A DNA stretch of 64,000 nucleotides from Octopus vulgaris. Its lineage: Eukaryota. The stretch is taken from assembly GCA_951406725.2 (NCBI GenBank), contig OX597829.1, positions 6,262,001 through 6,326,000 on the forward strand, written 5' to 3'. This document shows positions 1 to 64,000 of the stretch, one piece after another. The translations under genes were made by a program, and so were the position numbers. The notes under the pieces were generated by a model, which made no database searches, was not told the origin of the DNA, and was given only the letters and a program-made list of their open reading frames with translations. Every line of letters begins with the position of its first letter. Positions within the stretch are counted from its first letter, which is position 1.

Positions 1-10
1 AAATTTGAAA

Positions 11-826
11 TTACATATACAGTATTTTAAGTAGGATATGGGCAGTTCCCACGAGCACTATATTTTGAATTTCTCCCATTTTGGGGTTTCCTGGTATCTG
101 ACATAGGTAGCAATCAGCCACTTTTGCTATCATTCTTAGGGCACCTATGGCAACAGGTATTGCTTTAGTCTTCAGGTTCCACATTTTGCCAATTTCTATT
201 TCAAGGTCTTTATATTTGCTCAGTTTTTGGTAGGTTTTGACAGATACGTTTATATCGATTGGGACAGTCATATCAATGAGGAGGCATGTTTTTTGTCTGA
301 AGTCTTTCAATATGATATCTGGCCTATTGGCATCTATCTTTCTGTCAGTTTAAATGGTGAAGTTCCAGAGGAATGAGATGTGGTCATTTTCAAGCACTGG
401 AGGTGGTTTGTGTTCCCAACAGTTACTTTCATGGGACAAGTCCAGGCTTTTGCAAATTACCCAGTGAATATATTGTGCAGATCTATCATGCCTACTGAGG
501 TACTCTGTAGGCACAAGAAGACTGCACATGGAGACAACGATCAATGGTTTCATTTTGTTGTTTACGTACACGACATGCTGGGAAGCTGCCATTCTTTAAT
601 ATGTTGGCCTGGCAGTTCCTTGTAGGTAGGCATTGATCTTTGGCTGTTATGATAAACCCCTCTGTTTCTGATTTTAAGCAAGAAGCATCTAACTATTGAT
701 GGCTAAGAGTTTTTCCAACCTCGGCACTATTAGCTCTCTTTGGGTATTTGCCTTTCAGAGGTTTTTCTTTCCATTTATCAGTCAGAATATATAAAGCAGC
801 AGTTTTGGTACGGGTTTTCATGCGCT
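11..826 (-). mobile_element. RLE-type (R4/Dong-like) non-LTR retrotransposon, degenerate 3' fragment (CCHC/RHD region + restriction-like endonuclease)
   Basis: Minus-strand frames give ...YLSRHDRSAQYIHWVICK...LWNFTI and KTCLLIDMTVPIDINVSVKTYQKLSKYKDLEIEIGKMW...IPVAIGAL...QNIVLVGTAHIL, the typical RLE C-terminus. Frameshifted; 5'-truncated against a (TTA)n array. Confidence 0.9.
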
Positions 827-840
827 TAATTTTTTCTGTG

Positions 841-841
<1 letters not shown>

Positions 842-911
<70 letters not shown>

Positions 912-921
912 TATTATTATT
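842..921. repeat. (TTA)n microsatellite
   Basis: Directly visible; adjoins the 3' end of the dispersed repeat at 922-977. Confidence 0.98.
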
Positions 922-977
922 GAGTGAGAGAACAGTGCATGCCATCAAAGTGACACTGGGGTAAAATATACGAAGCC
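922..977 (-). mobile_element. Short 3' end of a (TAA)n-tailed retroposon (LINE 3'UTR-like dispersed repeat)
   Basis: gagtgagagaacagtgcatgccatcaaagtgacactggggtaaaatatacgaagccc recurs at ~42770 and ~54343, always next to (TTA)n. Confidence 0.8.
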
Positions 978-1164
978 CTTTTATTGTTATTATACCTCTC
1001 AGAGCTCGTCTCGTTCTTGCTCTGGTTGGTTGTGACAGCGGACAGCATCTTGCTGTCACATGTGTCCTTCCATTAACTATAAGCTTTGGCAATTGGATGT
1101 TAACTTATCGCAATAGCATCTTCCACAATAATTTAACTTTATCATCATCATCATCATCATTGTC

Positions 1165-1405
1165 ATTAATACTTTGGAATACGTTCTTGACAGTTTTACA
1201 CCAGTTTCAGCTGCATCACGAGAGGATGAACTCCCGTGTTCCTGGGGTGCTCATCGCTATGTGTTATATTGTTTAAAACTACGTACATGAGTTGTGACTT
1301 TGAAAGGAATGTTTTCACTAGTGCGCTGCTATATTGCGCTCTTGAACGGAAAGTGTTTTGCTTAGAATGTGAGTAGTGCCATGCAAGGCTATATTTTGAC
1401 CATTC
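1165..1405 (-). mobile_element. RLE-type LINE extreme 3' end plus 3'UTR
   Basis: Minus strand QNIALHGTTHILSKTL (the Q..L.GT.HIL terminal motif), then a UTR and an (ATG)n tail at 1140-1160. Confidence 0.6.
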
Positions 1406-1419
1406 TTAACTTTGGGACA

Positions 1420-1790
1420 CAACCCATCGTGCCAAACAAGGTCAACTGCATTTTTGAAGTCGAAGAAGTTGTAATAGAATTCTGATTGGTGTTTGTTTTA
1501 GCTCTCCATGTGATATGTTTTAAGGGCTCTGAGGGTATGTTTTCCACTCCTGGAAATTCTCCATATTCGAGTATGCGTACTGCCTCTTCAACGTCTTAGA
1601 GAACTGGAGTACCATTAAGCCTTCTGTTGCTGCTGTTGTTGTCGTGGTCGTTGTTGTTATCAGAAATACCTAGGACGTTGTGATTGTAAAGGTCTTTGCC
1701 ATATCAGACCATCTTCTGATGAAATCAGTCTCTACTGTAAAGTGATGGTGTGTTTCTTTGTTTTTGTTAGGCTTCTGAATATTTCACTAG
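1420..1790 (-). mobile_element. RTE-clade LINE, degenerate RT-proximal fragments
   Basis: Minus strand VEEAVRILEYGEFPGVENIPSEPLKH (~GKSPGVDNIP), FYYNFFDFKNAVDLVWHDGL (~FIDFKKAFDRVWH) and RRWSD.GKDLYNH. Confidence 0.7.
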
Positions 1791-1987
1791 CAACCTTGTT
1801 GTTGCCCTTCTTTATCCCAAATTCGACGGGTTTTAGACTGGTATCCTATCTATTTCTCTTTGGCTCCCCACTCCCCGTTTTATACTTTATCTTCCTATCC
1901 ACAGCATTCTATTGCTGACCTGCCATTTAACACGTTAGTTTGGTCTTTCTACCCCAAATTCTCCCCTTAAAAACATATAGGTCCAAC

Positions 1988-3847
1988 TGTAACCAGAAAA
2001 TTTGGTTCCAGAAAATTCGATCCCAGAAATTATTAGTAAACTACCTATGAAGATATTTATTAAACAAATAAACAAAAGAAAATGCATAACTAAATAGAAG
2101 AGTAATTTTATTGAAAAATGAATAAACTAATGTATAAAACAGGAAAAAATATATTTATAATATCACCTTTTATCAGACATATTACACAACAAGTTAGGAA
2201 AATTGGGTTCGAGGAAATTAAGTCCCGGAAAATATTCATCCCAGACGTTACTAATATACTTCTCATGTAAACATTGATTTAACTGATCAGTATAAGCAAA
2301 AAACAAAATAGAATAATAATTTTATTAATAAAAATATAAAAATCACATATATAAGCCAGCAGAAAAATATGAGTAACTCATGTTTGAATCAACAAAAAAT
2401 ACTTCCTTTTATCAAACATATTATACAGAAAATTAGGAAAATAGGTCTGAGAACCTGGTATTTTCTCGTTTTCTGTGGACTATTTCCTCTTTGAGCATGA
2501 ATAATTTTGGTCTGTTAAGGAATTCTTCTTTTCGAAGAGCATGAATAAGCTTCCAGATGTTTTTGTGCTTGTTTGCTATTGATATGCGCAATGCTGAGTG
2601 AAACCCCGCAAGAGCATTGTCTGTCCGAAGCAATTCCTTAATTATTCGACTGTAAACATTCCAAGAATTAACTGGGTACAAAGGATCTTCTTGTCTGACA
2701 CGTCTACCTCTCTTTTTGTCCAATGTATGTCAGCTCGAAATAATTTACAAAATCTATTGGAATTGATTCGTCCTCACCGAGATCTTCATATGTAACAATT
2801 ACTTCTGGTGGTAAAAATGCCAGCGCGCAGAACATTTGTATTTTTGTGGAAAAAGAACCATCAGTACTACGTTGAACTTTATATCAGAGTTGGCATAATT
2901 TCTTATAAACTGTCTGGCAAAAATGAAATAAACAACCTACACTGGTGCTTCCAGTAAAGTTATGATCACAGCTGTGACGAATTGCCATTCAGAGTCAATC
3001 AATACATGTGTTGCTTGTGTTCTGTCTCGCAGTAAATGAAAGCTTGAGGATAAGATCTACCATTTATCATAGCATGAATGGTGAAAAGCTGATACCATGC
3101 ACTTGATGATGATTTCAATGTTTCAACCATTCCTAAAAATGAGGTGTTTTCCAGTTGTTTAAGACCTTCGGTAGAGGCAAAAATTAAAATCCTCATTTCG
3201 TCATTACTACCTGTGTCGCATTGCAGTAATCAGGCACTTGAAATCCAGTCCGATGAAGAGGCAACGGCGAAACACCAAAATCTTTATTGTGCCAATTTGG
3301 AATACTTCCAGGAACTGTTTGCAACTGTGGTAATTCAGATTTCGCATTCTCACCAAGCACTCGAGTACTTTTTTCAACTCCATCTTGCAACTTTTTTCTT
3401 AAAGCTGAAATGGTGAATTATGCTTCCATGGCATTCGGTGAGGGTTCATGATCATGACTATTGATTGTTGTAATAATTATAGGTTCACCTGGCTTATTCT
3501 CTGTTAGAACACGAACACGATATGTATTGCGAATCTCATAGCGCCACAGTTTCCTTGTCTCCTCGGAACTAAACTTCTGAAAGTCATTAACATAATTAAG
3601 TTCATCAATCAATTTGTATTTGCTTTTCTCACTTTTAAAATATTTTGCAGCTATATTATATTTTCTTAAAATTGGAAATATTTGTTATCCTATGGGCGAA
3701 AGGACTCCATAGTAAGCGAAAAGACCGGATATCGATTTGAAAAATTGTCTGGAATCAAATTTATTGGGACTGAATTTTCAGAGACCGAATTTTCCGAGAC
3801 CGAATTTTCTGGGACCGAATTTTCCAGGACCGAATTTTCTTAGCACC
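1988..3847 (-). mobile_element. Mutator-like (MULE) DNA transposon with degenerate FLYWCH + MULE transposase
   Basis: 9-bp TSD aggtccaac at 1979-1987 and 3848-3856. Inverted 15-bp subterminal repeats (agaaaattcggtccc-like on the left, gggaccgaattttct-like on the right). Minus ORFs: KLWRYEIRNTYRVRV...HDHEP (FLYWCH-like), RILIFASTEGLKQL...WYQLFTIHA (MULE) and WNVYSRIIKELLRTDNALAGFH (~RTNN..EGWH). Confidence 0.9.
3748..3841. repeat. 15-bp tandem repeat forming the MULE subterminal inverted repeat
   Basis: About 6 copies of (g/a)ggaccgaattttc(t/c); reverse-complement copies at ~1994-2030 and ~2196-2245. Confidence 0.85.
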
Positions 3848-4520
3848 AGGTCCAACATATCATCAGTGATCCATTGTTTCTTTTTCCCTCTCTTTCTCAA
3901 CACGTCTAGAGCCATTTCATGAAGCACTTCTTTAATGTTGTCGGCTAGGGATTTTATATTATCTTCTAGGAGGTTAAGGGCTGCAAATCTCTCATCCACT
4001 GTAACCTCAAACTTCACTGCAAAGTTGGTATCCTTCAGTTTATCATTGTCAAATCTGTGTAGCTATTTTCTTATTGATCCTTTTCAGTTTGAGCTCAATT
4101 GTAACTGGAATTATATCATGATCTCTGTTGTTCAGTTATTAGTTACTCTGTCTTCATACAAGCTGGAGAAAACTGAGTCTCAAAAGTTTGGTATTAATAA
4201 AGTTACGAATGGGGAAGTTCCTCTCTTAAGCTTATTGATACTAAATTTTTGAGATGCGAGGATGAAGGCTATTCCATTTGGAGTCCTACCGACTCGTAGA
4301 AAAGATGTCCTCATCATCCTCGGAGACTGGAAGGCCAAAAAAGGTCCGGGAGCATATGACCAATGGTCGAGGGTAGTAAGACGGTTCGGCATCGGAGAAA
4401 TAAATGATAGCAGACGCGACTCCTAGAAATTGTTAGCACTCACAAGTTGACCCTAGCCAACACACTGTTCCCACACTGAGAAAGATTTGGCATGCACCCA
4501 ATGGCAGGACACACAATACT
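3848..4520. mobile_element. RTE LINE AP-endonuclease/linker fragments in opposite orientations
   Basis: Plus 4255-4520: KDVLIILGDWKAKKG...RFGIGEIN...WHAPNGRTHN. Minus 3848-4135: DHDIIPVTIELKLK...RFAALNLL...KKKQWITDDMLDL. Confidence 0.8.
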
Positions 4521-4859
4521 AAGAACGAAAATAATTCAAAATGATGGAGTTGATCATCCCATTGCACTGATTGCATTATCTTCATTTGTCACTAGTATTT
4601 ATATCTCTTATTTATGGCCATCTGAAATCAGACATTGTCCTTTAACCTGTAGGCTGCTGTTGACTTACATTACTAGCTCTTGGTTAAGTCGTACAAGGTA
4701 TTGAACTATGAAGTAAGTTTCGTTTTTATTTTTTAATATGTTTTTTAAATTCAGTTTTATCTTTTCTTTCATAATATTTTCTGTTGCTTTTTTTTTCTTT
4801 TTATTGCATCTAGCTTTTGTATTTGAACTGCACGGAATGAACTTTTAACTCTACTATTA

Positions 4860-5170
4860 AAAACTATGACCAGGAATGAAGTCTACCAAATAAAATGCAT
4901 AGAGGATAATTGTGGGAACCAAAATATGGCAAACAATGGAGACTTCTAGAAGTTTCGCTGACAGGCTAAATGTTCACAGGTGAGAGTTTAAGGAATGGAA
5001 ACAACCGTCGATTCTCTACCAAGATGCCAGAGACCAGCATAGGAGCGTGCTGAATGAACTGATATCAAAATTTTATCTAAACACCCGAGAAGCGCATTGC
5101 TAAGACTGATATATGAGTCTGCTCTCATGCATGAGACAACGCCAACACTAAATAGTAAATACGCATAGTA
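4860..5170 (+). mobile_element. Penelope-like element GIY-YIG endonuclease remnant
   Basis: With two frameshifts and a stop it reads NEVYQIKCIEDNC...NNG/ETSRSFADRLNVHR...DIKILSKHPRSALLRLIYESALMHETTPTLN*, matching the PLE pattern VY.I.C..C..YIGET.R...R..EH...E...I....P.LN. Not in the ORF track. Confidence 0.8.
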
Positions 5171-5542
5171 TATAATACAACCGCAACACAACTGCCACTA
5201 CCCACGCAACACATACAACAATTCGGGGGGGGGGTATACGTCCATGTGGAGGTACGGGATTTGTGAGTATAGGTATATATATATATATATATATAGGGTA
5301 ATATTAGAATGAAAGCAGTCGACACATAAATCAATAGAGATGAATACACGTAACTTTGAACAGTTCCAGCAAAGAACCATGCGCTATCTGTTTCCTCGTA
5401 CACGCATACACAAATGATCACGCACACGCGCACACAAACTGTCACAAACATATGCGCGAACACGAACAAACACACCCGCGGACAAAAACACATGCGCTTG
5501 ACTATTAAAAAGAACGAGCTATATCACACGCACGCACGTGCG

Positions 5543-5582
<40 letters not shown>

Positions 5583-5884
5583 TATACGTAAAAACAGAAA
5601 CACACGCATGCATATAGACACATACACACAAATAAACGAAACACATACATGCACAACAAAGTACACATGGAAATACACACTGACTTTAACAACCGACTAT
5701 AACAACCGACGACACCACACACACATGCATAAGCGCACACACACCACACATACAACACAAGGCATATATAAAAGTATGGACTCGTACATCTACATACACA
5801 TATACGGACATACTAACCTACACACACATAGATATAAGACTAGCTCTAAGACTGACTAAAAGCATACCTTGATGCGGACGGCAT

Positions 5885-5927
5885 GGCGCTGACGAAGTCT
5901 CGAATAACGACGAATGCACTGACAGAC
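5885..5927 (+). ncRNA. Degenerate minimal hammerhead-like motif downstream of the PLE GIY-YIG
   Basis: CTGACGA-AGTC...GAC-GAA(t); one A of GAAA is lost and stems I/III are poor. Position fits a PLE 3'UTR/pLTR. Confidence 0.45.
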
Positions 5928-7499
5928 AACTAACAACCTATGGATAATTAGCTGGTAAAAATAAAGAAGTGGTGTCGAACCAGTGCGTGTGTTTATTGTA
6001 TATTTTTATTGGCATTATGATCCTCTCTAGAGAAACCAGGATTTCCCGATACTATTCCTTTTCTTCAGTGAAGTTAGTTTTCAGTTTTTATTTTGGTTTC
6101 CTTATTGAAAAGATATCTTTTATTTTCAAGTTGTTTTATGATACCAATAAGTTTTCTTTTATATTTTGTAGGTGTCTTCTATTACTATTGCTACGTTGTA
6201 GTAGTTATTCTATTTGTCTGGGTTACCTAGAAATCTAATTATATCAACTTTGAGTTGACAATTTCAGAAACCAGTAATATATTTCTCTTGTGTGAATCTA
6301 CACACTTCAATTAACTTCCAGTTTATTACATTGATGTATTTCGTAACAAAAATGACTTCAAAATACATATTCATATGTTATTTGTAGCACTGTGTTCTGT
6401 TTTTATCATTTGTCTGACTTTTTAATAATACTTACCTTACTTTTCCTTTGCTTCTATATGGTGTATTTTATCAGTTTTATCAATACCTAAGAATTTATGT
6501 GGATGATTCTGTTCTAATTCTTTGGTTTCCGTGTCTATATTTAATTTAATAAACTCAATTTTAGTTATTTTTCTGGTTTTTATAGTAGAGTTTGCACATA
6601 CAATCAGATTTCATGCTCACTTTTATGGCTTAACTAAATTTATTTGCAATGTTTAGATTTTCTTACACGGTGGTGTATCTTATAAATAATTTAAAGCTAT
6701 CCGTATGGAGAAGATGAGGCACAATTTGTCCGATGAATCAATAAATATTCGCAATTTCACTCAGCAGATTTGTCAATGGAGTCTGCACTGAGTTGTGTAG
6801 AAGTGGTAATGATAACTCTTCGTATAAGTCTGACTGTTATTATCTTTTCTCTGTTTTGTAGAAATCACATTTTTTTTTATTTAGGTGAAATAATAATGAA
6901 TACGTTTTTCCTAATATTGAAATACTTTGATTTATGTTTAATACCTCCAGCATTCAAAAGTGCTTTTCAGTAATGAATGCAGGTGTACTAACATCTGTTT
7001 ACCTGGATTTGTTCTGTAGGCATGCTATAATGATTCTTTCTACTTTTGACCAAAGCCATATGCTATATTGATGATGATGGTAATAATGATGATTCCTTTT
7101 ATTGACCACTATCTTCTAGTTCTTTCCTCCAACTTACGAAAGCTTACTCAAAGTAGGTCCATTTACCCATATCAGTCTTTCCACTCTTATCCACCTTTCG
7201 ATAAACATACTGGAAGGTAGCATTTACCTCATAACCTTCACATTTCCCTTCATTTGGTAAGGAAGTTGCTGCGTTCAAACCTTTTAGGCAAGCTCACCAC
7301 ACAACCTATTTGCCACGTTTGTCTCGAACAGATAATAATCTCTTATTGCACTGCCATGGAAGTTCTCCATAATCGCTGATATGAGAATCGTTCAGCATCA
7401 ATCCTAGACTATTGACGTTCTCATTTTCATTGTCGGCGTCGAAATCTTCTCTGTAATATAGATATTTCTGAAAATGCTTCAGCCTCGGCACGTGTCACG

Positions 7500-7900
7500 C
7501 ATCATCAAAGATAGCATCCCAAGATCACCATCAAGTGTCAGACATTGAGAAAGAAAGCGAACTATGCTGGATCGTAGATATAGCATGTCCAGCTGACAAA
7601 AAGCTATCAAATAAGGAAGAAAGAAAAGTCAATAGATATGACAGGTTATCTTGGAAGATTAAGCAGTTGCGGTCGCTGAAAAATGTAGTAGTACCAATAA
7701 TTGTCGGAGACCTGGGAGCAGTGAACAAAATTCTCGAGAAGTACGTGGAACAAACAGGGGCTGCAATAAGGGTGGAGCACTTGCAGAAAACAGCACTGCT
7801 TGGAACCGCTCGAAAACTCCGGTAGGTGCTCGAAAAATAAGGGATGTTATTAGTGAACAGCTGGTACCGTAGTACGTCTCAAGCGATAAAAGCTGTGCAA
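7500..7900 (+). mobile_element. RLE-type LINE 3' end
   Basis: CWIVDIACPADKKLSNKEERKVNRYDRL...VVPIIVGDLG...LQKTALLGTARKLR, then a short UTR and a (GAT)n tail. Confidence 0.88.
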
Positions 7901-7901
7901 A

Positions 7902-7904
7902 GAC

Positions 7905-7945
<41 letters not shown>

Positions 7946-8022
7946 CGACGACGACGATGATGATGATGACGATGACGATGACGACGACGACGACGATGAT
8001 GATGAGGATGATGATGATGATG
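7902..8022. repeat. (GAT/GAC)n compound microsatellite
   Basis: Directly visible. Confidence 0.97.
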
Positions 8023-8026
8023 ATAA

Positions 8027-9612
8027 ATATAGTAAAAATATTGTAGAGAATTGCCGAAGCGAAAAGAGGAACCTGAGTATGGCATGGATTGGCGACAGGA
8101 AGCCTTTTCAAAGTGGAACACACGTCTCTTTCTAAACCATAGTAATAGGTTGAGCTAAACTAACAACTTCAACATCAAACGAGGCATCTTTCAAGCCGAC
8201 ACACTCTCCCCATTACTCTTTTGCATGACATTGATCCCACTCACAAACAAACTAAATACCCAGGTATGGGGCCAAAGTGTACAATACATCAATAGACCAT
8301 CTGTTTTATATGGACGATCTGAAGCTGTTCGCTAGAAACGACGAAGAGCTATCAGGGCTGCTAACAGCTGTTAAAGAATTCAGTAATGACATAAAGTTGG
8401 ACTTTGGCCTTCATAAGTGTGCTTAAGCAACTTTTATAGGAGGCAAGCTCAAGGAAACAGCTTTCTTTAAATTAGATACCGACACTACCATCAAGGAGCT
8501 TGACCCAGAAGAATTTTACAAATACCAAGAGATAAATGAATGTGGTGGTATACAATATGCTACCATGAAAGAAAAAATAAGACAGGAATATAACTGGAGA
8601 ATTAGACTCATACTAAAATCTGAACTCAATACTAAAACTCGCATCGAAGTCATTAACAACCTAGGATTTCCAGTAGTCCAATATAATTTTAACATCAGTA
8701 ACTGGAATCTTACAGAGATTCAAAGCCTGGACAGGAGGACAAGAAAACTACTAACATCTAAGAACATGCACCACCCAAAAGTAGATGTTGATCTTCTGTA
8801 CCTAACTAGAAGTAACGGGGGAAGGGGAATGTGCTTTTAGACCTCCACAATAACAATGGACAGATACTTATTCAGTACAGGACGTTGCGACTTGTGTGCA
8901 AACACGAGAGCAGCAAAAGATCACATTTTATTGTCAAGGAAGCTTGCAAATTCGCAAGGGAATTTGGCATTAATCCTGAAATATTTGAAGAACCTGAAAC
9001 CACTGCCAGAAAACAAACAATAGGGATCAATCAGACTGCAAAAAAGAACTAACAGAAACAAATTGAGAAGCCTCTAGTTAGATATCATACACTTCGAAGT
9101 CGAAATGCTGATGTAGATCAAGCAACAACCCATCAGAAACTGGAGGTTTCATATTGGCGGTACATGATCAAAGCTTGCTCATAAAAAAAAGACTACAGGC
9201 CTAACGTTCTTCAAAACGGTTCTGACCCTAAATGCAGATTATGCGAGACATTTGACGAAACAATAGTCCATCTCGTTTCGGGATATCCTGCGCTGACACC
9301 AAACGAATACAAAAATCAACACGATAGGATAGGAGAGTATTTACATAGGAACACTATACTACAAAATCAGCACGCCTGCTTATTGGTATGAACATCATCC
9401 TGAGCCAGCCTTTCAAGACAGAAATGTTACGATCCTCTGGGATTCTCCACTCAACAGTGACAGAACAATCCAGGTTAATCGACCAGGCATAATCATTAAA
9501 GATAGGGAAGAAAATACTTGTAGACTAAAAGATGTAAGTTTTGCCACTAACAAAAATATACCCGTCAAGGAATTTGACAAACTAAGAAAATATAAGGACC
9601 CGGAAAATGAAC
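8027..9612 (+). mobile_element. R4/Dong-like LINE, RT to RLE fragment (degenerate)
   Basis: NLSMAWI, RGIFQADTLSPLLFC, HLFYMDDLKLF (tatatggacgat ~8308), FGLHKC, KIRQEYNWRIRLILKSELN, MHHPKVDVDLLY..RSNGGRG, CRLC..HD, ILWD, KYKD; multiple frameshifts. Confidence 0.92.
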
Positions 9613-9666
9613 ATTATTTACATTATTTACATTTGACGGATATTTGTCCTCATCTTGTTTGTTGTT

Positions 9667-9713
9667 AACACAACGTTTCGGCTGATATACACTCCAGAAC
9701 TTCATTAGTTGTC
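9667..9713 (-). ncRNA. Degenerate minimal type-I hammerhead motif
   Basis: Minus: GACAA-CTAATGA-agttctg...cagcc-GAAA-CG-TT-GTGTT; G5A core change, stem II partly decayed. Confidence 0.6.
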
Positions 9714-9763
9714 TTGGAGAAATTTCGAACTGAGTTTTCATTCCTGAGGTATTTTTTTCGATG

Positions 9764-9769
<6 letters not shown>

Positions 9770-9826
<57 letters not shown>

Positions 9827-9870
9827 CATCATCATCATCATCATCCTCATCATCATCATCATTATTATTA

Positions 9871-9907
<37 letters not shown>

Positions 9908-10014
9908 CATCCTCCTCCTCCTCCTCCTCCTCCTCCTCATCATCATCATCATCATCATCATCATCACCATCATCACCATCATCATCATCATCATCGTCGT
10001 CGTCGTTGTTGTTG

Positions 10015-10051
<37 letters not shown>

Positions 10052-10056
10052 CATTA
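9770..10056. repeat. Compound (TTA)(TCA)(TCC)(TCG)(TTG) microsatellite
   Basis: Directly visible. Confidence 0.97.
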
Positions 10057-10222
10057 TTCAGGTCTCTGCTGGGAATCGAACTCGGAAACTCGGTGTTGGT
10101 GTTGGAAGTGGTAGTGAGAGAGATGGAGGTGTTGATGGCGGTGGTCACTGGATAGTGAAAAGTGTATATTTAAAAATTGAATTAAGTTTTTTTTTATATA
10201 ACACCTAGATATAGAAATACAC

Positions 10223-10280
<58 letters not shown>

Positions 10281-10281
10281 G

Positions 10282-10332
<51 letters not shown>

Positions 10333-10489
10333 CTTATAGAATAAATGGAAAAGAATATTTATTTTATGAGTGCTGTGTGTATGAAATTGTTTATAAATTG
10401 TATAAAGTGCATTGCGTAATCATCATATTCCGATTTCTGCCACTTTCCAGTGAATAGCAGATGAGCGACTACCTTTTGATACAGACACA

Positions 10490-12805
<2,316 letters not shown>

Positions 12806-12809
12806 TTAT

Positions 12810-13485
12810 TTATATTTTCTCTTTATCACAGGTTTTGTTGGAGTTCCTGGATCTTGCATCCGTAGCGGGCTTACTACCGGAAGCCAATGGTACCATGCTA
12901 TTCGTTCTTTTCAGTCACATAATACTTTCCTGGTTATTCTGACCGTGCCATGGAGGCTAACCTTTTGTAACAGTTCTGTTGGGCACTCTATTACGATTTC
13001 ATTCATATTCCCCTTGTTACTTTCTGATGCAGCAATAATTGATACTATCTTCACCTTCTTCATTTTCCATAGCCGGGCTGTTTCGAACTTAAGAGGGTTG
13101 AATCTATCTATCTTTTCGTCTTCCTTCTTTACTATTACTGGGTCAAATGGGCATGCAACCTCAACTATATAGCATATGTGGTGCACCTGATCTGTTTGGT
13201 TTGAGAAATCCCAGAGGATTTTGCTTGTCCCGACTCATGCTACGTTTTGCCCCTCTTTAGCCCCAACTTTTTGCACAGTTTCCAATGTAGCACTTTCACT
13301 ACTTGGTCGTATCGCCACAGCTTGTAATGGTTTTGTGCAAGTCCAGGGCATTCGTTCGTGATATGGATAATGGTTTCATCCACCCTAATGCGGTACAACG
13401 GAGACACTTGCACATTCCGCAAGTTGACCCTCCATTTCATGGCTTGAGCTTGGTCCTGCACTGACAGTATAATGGTCTCCGTCTC
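12810..13485 (-). mobile_element. RLE-type LINE 3' end
   Basis: QDQA...ETIIHITNECPGLAQNHYKLWRYDQV..LHWKLC and CYIVEVACPFD...KEDEKIDRF...LQKVSLHGTVRITRKVL. Confidence 0.88.
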
Positions 13486-13494
13486 TTCTCATGG

Positions 13495-13750
<256 letters not shown>

Positions 13751-13869
13751 AGTATTAGTGTTCGATGTGTGCGTAATGCGAGTTGTGTTTTTCTGTTGGG
13801 TATCCAACCTATAGAACACATATTCTGCTGGTTGTTTGTTTCATTGGATATTTGCTGCATAGAGTGTAT

Positions 13870-14237
13870 CTTGTTTTTGTGAATTATTTTGTTTGCCTTG
13901 TATTATGGAATTGATAGTCTCATGCACAAGGTGTGACCTGTTCCTAATAGGGCTAATTTTTGAAGATTGTGCAATGGTTGAAGATCCAGGTATTTATAGC
14001 ATATATTTGATGTTTTTTTTTTGTTCTCACGTTCCTTATATCATGCTCAGTGCTCCAGTTATTACCGGTAGTGTTTCCACATTCATGCCCCACGCCTTGA
14101 ATACTCCAGTTTCGAAGTCTTTGTTCTTTGACAATTTCTTCGCTTCTTTTAGAGGAATAGTTTGGTTAGAAGGGTCTGCGATATTTCTCAGTAAGCATGT
14201 GGTTTTTTTTCATACTTGCTTAATTTGTCTGGACAAT
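13870..14237 (-). mobile_element. Degenerate RLE-type LINE 3' end
   Basis: Minus strand IADPSNQTIPLKEAKKLSKNKDFE...AWGMNVETLPVITGALSMI. Confidence 0.7.
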
Positions 14238-14239
14238 AA

Positions 14240-14302
14240 TTGTTGTTGTTTTTATTATTATCATTATTATCATTATTATTATCATCATTATTATCATCAT
14301 CA

Positions 14303-14371
<69 letters not shown>

Positions 14372-14440
14372 ATAGTAGTAGTTGTAGTAGTAGTAGTGTA
14401 ATTGTCGTCGTAATTATGATCATCATCAGTATTATTATTC
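14240..14440. repeat. (TTA)/(TCA)/(TAG) microsatellite
   Basis: Directly visible. Confidence 0.95.
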
Positions 14441-14682
14441 ATATACATACAACAGATTAAACTGTTGGAAAAGAAAAGTTCCTACTATCGGACTACAACA
14501 AATAGCATTAGACGCCAAGAACCCTTCTAAGTATCCTAGCTGTCCCTAATAACACTATTTTCTGCAGTTGCATTAAACTGGGTTTTATGTATATTTCCTC
14601 TATCCATCAGTTCAAATATTTAAGGATATTTCCCAATGCATCTATAACTACCGGGATACATTTTACCCGCATTTTCCATAGT
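14440..14682 (-). mobile_element. RLE-type LINE extreme 3' end
   Basis: Minus strand WKMRVKCIPVVIDALGNI...LQKIVLLGTARILRRVLGV* (stop at 14508-14510). Confidence 0.8.
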
Positions 14683-14704
14683 CGCTGTCATTTAGCGTCG
14701 TTTA

Positions 14705-14880
14705 AGGCGGTGGATTGAGAGAATCGTTTGAACGTCGGACATATACTTTCCAGTTTTTTTTTCCCGGCTTCTTGCAACCCTTACCTTCAAATTCCATCAG
14801 GTCTGACTTTGCATTTCATTTTCTTGTATCGATACAACAAAATATCAGTGAAGTAATAAGTCAGTGTAATCGAGAAACCC
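14705..14880 (+). mobile_element. Old degenerate tRNA-derived SINE (family A)
   Basis: ttcaaattcc...gactttgcatttcat...gtatcgatac resembles the core of 18345-18646. Confidence 0.5.
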
Positions 14881-16433
14881 TTCACTATTGCAGGTCTTCT
14901 GCTTTAATTAGTAATAATTATTAACACACCTTTGGAGATTAAATTTATTGGTTTTCAAAGACACTTACACACACATATTTTTACTTGCAATAAAAATATT
15001 TTGAGACACACACATACACAGACACACAATAATGTATGCATATGTAAATGTTTTACACATTTATATGCCTATCTACATACATATACGTATGTGTGTGTGT
15101 GTTACTCTGACACTCATACATACTTGCATAATTGCGTGTGCATTTTAATACGTAATTCTGGATATGAAGTTTTGAGCTTTTAGTTGTCGTTTCTCTTTAA
15201 GTGGTAGATGGTTTACAGTTACATTGGCACCGTTTTGATTTTATCTGGTAGATTTTCTAGGTAGAAACGTTATGCATTGAGTTTTGATGTTGTTGTTGTT
15301 GTAGCGCTTCAGAATTAAAATTGCGAAACACTTCTTAGAATAGAATGGAATGTCGGCAAAGTGACTCATCAAAGGAAGTTGGCGGTGGTCTGATAGGAAC
15401 AACTGAATGATCCAAATAGGTCTAGGATTAACAGATCCACTGAATTCTACAGAGTAGATACGGTAGTTATAAATGTTTGAGAACACGGTATGACGTTAGA
15501 TTAGGCGGCTTTAGATTCTCTGTAAGAGAAGGTCTGACAATCAGGCGGCTGGCTTTGAACGTCTATAAGTCTATTTAAGACGAGAAAGATTTGGCGCTTT
15601 AGTTAAACGGATTTTAGATATTTCTCTCCGATTTTTTTCCCTATTTTATGTACTTCCAAAAATAGGATTTTTGGACAGAAACTCGAAAAATGGATTGTAA
15701 TTTGCAGATTATTAGCATAAAAAGAAATCAAATATTGCATGTAAGTTTAATTTTTATTCTTTATAAAGTTGTCATGGGTTTCAGTTCAGTCAAGTAGTGA
15801 ACTACCAGACTGCACTTGGTAATAAATTTTTAGCAAGTGAACGTTTTTTTTATTTTTAAATGTGCCACTAAGATTTTAAAAAAAGAGGTAAAGAATGTAT
15901 AATTTCTAGTCATCGCTGTGTAACATATCAGTTTACGTTTATTATGTAATCATTTTATAAATATTCACTTTTTCATTATTTTGCTCATTCAGTTGTCACT
16001 TATCTATTTATTTCTTTATTGACTATAGAACTTTAATAGTTTCTTCTAGTCGCTTCTCTATCTTTAGTATTTAATATCCCCTCTATTTAGTTTCGTATCT
16101 TATCCATTTTTCATTTCTTCCTTACATTTTGATTTTTCTTTTTGCTAAATTCTGCTATCACTTTGATGAAACTGTATATTTTATTTCCTGTACATCAATA
16201 TTTTTATTTATTCTGACACATTTTCATTCATATTTATTAGTTGATCACTATACCTGTTTGTTGTATTTGCCTGTTTCTATATTTATCGTTTTTGTCATCC
16301 ATCTTTCTCTATTTTCCTTTTCAACCATACTTTATTAATCTATTCCTCAGAACACTTCCACCCCACTTCTCTGAATGTACATATATACACATACGAATAC
16401 ATAAGGTCACACTAACGTACACACGCATGTATA

Positions 16434-16501
<68 letters not shown>

Positions 16502-16714
16502 TGTATATTTGCTTATATGTATATATTCATATTTTTCTCTGTGTGTGTGTGTATTATATATATGTGTACATGTACATTTTTCGAGGAGGCTTACTCTTTC
16601 CGTCATTGTCAAGAATTTCCCACTATGTGTGATTCTTTAGGTACGAAGTGAGTCTTCAGCATCAAACAAATAAACCAGTTCCATAGCTTATTTAATATTT
16701 TAGCAGTAGCTTTC

Positions 16715-16796
<82 letters not shown>

Positions 16797-16872
16797 ATGT
16801 TCTGCATGTGTGTGTGCTGCTAAAGTATTAAATACGTTGCAGAGCTGATATATTTGTTTATATGTGCGCTTG

Positions 16873-16905
<33 letters not shown>

Positions 16906-16936
16906 AAGGTGGGTTATTTGCAATTTACGAAAAGCA

Positions 16937-17031
<95 letters not shown>

Positions 17032-17062
17032 TATATACATACATATATATATATATATATAA

Positions 17063-17496
17063 TAATATTAGGGAGTAAATTTAAACTTACAGGGAAAAAT
17101 TAGATTTAGGATTAAATCTAATTTTATAGTATAAATATATATATTATATTAAATTAGAGATAAAACCACTATTAGGCAAATCAAACAGTGAAAATCATAA
17201 ACCAATACCTAGAAATAAAATTAATTAATAAAATAAAATATATAAAATATAAAATATAAAATTCCAAATTAAAATATTTAAATTAAAGTTAACATTTAAA
17301 AAAATATTTAAATTAATAATTTAAACTTATAAATTTTAAATATATATATATATATTTTATTATTATTTTATTTAGTTATTTATTTATTTATTTATCTTTT
17401 AAAAAAATTATATAACTATCAAATAGTATTAAAACTTTTTATACTTTTTGATAGTTATATAATTAAAAAATAAATAGATAAATAAATAAAATAATG

Positions 17497-17500
<4 letters not shown>
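17063..17500. repeat. AT-rich segment ending in a hairpin
   Basis: aattatataactatcaaatagtat (17406-17429) pairs with atactttttgatagttatataatt (17441-17464) with 1 mismatch; flanked by (TA)n. Confidence 0.5.
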
Positions 17501-17537
<37 letters not shown>

Positions 17538-18344
17538 GTGTAACCTTATATTTATATTTATGTGTGTATGTGGAAATCATTCCATATTCATTGGCTCTTA
17601 AAATTATTATTCCATCTCCCTGTCTTTTCCTTTTTAGAAATTTATGATTCTATACTGATAACGTGGTGGAAAACATAGAGCCAGGAAATGAAGAGATAGT
17701 GGGGGGAAATACTGTCGAAAAACGGAAGCAATTTGAAACTATGAATTCTTGTAATGTATTCTCCGAAATATTAGGTAATTGAGCCTATTAAAAAAAAAAA
17801 TGAACATGTTTTCGGGATTCGTCCCAATCACAGAAATTATAATAGCAGCTTACCAACCAGAAAGATTTGAGGTTGATATTACATATGAAGGCATATTATA
17901 CGAAATACACTTGCATCAATGATGAAAGCACTTGTCTTCGAGTTTTTTTTCCTTTAAAGCCTTACAACAGTTTTTTTTAACATTCTCCATTTTTAAGTAC
18001 AAAACATTAAATTCATTGGAAGATACGGATGATCATGAGATCAATGTGAAAGAGGAGTCGTTTAAAGTCAGAAAAATGTGTTGGAAAAAGCTTAAAACTA
18101 ATTATTTCCTTGCAAACATAGAATAGTATTGAAGTTGAGGAAACGTTATAGTACCATGCGATATTCACCGATGTGTTTTGAGTAGAATAAATAACTGTTA
18201 GGAATGGTTTCCTTTCAATCTTCTACTCGCACTCTATACAAATTCATGACAAACAATGGAATCATTATTTAAGAATATTATCACATACTTATAGTGGACG
18301 AATCTTAGTGTGTACAACATTGAAGCATTTCTCTCATCAGTGAA

Positions 18345-18646
18345 GGCAGAGAGCTGGCAGAAACGTTAGCACACCGGGCGAAATGCTTAGAAGTATTTCG
18401 TCCGCCGTTACGTTCTGAGTTCAAATTCCGACGAGGTCGACTTTGCCTTTCATCCTTTCGGGGTCGATAAATTAAGTACCAGTTATGCACTGGGGTCAAT
18501 GTAATCGACTTAATCCGTTTGTCTGACCTTGTTTGTCCTCTCTGTTTGACCTTGTCTGACCTTGTTTGTCCTTGTGGGTAGTAAAGAAATAGGTATTTCG
18601 TCTCCCCTCTGTGTATAGCCCCTTGTGGGTAGTAAAGAAATAAGTA
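18345..18646 (+). mobile_element. tRNA-derived SINE family A with 11-bp TSD
   Basis: Head ggcagagagctggcagaaacgttagc, B-box gagttcaaattcc, central gcctttcatcctttcggggtcgataaattaagtacc (resembles the Meta-SINE central domain). TSD tcatcagtgaa at 18334-18344 and 18647-18657. Confidence 0.92.
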
Positions 18647-19887
18647 TCATCAGTGAAAGGGATGGGAATTGGTTTCATCCAGCGGTAGAAAACACATTTG
18701 AAACTCAATTTATTGTTATAATCTTTGAATGAATTGAAACCAGCTTGAATATATTCATATGTAAGACTAGCAATTATTTTATAGAATTTGACAAGATGAA
18801 AAAAGAAAAGATCCTAGCACAGTTTAAATCCTAAACTTAAAGGGAATGTAGGTTGAGATTTTTCATGTCGGCCATCCATATTGCCCACTACACATCTACT
18901 AATGCATAGAATATACATATCCATTCTTCTTTGTCACAGTTTTCGGGTAATATATTAAAATAAATATTTATACTAAAAATTTTACTAAGTAACTTATATT
19001 TTCTGGGCGTTTAATCTTCTTTCTACATGAAAGCTATATGAAAAGTAATGGCGATAAACTTGAAATTGTGTGCCTAAAAAGATTAGAGTGTGAATCCTAG
19101 ATTAAACAAATGAGCAAGGAGTCAGAGATATTTTTGGCACTGCAAATAAAATATTATGAATCGCTACATCATTAACGGATAATACATAGCTTCGGCACTC
19201 TGGTAACCAACTATCTGCCAGATCGGATCCAGTGCACGAGTTTTGTTTCCTTTTTACATTGTTTATCGATCTGCGTAAACAGAGCAATGTATGGATGCGA
19301 TATATAAATGTGAGTTACATATGCATTCACAGTGAAATCTGGTTATCAGTTCACATTTTATTACATACACACACTGAGAAACGCACGCGCGCACAAACAC
19401 ACACTCACAACGCACACACAAGAGTTCGTTATTTTGTGGTAATCGCTAACATATATATAAGTATGAAACACTTTTGCATGCTGCCTGGACGATTGTACAT
19501 GAATATATTCATATTCGCTACTATAAGTGCGGTTGTATTCACACTTTTCTATGCTCGTTCATGCAGGAAATAAAAATAAGAGAAATAAAGGTAAAAATAA
19601 GCATTCTATGTGCTGCCTATACGTAAGACAGCCAGAGTTTGGTGGAAATAGCAAGTGGAGGATAAGCGGTCGTTCAAATGTAAGATAGATATTTCTTATA
19701 GTTCTTGGAGTGTGATGTCCCATGTTGCGCGATTATTCCGGGAAGAGACGTGCGGCTAATGAAGTAGCTATCTGCATTGTATTCCTTGGTCACGGCTGGG
19801 GCTGGAGTACTGAGAAGAATGCTGCGAAGGTACTCGCGAACGCGATCACCAAAGCGATGTTCTACTTCATTAATTTGTAGGGTTTCT

Positions 19888-20098
19888 TATTTCTTTATTG
19901 CCCACAAGGGGCTAAACATAGAGGGAGCAAACAAAGGAATTGAGTCGATTACATCGACCCCAGTGCGTAACTTATCGACCCCGAAAGGATGAAAGGCAAA
20001 GTCGACCTCGGCGGAATTTGAACTCAGAACGTAGCGGCAGACGAAATACGGCTAGGCATTTCGCCCGCCGTGCGTACGTTTCTGCCAGCTCGCCGCTA
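19888..20098 (-). mobile_element. SINE family A with 16-bp TSD
   Basis: Reverse complement of the 18345 element. TSD aatttgtagggtttct at 19872-19887 and 20099-20114. Confidence 0.92.
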
Positions 20099-20934
20099 AA
20101 TTTGTAGGGTTTCTCTAAGTTCACGTGTGACAGAGTATCTTATGCAGCTGCTATATATGACTGGTGTGGGTACGATATGAGACAAAAGCAATGTGCGGTA
20201 AGCACTTTTCAAAATACCAAGATATATATGTTTAAGTAGCTACTAACTAAAAGTTTATTGAATTTTTTAATATCCTTTGAAGAAGAAAAGTGATAATAGA
20301 GGAAACTTTGGAATACCAATGTGCTCAGATAGCAGATAATCGAAGTTGTACGTATTGCATGTGTCAATGCAACGGTGATGGATAGTAAATAAAGGACTGT
20401 GAAATCTCATTGGCCGGAATGTCTAGTGATAGCAGTGATGGACTGACTTGGCTCCACATCTAATCGAGGGTAACTTAGATTAAAAATGTGTTTTAGATTT
20501 ATTATTATTTTATTTTAGGGTTGAAGTACGAATCGGTGCTACATAACATGCAAATTTACTTGGAGGAATTGAGGAAAGGATATAATGAATTTAGTTTGTC
20601 TCTGGTGGAAAGAGAAATAGAGAGATCAAAGTGAAGCTCAGTGAGATTTTCAGGAATGCAGGAGGATGGAGAAAACAAGAACACTGGCTGAGATATTAAC
20701 GAAAAAAATTGTTCTCCATCGCTTACGACGACTAGGGTTCCATTTGATTCGATCAAAGGAACGGCCTGCTCGTGAAATTAACATGCAAGTTGCTGAGCAC
20801 TCCACAGACACGCATACTCGTAACGAAGTTTTCAATGAGATTCAGTGTGACATAGAACGGAACAATGTCGAACCTTTGAAATACAGGTACAGCTCATTTT
20901 TTGCCAGCTGAAGGAACTGGTGTAACGTAAAATA

Positions 20935-21030
20935 GAGTGTCTGGCAGAAGGACACAACACGCCACCAGGAATCAACTCATGACCGTTGGATCGTCAGCCG
21001 ATTACCCTTATCACTAAGCTACGCGTATTC
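20935..21030 (-). mobile_element. Degenerate tRNA-derived SINE head
   Basis: Minus: gcgtagcttagtgataagggt...gagttgattccc...gttgtgtcctt (A/B boxes plus a CORE-like start). Confidence 0.5.
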
Positions 21031-21629
21031 ACGGCTGAGGTATTAGATGATAGAAATAGAAATGAATACTGTGGTTATGTGAAACAAGTCAGAGATGAAC
21101 CTATCGTGTTCTTCCATAATGAGCATGGCGGCAATCGTACAAAACTTGGGTTTGCTACAATGGAATATTCGTGCCTTGATGTATGAAACAAACAAAATTA
21201 AAATATTAACCTATCACAGCAAAGCTTTTAGAAAGCTGTAGACATTTATGTAAAACTCTTTTTCAGGGAGGGAAGAAAAGCAATTGAAAAAGAGAGTCCT
21301 GCTACGTAGAAGTATATGGTAGTATAGGGTAAAAACCGTGGGTAGTCATCTCTTTTTTTGCTTCCCAATCTAACCATTATTTTAATTTTTTCCCCTGCCT
21401 CCAACCACGAACTTTCACAAATCAAAATTTATTCCTTATTTTCCATCACAACTTTGCTTCAACACTTATATCAACTAAGGTTTTACTATTCCTCCGCTTT
21501 TCCAAAGTGTCTACTTTCAGAGGACAGACTTTTTGCGAATCATTGGCACATGTTCATTCGACGATTTGCGAATATAGAAGATATATACTTATCCTTAAGT
21601 ACAAATTTTCTGTATAGGTGTTTCTATGG

Positions 21630-21630
21630 G

Positions 21631-21666
<36 letters not shown>

Positions 21667-22070
21667 ATCATGCACACACACACATACTCAGGCACGCACA
21701 CACACACTCATGCACGCACACACGCACGTATACACACGCATACGTGCATGCACACATGCATCTACGCACGTATACACACGCATACATGCATGTATACATG
21801 CATCATCCATACATACATACGTACATACATGCATACATACATACATACATGCATGCATGCATGCATAAATTGATGCATACATACATACATGCATACATAT
21901 GCACATACATACATACATACACACATGCATACATACACAATACACACATACATACATACACACATACATACAAATATACATACACACATACACACATACA
22001 TACACACATACATACATACATACGTACATACATACATACATACCTAAATACATGCATGCATGCATGCATA
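21630..22070. repeat. (CA)n/(TACA)n array
   Basis: Directly visible. Confidence 0.95.
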
Positions 22071-22074
22071 TCAC

Positions 22075-22625
22075 CCACATCATAAGCAGTTGTCCGAAAA
22101 TGTCATCAGGGTATTATCTACATGATATCGTAGCTAGGATACTCTATAATGAAATCCGTCTGAAGGATAATCCCAAAGACAAAGAAATAAGAAACCACAG
22201 TATGGTAGAAGCCATAACCACTCAAAATAAAAAGGAATACTGATGGAATGTCCAAATGAAGCCCTCAATAAAATGTTAGCACAACGGAGCTGGGATAGAG
22301 AAGAGAAACTGTGCACAGTTGTGGAAATTAGCTGTCCAGTGAATGATAACGTAAAGCTGAAGATTAGTGAAAAAGAGAACACCTATGCTGAAGTATTGAG
22401 AAATCTGCAGTTACTCTATCCAGATTACAAGTTCAGGTTTATACGTGTAATTATTGAGACCCTGAAATATGTAGCACACTGCCGAAATACCAATCTTGAG
22501 AAATGAGGCTTCTCAAAACCGGAAAGGAGAAAGCTAATTCGAAGAGTGCAGATCAAATCTATCACTGGAATTGTAGAAATCTATAAAACTTCCGAGAAAT
22601 TCATCATTTAAATATATGAGCATGT
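22075..22625 (+). mobile_element. RLE-type LINE 3' end, second family (TACA-associated)
   Basis: HIISSCPKMSSGYYLHDIVA...CTVVEISCPVNDNVKLKISEKENTYAEVLRNLQLLYPDYKFRFIRVII. Confidence 0.85.
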
Positions 22626-22639
22626 CTAGATATACATAA

Positions 22640-23032
22640 TTCTTTTATTCTTTTATTTGTTTCAGTCATTTGACTGCGGTCACGCTAGAGCACCGCCTTT
22701 AGTCGAGCAAATCGACCCCTGGACTTATTTTTTGTAAGCCTAGTACTTATTCTATCGGTCTCTTTTTGCCGAACCGTGAACACACCAACATCGGTTGTCA
22801 AGCGATGGTGTGGGACAAACACAGACACGCACACACACGCACACACACACACACATACACAAACACACACACACACAAACACACACACGTTTCTGCCTAC
22901 TAAATGCACTCTCAAGGTTCTGGTCGACCTGAGGCTATAGTAGAAGACAGTTGCCCAAGTTGCCACGCAGTGGGACTGAACCCGGAACCATGTGGCTGGT
23001 AAGCAAGCTACGTACCACACAGCCACTCCTGC
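22640..23032 (-). mobile_element. tRNA-derived CORE-like SINE family B
   Basis: Minus: gcaggagtggctgtgtggta...ccgggttcagtccc...ttgggcaactgtctt...ggcggtgctctagc...gactgaaac. Confidence 0.9.
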
Positions 23033-23199
23033 GTAAATATACATAGAAAAAGCAAAACATACAAATCTGCACATATACATGCATACAATCAAAAATACAC
23101 TGTTGCTGAAGTGGAAATTCCATTGAAGAAGCCTTGGATCTAGTTTAGAAATTGATTCTTTCTTTATTGGCAAGAAACCTGGAAATAAAACTGAGCAAT

Positions 23200-23675
23200 G
23201 ACATACATACATACATACATACATACATACATACATACATACATACATACATACATACATACATACATACATACATACATACATACATACATACATACAT
23301 ACACACATACACACATACATATATACATACATACATACATACATACATACATACATACATACATACATACATACATACATACACACATACATACATACAT
23401 ACATACATACATACATAAATACATACATACAAACATAATACATACATACATACATACATACATACATACATACATACATACATACATACATACATACATA
23501 CATGCATGCATACATACATACATACATACATACATACATACATACATACATACATACATACATACATGCATGCATGCATGCATACATACATACATACATA
23601 CATACATACATACATACATACATACATACATACATACATACATACATACATACATACATACATACATACATACAT
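23200..23675. repeat. (TACA)n array at the 3' tail of the adjacent RTE
   Basis: Directly visible. Confidence 0.97.
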
Positions 23676-25080
23676 TATTATTATGGCTGCCCCCTCTTTA
23701 TCGAGTATAGCCATTGCACGAAGCTTAACTGTTACTGGTGCTGTGATCGAATGTGACTTTTTAGCCCAGCTAAAGATCTACAATGTCTTGTACAAAATTG
23801 GCAACTAAGACCTTTACTAGTAATAGCCGGCTGAAGTTGTAACTGGGCTTCATGTACCTTTGCATGTCGAATTACACTCTCTTGTCGAATTACACTCTCT
23901 TGTCGAATTACACTCTCTTCCGCATGCCCGACAGATATGATTAGTATGGTGTGTTACACCACCACCAGTGGCCAGGTTGTCACTCATCTGTCTCGTTTTA
24001 TGACTACGAAGATGACTCATGAGTCCAGCTTTACTGAGGCAGGGTCTTGCATAGACATTGCATGTCAGATTCAAAGGAAGACCCTTCCCTTCTGGAAGTG
24101 TAACAGCGATGCCCTTCCTGATATCCCTCCTTACCTTCTCATGTGCAACTCGAGATTTCTCAAACGTGGCTGTCCCCTCATGCATAATCCTTCTCCACCT
24201 GCTACGATCAATAGCTATGCCTTCCCATGTGTCAGGAGAGATGCAAGCATCTCTTAAGGAAGCCTTCAGCAAATCCTTATACCTCTTATTTGGTTTATGT
24301 GGAGGTCGTTCTCCTTTAGCTAACGCTCCATAAAGAGTTGTTTTGGCATCCTTGAATCCTTCATTCTGACCAGATGACCACTCCATCTGCGCCTTTGCTT
24401 TAACATAAGAGCTTCTATACTTTCACACCGAGAGCTGTCGAGTATTTCAAGATCACTGATTCGGTCCTTCCACTTAATGCTATAGATCAGTCTGAGGCAC
24501 ATCTGATGGAAACGTTCCAGATGTTTAAGGTGGTATCGATATGTGACCCACGTCTCGCAAGCATAGAGAAGAGAAGGAAGCACACATGCCTTGTACACCT
24601 TTATCTTTGTATTTCTGCATATGTCTCGCTGACTCCAGAGGAGCTTTTCTAGACTTCCGAAAGCATCACTTGCTTTCCTAATTCTATATGGAACTTCATC
24701 ATCCACATTGCCATATCTATTAATAGTGCTTCTCAGGTAGACAAACTGAACGACTTCATCCGAGTCGTTTAACATTCACATAGATATTTGGTACACTATA
24801 CTGCTTACCAGGGGCAGGTTGATGCATAACAACAGTTTTCTTGAGATTGACTGTCAATCCTAAGGCAGTGCAAGCATCAGAGAATGCATTCAAAATGTGT
24901 TGCATATCAATCTCTGTGTGTGCTACTTGATCACAATCATCTGCATACAAAAGGTCTCTTATGATAGAGGAAAATACCTTTGCTTTTGCAGCGAGGCACC
25001 TGATTTCAAATATGCTGCCAGAGGTTCGATAATGGACGTAATCACCGTATCTGCAGTTTCTGAATGCAATACAGAACACC
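23676..25080 (-). mobile_element. RTE-clade LINE, 5'-truncated (RT C-half, C-terminal Cys/His fingers, 3'UTR)
   Basis: DLLYADDC, GLTVNLKKT, FVYLRS, KIKVYKACVLPSLLYACETW, RWSGHLVRM..SRMPKQL, C..CARPCLSKAGLMSHLRSH-like finger; frameshifts. Confidence 0.93.
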
Positions 25081-25081
25081 A

Positions 25082-26041
25082 TCATACGTACATGCATACA
25101 TACATACATACATACATCCATCCATTCATACATACATACATACATACATACATACATACATACATACATACATACATACATACATACATACATACATACA
25201 TACATACAGATACATACATACATACATACATACATACATACATACATACATACATACATACGTACATACATACGTACATACATACATACATACGCACATA
25301 CATACATACATACATACATACATAAATACATACATACATACATTCATACATACATACATACATACATACATACATACATACATACAGACATACGTACATA
25401 CATACATTCATACATACATACATACATACATACATACATACATACATACATACATACATAAATACATAAATACATACATACATAAACGGCGGTGAATCAG
25501 CATGGCCGCAACTCTGAGCTGAAACTAGAAAAAAAATACATAGATACATTCATACATACATATACACACGCATACATACATACATACATACATACATAGA
25601 TACATACGTACGTACGTACATACGTACATACATACATACGTAATACATACGTACATACATACATACGTACAACATACATACATACATACATACATACATA
25701 CATGCATACATACATACCTACATATTCATACATACATACATACGTACATACATATATACATACGTACATACATACGTAATACATACATAGATAAATACAT
25801 ACATACATTCATACATACATACGTACGTACGTACGTACATGCATAGATACATACATACATACGTACATACGTACATACATACATACGTAATACATAGTAC
25901 ATACATACATACATACATAAATACATACATACATACGTACATGCATACATACATACATGCATACATGCATACATACATACGTACATACATAAATACAAGC
26001 GTACATACATACATGCATACGTACATACATACATGCATACA

Positions 26042-26073
<32 letters not shown>

Positions 26074-26085
26074 CATACATACATT

Positions 26086-26117
<32 letters not shown>

Positions 26118-26230
26118 CATACATACATACATACATACATACATACATACATACATACATACATACATACATACATACATACATACATACAGACACACAT
26201 ACATACATACAAACATATATACATACATAC
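25082..26230. repeat. Long degenerate (TACA)n array
   Basis: Directly visible; contains an isolated LINE-type 3' tail at 25488-25527. Confidence 0.97.
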
Positions 26231-26231
26231 A

Positions 26232-26520
26232 GGTAGTTGTCCTATTGATGTGAATATCTCTTAAAAGAGTAAATGGTAACTATGGACAACAGCTTTGAGA
26301 CCGTCAGGATCTGTATGCAGATTACGAACTTATATTTATACCAGTAATAACTGGTGCACTTGGTCTTGTAAGTAAATTCCTATTTGTCAGTCTGGATAAG
26401 CTTGGATTTTCAGAAAAAGATATCAAACCAATGACTCGCACATTACAAATACGATGTGTAAGCGGAACAGTAAAACTATGCAAGATTTTTCTCGGGTTTA
26501 AAATGTGACATTGTTTTTAT
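26232..26520 (+). mobile_element. RLE-type LINE extreme 3' end (TACA-associated)
   Basis: SCPIDVNIS...LYADYELIFIPVITGALGLV...LQIRCVSGTVKLCKIFLGFKM*. Confidence 0.8.
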
Positions 26521-27092
26521 CTACATTCCAATGATGTAGCTTTGTATCTTTATTACAAAACCAGCTCCTTCAAAGGGAGAATTTAAATTATTAAAACTAT
26601 AGCGTAGAATACAGACACGCCAGCATAGGAGCCTATTTATCACCCTGAATAATACCTTATGATTTTTGCCATTAATGCAATAAAAGAAATAGTTATTTTC
26701 TTGGGGTAAATGCACAGAAACAGTGAAATGCATAGCACGTAGAAAAGTGTTATACATAAACCATGGCGATGAAAGAACACGGCGTCAGCTATTATAGATG
26801 GTGAAACTATCGAGAAAAATTCTAGTGGACTCTGAACTTAAGCAAGACCTTTACCAGCACAACAGGAAGGCTAGGGAAAATCCCACAATACGCTCAACCA
26901 ACGCTCCAACTCAACCACACATTTATAAATACCGAGAACTCTCTTAATTCAAACAGACGGCGAATGGTTTGAAGTCTCTTGAGATGAACTTAGATAAAGC
27001 ACACACACACACACACACCGATACACACCGACACACACACATACACACACACGCACACACACACACACACACACACTCTCACAAGCCTATAT

Positions 27093-27217
27093 TATTTTCT
27101 ACTCTAGGCACAAGGCCCGAAATTTTGGGGGAAGAGGCCAGTCGATTAGATCGACTGGTACTTAATTTATCGACCCCGAAAGAATGTAAAGCAAAGTCGA
27201 TATCGGCGAAATTTACA
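27093..27217 (-). mobile_element. 5'-truncated SINE family A variant with 13-bp TSD
   Basis: ggtacttaatttatcgaccccgaaagaatgtaaagcaaagtcga. TSD cacaagcctatat at 27080-27092 and 27218-27230. Confidence 0.85.
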
Positions 27218-27953
27218 CACAAGCCTATATGGATTGCATTATGTGTGTATATTATAGAAAGAAAAATTCATTAAGAGAAAACGATAGATAGCGAACACTG
27301 AAATATATGCATAAATGAAAGAGGGGTATATATTTTCGTAATACAGTGTAGTGTATGCTTTCATAGCTAACTAGCTCTGCTGTTCACGTGTATCTGTTTC
27401 ACACGGAATCTCAGCACATAATAAGTTTGATTTAACTATTTACTAGATAAATATCGAAAAGCTGTTTTCCGAAAGTTCAACTTTGGGTCACTAGTCTTTA
27501 GAAGAGAATCATGATAAATGTCATAAAGAAAATCAATTTGTACGTATGTCTGTCTTTCCATACCAAACATACCTGGAGCCGAATAGTAAAAGTCAGATTG
27601 ATATAACATTAGAGACGAATTAAAAAGATATATAATCACTTACACCTGTCCAACAAAAGTTAAGATAAAATGGTAGATGTGGAACTCGTGTACGTATATG
27701 TATGTATCTATATGTGAATATACATGCACACACACACACACACATACATATGTATATTTATGCATATAGATATAACTCTCTTCTCTCCCACTTTCCCCCT
27801 CACTCTCTCTCCCTATATATATATGTATATATATGTATATATATATGTGTGTGTGTATAGTCGATTCAACGAACAATATATGTATGTATACACACATATG
27901 TACATACACCATACACACACATACATACATATATATATGCTTGTGTGTGTGTG

Positions 27954-28048
<95 letters not shown>

Positions 28049-28157
28049 TCCATTTAGGTATTTGTTTGTCACCCTATCTATAAGTCTTACTTCTGAACAT
28101 CCTATATGCATATATACATATCAGCAGACATGCATATAGTAATATGTATGTATATAT

Positions 28158-28310
28158 AGGCGCAGGGGTAGCTGCGTGGTAAGAAGCTTGCTTCCCAACC
28201 CCGTAGTTCCGGATTCAGTCCCACTGTGTGGAACTTTGGTCTGGTGTCTTCTCCTACAGCTTCAGGCCAACCAAAGCCGTCTATGTGTATTTGGTGGACA
28301 AGAACTGCGC
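28158..28310 (+). mobile_element. SINE family B, 5' part
   Basis: ggcgcaggggtagctgcgtggtaag...ggattcagtccc. Confidence 0.8.
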
Positions 28311-28436
28311 ATATATATAACAGTAATATATAATAATAATAATAGTATTATGTAGTTGCCATTTGGAACCATATTTTTATTTCTTCCGTGTTTTTCATTC
28401 TAATTTTTGAACTGTCCGTTTTATTTTCTTTTGTTC

Positions 28437-28515
28437 AGTCTTCTACTATAGCCTCAAGCCGACAAAAGCCTTGTCAGTGGATTTGGTAGAAGGAAACTGA
28501 AAGAAGCCCGTCGTA

Positions 28516-28598
<83 letters not shown>

Positions 28599-28813
28599 AT
28601 ATGTTTGTGTGTTTGTATTTGTCCCCCAACATCGCTTGACAACCGATGCTGGTGTGTATACGTCCCCGTAACTTAGCTGATCAGCAAAAGAAACCGATAG
28701 AACAAGTACTAAGCTTACAAAGAATAAGTCCTGGGGTCGATTTGTTAGACTAAAAGGTGTTGCTCCAGCATGGCCACTGTCAAATGACTGAAACAAGTAA
28801 TAGAGTAAAAGAG
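28437..28813 (+). mobile_element. SINE family B, headless copy with internal (TA)n
   Basis: Body matches 32938-33355; tail gactgaaacaagtaatagagtaaaagag. Confidence 0.88.
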
Positions 28814-28917
28814 TATACAATAACAAAGGATAAAGTTGTTTGAAAGAGTTTCAGTGGACAGCATATAAAAAAATACCGATTGTCTACATTATTAAGAGCA
28901 TAGAAACGAATTTTCTA

Positions 28918-29388
28918 GCAGAAAGTAGACGATAAATCGTCTCACCACTAAAATGTCACAAAGTTGCACTCGTGTTGAAATGGAAGCAGCAAGCTAACGG
29001 AGATTAATAACAATATAGAAAGCCCTGGATTAGCTAATTCCTGGCTTTACCCAGTGGCTTTTTCTTCTTCAGCAGAGCACACAATGCATATGCGACCGAA
29101 TACACATGTTGCTGAGGCGAGCTGCTAAATTTGTTGTCATAGGTATCTAGTGTATTGATATGTATTTGTGGCTTTGCGTTTTGCTTTCCTGTGGGTATGT
29201 ATAAGTATCTAATTTCCTGTATGTGTGCTCTGCTGAAGAAGGAAAAGCAATTCGGCAAATCCAGAAAGTAGCTAATCCTGGGCTATCTAAACTGTTATTA
29301 GTTTCCGTTAGCTTGCTGCTTCTATTTCAACTCGTGTGTAACTTTATGACTTTTAAAGTGGTGTGACGATTTAGCGTCTAGTTTCAGC
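28918..29388. repeat. Fold-back element with ~165-bp diverged inverted arms
   Basis: 28918-29083 pairs with 29222-29388 (e.g. gaagcagcaagctaacgga / tccgttagcttgctgcttc; ttcttcagcagagcacaca / tgtgtgctctgctgaagaa). Confidence 0.88.
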
Positions 29389-29579
29389 ATATAGGCAACA
29401 CAATTCCTTTCTATTCCCTTTATTATATATATATTATACACACACACATACATACGTATATATATGTAACTTACCTGGAAAATTATGTGTGGCGTTCGAT
29501 CATATAATAATATAAATAATATATAAATATATCCATATATACATACATATATGTACATACCTACATATATATGTATATA

Positions 29580-29810
29580 TACACATGCATATATGGGTAC
29601 AGGACATTAAAAAAAACGTCGAACACAATGAGAAACGAAAACATAAAAACAAAAACATAGAAACTCACTTTTTTCGAACAACGAAAAAAAAACACACAGA
29701 GAAACGAGACATAAAACATAAAGACTATTCCCCTTCTTCAGTTGTCCTTGTTTCATCTACTCCGCGTTTCATCTACTCCGCAAGGACAACACGCGACTTC
29801 GTTGAAACAA
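29580..29810 (-). repeat. Dispersed repeat shared with 31860-32060
   Basis: Minus gaaacg..agtagatgaaac...actgaagaagggg...tgttcgacgt..ttt..tgtcctgtac matches plus 31870-32025. Confidence 0.65.
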
Positions 29811-29834
29811 TATTTATGTATCTATATATGTATA

Positions 29835-29944
29835 CTCTTTTACTCTTTTTTACTCATTTTTTGACACTACCTTTAATCGAGAACTCGACCCGGACTTCTT
29901 AGTAACCAGTACTTATTCTATCGGTCTCTTTCCAACCTAATAAC

Positions 29945-29992
<48 letters not shown>

Positions 29993-30143
29993 TACGACGG
30001 GCTTCTTTCAGTTTCCGTCTACCAAATCCACTCACAAGGCTTTGGTCGGCCCGAGGCTATAGTAGAAGACACCTGCCCAAGGTGCCACGCAGTGGGACTG
30101 AACCTGGAACCATCTGGTTGGTAAACAAGCTACTTACCGCACC
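29835..30143 (-). mobile_element. SINE family B (internally deleted)
   Basis: gacgggcttctttcagtttccgtctaccaaatccactcacaagg...cccaaggtgccacgcagtgggactgaacc. Confidence 0.88.
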
Positions 30144-30389
30144 TACATGTATGTATGTATGTATGTATGTATGTATGTATGTGTGCGTGTGCGTGCGCGT
30201 GCGCGTGCGCGTGCGCGTGTGTATAAAATGGAAGAAATTGGACTCAAGAAGAAGGAGTACGGTTGGACATTTATTTATTATTCGTTACAGTTGTTTCGGC
30301 GCAACGTAATTCTCCAAGAATACAAATATTTGATTATGCAGCTGTTTGCCTAATGTCTAATAATAGTATCATGAATAATAACTAATATT

Positions 30390-30600
30390 CTTTTCTACTG
30401 TAGGCACAAAGCCCGAAATTTTGGGGGAGAGGACCAGTCGATTAAATCGACTCCAGCACACAACTGTTGCTTAATTTATCGACCTCGAAAGGATGAAAGG
30501 TAAAGTCGACATCAGCGGAATTTGAACTCAGAACGTAAAGACAGACGAAATACCGCTAAGCATTTCGCCCGGCGTGCTAACGATTCTGCCAGCTCGCCGC
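30390..30600 (-). mobile_element. SINE family A
   Basis: ttaatttatcgacctcgaaaggatgaaagg...ggaatttgaactc...gccagctcgccgc. Confidence 0.9.
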
Positions 30601-31132
30601 TTTGAAGAAGAACAAATAATAATTCAGTAAACAGCCAGTCAGATTGTGCTTGTCTCCGTATTAATATGCATGGGTGCCCACTCACGTATCTACAGTCCAT
30701 GAAAATATATGCATGTCTGAGTGTATATGTGTATGTGTGTCTACGCGTGAGTGCATGTTTTATGTATGATTTGCAGACTATGGATATGCCTTGATTAACG
30801 GTGCATGTATATTCATAAACGCGTATATCTATGCAGATATAATTTTATATTTTTGTGCGTGTGCCTATGTTTCTATGCGTATGTATGCATATGAGTGTCT
30901 GGGTGAAAATATAAAGATATATTTATGGATATATATTTATAAATGTATTGGTGCATGTCTGTGTATATATGTGTATAATTTTATGAACTTATATATCTAC
31001 GGGTATCTATATATGAATTTCTTTAAGTAGATGTGCGGATTTATATATCTATATGTGTGTGTATGTGTGTGTGTGTGGGGATTGATCGTGTGGGAGTCAG
31101 TACGCACAGTTGGAGATATGTAGAAAGATATG

Positions 31133-31163
<31 letters not shown>

Positions 31164-31181
31164 TAATATATATATATATAT

Positions 31182-31320
31182 TAGTTATCGCCATACTAAT
31201 ATGGCATTCTTATAAAAATAAGAATAAAGCTGTCCGCTTATTAGCTCCATGAGGCCATCGCCTTAAGTTAGCTATTTGATACACAAACTGTATCCATATA
31301 ACCTTCGAACAAGGGAGGTC
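31182..31320. repeat. Dispersed repeat related to 52018-52161 and 53686-53885 (probable PLE pLTR)
   Basis: agttatcgcca..ctaa.atggc...attagctcca...gccatcgcct...agctat...aaccttcgaa...gggagg is shared with 53745-53885. Confidence 0.6.
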
Positions 31321-32214
31321 TTTTAGAGAGACTTAGTAATTTTAATATTTCTCTGCATCTTTCTTTCTTTCTCTCCCATTCCCTTTTTTCGTCTTTTTTC
31401 CCTCACTTAACTTGTCTCTTCCTCTCTCTCTCCCCCTCACTGTTCTTCATGGTCTCCTCGCACCATTCCCCTTCTTCTCTCTCTTCCTCTTGCTCCTCCT
31501 CCCCATTCCCGTCGTCCATCTGCGACGTACTTCCGTCGTAACTGCTATCCCGTCCTTTCTCGCCTGCCTTCTAAGGCCACTGGTCGACATCTTCCTCTCT
31601 CGTCGTCCACTATAATCCAGCGTTTGCAATACTTTTTTCGTCTGGCGTTAACAGCCCTTCTTATCTTGTTCTCCTTGTCCTGTCTCTCACTGTTATATAT
31701 TTATTTTTCCACTGTTTATATATATATTTTTTACTGTTTATATGTTTGTACTGTCGTTACCGTCTTGCTTTTTTTACCCCTCTGCGACAAGATCTCAGAA
31801 TTTTAATTGATTTGCTTTTCGCAGGAAGGAATTTTTCATTCGAAGTATACGTCTCGCTTTTATCCTTCGAAACGTTTAGTAGATGAAACTTTAGCGACTG
31901 AAGAAGGGGATTTTTCGTTGTGCTTATTGTCCTGTATCTCCTTTTTTTGCCTGTCTTGTTCCTTGGTTTGTGTCTATGTTTTTCGTCTCTCTATGTGTTC
32001 GACGTCTTTTTGGTGTCCTGTACACATATATGCGTGTATATGTACATGTAGAGGTAGGTACGTACATATATGTTTATATATATGCATATATTTTATTAAC
32101 ATATATATATATATATATAATTATAGGCAAGAAAAAATTGTAAAAATGTAGAATGCTAAATTGAAAGAAAATTTTAATGAAATGAGAAATTGATAAAATT
32201 TATAAATATATATT

Positions 32215-32255
32215 AATTCAACCGGTTTTCGTCATAATGTGACTTTTCAAGGATT
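32215..32255 (-). ncRNA. Minimal hammerhead-like motif (U3-A8 variant, degenerate)
   Basis: Minus: AATCC-TTGAAAA-GTCA-catta-TGAC-GAAA(A)-CCGG-TT-GAATT. Confidence 0.6.
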
Positions 32256-32286
32256 GTAAAAAAAATTTTTTTTTTTTTTAGATAAT

Positions 32287-32366
<80 letters not shown>

Positions 32367-32408
32367 TATGTATATATATATATATACATGCATATATATA
32401 TATATATA

Positions 32409-32449
<41 letters not shown>

Positions 32450-32937
32450 GCATATATATGTGCATGTGTGTGTGAGTAAGTGTTTACACACTTATTTGCA
32501 CACTCGCTATATATATGAACAAGACAAAGTGATAGTTTAGTTAATTAGCTGTATGTAGGTGCTTATGTATGTATGTATGCATGCATGTACGTATGCATGT
32601 ATATATAGATATAGATAGATAGATAGATAGATACATACATACATACATACATACATACATACATACATACATAAATACCTACATACATACATACTTAGAT
32701 TTCAATACGGAGCAATAATTCTGGAGAAAGTATATTTGCGATGACATCATTGACTCTGCTGTTATCTAGTGTAACAAGTTTTCACTTTTATTTCCAGCAG
32801 GTAGACATACTTAGTATGTCCTTTGATTAATTTTAATCCTTCAGACATTTAATGCTTTTTTGGAGCCTGCAATCACCTATATTATTGATTCTGTTATTAT
32901 CATTTGTAATTGTTGCACAAAAAAAAATTGAGTCAAC

Positions 32938-33109
32938 AGGCGTAGGAGTGTCTGTGTGGTAAGTAGCTTGCTTACGAACCACATGGCCCCGGGTTCAGTC
33001 TCACTACGTGGCACGTTCGGCAAGTGTCTTCTGCTATAGCCTCGGGCTGACCAAAGCCTTGTGAGTGGATTTGGTAGACGGAAACTGAAAGAAGATTGTT
33101 GTATATATG

Positions 33110-33140
<31 letters not shown>

Positions 33141-33355
33141 CTGTGTTTGCGTCTGTGTTTGTCCCCCCAACATCGCTTGGCAACCGATGCTGGTGTGTTT
33201 ACGCCCCCGTAATTTAGCGGTTCGGCAAAAGAGACCGATAGAATAAGTATTAGGCTTACAAAGAATAAGTCCTGAGGTCGATTTGCTAGACTAAAAAGGC
33301 GGTGCTCCAGCATGGCTACAGTCAAGTGACTGAATCAAGTAAAAGAGTAAAAGAG
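32938..33355 (+). mobile_element. Full-length SINE family B
   Basis: tRNA-like head (tgtgtggtaag...gggttcagtc), CORE-like ggcaagtgtctt, internal (TA)/(TG), tail ggcggtgctccagcatgg...gtaaaagagtaaaagag. Confidence 0.92.
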
Positions 33356-33371
33356 ATTAATATCTTCATAG

Positions 33372-33519
33372 ATATTTTTTCTTCCGAAGTATTTGCTCTG
33401 TATTGAAATCATTTTCACTCTGGTGGCCTACATGATTCAGCACAAAACGAATCAGTCTCAGCACAGACTCCAACGTGACGGGTTGGGGATCTCCACCTTG
33501 GCAATGCGTGCTGAGGAAG
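33372..33519 (+). other. Candidate host exon (unassigned)
   Basis: ttcatag acceptor, 49 open codons (IFFLPKY...[11 protein letters not shown]), strong donor AAG|GTGAGT at 33520, non-repetitive sequence. No recognisable homology. Confidence 0.3.
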
Positions 33520-33661
33520 GTGAGTACAAATACTTGAATGTATGCTAAGATTCTCTTAGCTCGTTTGTCTACAGACGGTTGATTTCTGTAGTTATTATCA
33601 GTGTATTTTAGAGATTTAAAAAAGTTTTGACCGTTATACATAGTATGTTCTTTGTTTAATT

Positions 33662-33784
<123 letters not shown>

Positions 33785-34133
33785 TATAACTGTATAAATG
33801 TATGTTGATCGGTGTACACATATCTGTACGAACATGTATTATATTTATGTATCTATATGTGAGTGTATGTATGTGTGAATATGTACATAGGTTTGTGCGC
33901 GAGTCTGTGTGAGTCTGAGTGTATGCGTGAGTCTGTGAGTATGCATCCGACCACTGAATACTAAAGTTCAAATTAAGAAACTCACATGTGTAGCCATCCA
34001 TGAAGAACAGATCAGAAATACAACCAAATAGAAGACCAATCCCATGTAAATGCCAGCAAGTACCATCTACTACGATTCATAGCAGTCCGACATACGCGCT
34101 CTGGAAGCACACACCATGGGTCTATTGCGCCTC

Positions 34134-34233
<100 letters not shown>

Positions 34234-34511
34234 CAACAATTGAGGGTAAAATTAATTAATTATTAATCAATTTCACCAAGTATTCAGTATGTAAAGGGAC
34301 CATTTAAGGCGAATTCAAATTATTACATTATATAAAAGGGCTTAATAATGAATAAATGCTCAACCGTAATCATTGTTCTTGACTCCTATTGCTTCAATTT
34401 TATATTCACTCTCGACGAAATTATAATTTGGAAGTATATAATAATACAACTGATAGTACTGGGTAATTCTGAAGGTGGACGAGCCTTATACTGTACTTAC
34501 TGAATATAATA

Positions 34512-34565
<54 letters not shown>

Positions 34566-35314
34566 GCATTCTAGCGGCATAAAACGTAGCTATATATATA
34601 TATATATTTTGATATATATATATATAGTTGAGAATGGAACAAAAATAAGGTTATAGGCATGAATATAGAATTACGCTGATAGACACACATTTGAGAATGG
34701 CTTTGTTTCATTGGTCCTCTTTACTAACGGTCTTTTCAATAACATGATCTATGAAACTACAATTACGATTTAAAATCATATTATAATAAAAATCAAAGAA
34801 CATCTTAAATCACAAATTACCTTGAATAGTAGGAAAAATATCTGTATACTCAGGCAAATTAACTAATGGATAAATAAATTTTCAAAAGATATGTCCTTTT
34901 AAAATAAAATCATTTACCAAGAACTAACATCATAAAAACAAATATACATTTAGTAATACATAGGCATACCCCCAAAACCTATATATACATATATACATTA
35001 AACATACATACGTTGGTACATGCCTACATACATATACAAACAAATACAGGCAAAACACATATATATACTAATGCAGGCATCCACGTACATATATATACAC
35101 ACATAATACTTCTCCATATCTATTTAAAATATACAACTTAATTGTTACAAGCTAGAGAGAGAAAATGGAAAGGAAATCAGAGAATATTAAGTGGTGGGAG
35201 AAAGAAAATTAGAAACCGTAAGAGAAAAATACAGAGAAAGAAATTATTTGTAAATTGGTGTTGCCCAAATGCATCTAACAAATGTTAGATATTTCAGTAA
35301 CCAGTATATATCTA

Positions 35315-35709
35315 TATTGTTGTATTTAGGAATGGTCATTTTGCCAGTTTAGCCAATAAAAACACACGCAGTATATATTTGGTGTTACTTTGCTTCAGTG
35401 TTATTTATTTTTTACATTAATCTTAATCTTATTTCTATCAGAGTTCTTTCGTCACACTCCTGTGACCGCATCAGTGGTCCTTTGCTTTCTTCTTTCTTAT
35501 TTGTGTGTCTCTCCTTACTATCCGTCAGCCATTTTGTAATTCTATTGCATGTGTCTTTATTTGCGCATGCGTATATCTCTATGTGCGTCTATGTTTAGTT
35601 AGTGCATGTGGGGGGATGCCTGTAATATTTGTATCTCCTGTTGATATACGTTCGTGTAATTTGTTTTTGTTTTTATTTATGCTTATTTTGGTCATGTGTT
35701 TACACCCAC

Positions 35710-35749
<40 letters not shown>

Positions 35750-35828
35750 GTATGAATGTATGTATAACAACAACAACAACAACAATAACAACAACAACAA
35801 CAACAACAACAACAGCAACAACAACAAC

Positions 35829-35863
<35 letters not shown>

Positions 35864-36270
35864 TATATAGTTATTTACTTCCATTTGTTTAATTATCTAT
35901 GTATTTTATTTTATTATGTCTTCAGATTTGTTTATATTGTAACCAGTTTATGGGGATCCACTTCTGTCATATGTTGTGGTGTGTTCCATTCCTGTTTCCT
36001 ATTCAGGCTAGGTTTATCCTATATTATGTGTGTAGCTTCCGCAATTTGTCTGACTGTTGCGTATGTTCTATGGGTGGACAAGATTTTAACTTATATATTA
36101 TTGATTGAGCCTCCGTGTTCCTGCTCGGCATGTCGGTACAGAACCGATGAGCTCTTTCCTTCCTTAAATTCTCTCCAATGTTCATTTACCCGCTTTCCTA
36201 TGCTCCGTATATAGTGCGTGTGTTTTCATTGGCTAAACAGGCAAAATGACCATTCCTAAATACAACAATA
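35315..36270. mobile_element. Non-autonomous element with 63-bp terminal inverted repeats and an internal hammerhead variant (probable PLE derivative)
   Basis: 35315-35377 vs reverse complement of 36208-36270: 60/63 identical; HHR-like motif at 35437-35478. Confidence 0.8.
35437..35478 (-). ncRNA. Hammerhead-like motif with A9C core variant
   Basis: Minus: ACCA-CTGATGC-g-GTCAC-aggagt-GTGAC-GAAA-GAAC-TC-TGAT. Confidence 0.5.
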
Positions 36271-36324
36271 TCTGCTTCAACACACGATTTCACATCAAAA
36301 ATCTTGCAAAACAAATATATAAAA

Positions 36325-36366
<42 letters not shown>

Positions 36367-36419
36367 ATGCTATATATATATATATATATATATATATTTC
36401 TATATCTATATCTATATCT

Positions 36420-36460
<41 letters not shown>

Positions 36461-37427
36461 CATATATTCACATCAAGATACATATGTGCACCATAACGTA
36501 TATATGCATACAGATGTGTTCAAAAACTGTCTGGAGTATAGCATATTAAAATAAGAAAATTGTAAATTAATATAATTAAATATGATATAAATATATAATT
36601 TTTTAAATATATAAATTTGAAATAATAATTCAAAGTCTAAATATGAAAATGAGTAAAAAAAATGGGTAAAAATCTAACCTTGGCAAAATCTAAATTTAAA
36701 TTTGCAAAACAGTCGAAGGTTTTCTCAAAAGTCGAGTGTAAAATATGAAGGCGAAATATGTACCAGCATTGCAATACTGAAAGATGTCTAAATTTTAGGT
36801 GTAAAAGCAAAATTCATATGCGAAAGTCAAAAAATTTTTTCGAAAGTCAAAACTTTTACACATGCGGTATTTTTTCAGTTGATATTTTCAACCTTGTAGC
36901 GTGCCTGCAGGAGTTTGAAAGCTCTTGCCCTTTGGTTCAATGCATGTTTATACTGGTACAGGTTGAAGAGCTTTTCTGAGAGGTAACGATTGCATTTAAT
37001 TGGTCTTCTATATGCTACATGTCTATATGGTGTTGCTTTCTCTAAAGAGAAGTATTATGTGTGTATCGATATAGATATAGATGTGGCTAAGTTTGCGTGT
37101 CTGTGTGAGTATCTGAGCTCACGCGTATTGCCTTCATACATAATGTATCATGAAGCGAAATTTACTACAATAGCTTATAGCACTTAGGATTAAGAATTCC
37201 GCGGAAGAAAATGGTTCAAACAACTCTTCTTCTCTTATAAGTGTTCAGCCTTTGTAAACCCCTTATACTAAAGCTATCTTCTGTCTTCCTTCCAGAATAA
37301 GAAAAAAATTACTCTTTATTATTACCTGCAAGAAAGATCCATGTTTAGAAGTCAAATGTAGAAATATTGAGAAATACATACATAAATGTTTCATAACACA
37401 TGTATACGTGCGAATGCATATATATAT

Positions 37428-37502
<75 letters not shown>

Positions 37503-37504
37503 AT

Positions 37505-37994
37505 AATAGTAAAGTGTGAAAAAACGACAGAAGGCTTAAATGTTAAAAAATATATATATTTGTGTCAAAATGTCTGGAGAATATTGGAAAAATTGTTTTT
37601 CCTTTCCTTAAATGAGACTGAACAAGGAAACATTCTTCATTGAAAAGTACAAACCAGACTCAACCATCCGAACATACTGACACAGAGAAATTAACAAGGA
37701 AATGGGAAAAATTTTTAAGCGATTATCTCCCCTACACCGGAAAAAATCATATACCTCCCCTTATTTAGAAATCTCCTGGAAATAAAAACAACGATAATTC
37801 CATGCAATATAAACATAACGTCACAAGAAATTTGAAAAGCTACACGCGAAACCGGTAATTTCTTTAAAAATTTTAAAATTATGTCATTTTAAGGAAAGGA
37901 AAAAAATTTTTCCAATATTCTCCAGACATTTTGACACAAATATATATATTTTTTAACATTTAAGCCTTCTGTCGTTTTTTCACACTTTACTATT
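37505..37994 (+). mobile_element. 5'-truncated Penelope-like element with inverted terminal segment
   Basis: Arms 37505-37615 and 37884-37994 are near-perfect inverted repeats. The interior encodes RLNKETFFIEKYKP, identical to the GIY-YIG end at 52693-53064, followed by the same 3'UTR. Confidence 0.9.
37825..37864 (+). ncRNA. Minimal type-I hammerhead ribozyme (U3-A8 variant)
   Basis: AAGAAAT-TTGAAAA-GC-tacac-GC-GAAA-CCGG-TA-ATTTCTT: perfect 7-bp stem I, palindromic stem III, GUA site. Confidence 0.8.
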
Positions 37995-38038
37995 TTCTTA
38001 TATATTCACCCACGTGCTTTACCAAACAAACTTTCTTA

Positions 38039-38112
<74 letters not shown>

Positions 38113-38169
38113 TGTGTGTGTATGTGTGTGTGTGTGTGTGTATGCATGCATGCATATATATATATTCCT

Positions 38170-38420
38170 ATTTATCACGTGATCAGATGATATTACATAT
38201 TGCTGGTCGCAATACGTTTTGCATTGTTTTACCCTTCAAACGATGCCACCTCGCTGGGTAAGTGAGAAGGCCAACATTCCCTCCTGATCGAAAGTCGGGA
38301 CTGGACCAATATGTAGTGAAGTGTTTTGCTCAAGAACACAACGTGACACTCAGTCGAGAAATTGAATCCACGATCTAGCGATCATGAATGCAGCAGCCTA
38401 ACAAATAGATCACGTGCCTT
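38170..38420 (-). mobile_element. Degenerate tRNA-derived SINE (another family)
   Basis: Minus: gaaggcacgtgatct...gttagg...ggattcaatt...cgttgtgttcttgagcaaaacacttcac. Confidence 0.6.
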
Positions 38421-38508
38421 CACGTATATATACATTCATATAACTGTATATGAATGGTGGTGTGTATGGTGCGTATACACTTACATGCATGTGCATGCAT
38501 AAATATAC

Positions 38509-38622
<114 letters not shown>

Positions 38623-39114
38623 ACTTGTATTCGTGTAAGTGTATGCACATACACACACACACACATGCACTCAAACGCATACAGATATATGTATGTATAT
38701 ATATATTTGCACACACACACATATATATATATATGTGTGTGTGTGTATATGTGTGTGTATGTGTGTGGGGTGTATGTGTGGGTGTGTGTGTGTGCACAAC
38801 TGTAAGGGCTACTAATAGTTTCACGCTACTATGATACTTGAACAGGCATATTTATAAAATACGGCATGTATCTTAAAGCAATATTTCAGGCTCTGTTTAT
38901 ACGATATATATAATTTTTTAAACAAGGACGCTGGACAGTAAAGATGTAGGAGAAAACGTGAAGTTTGGTGCAAAAAAAGGAAACGAAATCACGGATACTA
39001 TGATTTTCGTCCTCCCTGATTTAAAATGCATCTTTAAATACAACTGGTTTAGAAGAAATTAACAGAAAATATGCTAAATTCGGCGAGACAGCAGCTCAAT
39101 CTTAAGCGAGAGTA

Positions 39115-39160
<46 letters not shown>

Positions 39161-39293
39161 AATATGTATAGGTATACATACACCTGAGTATACATATAAA
39201 CATATATTTGTTTGTATGAATGTAAATACACCTCCCATGCAAGTTACACACGCAACTCATATATATGTAAGCTATATGTACACGCACACACAT

Positions 39294-39324
<31 letters not shown>

Positions 39325-39452
39325 CACGTAAGCAATTTAATCTCTATTTATATTATATATTACTTAATAGTTTAGGTACAGTCTATATATTATTACATTT
39401 TCAAAAATATATTTCGAGAGTCATTTCCGAGTTTTGGCTTATTAGCCTATAC

Positions 39453-39494
39453 CGATGTGATGAAGTTAAGTTAGTCGAAACTTCGGAGTCACTA
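39453..39494 (+). ncRNA. Degenerate hammerhead-like motif
   Basis: GTGATGA-agttaagttagtc-GAAA-CTTCGGAG-TC; near-palindromic stem III, C3G change. Confidence 0.45.
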
Positions 39495-39643
39495 TAACTA
39501 ATTTTTCCATGTAAAAAATTAATATGGACACAATAATCTAACTATATATGTGTTTGTATATGTGAGTGTGTGTGTGTGTGCCTGAGTGTGTGCGTCTCTG
39601 TGTATTTGCGTACCTGTGTTTATATGTATATGTGTATATATAC

Positions 39644-39712
<69 letters not shown>

Positions 39713-39762
39713 CTATTCATATATATATATATACACATACATACATATATACACATACATAC

Positions 39763-39844
<82 letters not shown>

Positions 39845-40801
39845 CCAGTAACACTTCTAGCAAAGCAAATGTAAAAAGCGGTGATATAAAAGAAAGTTGA
39901 CAATCAAACTACAATGGCGAACAATAGCGATAAATCCAAGTATTTAATGTTCAAGCAATGCATATGTGGGACATTTAATGTTCTTGATACGGATCACTCT
40001 TGACTTGAGCAGGCTGTGTGTATTTTCTTGTCACTTGAAAAAAATAGCCGAGGATTTACGGTTTTTGACACTTCGGTATTGACATTGTGAACGTTCATAT
40101 TTCCGTTTAGTAAAAGTTAAAATAAAAAGGAATACTATCATTGGGTGATAGAAAAGAAAGTAAAACAAAAAGGAAAACAAGAAAAGATTAGTACAGAATT
40201 TGAAATAAATACATAAAAAAGAATAGAAAATATTGAATAAAAGCCTAAAAGCAAAGCAAACCCTGTCATTTAAAATCGCCTTTTGTAGCACTGGTTTTCT
40301 GTTTGGGAAGTTAAATAAATATATAAATTTTTAAGCTTTTCGATTATATATGCATACGGATATCTAAAAATACATACGTATATACATACCTGAATTCATG
40401 CAAACATATATACATCCATGTATGTATATATGTATGTATGTACGAATGTATGTATGTATCTATCTATATACCTATCTATATATTTATATCTATATACACC
40501 TATATATATGTATATATATGTATATATATGTATATATATATGTATATATATATGTGTATATATATATATATATATCTATATTTGTGCATATGTGTGTATA
40601 CACACATACATATATGTATGTGTGTATATATATATGTATATAAAAAGTGAAAGAGAAATATGTGTACATACATATATTTTGTATACATATGTACTATACT
40701 TAGACAAGCAGATACATTCAAATAACAACACGTTACTTACATATAAATATACAGACATACATACGCACATACATACATACATACATACATACATACATAC
40801 A

Positions 40802-40861
<60 letters not shown>

Positions 40862-40920
40862 AACAGAATGAGATAAAAATCAAAGTTTGTGAATAGTTTT
40901 CAGAACATTTATAAAGAGAA

Positions 40921-40970
40921 GGTCTTACAGCTGTTTCCGGGATATTTTATATATCCCTTCATCAGAGACC
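40921..40970 (-). ncRNA. Minimal type-I hammerhead ribozyme with canonical core
   Basis: Minus: GGTCT-CTGATGA-a-GGGATAT-ataaa-ATATCCC-g-GAAA-CAGCTG-TA-AGACC; 5-bp stem I, 7-bp stem II, palindromic CAGCTG, GUA site. Confidence 0.9.
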
Positions 40971-41051
40971 GTACGAAAAAATGTTTCAGTAATAGTTATT
41001 ATAGGGAAGATATGTAATACAGAGTGAAGTGGAGGAATGAAAACAGACGTG

Positions 41052-41052
41052 A

Positions 41053-41146
<94 letters not shown>

Positions 41147-41147
41147 A

Positions 41148-41214
<67 letters not shown>

Positions 41215-41252
41215 ACTATCTGTTTATCTATCTCTATATCTCTCTCTATCTG

Positions 41253-41330
<78 letters not shown>
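41052..41330. repeat. (CTAT)n(CT)n(CA)n(TA)n compound microsatellite
   Basis: Directly visible. Confidence 0.97.
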
Positions 41331-41331
<1 letters not shown>

Positions 41332-42628
41332 AAATGATTGTGACTTCGACGTATATGAATGCTATGTACAGGACAGAAGAAATTAATGATATATATAGTA
41401 GAGTTCTATCAATAGTAGCATCTAGTCGCTGATTTGTAATGCTGGTCTGATGTCTGTTTGACTTAATGTTGGTGCGGAGTATAGTAGTGTTGTTTTGTAT
41501 GATAATGCTGGTGTGGTGCATACTTGTGTTGGTGTAGTATGTGGTAGTATTGATGTGCAGTGTATTAAGTTTCTCATGTATAGTAGTGTTAGTTTGCAGT
41601 GTATTGTAGTATTAAGCTTTTGCCTAGATGCCTTAGTGTATTGTGTATCAATATATATTAATTTTTGCATGACTGTGTTTTGTACAGTGTGGTTCTAGAT
41701 TTTGTGAGATGAGTCATGTGTGTTAGTATTACCAGCTGATAGTATATTATATAGAAGTAATTTTAAAGATTCTTCGAATACTTTATTTCATTAATATTTG
41801 AGATAACGATAATTACAATTTGAGATCTGTACCCTTAAGATATCATGAAATATATTTTTTTTTAATATAATCAAATTAACTTCCAGAGATATAAATTCTG
41901 AATACAGTCACTCTGTAATATCAAAAGACATAGTAACTATTTAAATTACATGTTGTGAGATGGCATGTATTACTTTATATGGGAACGAATGGTAAGAATT
42001 AAGGTGTACATTATGCCAACTGCGACTGAAATGGAAATAGGGTATCTAAAACAAAGGAATACAATTAACCACAACTGTAAGAACACAACAGTACCAAACC
42101 TTATAACAAGTATATGATCTAAAACAACATTTACAACAATAAAGGTTGTACAGGTCTAGTATTTTATGAAGTGCATACAACTCCTTGAATTAAACTCACT
42201 GTAACGCAATTATTTCCTTTGTGGAACTAGGGTGACAAAACCTAGGTACACCTTGCAGCAATTTTGACGTGAAAATCGCAAAAGGACACAACTAAATCTG
42301 ACTGCAAGTCCATCAGAATGAATCTTTACGAAACTGTACGATAAGTATTCAAGAATCACAGGATAGAATTGAGGGACTTCATCTTGACAGCCCGAACGCA
42401 TAATCTAAAATATATATTCTGAATATCAAACACATACAAGGAAATTATCTAGTATACGAATACGTGGTCAACATCCGTAACATTAAATACAGTTATAACG
42501 TAACGATAATTTTCCCTACGGGACTCATTGTATACATTGAAATGTCAATAAAATAAACACACCAGATTGTTCATTTATAAAATCGAATAATGTAGAGAAA
42601 AATATTATTATTATCATTATATTTATTA

Positions 42629-42734
<106 letters not shown>

Positions 42735-42769
42735 CCATCATCATTATCATTATTATTATTATTTTTATT

Positions 42770-43045
42770 GAGTGAAAGAGCAGTGCATGTCATCAAAATG
42801 ACACTGGGGGTAAAATATACGAAGCCCAGTATACCCATCATGACTACCCGTCTAGGCACATGCATCACAGCTATAAGTGCGTGACATGGTGATCTCATAT
42901 CAAGATAAAAAAAAAACCCATGACTTTGCAGTCAGACTTTTCTTCTGGTCGAGCAGCCCATCCCGCTCAAAAGGTCACTGAATAAGGGTTGTTTAGGGAT
43001 GCTGAACGAAACTCCCGTCTGTAGAGGTGAATTATTCAAACACCT
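42770..43045 (-). mobile_element. (TAA)n-tailed retroposon 3' fragment
   Basis: Aligns with 54343-54630; tail array at 42600-42768. Confidence 0.8.
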
Positions 43046-43230
43046 AAGGCCTTCACATGTAGAAAAGCCTTAGGGAGCTAGTTAGGTATTTTGCATGTGA
43101 AGCCCTTTGGGGATAAATTGGAGTCAGTTTAGCAAACATACCCCTGCTTTTTTGATTTCCGCTGAAAATATGAGTCAGTTAACCGTAGAACAGAACAACG
43201 AAATTGTAAGTCATTATCAGCTGTAGTAAC

Positions 43231-43480
43231 AGTGGAGGCGCAATGGCCCAGTGGTTAGGGCAGCGGACTCGCGATCGGAAGATCGCGTCTTCGATTCCCG
43301 GACCGAGCGTTGTGTGTGTTTATTGAGCGAAAACACCTAAAGCTCCACGAGGCTCCGGCAGGGGGTGGTGGCGACCCCTGTTGTACTCTTTCGTTCCAAC
43401 TTCCTCTCACTCTTTCTTACTGCGACTTCCTACGACTTTCTTCCCCGACTTCCTCCGCAACCGCTGAGCCTGGATGCGCA
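43231..43480 (+). mobile_element. tRNA-derived SINE (third family)
   Basis: ggaggcgcaatggcccagtggttagggcagcggactcgcgatcgg...ttcgattccc (A and B boxes), followed by a non-tRNA body. Confidence 0.8.
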
Positions 43481-43730
43481 TTCATCCATCCTCATTTCGA
43501 TCTTTGGTAGACCAAAATGGGCTCATGGTACTCGAGCCCGAACAGATGCGTGTGGAATTTCAGCAACGCTTTGCTAAACTATTTGGAACGAATGGTAATC
43601 CGGAACGCAGGAATGAACTTCAGTGTCTACATCTACGGTATGCCATGATTTTGACAAGTGGAGCAGAGTGTTGCAAAATGATAAAACAATTGCGGAAATA
43701 CGGGATACAATGATGGGTTGCACGGTAGGG
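43480..43730 (+). mobile_element. L1/Tx1-like ORF2 linker fragment
   Basis: RSLVDQNGLMVLEPEQMRVEFQQRFAKLFG resembles the pre-RT 'I.SL...G.......F..Y..LF' region. Confidence 0.5.
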
Positions 43731-44326
43731 TAGGGGTATCAACTGCAGTCTCAATAACTGGTTTGGATAGTCAGAAATATATACTGTTGCTGTTCTTGTA
43801 GAATTAATATTTGTGTGATAGCGGAAGCGGTGTCTGTTGTTTGGGTTAGTGTGGAGGTCGTTTTGGGGTCACTTTTCGTTTATTCCCGATCGTTACTGCT
43901 ACGGCTGCTTCTGTTGCTGTTTTTTGTTTTCTCTCTCTTTTTTTTTTCTTTTTTGTCTTTGCTGATGTATCTGTGATTTGTGTGTCGACCATATCAGTTA
44001 TTGGTAGGAAAATAATGTTTAATGACTGTTCCAACAGCTGTCTCTTCCTCCGATTTTGGGAAGCCTTGTTATAATTTTTTGTTTTGAAATATAAAAATCT
44101 AATTTCTAAAGATCAAAATATTCGCACCTAAAGGGCAAATTTTTAGCTAAACCAGTTCTGTGTAAGCAAAGCGAGAGAGCTTATTTAGTAACAATCCAAT
44201 AAAAATTCCAATACCAAATGATAAAAAAACAAATTTCATAGAAAACTTAAGAGCCTAATAATAATAACGATAATAATAACAAAAAACAACAACAACAACA
44301 ACAATAATAATAACAATAATAATAAC

Positions 44327-44428
<102 letters not shown>

Positions 44429-44469
44429 AAGAAGAAGAAGAATAACAACAATAATAATAATTAAAATAA

Positions 44470-44790
44470 TAATAATAATAGGAGCACTAGGAATGATCAA
44501 GAAGGGAACCGAAAATTATATGAGAATGATCCCTGGCTTACTATCCCTGCAAGAAGTGCAAAAGATTGTCTTAACTGGTACATCACACTTATTGAGAAGA
44601 GCATTGCCGTTGTGAGAACTATTTCTACCCATGTATTTTAATTTAACTTTTTTTCTATCATAAAAAAAAAATGAACGAACTAGTGAGTTTAGTTTAATGG
44701 CCTACCAATGTATACTATGAGTTTCTTTGCCCTAGGAGTCGGAAAGACACTCGGCAAGAAATGGAAGCAAATTTGAAAGAAGAAAAACCC
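44470..44790 (+). mobile_element. RLE-type LINE extreme 3' end flanked by (TAA)n on both sides
   Basis: IIGALGMIKKGTENYMRMIPG...VQKIVLTGTSHLLRRAL, then a UTR; TAA arrays at 44255-44480 and 44791-44912. Confidence 0.88.
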
Positions 44791-44913
<123 letters not shown>

Positions 44914-45139
44914 TTCCTTCAAACGGCAGCAGCAGCAGCAATATTGATAGTAGCAGTTGTACTAATATAGGTATTCTTTCTGGTTGTGTTAGTTGTGGAT
45001 AAAGTGGATGCGATGGTTTTGTTGCAATGCCGATATGGGTAGCATTGGATGTTCCGTTAATTGTTCTTTGTAAGTACTTAAGTAGCATATACTTCATGAG
45101 ACTCCGGAATGAACATCACTTTTAATTATTATTGCTGCG

Positions 45140-45154
45140 GCTAGTACTACTACT

Positions 45155-45193
<39 letters not shown>

Positions 45194-45258
45194 AGGTGGT
45201 GATGGTGATGGTAGTGATGGTAGTGATGGTAGTGGTGGTGTTGATGTTGGTGGTAGTT

Positions 45259-45289
<31 letters not shown>

Positions 45290-45365
45290 TGGTGGTGGTG
45301 GTAGTAGTAGTAATAGTGGTGGTGATGGTGTTAGTGGTGGTGGTGGTAGTACTAGTAGTAGTAGT
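45140..45365. repeat. (TAG)/(TGG) microsatellite
   Basis: Directly visible. Confidence 0.95.
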
Positions 45366-46787
45366 GTCATTATTATCTCCCCATTCGCAAACACAATCAC
45401 TATACGTTTCTTTGATGAACAAGAAAAAAACTTTCAAACGCATTGTACGTATAAATTGATTGAATGTTAAGTATCTTACAGCAACGAGAGAATGGTTCAC
45501 TGTGACGGCCACCAAAATAATGATGCTGAGTGGATGGAAAATAGAAATATACTGTAAATGAATGAATATGTACTCAGGTATATTTATATATATATATATG
45601 TATATATATATGAATGTAGGTATATATGTGTGTATGCGTGTGTGTGTGTGTTTACATAGAGATAGAGTGTGTGGGACTTATCCCTTTGCTGCGTTTCTAC
45701 TTCCTTTCATACAAAAATCTTCAATGCTGAACACTAATTGATTGAAAAAGTCTCAGACGTAAGTATCGCAAATATTTTGCCATTATATAATTCAATATAT
45801 GTTTTGCAATGACCTACAACTACCCTTTTTTATTATTGGTATTTTCGTGGTCTTGTTATATGATATTTTGCTTTGTTTTGTTGTTTTCATTATAACACTA
45901 TTGTGGTGAACAAACTGAGAACTTTCAAATATCTTTTCTCTTTCCTTGTTGGTTATTACTTTACGCGTTCCTTTATTTTGACGTGAAGTTTATTTACTAA
46001 ATAGTTCTTGTTTTTTTTATATTTTATATCCAGTATGTGGTTAATTCATGCTGCTATTTCTCTCTCTATTATTTTTTGTTTCGAATAAATACGCATTTAT
46101 CTCAAATCAGACGAACAATTTTAGGTTGGAGGATACGGAAGTATGCAAAATAATGCAATCGAGGGTTTCAGATATCGTGTCGAAAGGTGTGACGAAAGGG
46201 GAGAAAGCTGGTAAAGAGGAGTGTGCAAGCGAGAAGAATGGATGCGTGGTCATTTGCTAAGTTTTAAAGGAGAATTGTGTTAATCGCATTGCAGGAAAAG
46301 TTGAATCGAGTATTAGAGTTTATACTATAGAACAGGCACTAGATTGAAAACAACACTTTAGGTGTCCGAGGGTTGTGACAATTGCATTTTCTTTTCTTAA
46401 CTAGACTGCCGTTCTTTCTGCTTTCTTGCTTATCTTTCATTTTTCTCTTTTTTCTTTCTCGTTATTTTTTCTGTCTATCACTTTCTTTTTATCTCTGTTT
46501 ATTTCCCTTTCAACATGCCCAACTTCAAGCATAACACGATACAATTAAGTTGTTCCTCCGATGATCGATTGCTATCCATTATTCAATTGCTATTGGAGGT
46601 TCACCGCAGATGATGCAAATGGCCTCAATCGTGAAACGTGCGTAGGAAACAAATGATAGCCACATCGTTTGTTTCTCATATTTTTACTATATATGTATGT
46701 ACATATATACCCGTATTTATAGACACGTATATCCGTATATAAATATGTGTATATATATATATGTATGCACACACACACACGCATATA

Positions 46788-46837
<50 letters not shown>

Positions 46838-46895
46838 TAATATATATGCATATATATATCTATATATCTATATATACATATATATATGTATATAT

Positions 46896-47303
46896 TACTC
46901 TCTTTACTCTTTTACTCTTTTACTTGTTTCCGTCATTTAACTGCGGCCATACTGGAGCACCGCCTTTTAGTCGAGCAAATCGACTCCAGGACTTATTCTT
47001 TGTAAGCCTAGTACTTATTCTATCAGTCTTTTTTTGCTGAACCGCTAAGTTACGGGGACGTAAACACACCACCGTCGGTTGTCAAGCAATGGTGGGGGGA
47101 CAAACACAGACACACAAACATATACACACATTCATATATACGACGGGCTTCTTTCAGTTTCCGTCTACCAAATCCACTCACAAGGCTTTGGTCGGCCCGA
47201 GGCTATAGTAGAAGACACTTGCCCAAGGTGCCACGCAGTGCAGATGAACCCGGAACCATGTGGTTGGTAAGCAAGCTACTTACCACACAGCCACTCCTGC
47301 GCC
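46896..47303 (-). mobile_element. Full-length SINE family B
   Basis: Reverse complement of 32938-33355. Confidence 0.93.
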
Positions 47304-47334
<31 letters not shown>

Positions 47335-47337
<3 letters not shown>

Positions 47338-47710
47338 GGAATGGCTGTGTGGTTAGTAGCTTGCTAACCAACCACATGGTTGCGGGTTCATTCGCACTGC
47401 GTGGCATCTTGGGCAAGTGTCTTCTGCTATAGCCTCGGGCCGACCAATGCCTTGTGAGTGGATTTGGTAGACGGAAACTGAAAGAAGCCTGTCGTATATA
47501 TATATATGTGTGTGTATGTGTGTTTGTGTGTCTGTGTTTGTCCCCCTAGCATTGCTTGTCAACCGATGCTGGTGTGTTTACGACTCCGTCAATTAGCGGT
47601 TCGGCAAAAGAGACCGATAGAATAAGTACTGGGCTCGACTAAAGGCGGTGCTCCAGCATGACCGCAGTCAAATGACTGAAACAAGTAAAAGAGAGAGTAA
47701 AAGAGAAAGA
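47335..47710 (+). mobile_element. Full-length SINE family B, head-to-head with the previous copy
   Basis: gcaggaatggctgtgtggttag...ggcggtgctccagcatgaccgcagtcaaatgactgaaac. Confidence 0.93.
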
Positions 47711-49974
47711 GAGATATATGCATACACGTATTGATGCATTCAGAATCACCTTCTTAGTCCTGCATGCATCTGTGCACCATAACTCGTGTCTGTGTGTATA
47801 TATCACTATATATGCGTTTGAATGCGCGCATTTCAGAAAACTTATGAGTTGATTCATGTCTGCATGCATATAGATTTGTATGTGTCTGTAATATATATGT
47901 GTACATGGTATAGCCCAAAACTCTAACAAAGGTGTGTTTGCATGTATGTGTGTGCGGGTGGGCGGGCGTGTGTCTGTGCGTATGCGTGCGTGTGTGTGTG
48001 TATGTATGTACGTATATATGCAAGCATGTATATATGTGTGTGAGTGTATTTCTATGTGTGCGTCTGCTTGTTTATGTGCATGTGTGTATGTGTGTATGTT
48101 TATGCTTGTATGTAAATGCTCTTGTGTACGTATTTGTTTTCGTATAACATTTCACGTCTGCTAAATGCAGATGAATACATACGCATGTGAGTGCTTTTGT
48201 GAGTCTGTGATTCATGGTTATCTTGTTTAGTGTGCTGGGCAGAAAATAATTCAGCATAGTCTAATATTTTGCATCACATCGATTTTTCGTGACTGCCAAT
48301 ATTTAGTCGGAAATGAAAGCACACAGATGTAACCTCAACGTCTTGACTTTAGTCACGGAACCTCTCTTCCACATATCAGTTTACCTTGTCTCAACGTTTA
48401 AATCATGCAGAAGAGATGGGTACTTAAAATAAAATAGACCGACCAAGAAACGTTATGAGTACACGTACTAGATACACACAATGCAATAAATTATTTATGT
48501 CATGAAGAAGTGAAGTACAACGTTTCGGAGAAAATCTATTTGTCAGAAAGGGAGAACTGTTACCCGGTATTGAAAAATATATAAATTATTATTAGTGTGA
48601 GAAGGAAAGAGCTAGGAAAATAGATATTAGTGGAGGGAAGTTTCAAGTTTAGAGCAAGGACAAAGCAAATGCATCGCAAGTAAATCTCATATTGAGGAGA
48701 GCAGCATATGTTAACACCATAGAAGTGGTATACAAAGGTGACGCACACATACTCACGTACACACACATACAGTAAAGTATAAAGACCAATTTGCATTCCT
48801 TAATACTTTTGTAAGAGTGAGATTTAATATTAAATTACTGGCCTGTTAACCATGTTTAATTTCATTATTATAATAACCTATAGAACATAACTATAGCCTT
48901 TTAGACAAAACTGTATGTTACGACTATCGTAAATAGTTTGGCTGTACAATATGTGTGCAAATTTTGAAAGATAATCTTAACCTCTAATAGTTGTGGGTTT
49001 CGGGAATATATATGTGATTACTTAAAGCTAGTATAGAATTGCTGACAAAAATTCCCAAAACAATCGAAATCTACATATAGTATTCTCCCTTTAAATGTCC
49101 GTGTACATATCGTATAGATGAAACGTTTATAGTCGTCGCATCATACAATGTTGGCTAAAAAACCAACTCAGGAAATCGGATTGAGCTGTTTAATGCGTCT
49201 AGATAATCATCCCTTCGTCACATTTTAAAGAAAATTGCACAAGTGAAACCCGAAACAGGAGTTCGATAAAGCGACGGAGTATTTTACAAAGAAGAGTGAT
49301 GTAAAAAGATTCCTATCCACAAAATAAAAGGTTCTCTGACATTGCCTACTAATGACCAATATTTCAATCTTTCTTTCCAATATTTTGGTTTCTATGAAAT
49401 TTAAATTGTCTCTTCACCCACTGAAGAAAACTGATTCTAACAAATACAAAAGGAAACATTTCAAATCAACATGTTTGCTGATTAAAGATTTTCTTTAGTA
49501 GTACTGATAATGAGTGAAAGAAATAAAGGTATTCTTGTTTACCCTTTCAAATTTTAGGCCAATTTTGGATTACATTAGAAAATGTTAACGTAACTCTTTC
49601 ATCGGAATAGTATTATCAAACTGAAATAATTAATCACCGATAAGTTTAATTTCAGATGTTTCGACATTAGCTGAAAAAAATGTAACAATTGAATAACAAT
49701 AAAAGAAAAGAGAAAACAAAGATAGTGAAAGAAGTGAACACATTATTAGTCGTAGTTTTAATCCAATTTCCTTGATGGAGAGGCTAATGAGAAGAAAGAG
49801 AAGTAAATGAAAATAAATTATGTATAAAAAGAATAAAGAATAGGAGATTAAATAAAAGATACAAGTAAAAATAATAATAAAAATGAGACTGTAGGGGAAA
49901 ATGATGATACTGACCGTGTTGGAAATGATGTCGACATGAATGCTGGTGCTACTGCCCCTACCGATATTGGCGAC

Positions 49975-50160
49975 GATAACTATGATGGTGATGATGATGA
50001 TGACGATGACGACGATGATTACGATGACGACATCGACTACGACGATGATGATTATGATAAAGATGACGACGACGACGGTGATGATGATGAGGTGGACGAT
50101 GATGTTACTGTTGATGAAAACGATTTCGACGTTGTCCATATTGATGTTGTTGATGTTGTT
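49975..50160. repeat. Degenerate (GAT/GAC)n repeat
   Basis: Directly visible. Confidence 0.9.
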
Positions 50161-50774
50161 GCACTACCACATTAAGTGTAAACAGTGAAAGCAAAAAGGG
50201 GGAAGTGAACTCTGGTGTATGATGACAAAAACAAAACGTTTTATGTTACTTTGCAGTAAACTCCTGCTAAAAATTGTTCTGTTTCAGGAACGATGTTAAA
50301 TATAATTTCCCGCCTATAAGAGACTATTAGTCACTTGGTGTTAGGTATTAAAGTACTTTATACTGAAAATATCTTGAAAACTATTTTATAACCAGCTTTA
50401 TAAAACCAATTTTGAGGAAGCAGGTATCGAAATGTTCAGCTTCCCAGAAATATGAATGCTCAGAAATAAGATATAATTAATCTTGGAGAACTTTTCAGCG
50501 TATGTTCATATTAAGTTTAAATTATTTGTGACAACGAAATTAAATCTATAGCGTGAAAGAATAAACCGAAATGGCCAACTTCTGACATAAGACGCATTGA
50601 AAACGCTCGATCTCACCCGGTAGCAAATCTTTTGTTACAGAACGTTCTATTTTCAAAACTGTCCAACGTCAGGTAGTTTGAGAAAAACAAGATTCCTTTA
50701 ACCATCAATTTATGGTCAATTGAGAATTATAAGCAGTTCTAATAATGCACACATTATCGATGTCACATACGAAC

Positions 50775-51264
50775 CACTCATTGGCTACTGGATGGCGTCA
50801 GAGGTAATAATTCATTTGAGTTATCGAATCTATTTTAACACTTGGTGACGTAAAAGGATTCTCCCTCTGATTCCATTTCGCAGCCAATGTACGCATAAAG
50901 AGAATACATACGGTATATGACATCGGCAATGTTTATATTATTTGAATAGTTATAATACAAAATTTAATTTTGTTTAGCCTGTGCGGTTGTATTACATATC
51001 AGCAAATGCAAAATAAAGAATTAGCATATAAGTCTCAGACGAGCAATTGCATTTCGTTCCGCGATGACTCGAGTACACGAGGACCATGAGGCCGATGCAA
51101 AAGCAGAACTATCGACATTAACCGTACACGATTACTTACGGGGCGAGTTGTCTCACCTGATTGAGATTTTCTGTCTTTTAACTCTTGTCCTCTTAAAATG
51201 ATTTCTCCATCTTTGACACTATCCCGCATCCAATGAGCGCATAGACCAAACTCATACGGTAAGT
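50775..51264 (+). promoter_or_regulatory. Candidate promoter and non-coding first exon
   Basis: Non-repetitive segment with ATTGG 50780, CGTCA 50796, TGACGT 50846, CCAAT 50884, TATAAG 51027, a CpG-richer stretch and donor CG|GTAAGT at 51259. Confidence 0.25.
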
Positions 51265-52017
51265 ATGTGAAACCCATAAAGTATATTTTATATTAAGCCA
51301 GTGAATACTGTCTATTGCGTATTTACGTGTATACATGTGTGTATGTATGTATTATGTATGTATCTATCTATCAGTCTATCTATCTATCAATCAATCTATC
51401 TAGCAGTCACTCTATTTCTCGCCACGCAGACATACATATGCACGCGCGCGCGCGCGTGTGTAACTATTAGTGACAGAAGGTGTATTAGAAAGGCAAATTT
51501 TGAGTTATTTCCTTTAGGAGGACTTCTCATATGCCCGCGTAGGGCATAGAAGCACACATTTATATTGCTGGTAGACAAGAGTCGTCTGCTACGGGCGCGG
51601 GAACTGTCGGATCACGCTCTACCGGTCACCTCAGTAGCTGACGAGCTATAGCGGCATACCAGCCGACAGAAGCAGTTTTATTTTTTAATAAACTTTGTGG
51701 CTATTTGCGACAACTGTGCCTGAAATGACACTGAAATATTATGTCACTGGCAAAGAGATTCAGCTGGTATACTGCTACCGGAGGTCTGCCGCTGAAAAGA
51801 AAAGATAGGTCAAAATCGCATGACCTGACAATTTCTGCTCCTGTAGCAGACGGTTCTAGTATGCAAGCCATATAAATATGAGTGCTTTTCTACGCCATGC
51901 GTTCAATGAGAGGTCCACTGAAGGCAAATAATGCAGTTTTAGGCTTTTTGACACAACATCCACGTTAAGTTAGAGATAAAATTACATTTTGCTATACACA
52001 CACACATATATATATAT

Positions 52018-52361
<344 letters not shown>

Positions 52362-52416
52362 CAGATAGATAGATAAGAAAGTTGGTTTGTGAAAGCACGT
52401 GGGTGAATATATAGAA

Positions 52417-53340
52417 AAAAGTAAAGAGTGAAAAAACTACAGAAGGCTTAAATGTTAAAAAATATATATATTTGCGTCCATATGTCTGAAGAATATTAGA
52501 AAATTTAAAAAAAAAATTTTTTCTCTTATAATGACATAATTTAAAAGAAAGACCGGTTTCGCGTGTAGCTTTTCAAATTTCTTGCGACGTTATGTTTATG
52601 TTGAATAGAGTTTTCGTTATGTTTATGTTCAGGAGAGTTCTAAATAAGGGAAGGTAGTGAGTGATTTCTTCCGGTGTAAGGGAGATAATCACTTAAAATT
52701 TTTTTCCTTTCCCTTGGTGTGAATTTCTCTGTATTAGTATGTTCGGATGGTTGAGTCTGGGCTTGTATTTTTCAATGAAGAATGTTTCCTTGTTTAGTCT
52801 AATTTGTGTTGATGATCCGAAAGCACATTGGTAAAATGGAAAGATTAAAAATTGTGGTAGTAGTTGCTTTGCGCATTTTTCAATGTGCTCACTAAAAGGT
52901 ATCATTCTATATTCTGGGAATGCAATCTGTTGTCGATGCAGTGTGCATCTACGTCTGAGTGATAGTCCCGTGGAACCCACATAGTCTTGGTGGCAGCCCG
53001 AGCTCTTTATGACATAAATTATGTTTTCAGAGGCACAGGTCTGCCAAAAATTCATAAAAGTCAAATTATAAATGAAACCATTAAAAAATCACCAAAGACA
53101 TACATACATACACCTAACCCGGGGGACCTAAAACTACGACCCATTGTAGCTGGCCCAACCTGTGAAACACACAGACTAAGTCTACTTATGGACATCCTCC
53201 TGAAACCCTTCCTTAAACATATCGATAGCCATATCAGAGATGACTTAGATATGTTAAACCACCTTCCAAAAAAAGCCAAGGAAGAAACAATCCTGGTTTC
53301 ATTTGATGTAAACTTATATACCAGTATACCTCATAATACC
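52417..53340. mobile_element. Penelope-like element: GIY-YIG + 3'UTR (minus) joined to an inverted RT fragment (plus)
   Basis: Minus: CASENIIYVIKSSGCHQDYVGSTGLSLRRRCTLHRQQ...RLNKETFFIEKYKPRLN. Plus from 53041: LPKIHK...LRPIVAGPTCETHRLS...ILVSFDVNLYTSIPH (PLE RT motifs). Confidence 0.93.
52545..52583 (-). ncRNA. Minimal hammerhead (U3-A8 variant) in the PLE 3'UTR
   Basis: Minus: AAGAAAT-TTGAAAA-GC-tacac-GC-GAAA-CCGG-TC-TTTCTT; paralog of 37825-37864. Confidence 0.72.
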
Positions 53341-53342
53341 TC

Positions 53343-53374
<32 letters not shown>

Positions 53375-53384
53375 ATATATACAT

Positions 53385-53419
<35 letters not shown>

Positions 53420-53420
53420 T

Positions 53421-53474
<54 letters not shown>

Positions 53475-53685
53475 CGTTCCTATATTTGGTTTGCAAGAGT
53501 CTTTATGTGAATTCATATATTGAAGCAATGACTTTTGAAGAGGTTGCAAGAAGCAATGAAAATTTTAGAAAAATAAATATATGTAAATGAGTGAAAACCG
53601 AACCGGTCAGTGTGTCAACTAATTAGACATTAAAATAGAATGACTCTCCTCAGACACAATAAAACATATGTGTGTGTGCGTGCGT

Positions 53686-53960
53686 AGAAATATTATTATT
53701 TCTAAATCTCTCTAAAGGAGAGATACTGCAGCAGTACTGGGTATTAATATTTATCGCCAAGCTAACGTGGCAGTCCAGAGAAATAGGACGAATCCTGCCG
53801 TTGATTAGCTCCAACAAGCCATTGCCTCTAGATAGCTATGTGACTCACAACTCTGTGCCCATAAAACCTTCGAAATGGGGAGGTCATCAACAACGATTCA
53901 GCACCCACTGACCGGTTTCGGGATATTTGCCCCTTATCAATGTAGATTAGCTAAACCCAG
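53686..53960 (-). mobile_element. Probable PLE pLTR with hammerhead
   Basis: Related to 52018-52161 and 31182-31320; contains the HHR at 53905-53946. Confidence 0.65.
53905..53946 (-). ncRNA. Minimal hammerhead (U3-A8 variant)
   Basis: Minus: CTACA-TTGATAA-GGG(g)-caaatat-CCC-GAAA-CCGG-TC-AGTGG. Confidence 0.7.
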
Positions 53961-54342
53961 CAGGCGTCGCTGTTGACCGTTTGTTCGAAGGTTTCTTTAT
54001 ATATATTCAGTGGAACACATTCACTGATTTATCTTATATCCAATCAACCTGTAAACCCTTCGTCCGAACATATAACAATGCAAATCTCAAACCATATCAT
54101 TCAATCTGCTATAATGTACCCATAAAAACAAATAAAACATCCAATGGTATAACTTTTTTGACCTGAAGATATGCTCAACTCTTATCAATTTAATATTTAC
54201 TTTTTTCTTCTTTTATATATATGTGTGTGTGTTTGGTAATTAGTAAGGGATTTCTTAAAGAGTTTACCTTTGTGCGTATGTTTGTCTATGTACCTACGTC
54301 CCCATACTTTTGTGGTTCGTAATAACCTTTATTATTATTATT

Positions 54343-54862
54343 GAGTGAGAGTGCATGCCATCAAAGTGAAACTGCGGTAAAATATACGAAGCCCAGTATA
54401 CCCATCATTACTACCCATCTGATAAGGATACACTAGGCACATGCATCACAACCATATGTGCGCAACATGGTCATCTCATATCAAGATAAACAGCACATGA
54501 CCTTGCAGGTGGGGCCCAGTTAGAATTTTCTTCAGGTCGGGTAACCTATCCCGCTCAAAAGGTCCCTGAATAAGGGTTGTTTAAGGATGTTGAAGGAAAC
54601 ACCTATTCTTCCAGAGGTGAATTATTCAAACCCCAAGGAATTCCTCTCAAAACATGACTGTGATACTCCCCCACTACTTCTGCTCATGATCAGAGATGCA
54701 CATATCGTCAGCCACCAAGGGACATGCTCAACTGGTTAAGGCCAAACAACTGACAAACAAATCTGTGGTATTGAGCAGAATATTTGCTGTAGCCCATCTT
54801 TTATACGAAGACAAAACAATGTACATGATAACACATCCAATCAGTTAAGATCAGAAGCCATG
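54343..54862 (-). mobile_element. (TAA)n-tailed retroposon / LINE 3'UTR, longest copy
   Basis: Same 3' terminus as the 922 and 42770 copies; no ORF. Confidence 0.8.
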
Positions 54863-55167
54863 ACAGTATTCGTTTTTGCTTCGATAAAATGGCAAAATTG
54901 TGGGTGTTAAGTTCCCATGGAGGGGTCTTTCTAACTTGTAAGAAGATGAAATTTTATAAATATTACTTCATGTGTGTCTAATATCTATGGTTAAAATTCC
55001 ATCAACAGCAAAAATATATGAATTGTCATGGGGGTTATGGCCCTTATACGTAGAACATAATTATACGTAGAACAAATTTCATAAAGATTCATTCAGTACT
55101 TTTGACCTAGTTTTGGATCATAAAAGAAATGACTAAAATTTCGGAGTTAAGGCTCCCATTAGAGTGC

Positions 55168-55288
<121 letters not shown>

Positions 55289-55323
55289 CACACACATACA
55301 AAGATAAATTGATAGATACAACT

Positions 55324-55505
55324 GAGTGGGCAAATAAATATATGAGACACAACCTAGTGCTTTTTTATGTTGATAAGCCTAGCACTTATTCTATTAGTTT
55401 GTTCGTGTGAAACAAGTAAGTTATGTGGATGTAAATAAATGAACAGCAGTTGTGAAGCAGTGATGAGGGGGAAACACAAAGACAAAGACACACACATACA
55501 CTTAC

Positions 55506-55560
<55 letters not shown>

Positions 55561-55591
55561 TGATTTGTTTCAGTTCCTGTCTACGAAATCC
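55324..55591 (-). mobile_element. Degenerate SINE family B segment (duplicated at 58388-58621)
   Basis: aagcctagcacttattctat...tttcagttcctgtctacgaaatcc. Confidence 0.7.
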
Positions 55592-55597
55592 ATATAT

Positions 55598-58284
55598 ATT
55601 GTTGTTGGCATCCTTTTTGTCTCGGGAGACAATGGAGTTGCGCATAAAATAATCTAGTCCAGCTTTTACATTTCATGTCCTGATACATTTCCTGCTGTGG
55701 CTGTGTAGTCCTATCCTGAAAAAACACTCCCTCTGGCAGGTGCCGCAAATGTAGCGAAGACTTTGCCTGGCTGGTTGTAATGCCATAGTTTCTTGTTGAC
55801 GTCTTTTCTTGTCTTTCTATTTCTCATCTCTCTCTATGTCACTCCTTTGTGTTCCCTCTTTTACGGTACGTCGCCAATCTCCACGGTTGCTGGCAACTGC
55901 TTCCCAGTTGCTAATATTGATGTTACAGGCCTTCATGTCCCTTTTGCAAACATCCCTGTAACGTAAGAATGGTCTTCGCACAGACCTAGTGCCCCTAGCA
56001 ATCTCTCCGAAGAGTATGTCCATGGGGATTCTGCCATCTTCCATACGGCTAACATGTCCAAGCCATCTCATACGTCTTTGTGTGAGGAGTGCAAACATGC
56101 TTGGTATTCTTGCTTGCTTGAAGACATCTTTGTTGGGGACATGATTCTGCCATTTGATGCGAAGTATTTTCTAGAGGAAGCGCAGGTGAAAGATATTTAG
56201 GCGACGCTCCTGGCGTGTGTATGGCGTCCAAGTCTCACTTCCATACAGAGTGCTAAGTACACATGCCTGGTAAATTTCCATTTTTGTCAGCTTATTGTTG
56301 TCCCATGCCTGTTTGGAGAGTTGGGCCATCGCAGCAGCTGCCTTGCCAATGCGTATATTGAGCTCAGCATCAAGTGATACGTTGTAGGTGACGGTAGAGC
56401 CAAGATAGGTAAACTTCTCCACCTCCTGTAATCTGCGGTCTCCAATATGTATGTTTGGGATGTCCGATGTAGCCCGACCCATGATGTTGGTATTCTTGAG
56501 GCTGATAACTAAGCCAAAATCGTTACATGCTTGCTCAAAACAGTTGATGAGCTTTGTAGGGCTTCTTCTGTGTATGATACCAGAGCGGCATCATCAGCAA
56601 ATAGCATCTCCTTGATCAAGATGCTTCTGATTTTGGTCTTGACACGCAGGCGCGAGAGTTTTCCGTCACTTCTACTGTGCAGAAACACTCCATCATCTGA
56701 TGTCTGAAAGGCATGTGAGAGCAGCAGCGAGAAGAAGATGCCAAATAATGTAGGAGCAAGGACACAACCTTGCTTTACCCCGTTTTTTATTTGGAAGGCG
56801 GCTGATGTGGAACCATTATGCTGAATGGTGCCTTGCATATCATCATGGAAAGATTTGATGATCCTCAGCAGCTTTGGTGGACATTCGATTTTTTGGATCC
56901 GGATGAAGAGGCATTTTCTACTTACCAAGTCAAAGGCCTTTGTCCGATCAATGAAGTCCATGTATAAAGGCATTTTCTGCTCTCTAGACTTCTCCTGAAG
57001 TTGGCGTATGGAGAATATCATATCAATAGTTGATCTGCTTCTTCTAAAGCCACACTGCGTTTCTGGATAAATTCGAGAAGCAAGCAGTTGTAGCCTGGAC
57101 AGGATAACGCGAGCAAAGACCTTTCCAACAGTGCTTAGAAGAGATATCCCATGGTAATTGTTACAATCACCACAGTCACCTTTGTTTTTGTAAAGCATAA
57201 TGATGTTAGCATCCCTCATATCCTGAGGGACTCTACCCTCCTCCCAGCACTGACACAGAAGCTCATGAAGGTGCCGAAGCACGATGGTGTTTTTGCCGGT
57301 TTTGATGATCCCTAAGGGGATGCCGTCTTTTCCCGGAACCTTGTTACTTGCTAGGGAGTCAATAACCTTGGTGAGCTCTGCTATAGATGGCAGACTGTCA
57401 AGTTCACACATGACTGGCAAGATCTTGACACCCTCTATTGCAGCCTCAGCAACCGTGGTCTCCCGTGAGTAGAGATCCTGGTAGTACTCTACCCATCTAT
57501 CCATTTGCTTGCTTTGGTCCTTGATGAGATCTCCAGTAGTTGATTTCAGAAGGGCTGACTTGGTTGCGGATGGGCCGAGGGCCTTCTTCAAACCGGCATA
57601 CATCCCACGGGTGTCGCCACTGTCAGCAGCTAACTGGATACTCTGATAGATTTCCTGCCAATACCTATTTGCACAGCCTGTGGCAGTCAGTTGGGTTTTA
57701 TTTCTTGCCTTTCTGAGTTCTTCGAGTGACTTTGTAGAAGAATTACTCTTGTATTGCATCAGAGCAGCACGCTTTGCTTCGATAACTGTTTCTAGCTCTG
57801 AGAGCCCAGCACTGAACCAATCTGGGTTTTGCCTTTCTCTCATGCCGAAAATATCTATTGATGTGGTATACAAAGCTTCCCTGATATAATTCCACCTACT
57901 TTCAGCAGAGGAGGTTGGGCAGCTACTGAGGGCAACCTTGATAGAAACAGCAAAACATTTTCGCATTGTAGGGTCCGAGGTTCTGGCAGTGTTAATGCGT
58001 GGTCGGCCCATTTTCTTGGAGTGATAGACTTTTTTAGGTAGAATCCTCACCCTGCTACCTATTAGTGAATGATCTGTGTCACAATCCGCGATGTGGTAAC
58101 TACGGCTCAGTTGAACAGAATTCAGAAAGGATCTTCGTGTAATGAGATCCAGCTGATGCCAGTGGTGAGATCTTGGATGTCTCCAAGATGCCTTGTGGGA
58201 TGTCTTTTTGGCAAAGAATGTGTTGGTGATGCACAGGTTATGGTATGTGCAAAAGTCAAGTAGTCTCTGACCATTGTCATTCAA
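55598..58284 (-). mobile_element. RTE-clade (BovB-like) LINE, 5'-truncated within the APE domain
   Basis: Open frame 56509-58284: NDNGQRLLDFC..HNLCITNTFF, WHQLDLI, CDTDHSLI, GISLLSTVGKVFAR, QCGFR..RSTIDMIF, GVKQGCVLAPTLF, MLFADDAALV. Frameshifted C-terminus FTYLGS, LYGSETW, RWLGHVSRM. 3' end ccattgtctcccgagacaaaaaggatgccaacaac. Confidence 0.96.
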
Positions 58285-58387
58285 ACACATACACTTACAT
58301 ATATACATACATATATATATATACGATTGATTTGTTTCAGTTGCTGTCTACGAAATCCTTACACACACACACACACACACACACAAA

Positions 58388-58746
58388 GAGTGGGCAAACA
58401 AAAATATGAGACACTGCGTAGTGCTTTTTTAGATTTTGATAAGCCTGGTACTAATTCTATTTGTTTCTTATTGTGCAGTCAGTAAGTTATGGGGATGTAA
58501 ATAAACGAACACCAGTTGTGAAGCAGTGATGAGAGAGAAACACAAAGACACACACATACACTTACATATATACATACATATACATACAATTGATTTCTTT
58601 CAGTTTCTGTCTACAAAATCCACTGACAAGGCTTTGGTTGATCTGAGGCTATAGCAGAAAACATGCCAAGTTACCACACAGTGGGACTGAACTGAAAACC
58701 GTGTGTTTTGGAACCAAGTTTGTTACCACACAGCCACACCTGCACC
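58388..58746 (-). mobile_element. Degenerate SINE family B
   Basis: tttcagtttctgtctacaaaatccactgacaaggctttgg...gtgggactgaac...accacacagccacacctgcacc. Confidence 0.8.
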
Positions 58747-58961
58747 TATGTATGTGTGTGTGGGGTGAATGAGTATGTGTATATGGGTGTATATATGTAT
58801 GCATGTATATATGTGTATATATATATGTGTGCATATAACATGTACATCTATATATATATACATCTAGACATACATGTATATCTATAGAAATACATCTATA
58901 CATATACCTGTATACATATACAGCTATACATATACATGTATACATATACATGTATATATAC

Positions 58962-59012
<51 letters not shown>

Positions 59013-59074
59013 CACATCCATATATATATACATGTATATATATATATATATATACATCCATATACATACAATAG

Positions 59075-59298
59075 AGAAATGCTTTTGTTTCACTTTTAAC
59101 ACGTAATACTGAAATAGTGGAGAAGATGTGATATTGGTGTGGGCTCGCCCTAGGCAAGAAGTTAAACATTTTTTTGCCCATGATACTACATGGACCCTAA
59201 GTAAGGCATGTGTATGAAATTGGTTGTGTAGTTCTCAAGTTTTAGGGATTCGCACAGCCAGACAGACAGACACACATTCACAGTTTTATATATATAGA
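59075..59298 (-). mobile_element. Probable Helitron 5' end (non-autonomous fragment)
   Basis: Minus: a|TCtatatatataaaactgtgaatgtgtgtctgtctgtctg..., the A|TC start plus (GTCT)n seen in metazoan Helitron 5' ends. No 3' CTRR/hairpin identified. Confidence 0.55.
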
Positions 59299-60329
59299 TA
59301 CAAAAATATTCAATTATGTTCATAAAGGTGGAACAAGAGTTGTGTGGAAATTTTAAGATACTGCGCCGCTCTATATAATTACAACACCAAGGTCACCTTG
59401 AAAATGAAATGCTTGGTGATATTCAGGGAACTTACGAATCAGCATTTGATGTTTCATGTGGCATTCAATGCATTTTATTGCTAGAACATTAGATTAATTC
59501 AGTTTAGCTGTTACTCGGAAATAATTTCAATGATAGTCAAATTGCATAAGGTACCTTTGGAATTGATGAACAGTTCTTTTGCTTTACTTGTAATGTTATG
59601 ATAACTTTTCAAACATTTAAAGGGCATATCTAGATTTCGAAGATACTATTCTTTTTCTCTCGATGCATTTTCTATTCGTGGAGAATAAGCAAAAAATTTG
59701 CAGAGCGACATTTTAAAATATCAACTGCTAACCTATGCAGTAATATTTGAAATATCAACGTATTACTTCTTAAATGTGGATTTTCATTGCTTTCTGAAAC
59801 ATAGCTTAACGCACGTCGCATTCACTATAGTTTTATTTAGTTTAAGCCTTCTTAAATGTTGTTTTACCACTCGACAAACCACAATAAATTCGGTCTCGAA
59901 GTAAGAAAAATGCGTATGTTTATATTAACCTGATCAGTATGTTCCATAAAAATAATTCAAAATATATTAACAAAATTATCTACATGTTTACGGTGAGGTT
60001 ACTGGACACTTTGAATTTTAATTCTATTTTAATAATATATAGTACATAAAATATATGTATATTTGTTCTGTTCTAATACTTTTTGTGAGAATATTATATA
60101 TACTAATATCTGGCCCGCGCTTTTATCTTTGCTTATGACATGGCTGGATTCAATTATCCAGTTAACACGACAAACGTGTATTTAAAACTTTATAATTCCA
60201 AAAAGCTTTTTTTTATCTTTTCATCTGGAAAATATGTTATGAGTGAAAGCGTCTAAAATATTGATATGAATTCAGTTTGGAATGGAGCATTTTCGATTCT
60301 TGTTAACTTTTGATGTTGACTCTTACTAC

Positions 60330-60610
60330 TCCATTACAGCTCTTTAACATCCTCCCTAAATGCCTGAGAGACTTGCATGGTGTGGATGTGGGTTTCTTTA
60401 AAGCTAAACTGGATCTCTTCTTGTCTGGAGTCCCAGATGAACCTACCTCACGACAGGAGACACAGATGCGGGCAGCAGCATCGAACTCCCTTGTTGACCA
60501 AGTGCCACGTATCAGAGGTGGATTCACATATTAGTGTAGCTCATTCAGCGGTGGTGCCCCAGCATGGCCGCGGCCTTCGGGCTAAAACATTTTTAAGGAT
60601 TTAAGGATAT
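60330..60610 (+). mobile_element. CR1/L2-group LINE extreme 3' end
   Basis: LQLFNILPKCLRDL...FFKAKLDLFLSGVPDEP...AAASNSLVDQ (N.LP...FK..LD..L..VPDEP motif), then stem-loops and a (ttttaagga)x2 tail. Confidence 0.85.
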
Positions 60611-61141
60611 ATCGATGCACGAAATCAATAAGAAACATCATCACACAGCAATAGTTTAATTCACATCAAAACTCAGTCGTAACATATTTTGTATTCTCAA
60701 GTCAATTGTTTTCTCAATTGTGCGTGCTTTGTATAATAAACATACGCCTAATTACACCTGGAATGGTAGGAAAATCACACTTCAATAAATGTGGTTTCTT
60801 TTGCCCTGTAGAAACTACACTTATAGCCGTCATTATCATCAACAAATATATATTATGCTGTTGTTACTGTCCATCTCCAGGTCAGTACCGAGGAAGCAAA
60901 CGATGAACACTCATGTCAAAACCTTAGCCATCCCACAATATTTTTGAGATACAATATATCTAAAACTGGAATTACAATGGGTCGTTCCCTTTTTGTAAGA
61001 TCGTGAATTGAGTTAAAATTGGTTACTATTTCTAGCATTGACTGATTGACACTTGGCATGTATCGCTTAGTAAATTATACGAAAATTAAACACTGTTCGA
61101 ATAATTTCTTATGCTTATAATTTGAATATCAAAATAATACC

Positions 61142-61374
61142 TATTTCTTTATTATCCACAAGGGGCTAAACACAGAGGGGACAAACAAGGACAGACATAG
61201 GTATTATGTCGATTACATCGACCCCAGTGCGTAACTGGTACTTAATTTATCGACCCCGAAAGGATGAAAGGCAAAGTCGACCTAGGCGGAATTTGAACTC
61301 ACAACGTAACGGCAGACGAAGTACCGCAAAGCATTTCGCCCGGTGTGCTAACGCTTCTGCTAGCTCGCCGCCTT
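61142..61374 (-). mobile_element. SINE family A with 15-bp TSD
   Basis: TSD tatcaaaataatacc at 61127-61141 and 61375-61389. Confidence 0.93.
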
Positions 61375-62755
61375 TATCAAAATAATACCATTTAATTATA
61401 GACTTTAGTACGACCTTTACCGAAAAGCACATAAATGTAAAACAATATATGAAAATGACGTAAATTTCCATCAATTACAAGAAACATACTTATACATTTG
61501 ATGATTTTCTTCTTGTAGTACTTGTTGGCGTACACGATTCTCTTATTTTTACGTTATGTTTTTCTTTCTTTTTTATCCGGGTTTGACTTATACTACTTGG
61601 AATGTGCCCAGTGTGTTGCCAGTTGCGGTAGACAGCTGCCAAGTCTGAAATTAACAGGTCTGGCATGAAACAATGAAATTTGCAAGGTAAGGCCATCTGG
61701 TTCTGATGATTTGTTTCTCATCCAGCTACTCAAACCAACCGCTAATTTAGCCACTGAAATCCTAGTACTTGCATCATCGGCCAAAAATCACGTACACATT
61801 CGAATTCGGTATAGAAGTCTACCAACTCATGTCTATCTCTCTTACATAGAGTAAGGCAATGTATTGCTGAGTAAAACTGCATGCATTTTCTTGAAATTGG
61901 AGAACACTTTCTCTGCTGTCAGCTAAAAGCAGGAATATGGATTTTTACTACGCTGCGCCCCGATCACTTGGATCCATCAAATAATTTCGCATTCTCATTT
62001 TTCAGGGCACGCACCTCACTAATAACCATCTAACCATTGAGTTTCATGACTAGAAACTGACCAAAGGATATTGTCGCCACAAGTACTTCATAACTGATAC
62101 TCCTCTGAGCCCTTTTTAACCATTTGACAAATGCCTCCTCGACTCAACTCTCTACTTTCGCTTCTTTCGTCTCTTTCGCAACATCTTTTTCCAAACTGAC
62201 AGACTCGCTCTAATTTTCCAGTTTAGTAAGCATGTCCCCAAAACAAGCAAATAACTAATTTGATAAGCCATTCCGAAGTATTTTAATGCTGTGAAAATAC
62301 ATATTCAGGACCCTGTCTATTTGTCTTATCGAAGATGATTGTATAGATCCGAATTGCCGGTCGCTGTAGCGAAGTACCCCCAAATGTAGACAACATACAT
62401 TATTCTTATAGGTTAATCTCTTAAAATTTCTTAGCATAACAGGTTTATTTACTTATGTTTCCTAGAGTCCACATTCTGGAAATCTAAGTCATACCGTTGT
62501 TCAAAGTAGGCCAGTGGAATGAGGTGTAGAAATCGTTACTAGATAGAAGAGAAGCGAACAAATGACTTCAGAAAATTATGGTTTCGCTGATGGCTATTAA
62601 GTCCAGCTTTAATGACTTGATGTTATTCAGCATATTTACCTGCTCCCACTTTGATTCTAGATCCCATTGCTTATTGCAAATATTTACATGCAAAAATGTT
62701 AAGAAAACAATGTCTTGTTTGAACGCTTTGACAATCCATTGCTTTAGAACTGTGT

Positions 62756-62808
<53 letters not shown>

Positions 62809-63564
62809 AGTACGCAGACGTAAGCATCATCACACGTAACATTTCAGTTTTTCCAAAGCTCCTTCACAACATTTGTATTTGAAGTCTAAATTTGCTTTCA
62901 CGTCCACCTCGTTTGTTTAATTTGAATGTTATGGAATTGATACCATGAAATCATTTTGCCCTTGAGACCAAATGTGAAATTGCCTTGTTGATCGATACTG
63001 TTGCTTTTGTGGATGATATTTATTTTTCTTATAGCAATTGTCTTCATATTTTTTGTAAATACTGTTCTTCTTGAGGTTCATGATGTAGGTGTTCTTTCTG
63101 CTGCTGTTACAGCTGTTTTTTTTTTCTTAGTGTTGTTTCAATATCTGCATCTGATGTTGATATTGGTGATAACACATTTATCTTGTATACCACTAAATTT
63201 GTGGTATGCTTTATTCTACACACCGTAGATCACCGTATTTTACCTTTTCCTTTTATATTTCCTTCTCGTTCATAAGTATAAATGCAAAAGAAGATAATTA
63301 AAAAAAAAACTAAATTTTTTCTTGCATTCTCTCTTTAGAAAATAAGTGAAGCATGAATACGGAAAATTAGAACAAGGTCAGGTGGTTTGTGCGCGTGACC
63401 ACATTGACCAGAAGACAATATACATACATGTATACACACGCAAACAGGCTCACACACATATGTATATGTATAGGTGTGTGTGTGTGTGTTTGTGCATATA
63501 TATATATATATATATATATTTGCTTCAGGCAGGTTGTTCCGAGTGGTATTTATAATTGGAATTA

Positions 63565-63657
<93 letters not shown>

Positions 63658-63940
63658 CATTACTACTGTTGATAATAATAATAATGATAATAATGAGGAG
63701 GAGAAGGAGGAGGAGGTAGAGGAGAAGAAGAAGAAGAAGAAGAAGAAGAAGAAGAAGAAGGAGGAGGAGGAGGAGGAGAAGGAGGAGAGGGAGAAGGAGA
63801 AGAAGGAGGAGAAGGAGAAGAGGAAGAAGAAGAAGAAGAAGAAGGAGGAGGAGGAGGAGGAGAAGAAGAAGAAGAAGAAGAAGGAGGAGGAGAAGAAGAA
63901 GAAGAAGAAGAAGAAGAAGAAGAAGAAGAAGAAGAAGAAG
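63565..63940. repeat. (TAC)n, (TAA) and (GAA/GAG)n compound microsatellite
   Basis: Directly visible. Confidence 0.97.
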
Positions 63941-64000
63941 AATTTATGACCTTTTTCCTCCTTGTCAACCTCCATTTGATTACGCTGTCCCCACACAGAG

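Follow-up and report, generated by a model that had tools for sequence, protein, structure and literature searches.

A repeat copy on the minus strand of the window, the 64,000-nucleotide stretch of octopus DNA analysed here, is very probably a 5'-truncated, decayed solo pseudo-LTR (pLTR) of an abundant protein-coding Penelope-like element (PLE). That the repeat family as such is the pLTR of a PLE is almost certain. Its unusual trait is that the pLTR begins with a tRNA-like sequence that likely acts as a promoter, so that lone ends of the element look and spread like SINEs. The first-pass annotation had read the copy as a possible tRNA-headed SINE that captured the pLTR and hammerhead ribozyme of a PLE, an unusual SINE/retrozyme hybrid processed by self-cleavage or mobilised by a PLE reverse transcriptase (RT).

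The copy in the window

The B-box (GAGTTCGATTCC, minus strand 10083-10072, by sequence inspection), the trinucleotide array and the minimal hammerhead-like motif all lie on the minus strand where the first-pass annotation had placed them (Table 1), and its description of the copy as degenerate was borne out. The first 33 nt of the head are gone, leaving the copy without an A-box, and the hammerhead carries the G5A change: it reads CTAATGA at 9708-9702, together with CAGCC-GAAA-CG-TT-GTGTT on the same strand, and cleavage is predicted between 9672 and 9671. Compared with the family, the motif is altered at core G5 (9706), stem I (9709), stem II (9699 and 9698) and loop 2 (9691). At 11 positions, core G5, stem I and stem II included, the tail departs from the majority sequence of 29 further family copies, and the predicted fold of the window copy does not contain the helices formed by an intact copy; judged from these changes, the hammerhead is likely inactive. 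One nucleotide missing near 9730 and one inserted at 9698 disturb the ORF frame. The copy has no inverted partner, and no target-site duplication (TSD) was seen by eye. It is probably dead, and by itself this fragment is of no special interest. The 9-bp tandem tail reported earlier stands insofar as the unit occurs twice; it is not a SINE-type tail but a polymorphism of the family, present at 47/113 family loci and also in the 5' pLTRs of L112, L116 and L125.

The surroundings are AT-rich, with many microsatellites. Decayed fragments encoding a non-LTR RT and a restriction-like endonuclease, which we take to be R4/Dong-like from their motifs, flank the copy in opposite orientations (translations; 8400-9620 on the plus strand and 10340-11400 on the minus strand), and the 3' end of the pLTR copy abuts the coding part of the plus-strand fragment. 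A link between the copy and these LINE fragments was considered and rejected; tblastn with four PLE proteins found nothing in the window.

Table 1. Parts of the repeat copy on the minus strand, in positions of the window
Feature	Position	Strand	Basis
tRNA-like head remnant, corresponding to family head positions 34-75	10059..10100	-	blastn against a natural head of the family
B-box, T54-T55-C56-G57-A58 in tRNA register	10072..10083	-	sequence; register from the family majority
Trinucleotide array, expanded; (AAT)n in the family but mixed AAT/AAC/GAC/GAT/GAG in this copy	9771..10058	-	sequence and TRF
Short leader, from the array to the ORF start	9742..9770	-	sequence
First ~43 codons of the PLE ORF, ATG at 9741-9739	9611..9741	-	frame in L133, L128 and L116
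Minimal type I hammerhead motif	9667..9713	-	sequence, folding and comparison with the family
9-bp in-frame duplication, unit twice	9613..9630	-	variable among family loci; adjoins the short 3' end
3' end of the short type, lacking the optional ~33-bp PLE tail	9611..9612	-	comparison with family copies

A pseudo-LTR of a coding Penelope-like element

In the 2.8 Gb of genome searched, positions 9612-9770 proved to be a high-copy repeat, with 2746 first-look candidates, 40 of which were scored and showed 90-94% identity (self excluded). The intact hammerhead core, as an exact 34-nt word, was counted 1690 times (control, 0) but is kept in only 3/84 arms selected on other parts, and the family is therefore roughly estimated, with wide error, at 10^4 to 10^5 arms. 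The genome-wide co-occurrence of head and ribozyme, on which the first-pass annotation had made its proposal depend, was observed from both sides: the head is present in 22/29 tail-selected copies, and the hammerhead module lies downstream in 26/29 head-selected copies. The family core is CTGATGA, the form for which the first-pass annotation had proposed a test, with both ribozyme boxes intact in 26/29 tail-selected copies and in only 43/84 arms not selected on the ribozyme. Rfam and ARAGORN called neither the tRNA head nor the hammerhead, returning only microsatellite-driven miRNA matches; relaxed ARAGORN matches on heads were discarded, since unrelated loci fire throughout too.

The order of the unit is head, (AAT)n, ATG, hammerhead, two alternative 3' ends, RT, an endonuclease (EN) apparently of the GIY-YIG type, a short 3' UTR, and the next head. 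Endonuclease-like coding sequence stands directly before the head in L030, and a search with this EN stretch alone found the head following in 25/29 other loci, the tail in 24, and either in 28/29 (L048, L057 and L058 among them being near-duplicates). The RT lies upstream of the EN (RVT_1 match, E 1.8e-8). Among 39 long copies selected by the 5' part of the RT, nine carry a pLTR part before the ORF, with head and tail directly before it in L096 and L127 and the tail only in seven more; in L097 and L127 the repeat is found both before and after the ORF. In L133 and L128 the frame that begins at the ATG of the supposed tail continues across hammerhead and tail as far as the element body, and in L116 tail and body share a stop-free frame of 309 codons. 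The first-pass annotation had proposed seeking the tail in PLE or LINE 3' ends; it does lie inside a PLE, but there it is the ORF start, holding the hammerhead, and not a borrowed 3' end.

The RT and EN are 42% and 30% (E 6e-24) identical, respectively, to the 836-aa Anolis protein P0065, and there is also homology to P0095, which carries PF01541. Pfam gave no GIY-YIG match on the family EN, whose assignment to this type is suggested by homology and by motifs. A Cys-rich RT-EN linker is a criterion for placing PLEs in clades; the likeness to P0065 and the lack of such a linker only suggest membership of the Penelope/Poseidon clade. The characters of a PLE found here are an ORF with PLE-type RT and C-terminal EN linked to the repeat, the same repeat on both sides of that ORF and holding its start, an inverted 5' copy with an optional 30-40 bp tail on one side, and a minimal hammerhead in the pLTR.

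The anatomy of insertions was surveyed in 60 loci taken in order from the exact-core list and in the tail- and head-selected sets, 113/119 loci being usable. An inverted part adjoins the copy in 72/112 loci, and the 66 inverted pairs consist of 54 long+short, 6 short-short, 1 long-long and 5 others. The 3' ends form two clusters about 33 nt apart, at about 50-70 and 90-95 nt beyond the cleavage site. TSD-like repeats of 8 bp or more, for which the first-pass annotation had proposed to look, flank 43/75 insertions with defined ends, compared with 2.6% in swapped-flank controls. Such inverted pairs, one-sided tails and TSDs are described as signs of PLEs (available text of PMC8557442 and PMC3846280). 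The mobilisation by a PLE RT suggested earlier agrees with these signs, and there is high confidence that the repeat is mobilised by the RT/EN of this same PLE. Plain snap-back second-strand synthesis was rejected as the source of the inverted pairs, the arms of which end at different sites in 54/66.

PLE sequence was found in 20 listed sequencing runs from 12 studies and seven organisms. Among the listed contigs, those from four runs of four other organisms cover EN, head and tail, and the EN-head junction is bridged in 3/4; the head-PLE fusion is therefore not private to this assembly. No PLE bearing such a tRNA or Pol III head turned up in the literature searched, and the available portions of PMC13282606, PMC6962438 and PMC4824008 mention no such PLE head. 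The search covered open papers and not the repeat databases Repbase, Dfam and SINEBase, and the family may already carry a name.

The tRNA-like head and the transcription of the element

The full head of the family measures 75 nt and, as had been supposed for the consensus, is complete, with an A-box at 8-18, U33 and TTCGA at 54-58 in tRNA register; both boxes are whole in the family majority. Alignment with tRNA genes fetched from the genome gave Arg(TCT) as the best match (50/73 identities, z 7.4 versus shuffles), followed by Arg(TCG) and Ile(AAT), so that Arg or Ile is the best candidate source among the isotypes fetched; the score against the best tRNA, 61.5, is lower than the mean of 70 between real tRNAs of different isotypes. 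The alignment did not single out tRNA-Ile or Thr as the source. Clusters of tRNA-Ile(AAT)-like genes spaced 1-9 kb apart were observed at C4:51993283-52042313 (about 28) and C8:23039298-23067822 (about 7).

Copies pile up at the start of this head. Among 89 copies selected on ribozyme or tail, a count in which L152 wrongly figures as having a head and L184, a long copy, wrongly figures as headless, 66 have the head: 42 end at -17..+12, 10 end inside the head and 14 run into the body. The end rate at the head start, 0.039 per nt versus 0.0025 and at most 0.0021 on the two sides, is about 16 times higher, most ends falling between -8 and +7, at or just 5' of tRNA +1. Genome-wide, 2365 exact head starts were counted, including 478 after a PLE 3' end and 1039 matches after an inverted head, in which palindromes are counted on both strands. 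There is good reason to think that the pile-up marks the 5' end of the RNA. It need not be a Pol III start, because fixed starts and 5' palindromes also occur in pLTRs that have no tRNA head (available text of PMC3846280) and the junction of 3' UTR and head is itself an imperfect hairpin (-12.1 kcal/mol versus -7.9 +/- 2.4 for shuffles). The end of the PLE 3' UTR (L030:1390-1433, family junction) is similar to the reverse complement of the head's first ~16 nt, and the hairpin may be the relic of an old inverted junction that captured the head.

On sequence grounds, the reading that Pol III makes the element RNA, with the A/B-box head as the likely promoter, is somewhat favoured. No T4 run occurs in the 2.5-kb majority map, against 4.6 expected from base shuffles (P 0.006); under Markov controls P rises to 0.08 (order 1) and 0.27 (order 2), and codon shuffles of a 387-codon stretch give no significance (P 0.21-0.29). 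Natural copies have 0.38 T4 runs per kb versus 2.56 in related PLEs, about 7-fold fewer, the comparison set being 57 loci of similar T content out of 80 related PLE loci from metagenomes. Three of these 57 loci have no T4 run either, and G4 runs are likewise absent from the family map. Related PLE ORFs of 1.4-2.3 kb in L232, L236 and L249 also lack T4 runs and show no visible tRNA head; they represent either chance or other terminator-free families. In RNA reads (3 runs of one study in another organism, about 6% read), both strands were equally covered, no pile-up of starts or ends was observed, and depth stepped up at the head, as genomic copy number does; among the listed runs carrying the element, none is RNA. 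A scan for A/B motifs downstream of 42/80 related PLE loci, which recovers only 7/30 positive controls, gave one match, in a separate repeat (L306). This is a head-to-head palindromic pair (L306:1700-1900, on a metagenome contig) of a different tRNA-derived repeat with T runs inside, about 400-560 nt after a truncated PLE ORF, and possibly represents another PLE-mobilised tRNA-headed element. Two further points count against the reading preferred here: uncapped Pol III RNA is hard to translate, and the full head is kept before the ORF in only 2/39 long copies.

The head could instead be a passive relic in a Pol II element, a less probable account that nevertheless carries real weight. A tRNA or SINE head would have been captured once at the ORF-pLTR junction, Pol II RNA would come from read-through or an unseen promoter, and the junction hairpin would stop the RT or trigger fold-back, so that copies start at the head. 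Such a hairpin exists, and rotifer pLTRs with TATA/Inr promoters have 5' palindromes of 18 and 38 bp (available text of PMC3846280); TATA-like motifs, with no tRNA head, were seen by eye between ORF end and hammerhead in the related L232, L245 and L251 (150-450 nt after the ORF), and the T4 depletion is weak under Markov control. However, the ends lie at or just 5' of tRNA +1 and not at the 3' foot of the hairpin, where the RT would first stall, and neither the wholeness of both boxes in the family majority nor the roughly 7-fold scarcity of T4 runs in natural copies relative to related PLEs is in keeping with a passive head. A bolder extension of the Pol III reading appears rather unlikely. 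In it, an autonomous coding PLE would have exchanged a Pol II promoter for one derived from a tRNA and cleared Pol III terminators from 2.5 kb of ORF, so that Pol III would transcribe the whole element through both pLTRs. By internal RT initiation the element would then produce SINEs of its own, and read-through RNA, bearing two hammerheads, may be processed by them for translation or circularisation.

It is improbable that an independent tRNA-headed SINE is amplified from short masters of its own beside the PLE, by the PLE RT in trans. The family does have an A/B-box, tRNA-related head and a dispersed high copy number with TSDs; short copies bear the boxes and TSDs, are about three times as numerous as long ones where a head is present (42 vs 14) and are slightly less diverged (head 5.9% vs 7.6%, a difference confounded by selection), and trans-mobilisation by pLTRs has been described (available text of PMC3846280). 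Yet the same head is integral to the protein-coding PLE, the 3' module is the ORF start, and no column separates 42 short from 54-66 long copies except at ribozyme positions that had played a part in choosing the short set. All variants occur in short and long copies alike, so that the short ones do not form a SINE lineage of their own, a non-autonomous line distinct from its partner and sharing only the 3' end with it, and the proposal of a SINE that captured a PLE end was not supported. Short copies are SINE-like in anatomy and probably also in how they arise: that the unit works like a SINE holds, that it is an independent SINE does not, and solo copies with intact boxes could be secondary sources as a matter of degree. 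Far less probable still is a retrozyme-like cycle, in which the unit would be cut out by hammerhead self-cleavage, circularised and re-inserted. Many copies keep an intact minimal core, two intact copies fold together at -30.6 kcal/mol versus -17.6 for the window copy (which says nothing on the active fold), and a PLE-retrozyme link is in print (available text of 10.64898/2026.07.22.740005). Nevertheless, the self-cleavage and the hybrid nature proposed by the first-pass annotation find no counterpart in the copies, which retain sequence to either side of the cleavage site and have neither end there (1/29 head-selected copies ends near it). In the loci examined, the short unit did not form head-to-tail arrays, apart from one partial tandem tail (L146); the head-to-head pairs place their two ribozymes on opposite strands, and the PLE PAc inserts uncleaved RNA (available text of PMC11167929).

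Under the preferred reading, RNA would start a few nt before tRNA +1, and the element's own RT/EN would nick the target with a stagger of ~9-13 bp. Reverse transcription would begin internally, at either of two sites that lie about 120-165 nt downstream of the ORF start, as for PAc, in which RT was reported to start inside the RNA in vitro, its two start sites explaining the tail (available text of PMC11167929). Copying to the RNA 5' end would yield a SINE-like solo pLTR of 250-600 bp. Should both nicks prime, one per site, as we infer, two cDNAs would be made and likely joined, either at their 5' end, which is self-complementary (GCCC-nn-GGGC), or by microhomology; the products would be head-to-head pairs in which only one side has the tail. 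Long copies would derive from tandem or read-through RNA, and the template RNA would be uncleaved at the hammerhead.

Significance and comparison with known systems

With tens of thousands of copies (a rough estimate) having a mapped 5' boundary, two 3' ends and TSDs, the family offers an in vivo test of the internal-initiation model, and it bears on PLE transcription and on the origin of inverted, one-tailed PLE insertions. If driven by Pol III, it would be a coding retroelement with a SINE-type promoter and an example of how an autonomous element can give rise to a SINE. A caution also follows for repeat libraries, in which some entries taken for "tRNA SINEs" are ends of PLEs.

The following comparisons hold as far as the available text of each source goes. 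The Penelope/Poseidon EN+ PLEs PAc (Poseidon_Ac, PMC11167929) and Adineta Pen2a (PMC3846280) share with the octopus element the RT with C-terminal endonuclease, the pLTR with ORF start and hammerhead, the optional 30-40 bp tail, the inverted pLTR, TSDs of about 8-10 bp and the palindrome at the inverted junction. Unlike in these elements, the octopus pLTR starts with an A/B-box head and an expandable (AAT)n, and its sense strand is nearly T4-free; Pen2a has a TATA/Inr motif (PMC3846280). The minimal type I hammerheads of metazoan PLEs (PMC4209133) show the same lack of helix III beyond a palindromic core, the same extra base between 9 and 10.1, G10.1-C11.1 pair and 5-bp helix I, and the same prevalence of single dispersed motifs from truncated PLEs; the octopus ribozyme, known here from sequence alone, does not differ from them in sequence.

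The pairing of a tRNA with a hammerhead is already in print: Sm-alpha and Sj-alpha of Schistosoma (PMC2770079) are likewise tRNA-derived SINE-like repeats with a hammerhead, in above 10,000 copies. Whereas the available text gives no coding partner holding the whole unit, the octopus unit has one, and the Sm-alpha hammerheads are canonical (PMC4209133) whereas the octopus hammerhead is minimal and lies inside the ORF. The TRIMp3 elements Cassandra, Helenus and Ajax (PMC10886601) likewise carry a small-RNA-derived Pol III promoter in a terminal repeat, for which an origin by SINE or tRNA insertion has been proposed. These LTR elements are non-coding, and their autonomous partners are presumed to use Pol II, whereas the octopus head stands in the coding element's own repeat, and that element is a PLE. 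Non-LTR retrozymes (PMC7229834, 10.64898/2026.07.22.740005) share the type I hammerhead, the relation to PLEs and the 170-400 nt scale; they are defined by ribozyme-cut tandem units and circular RNA, whereas in the octopus loci examined head-to-tail hammerhead units were not found and the ends do not fall at the cleavage site.
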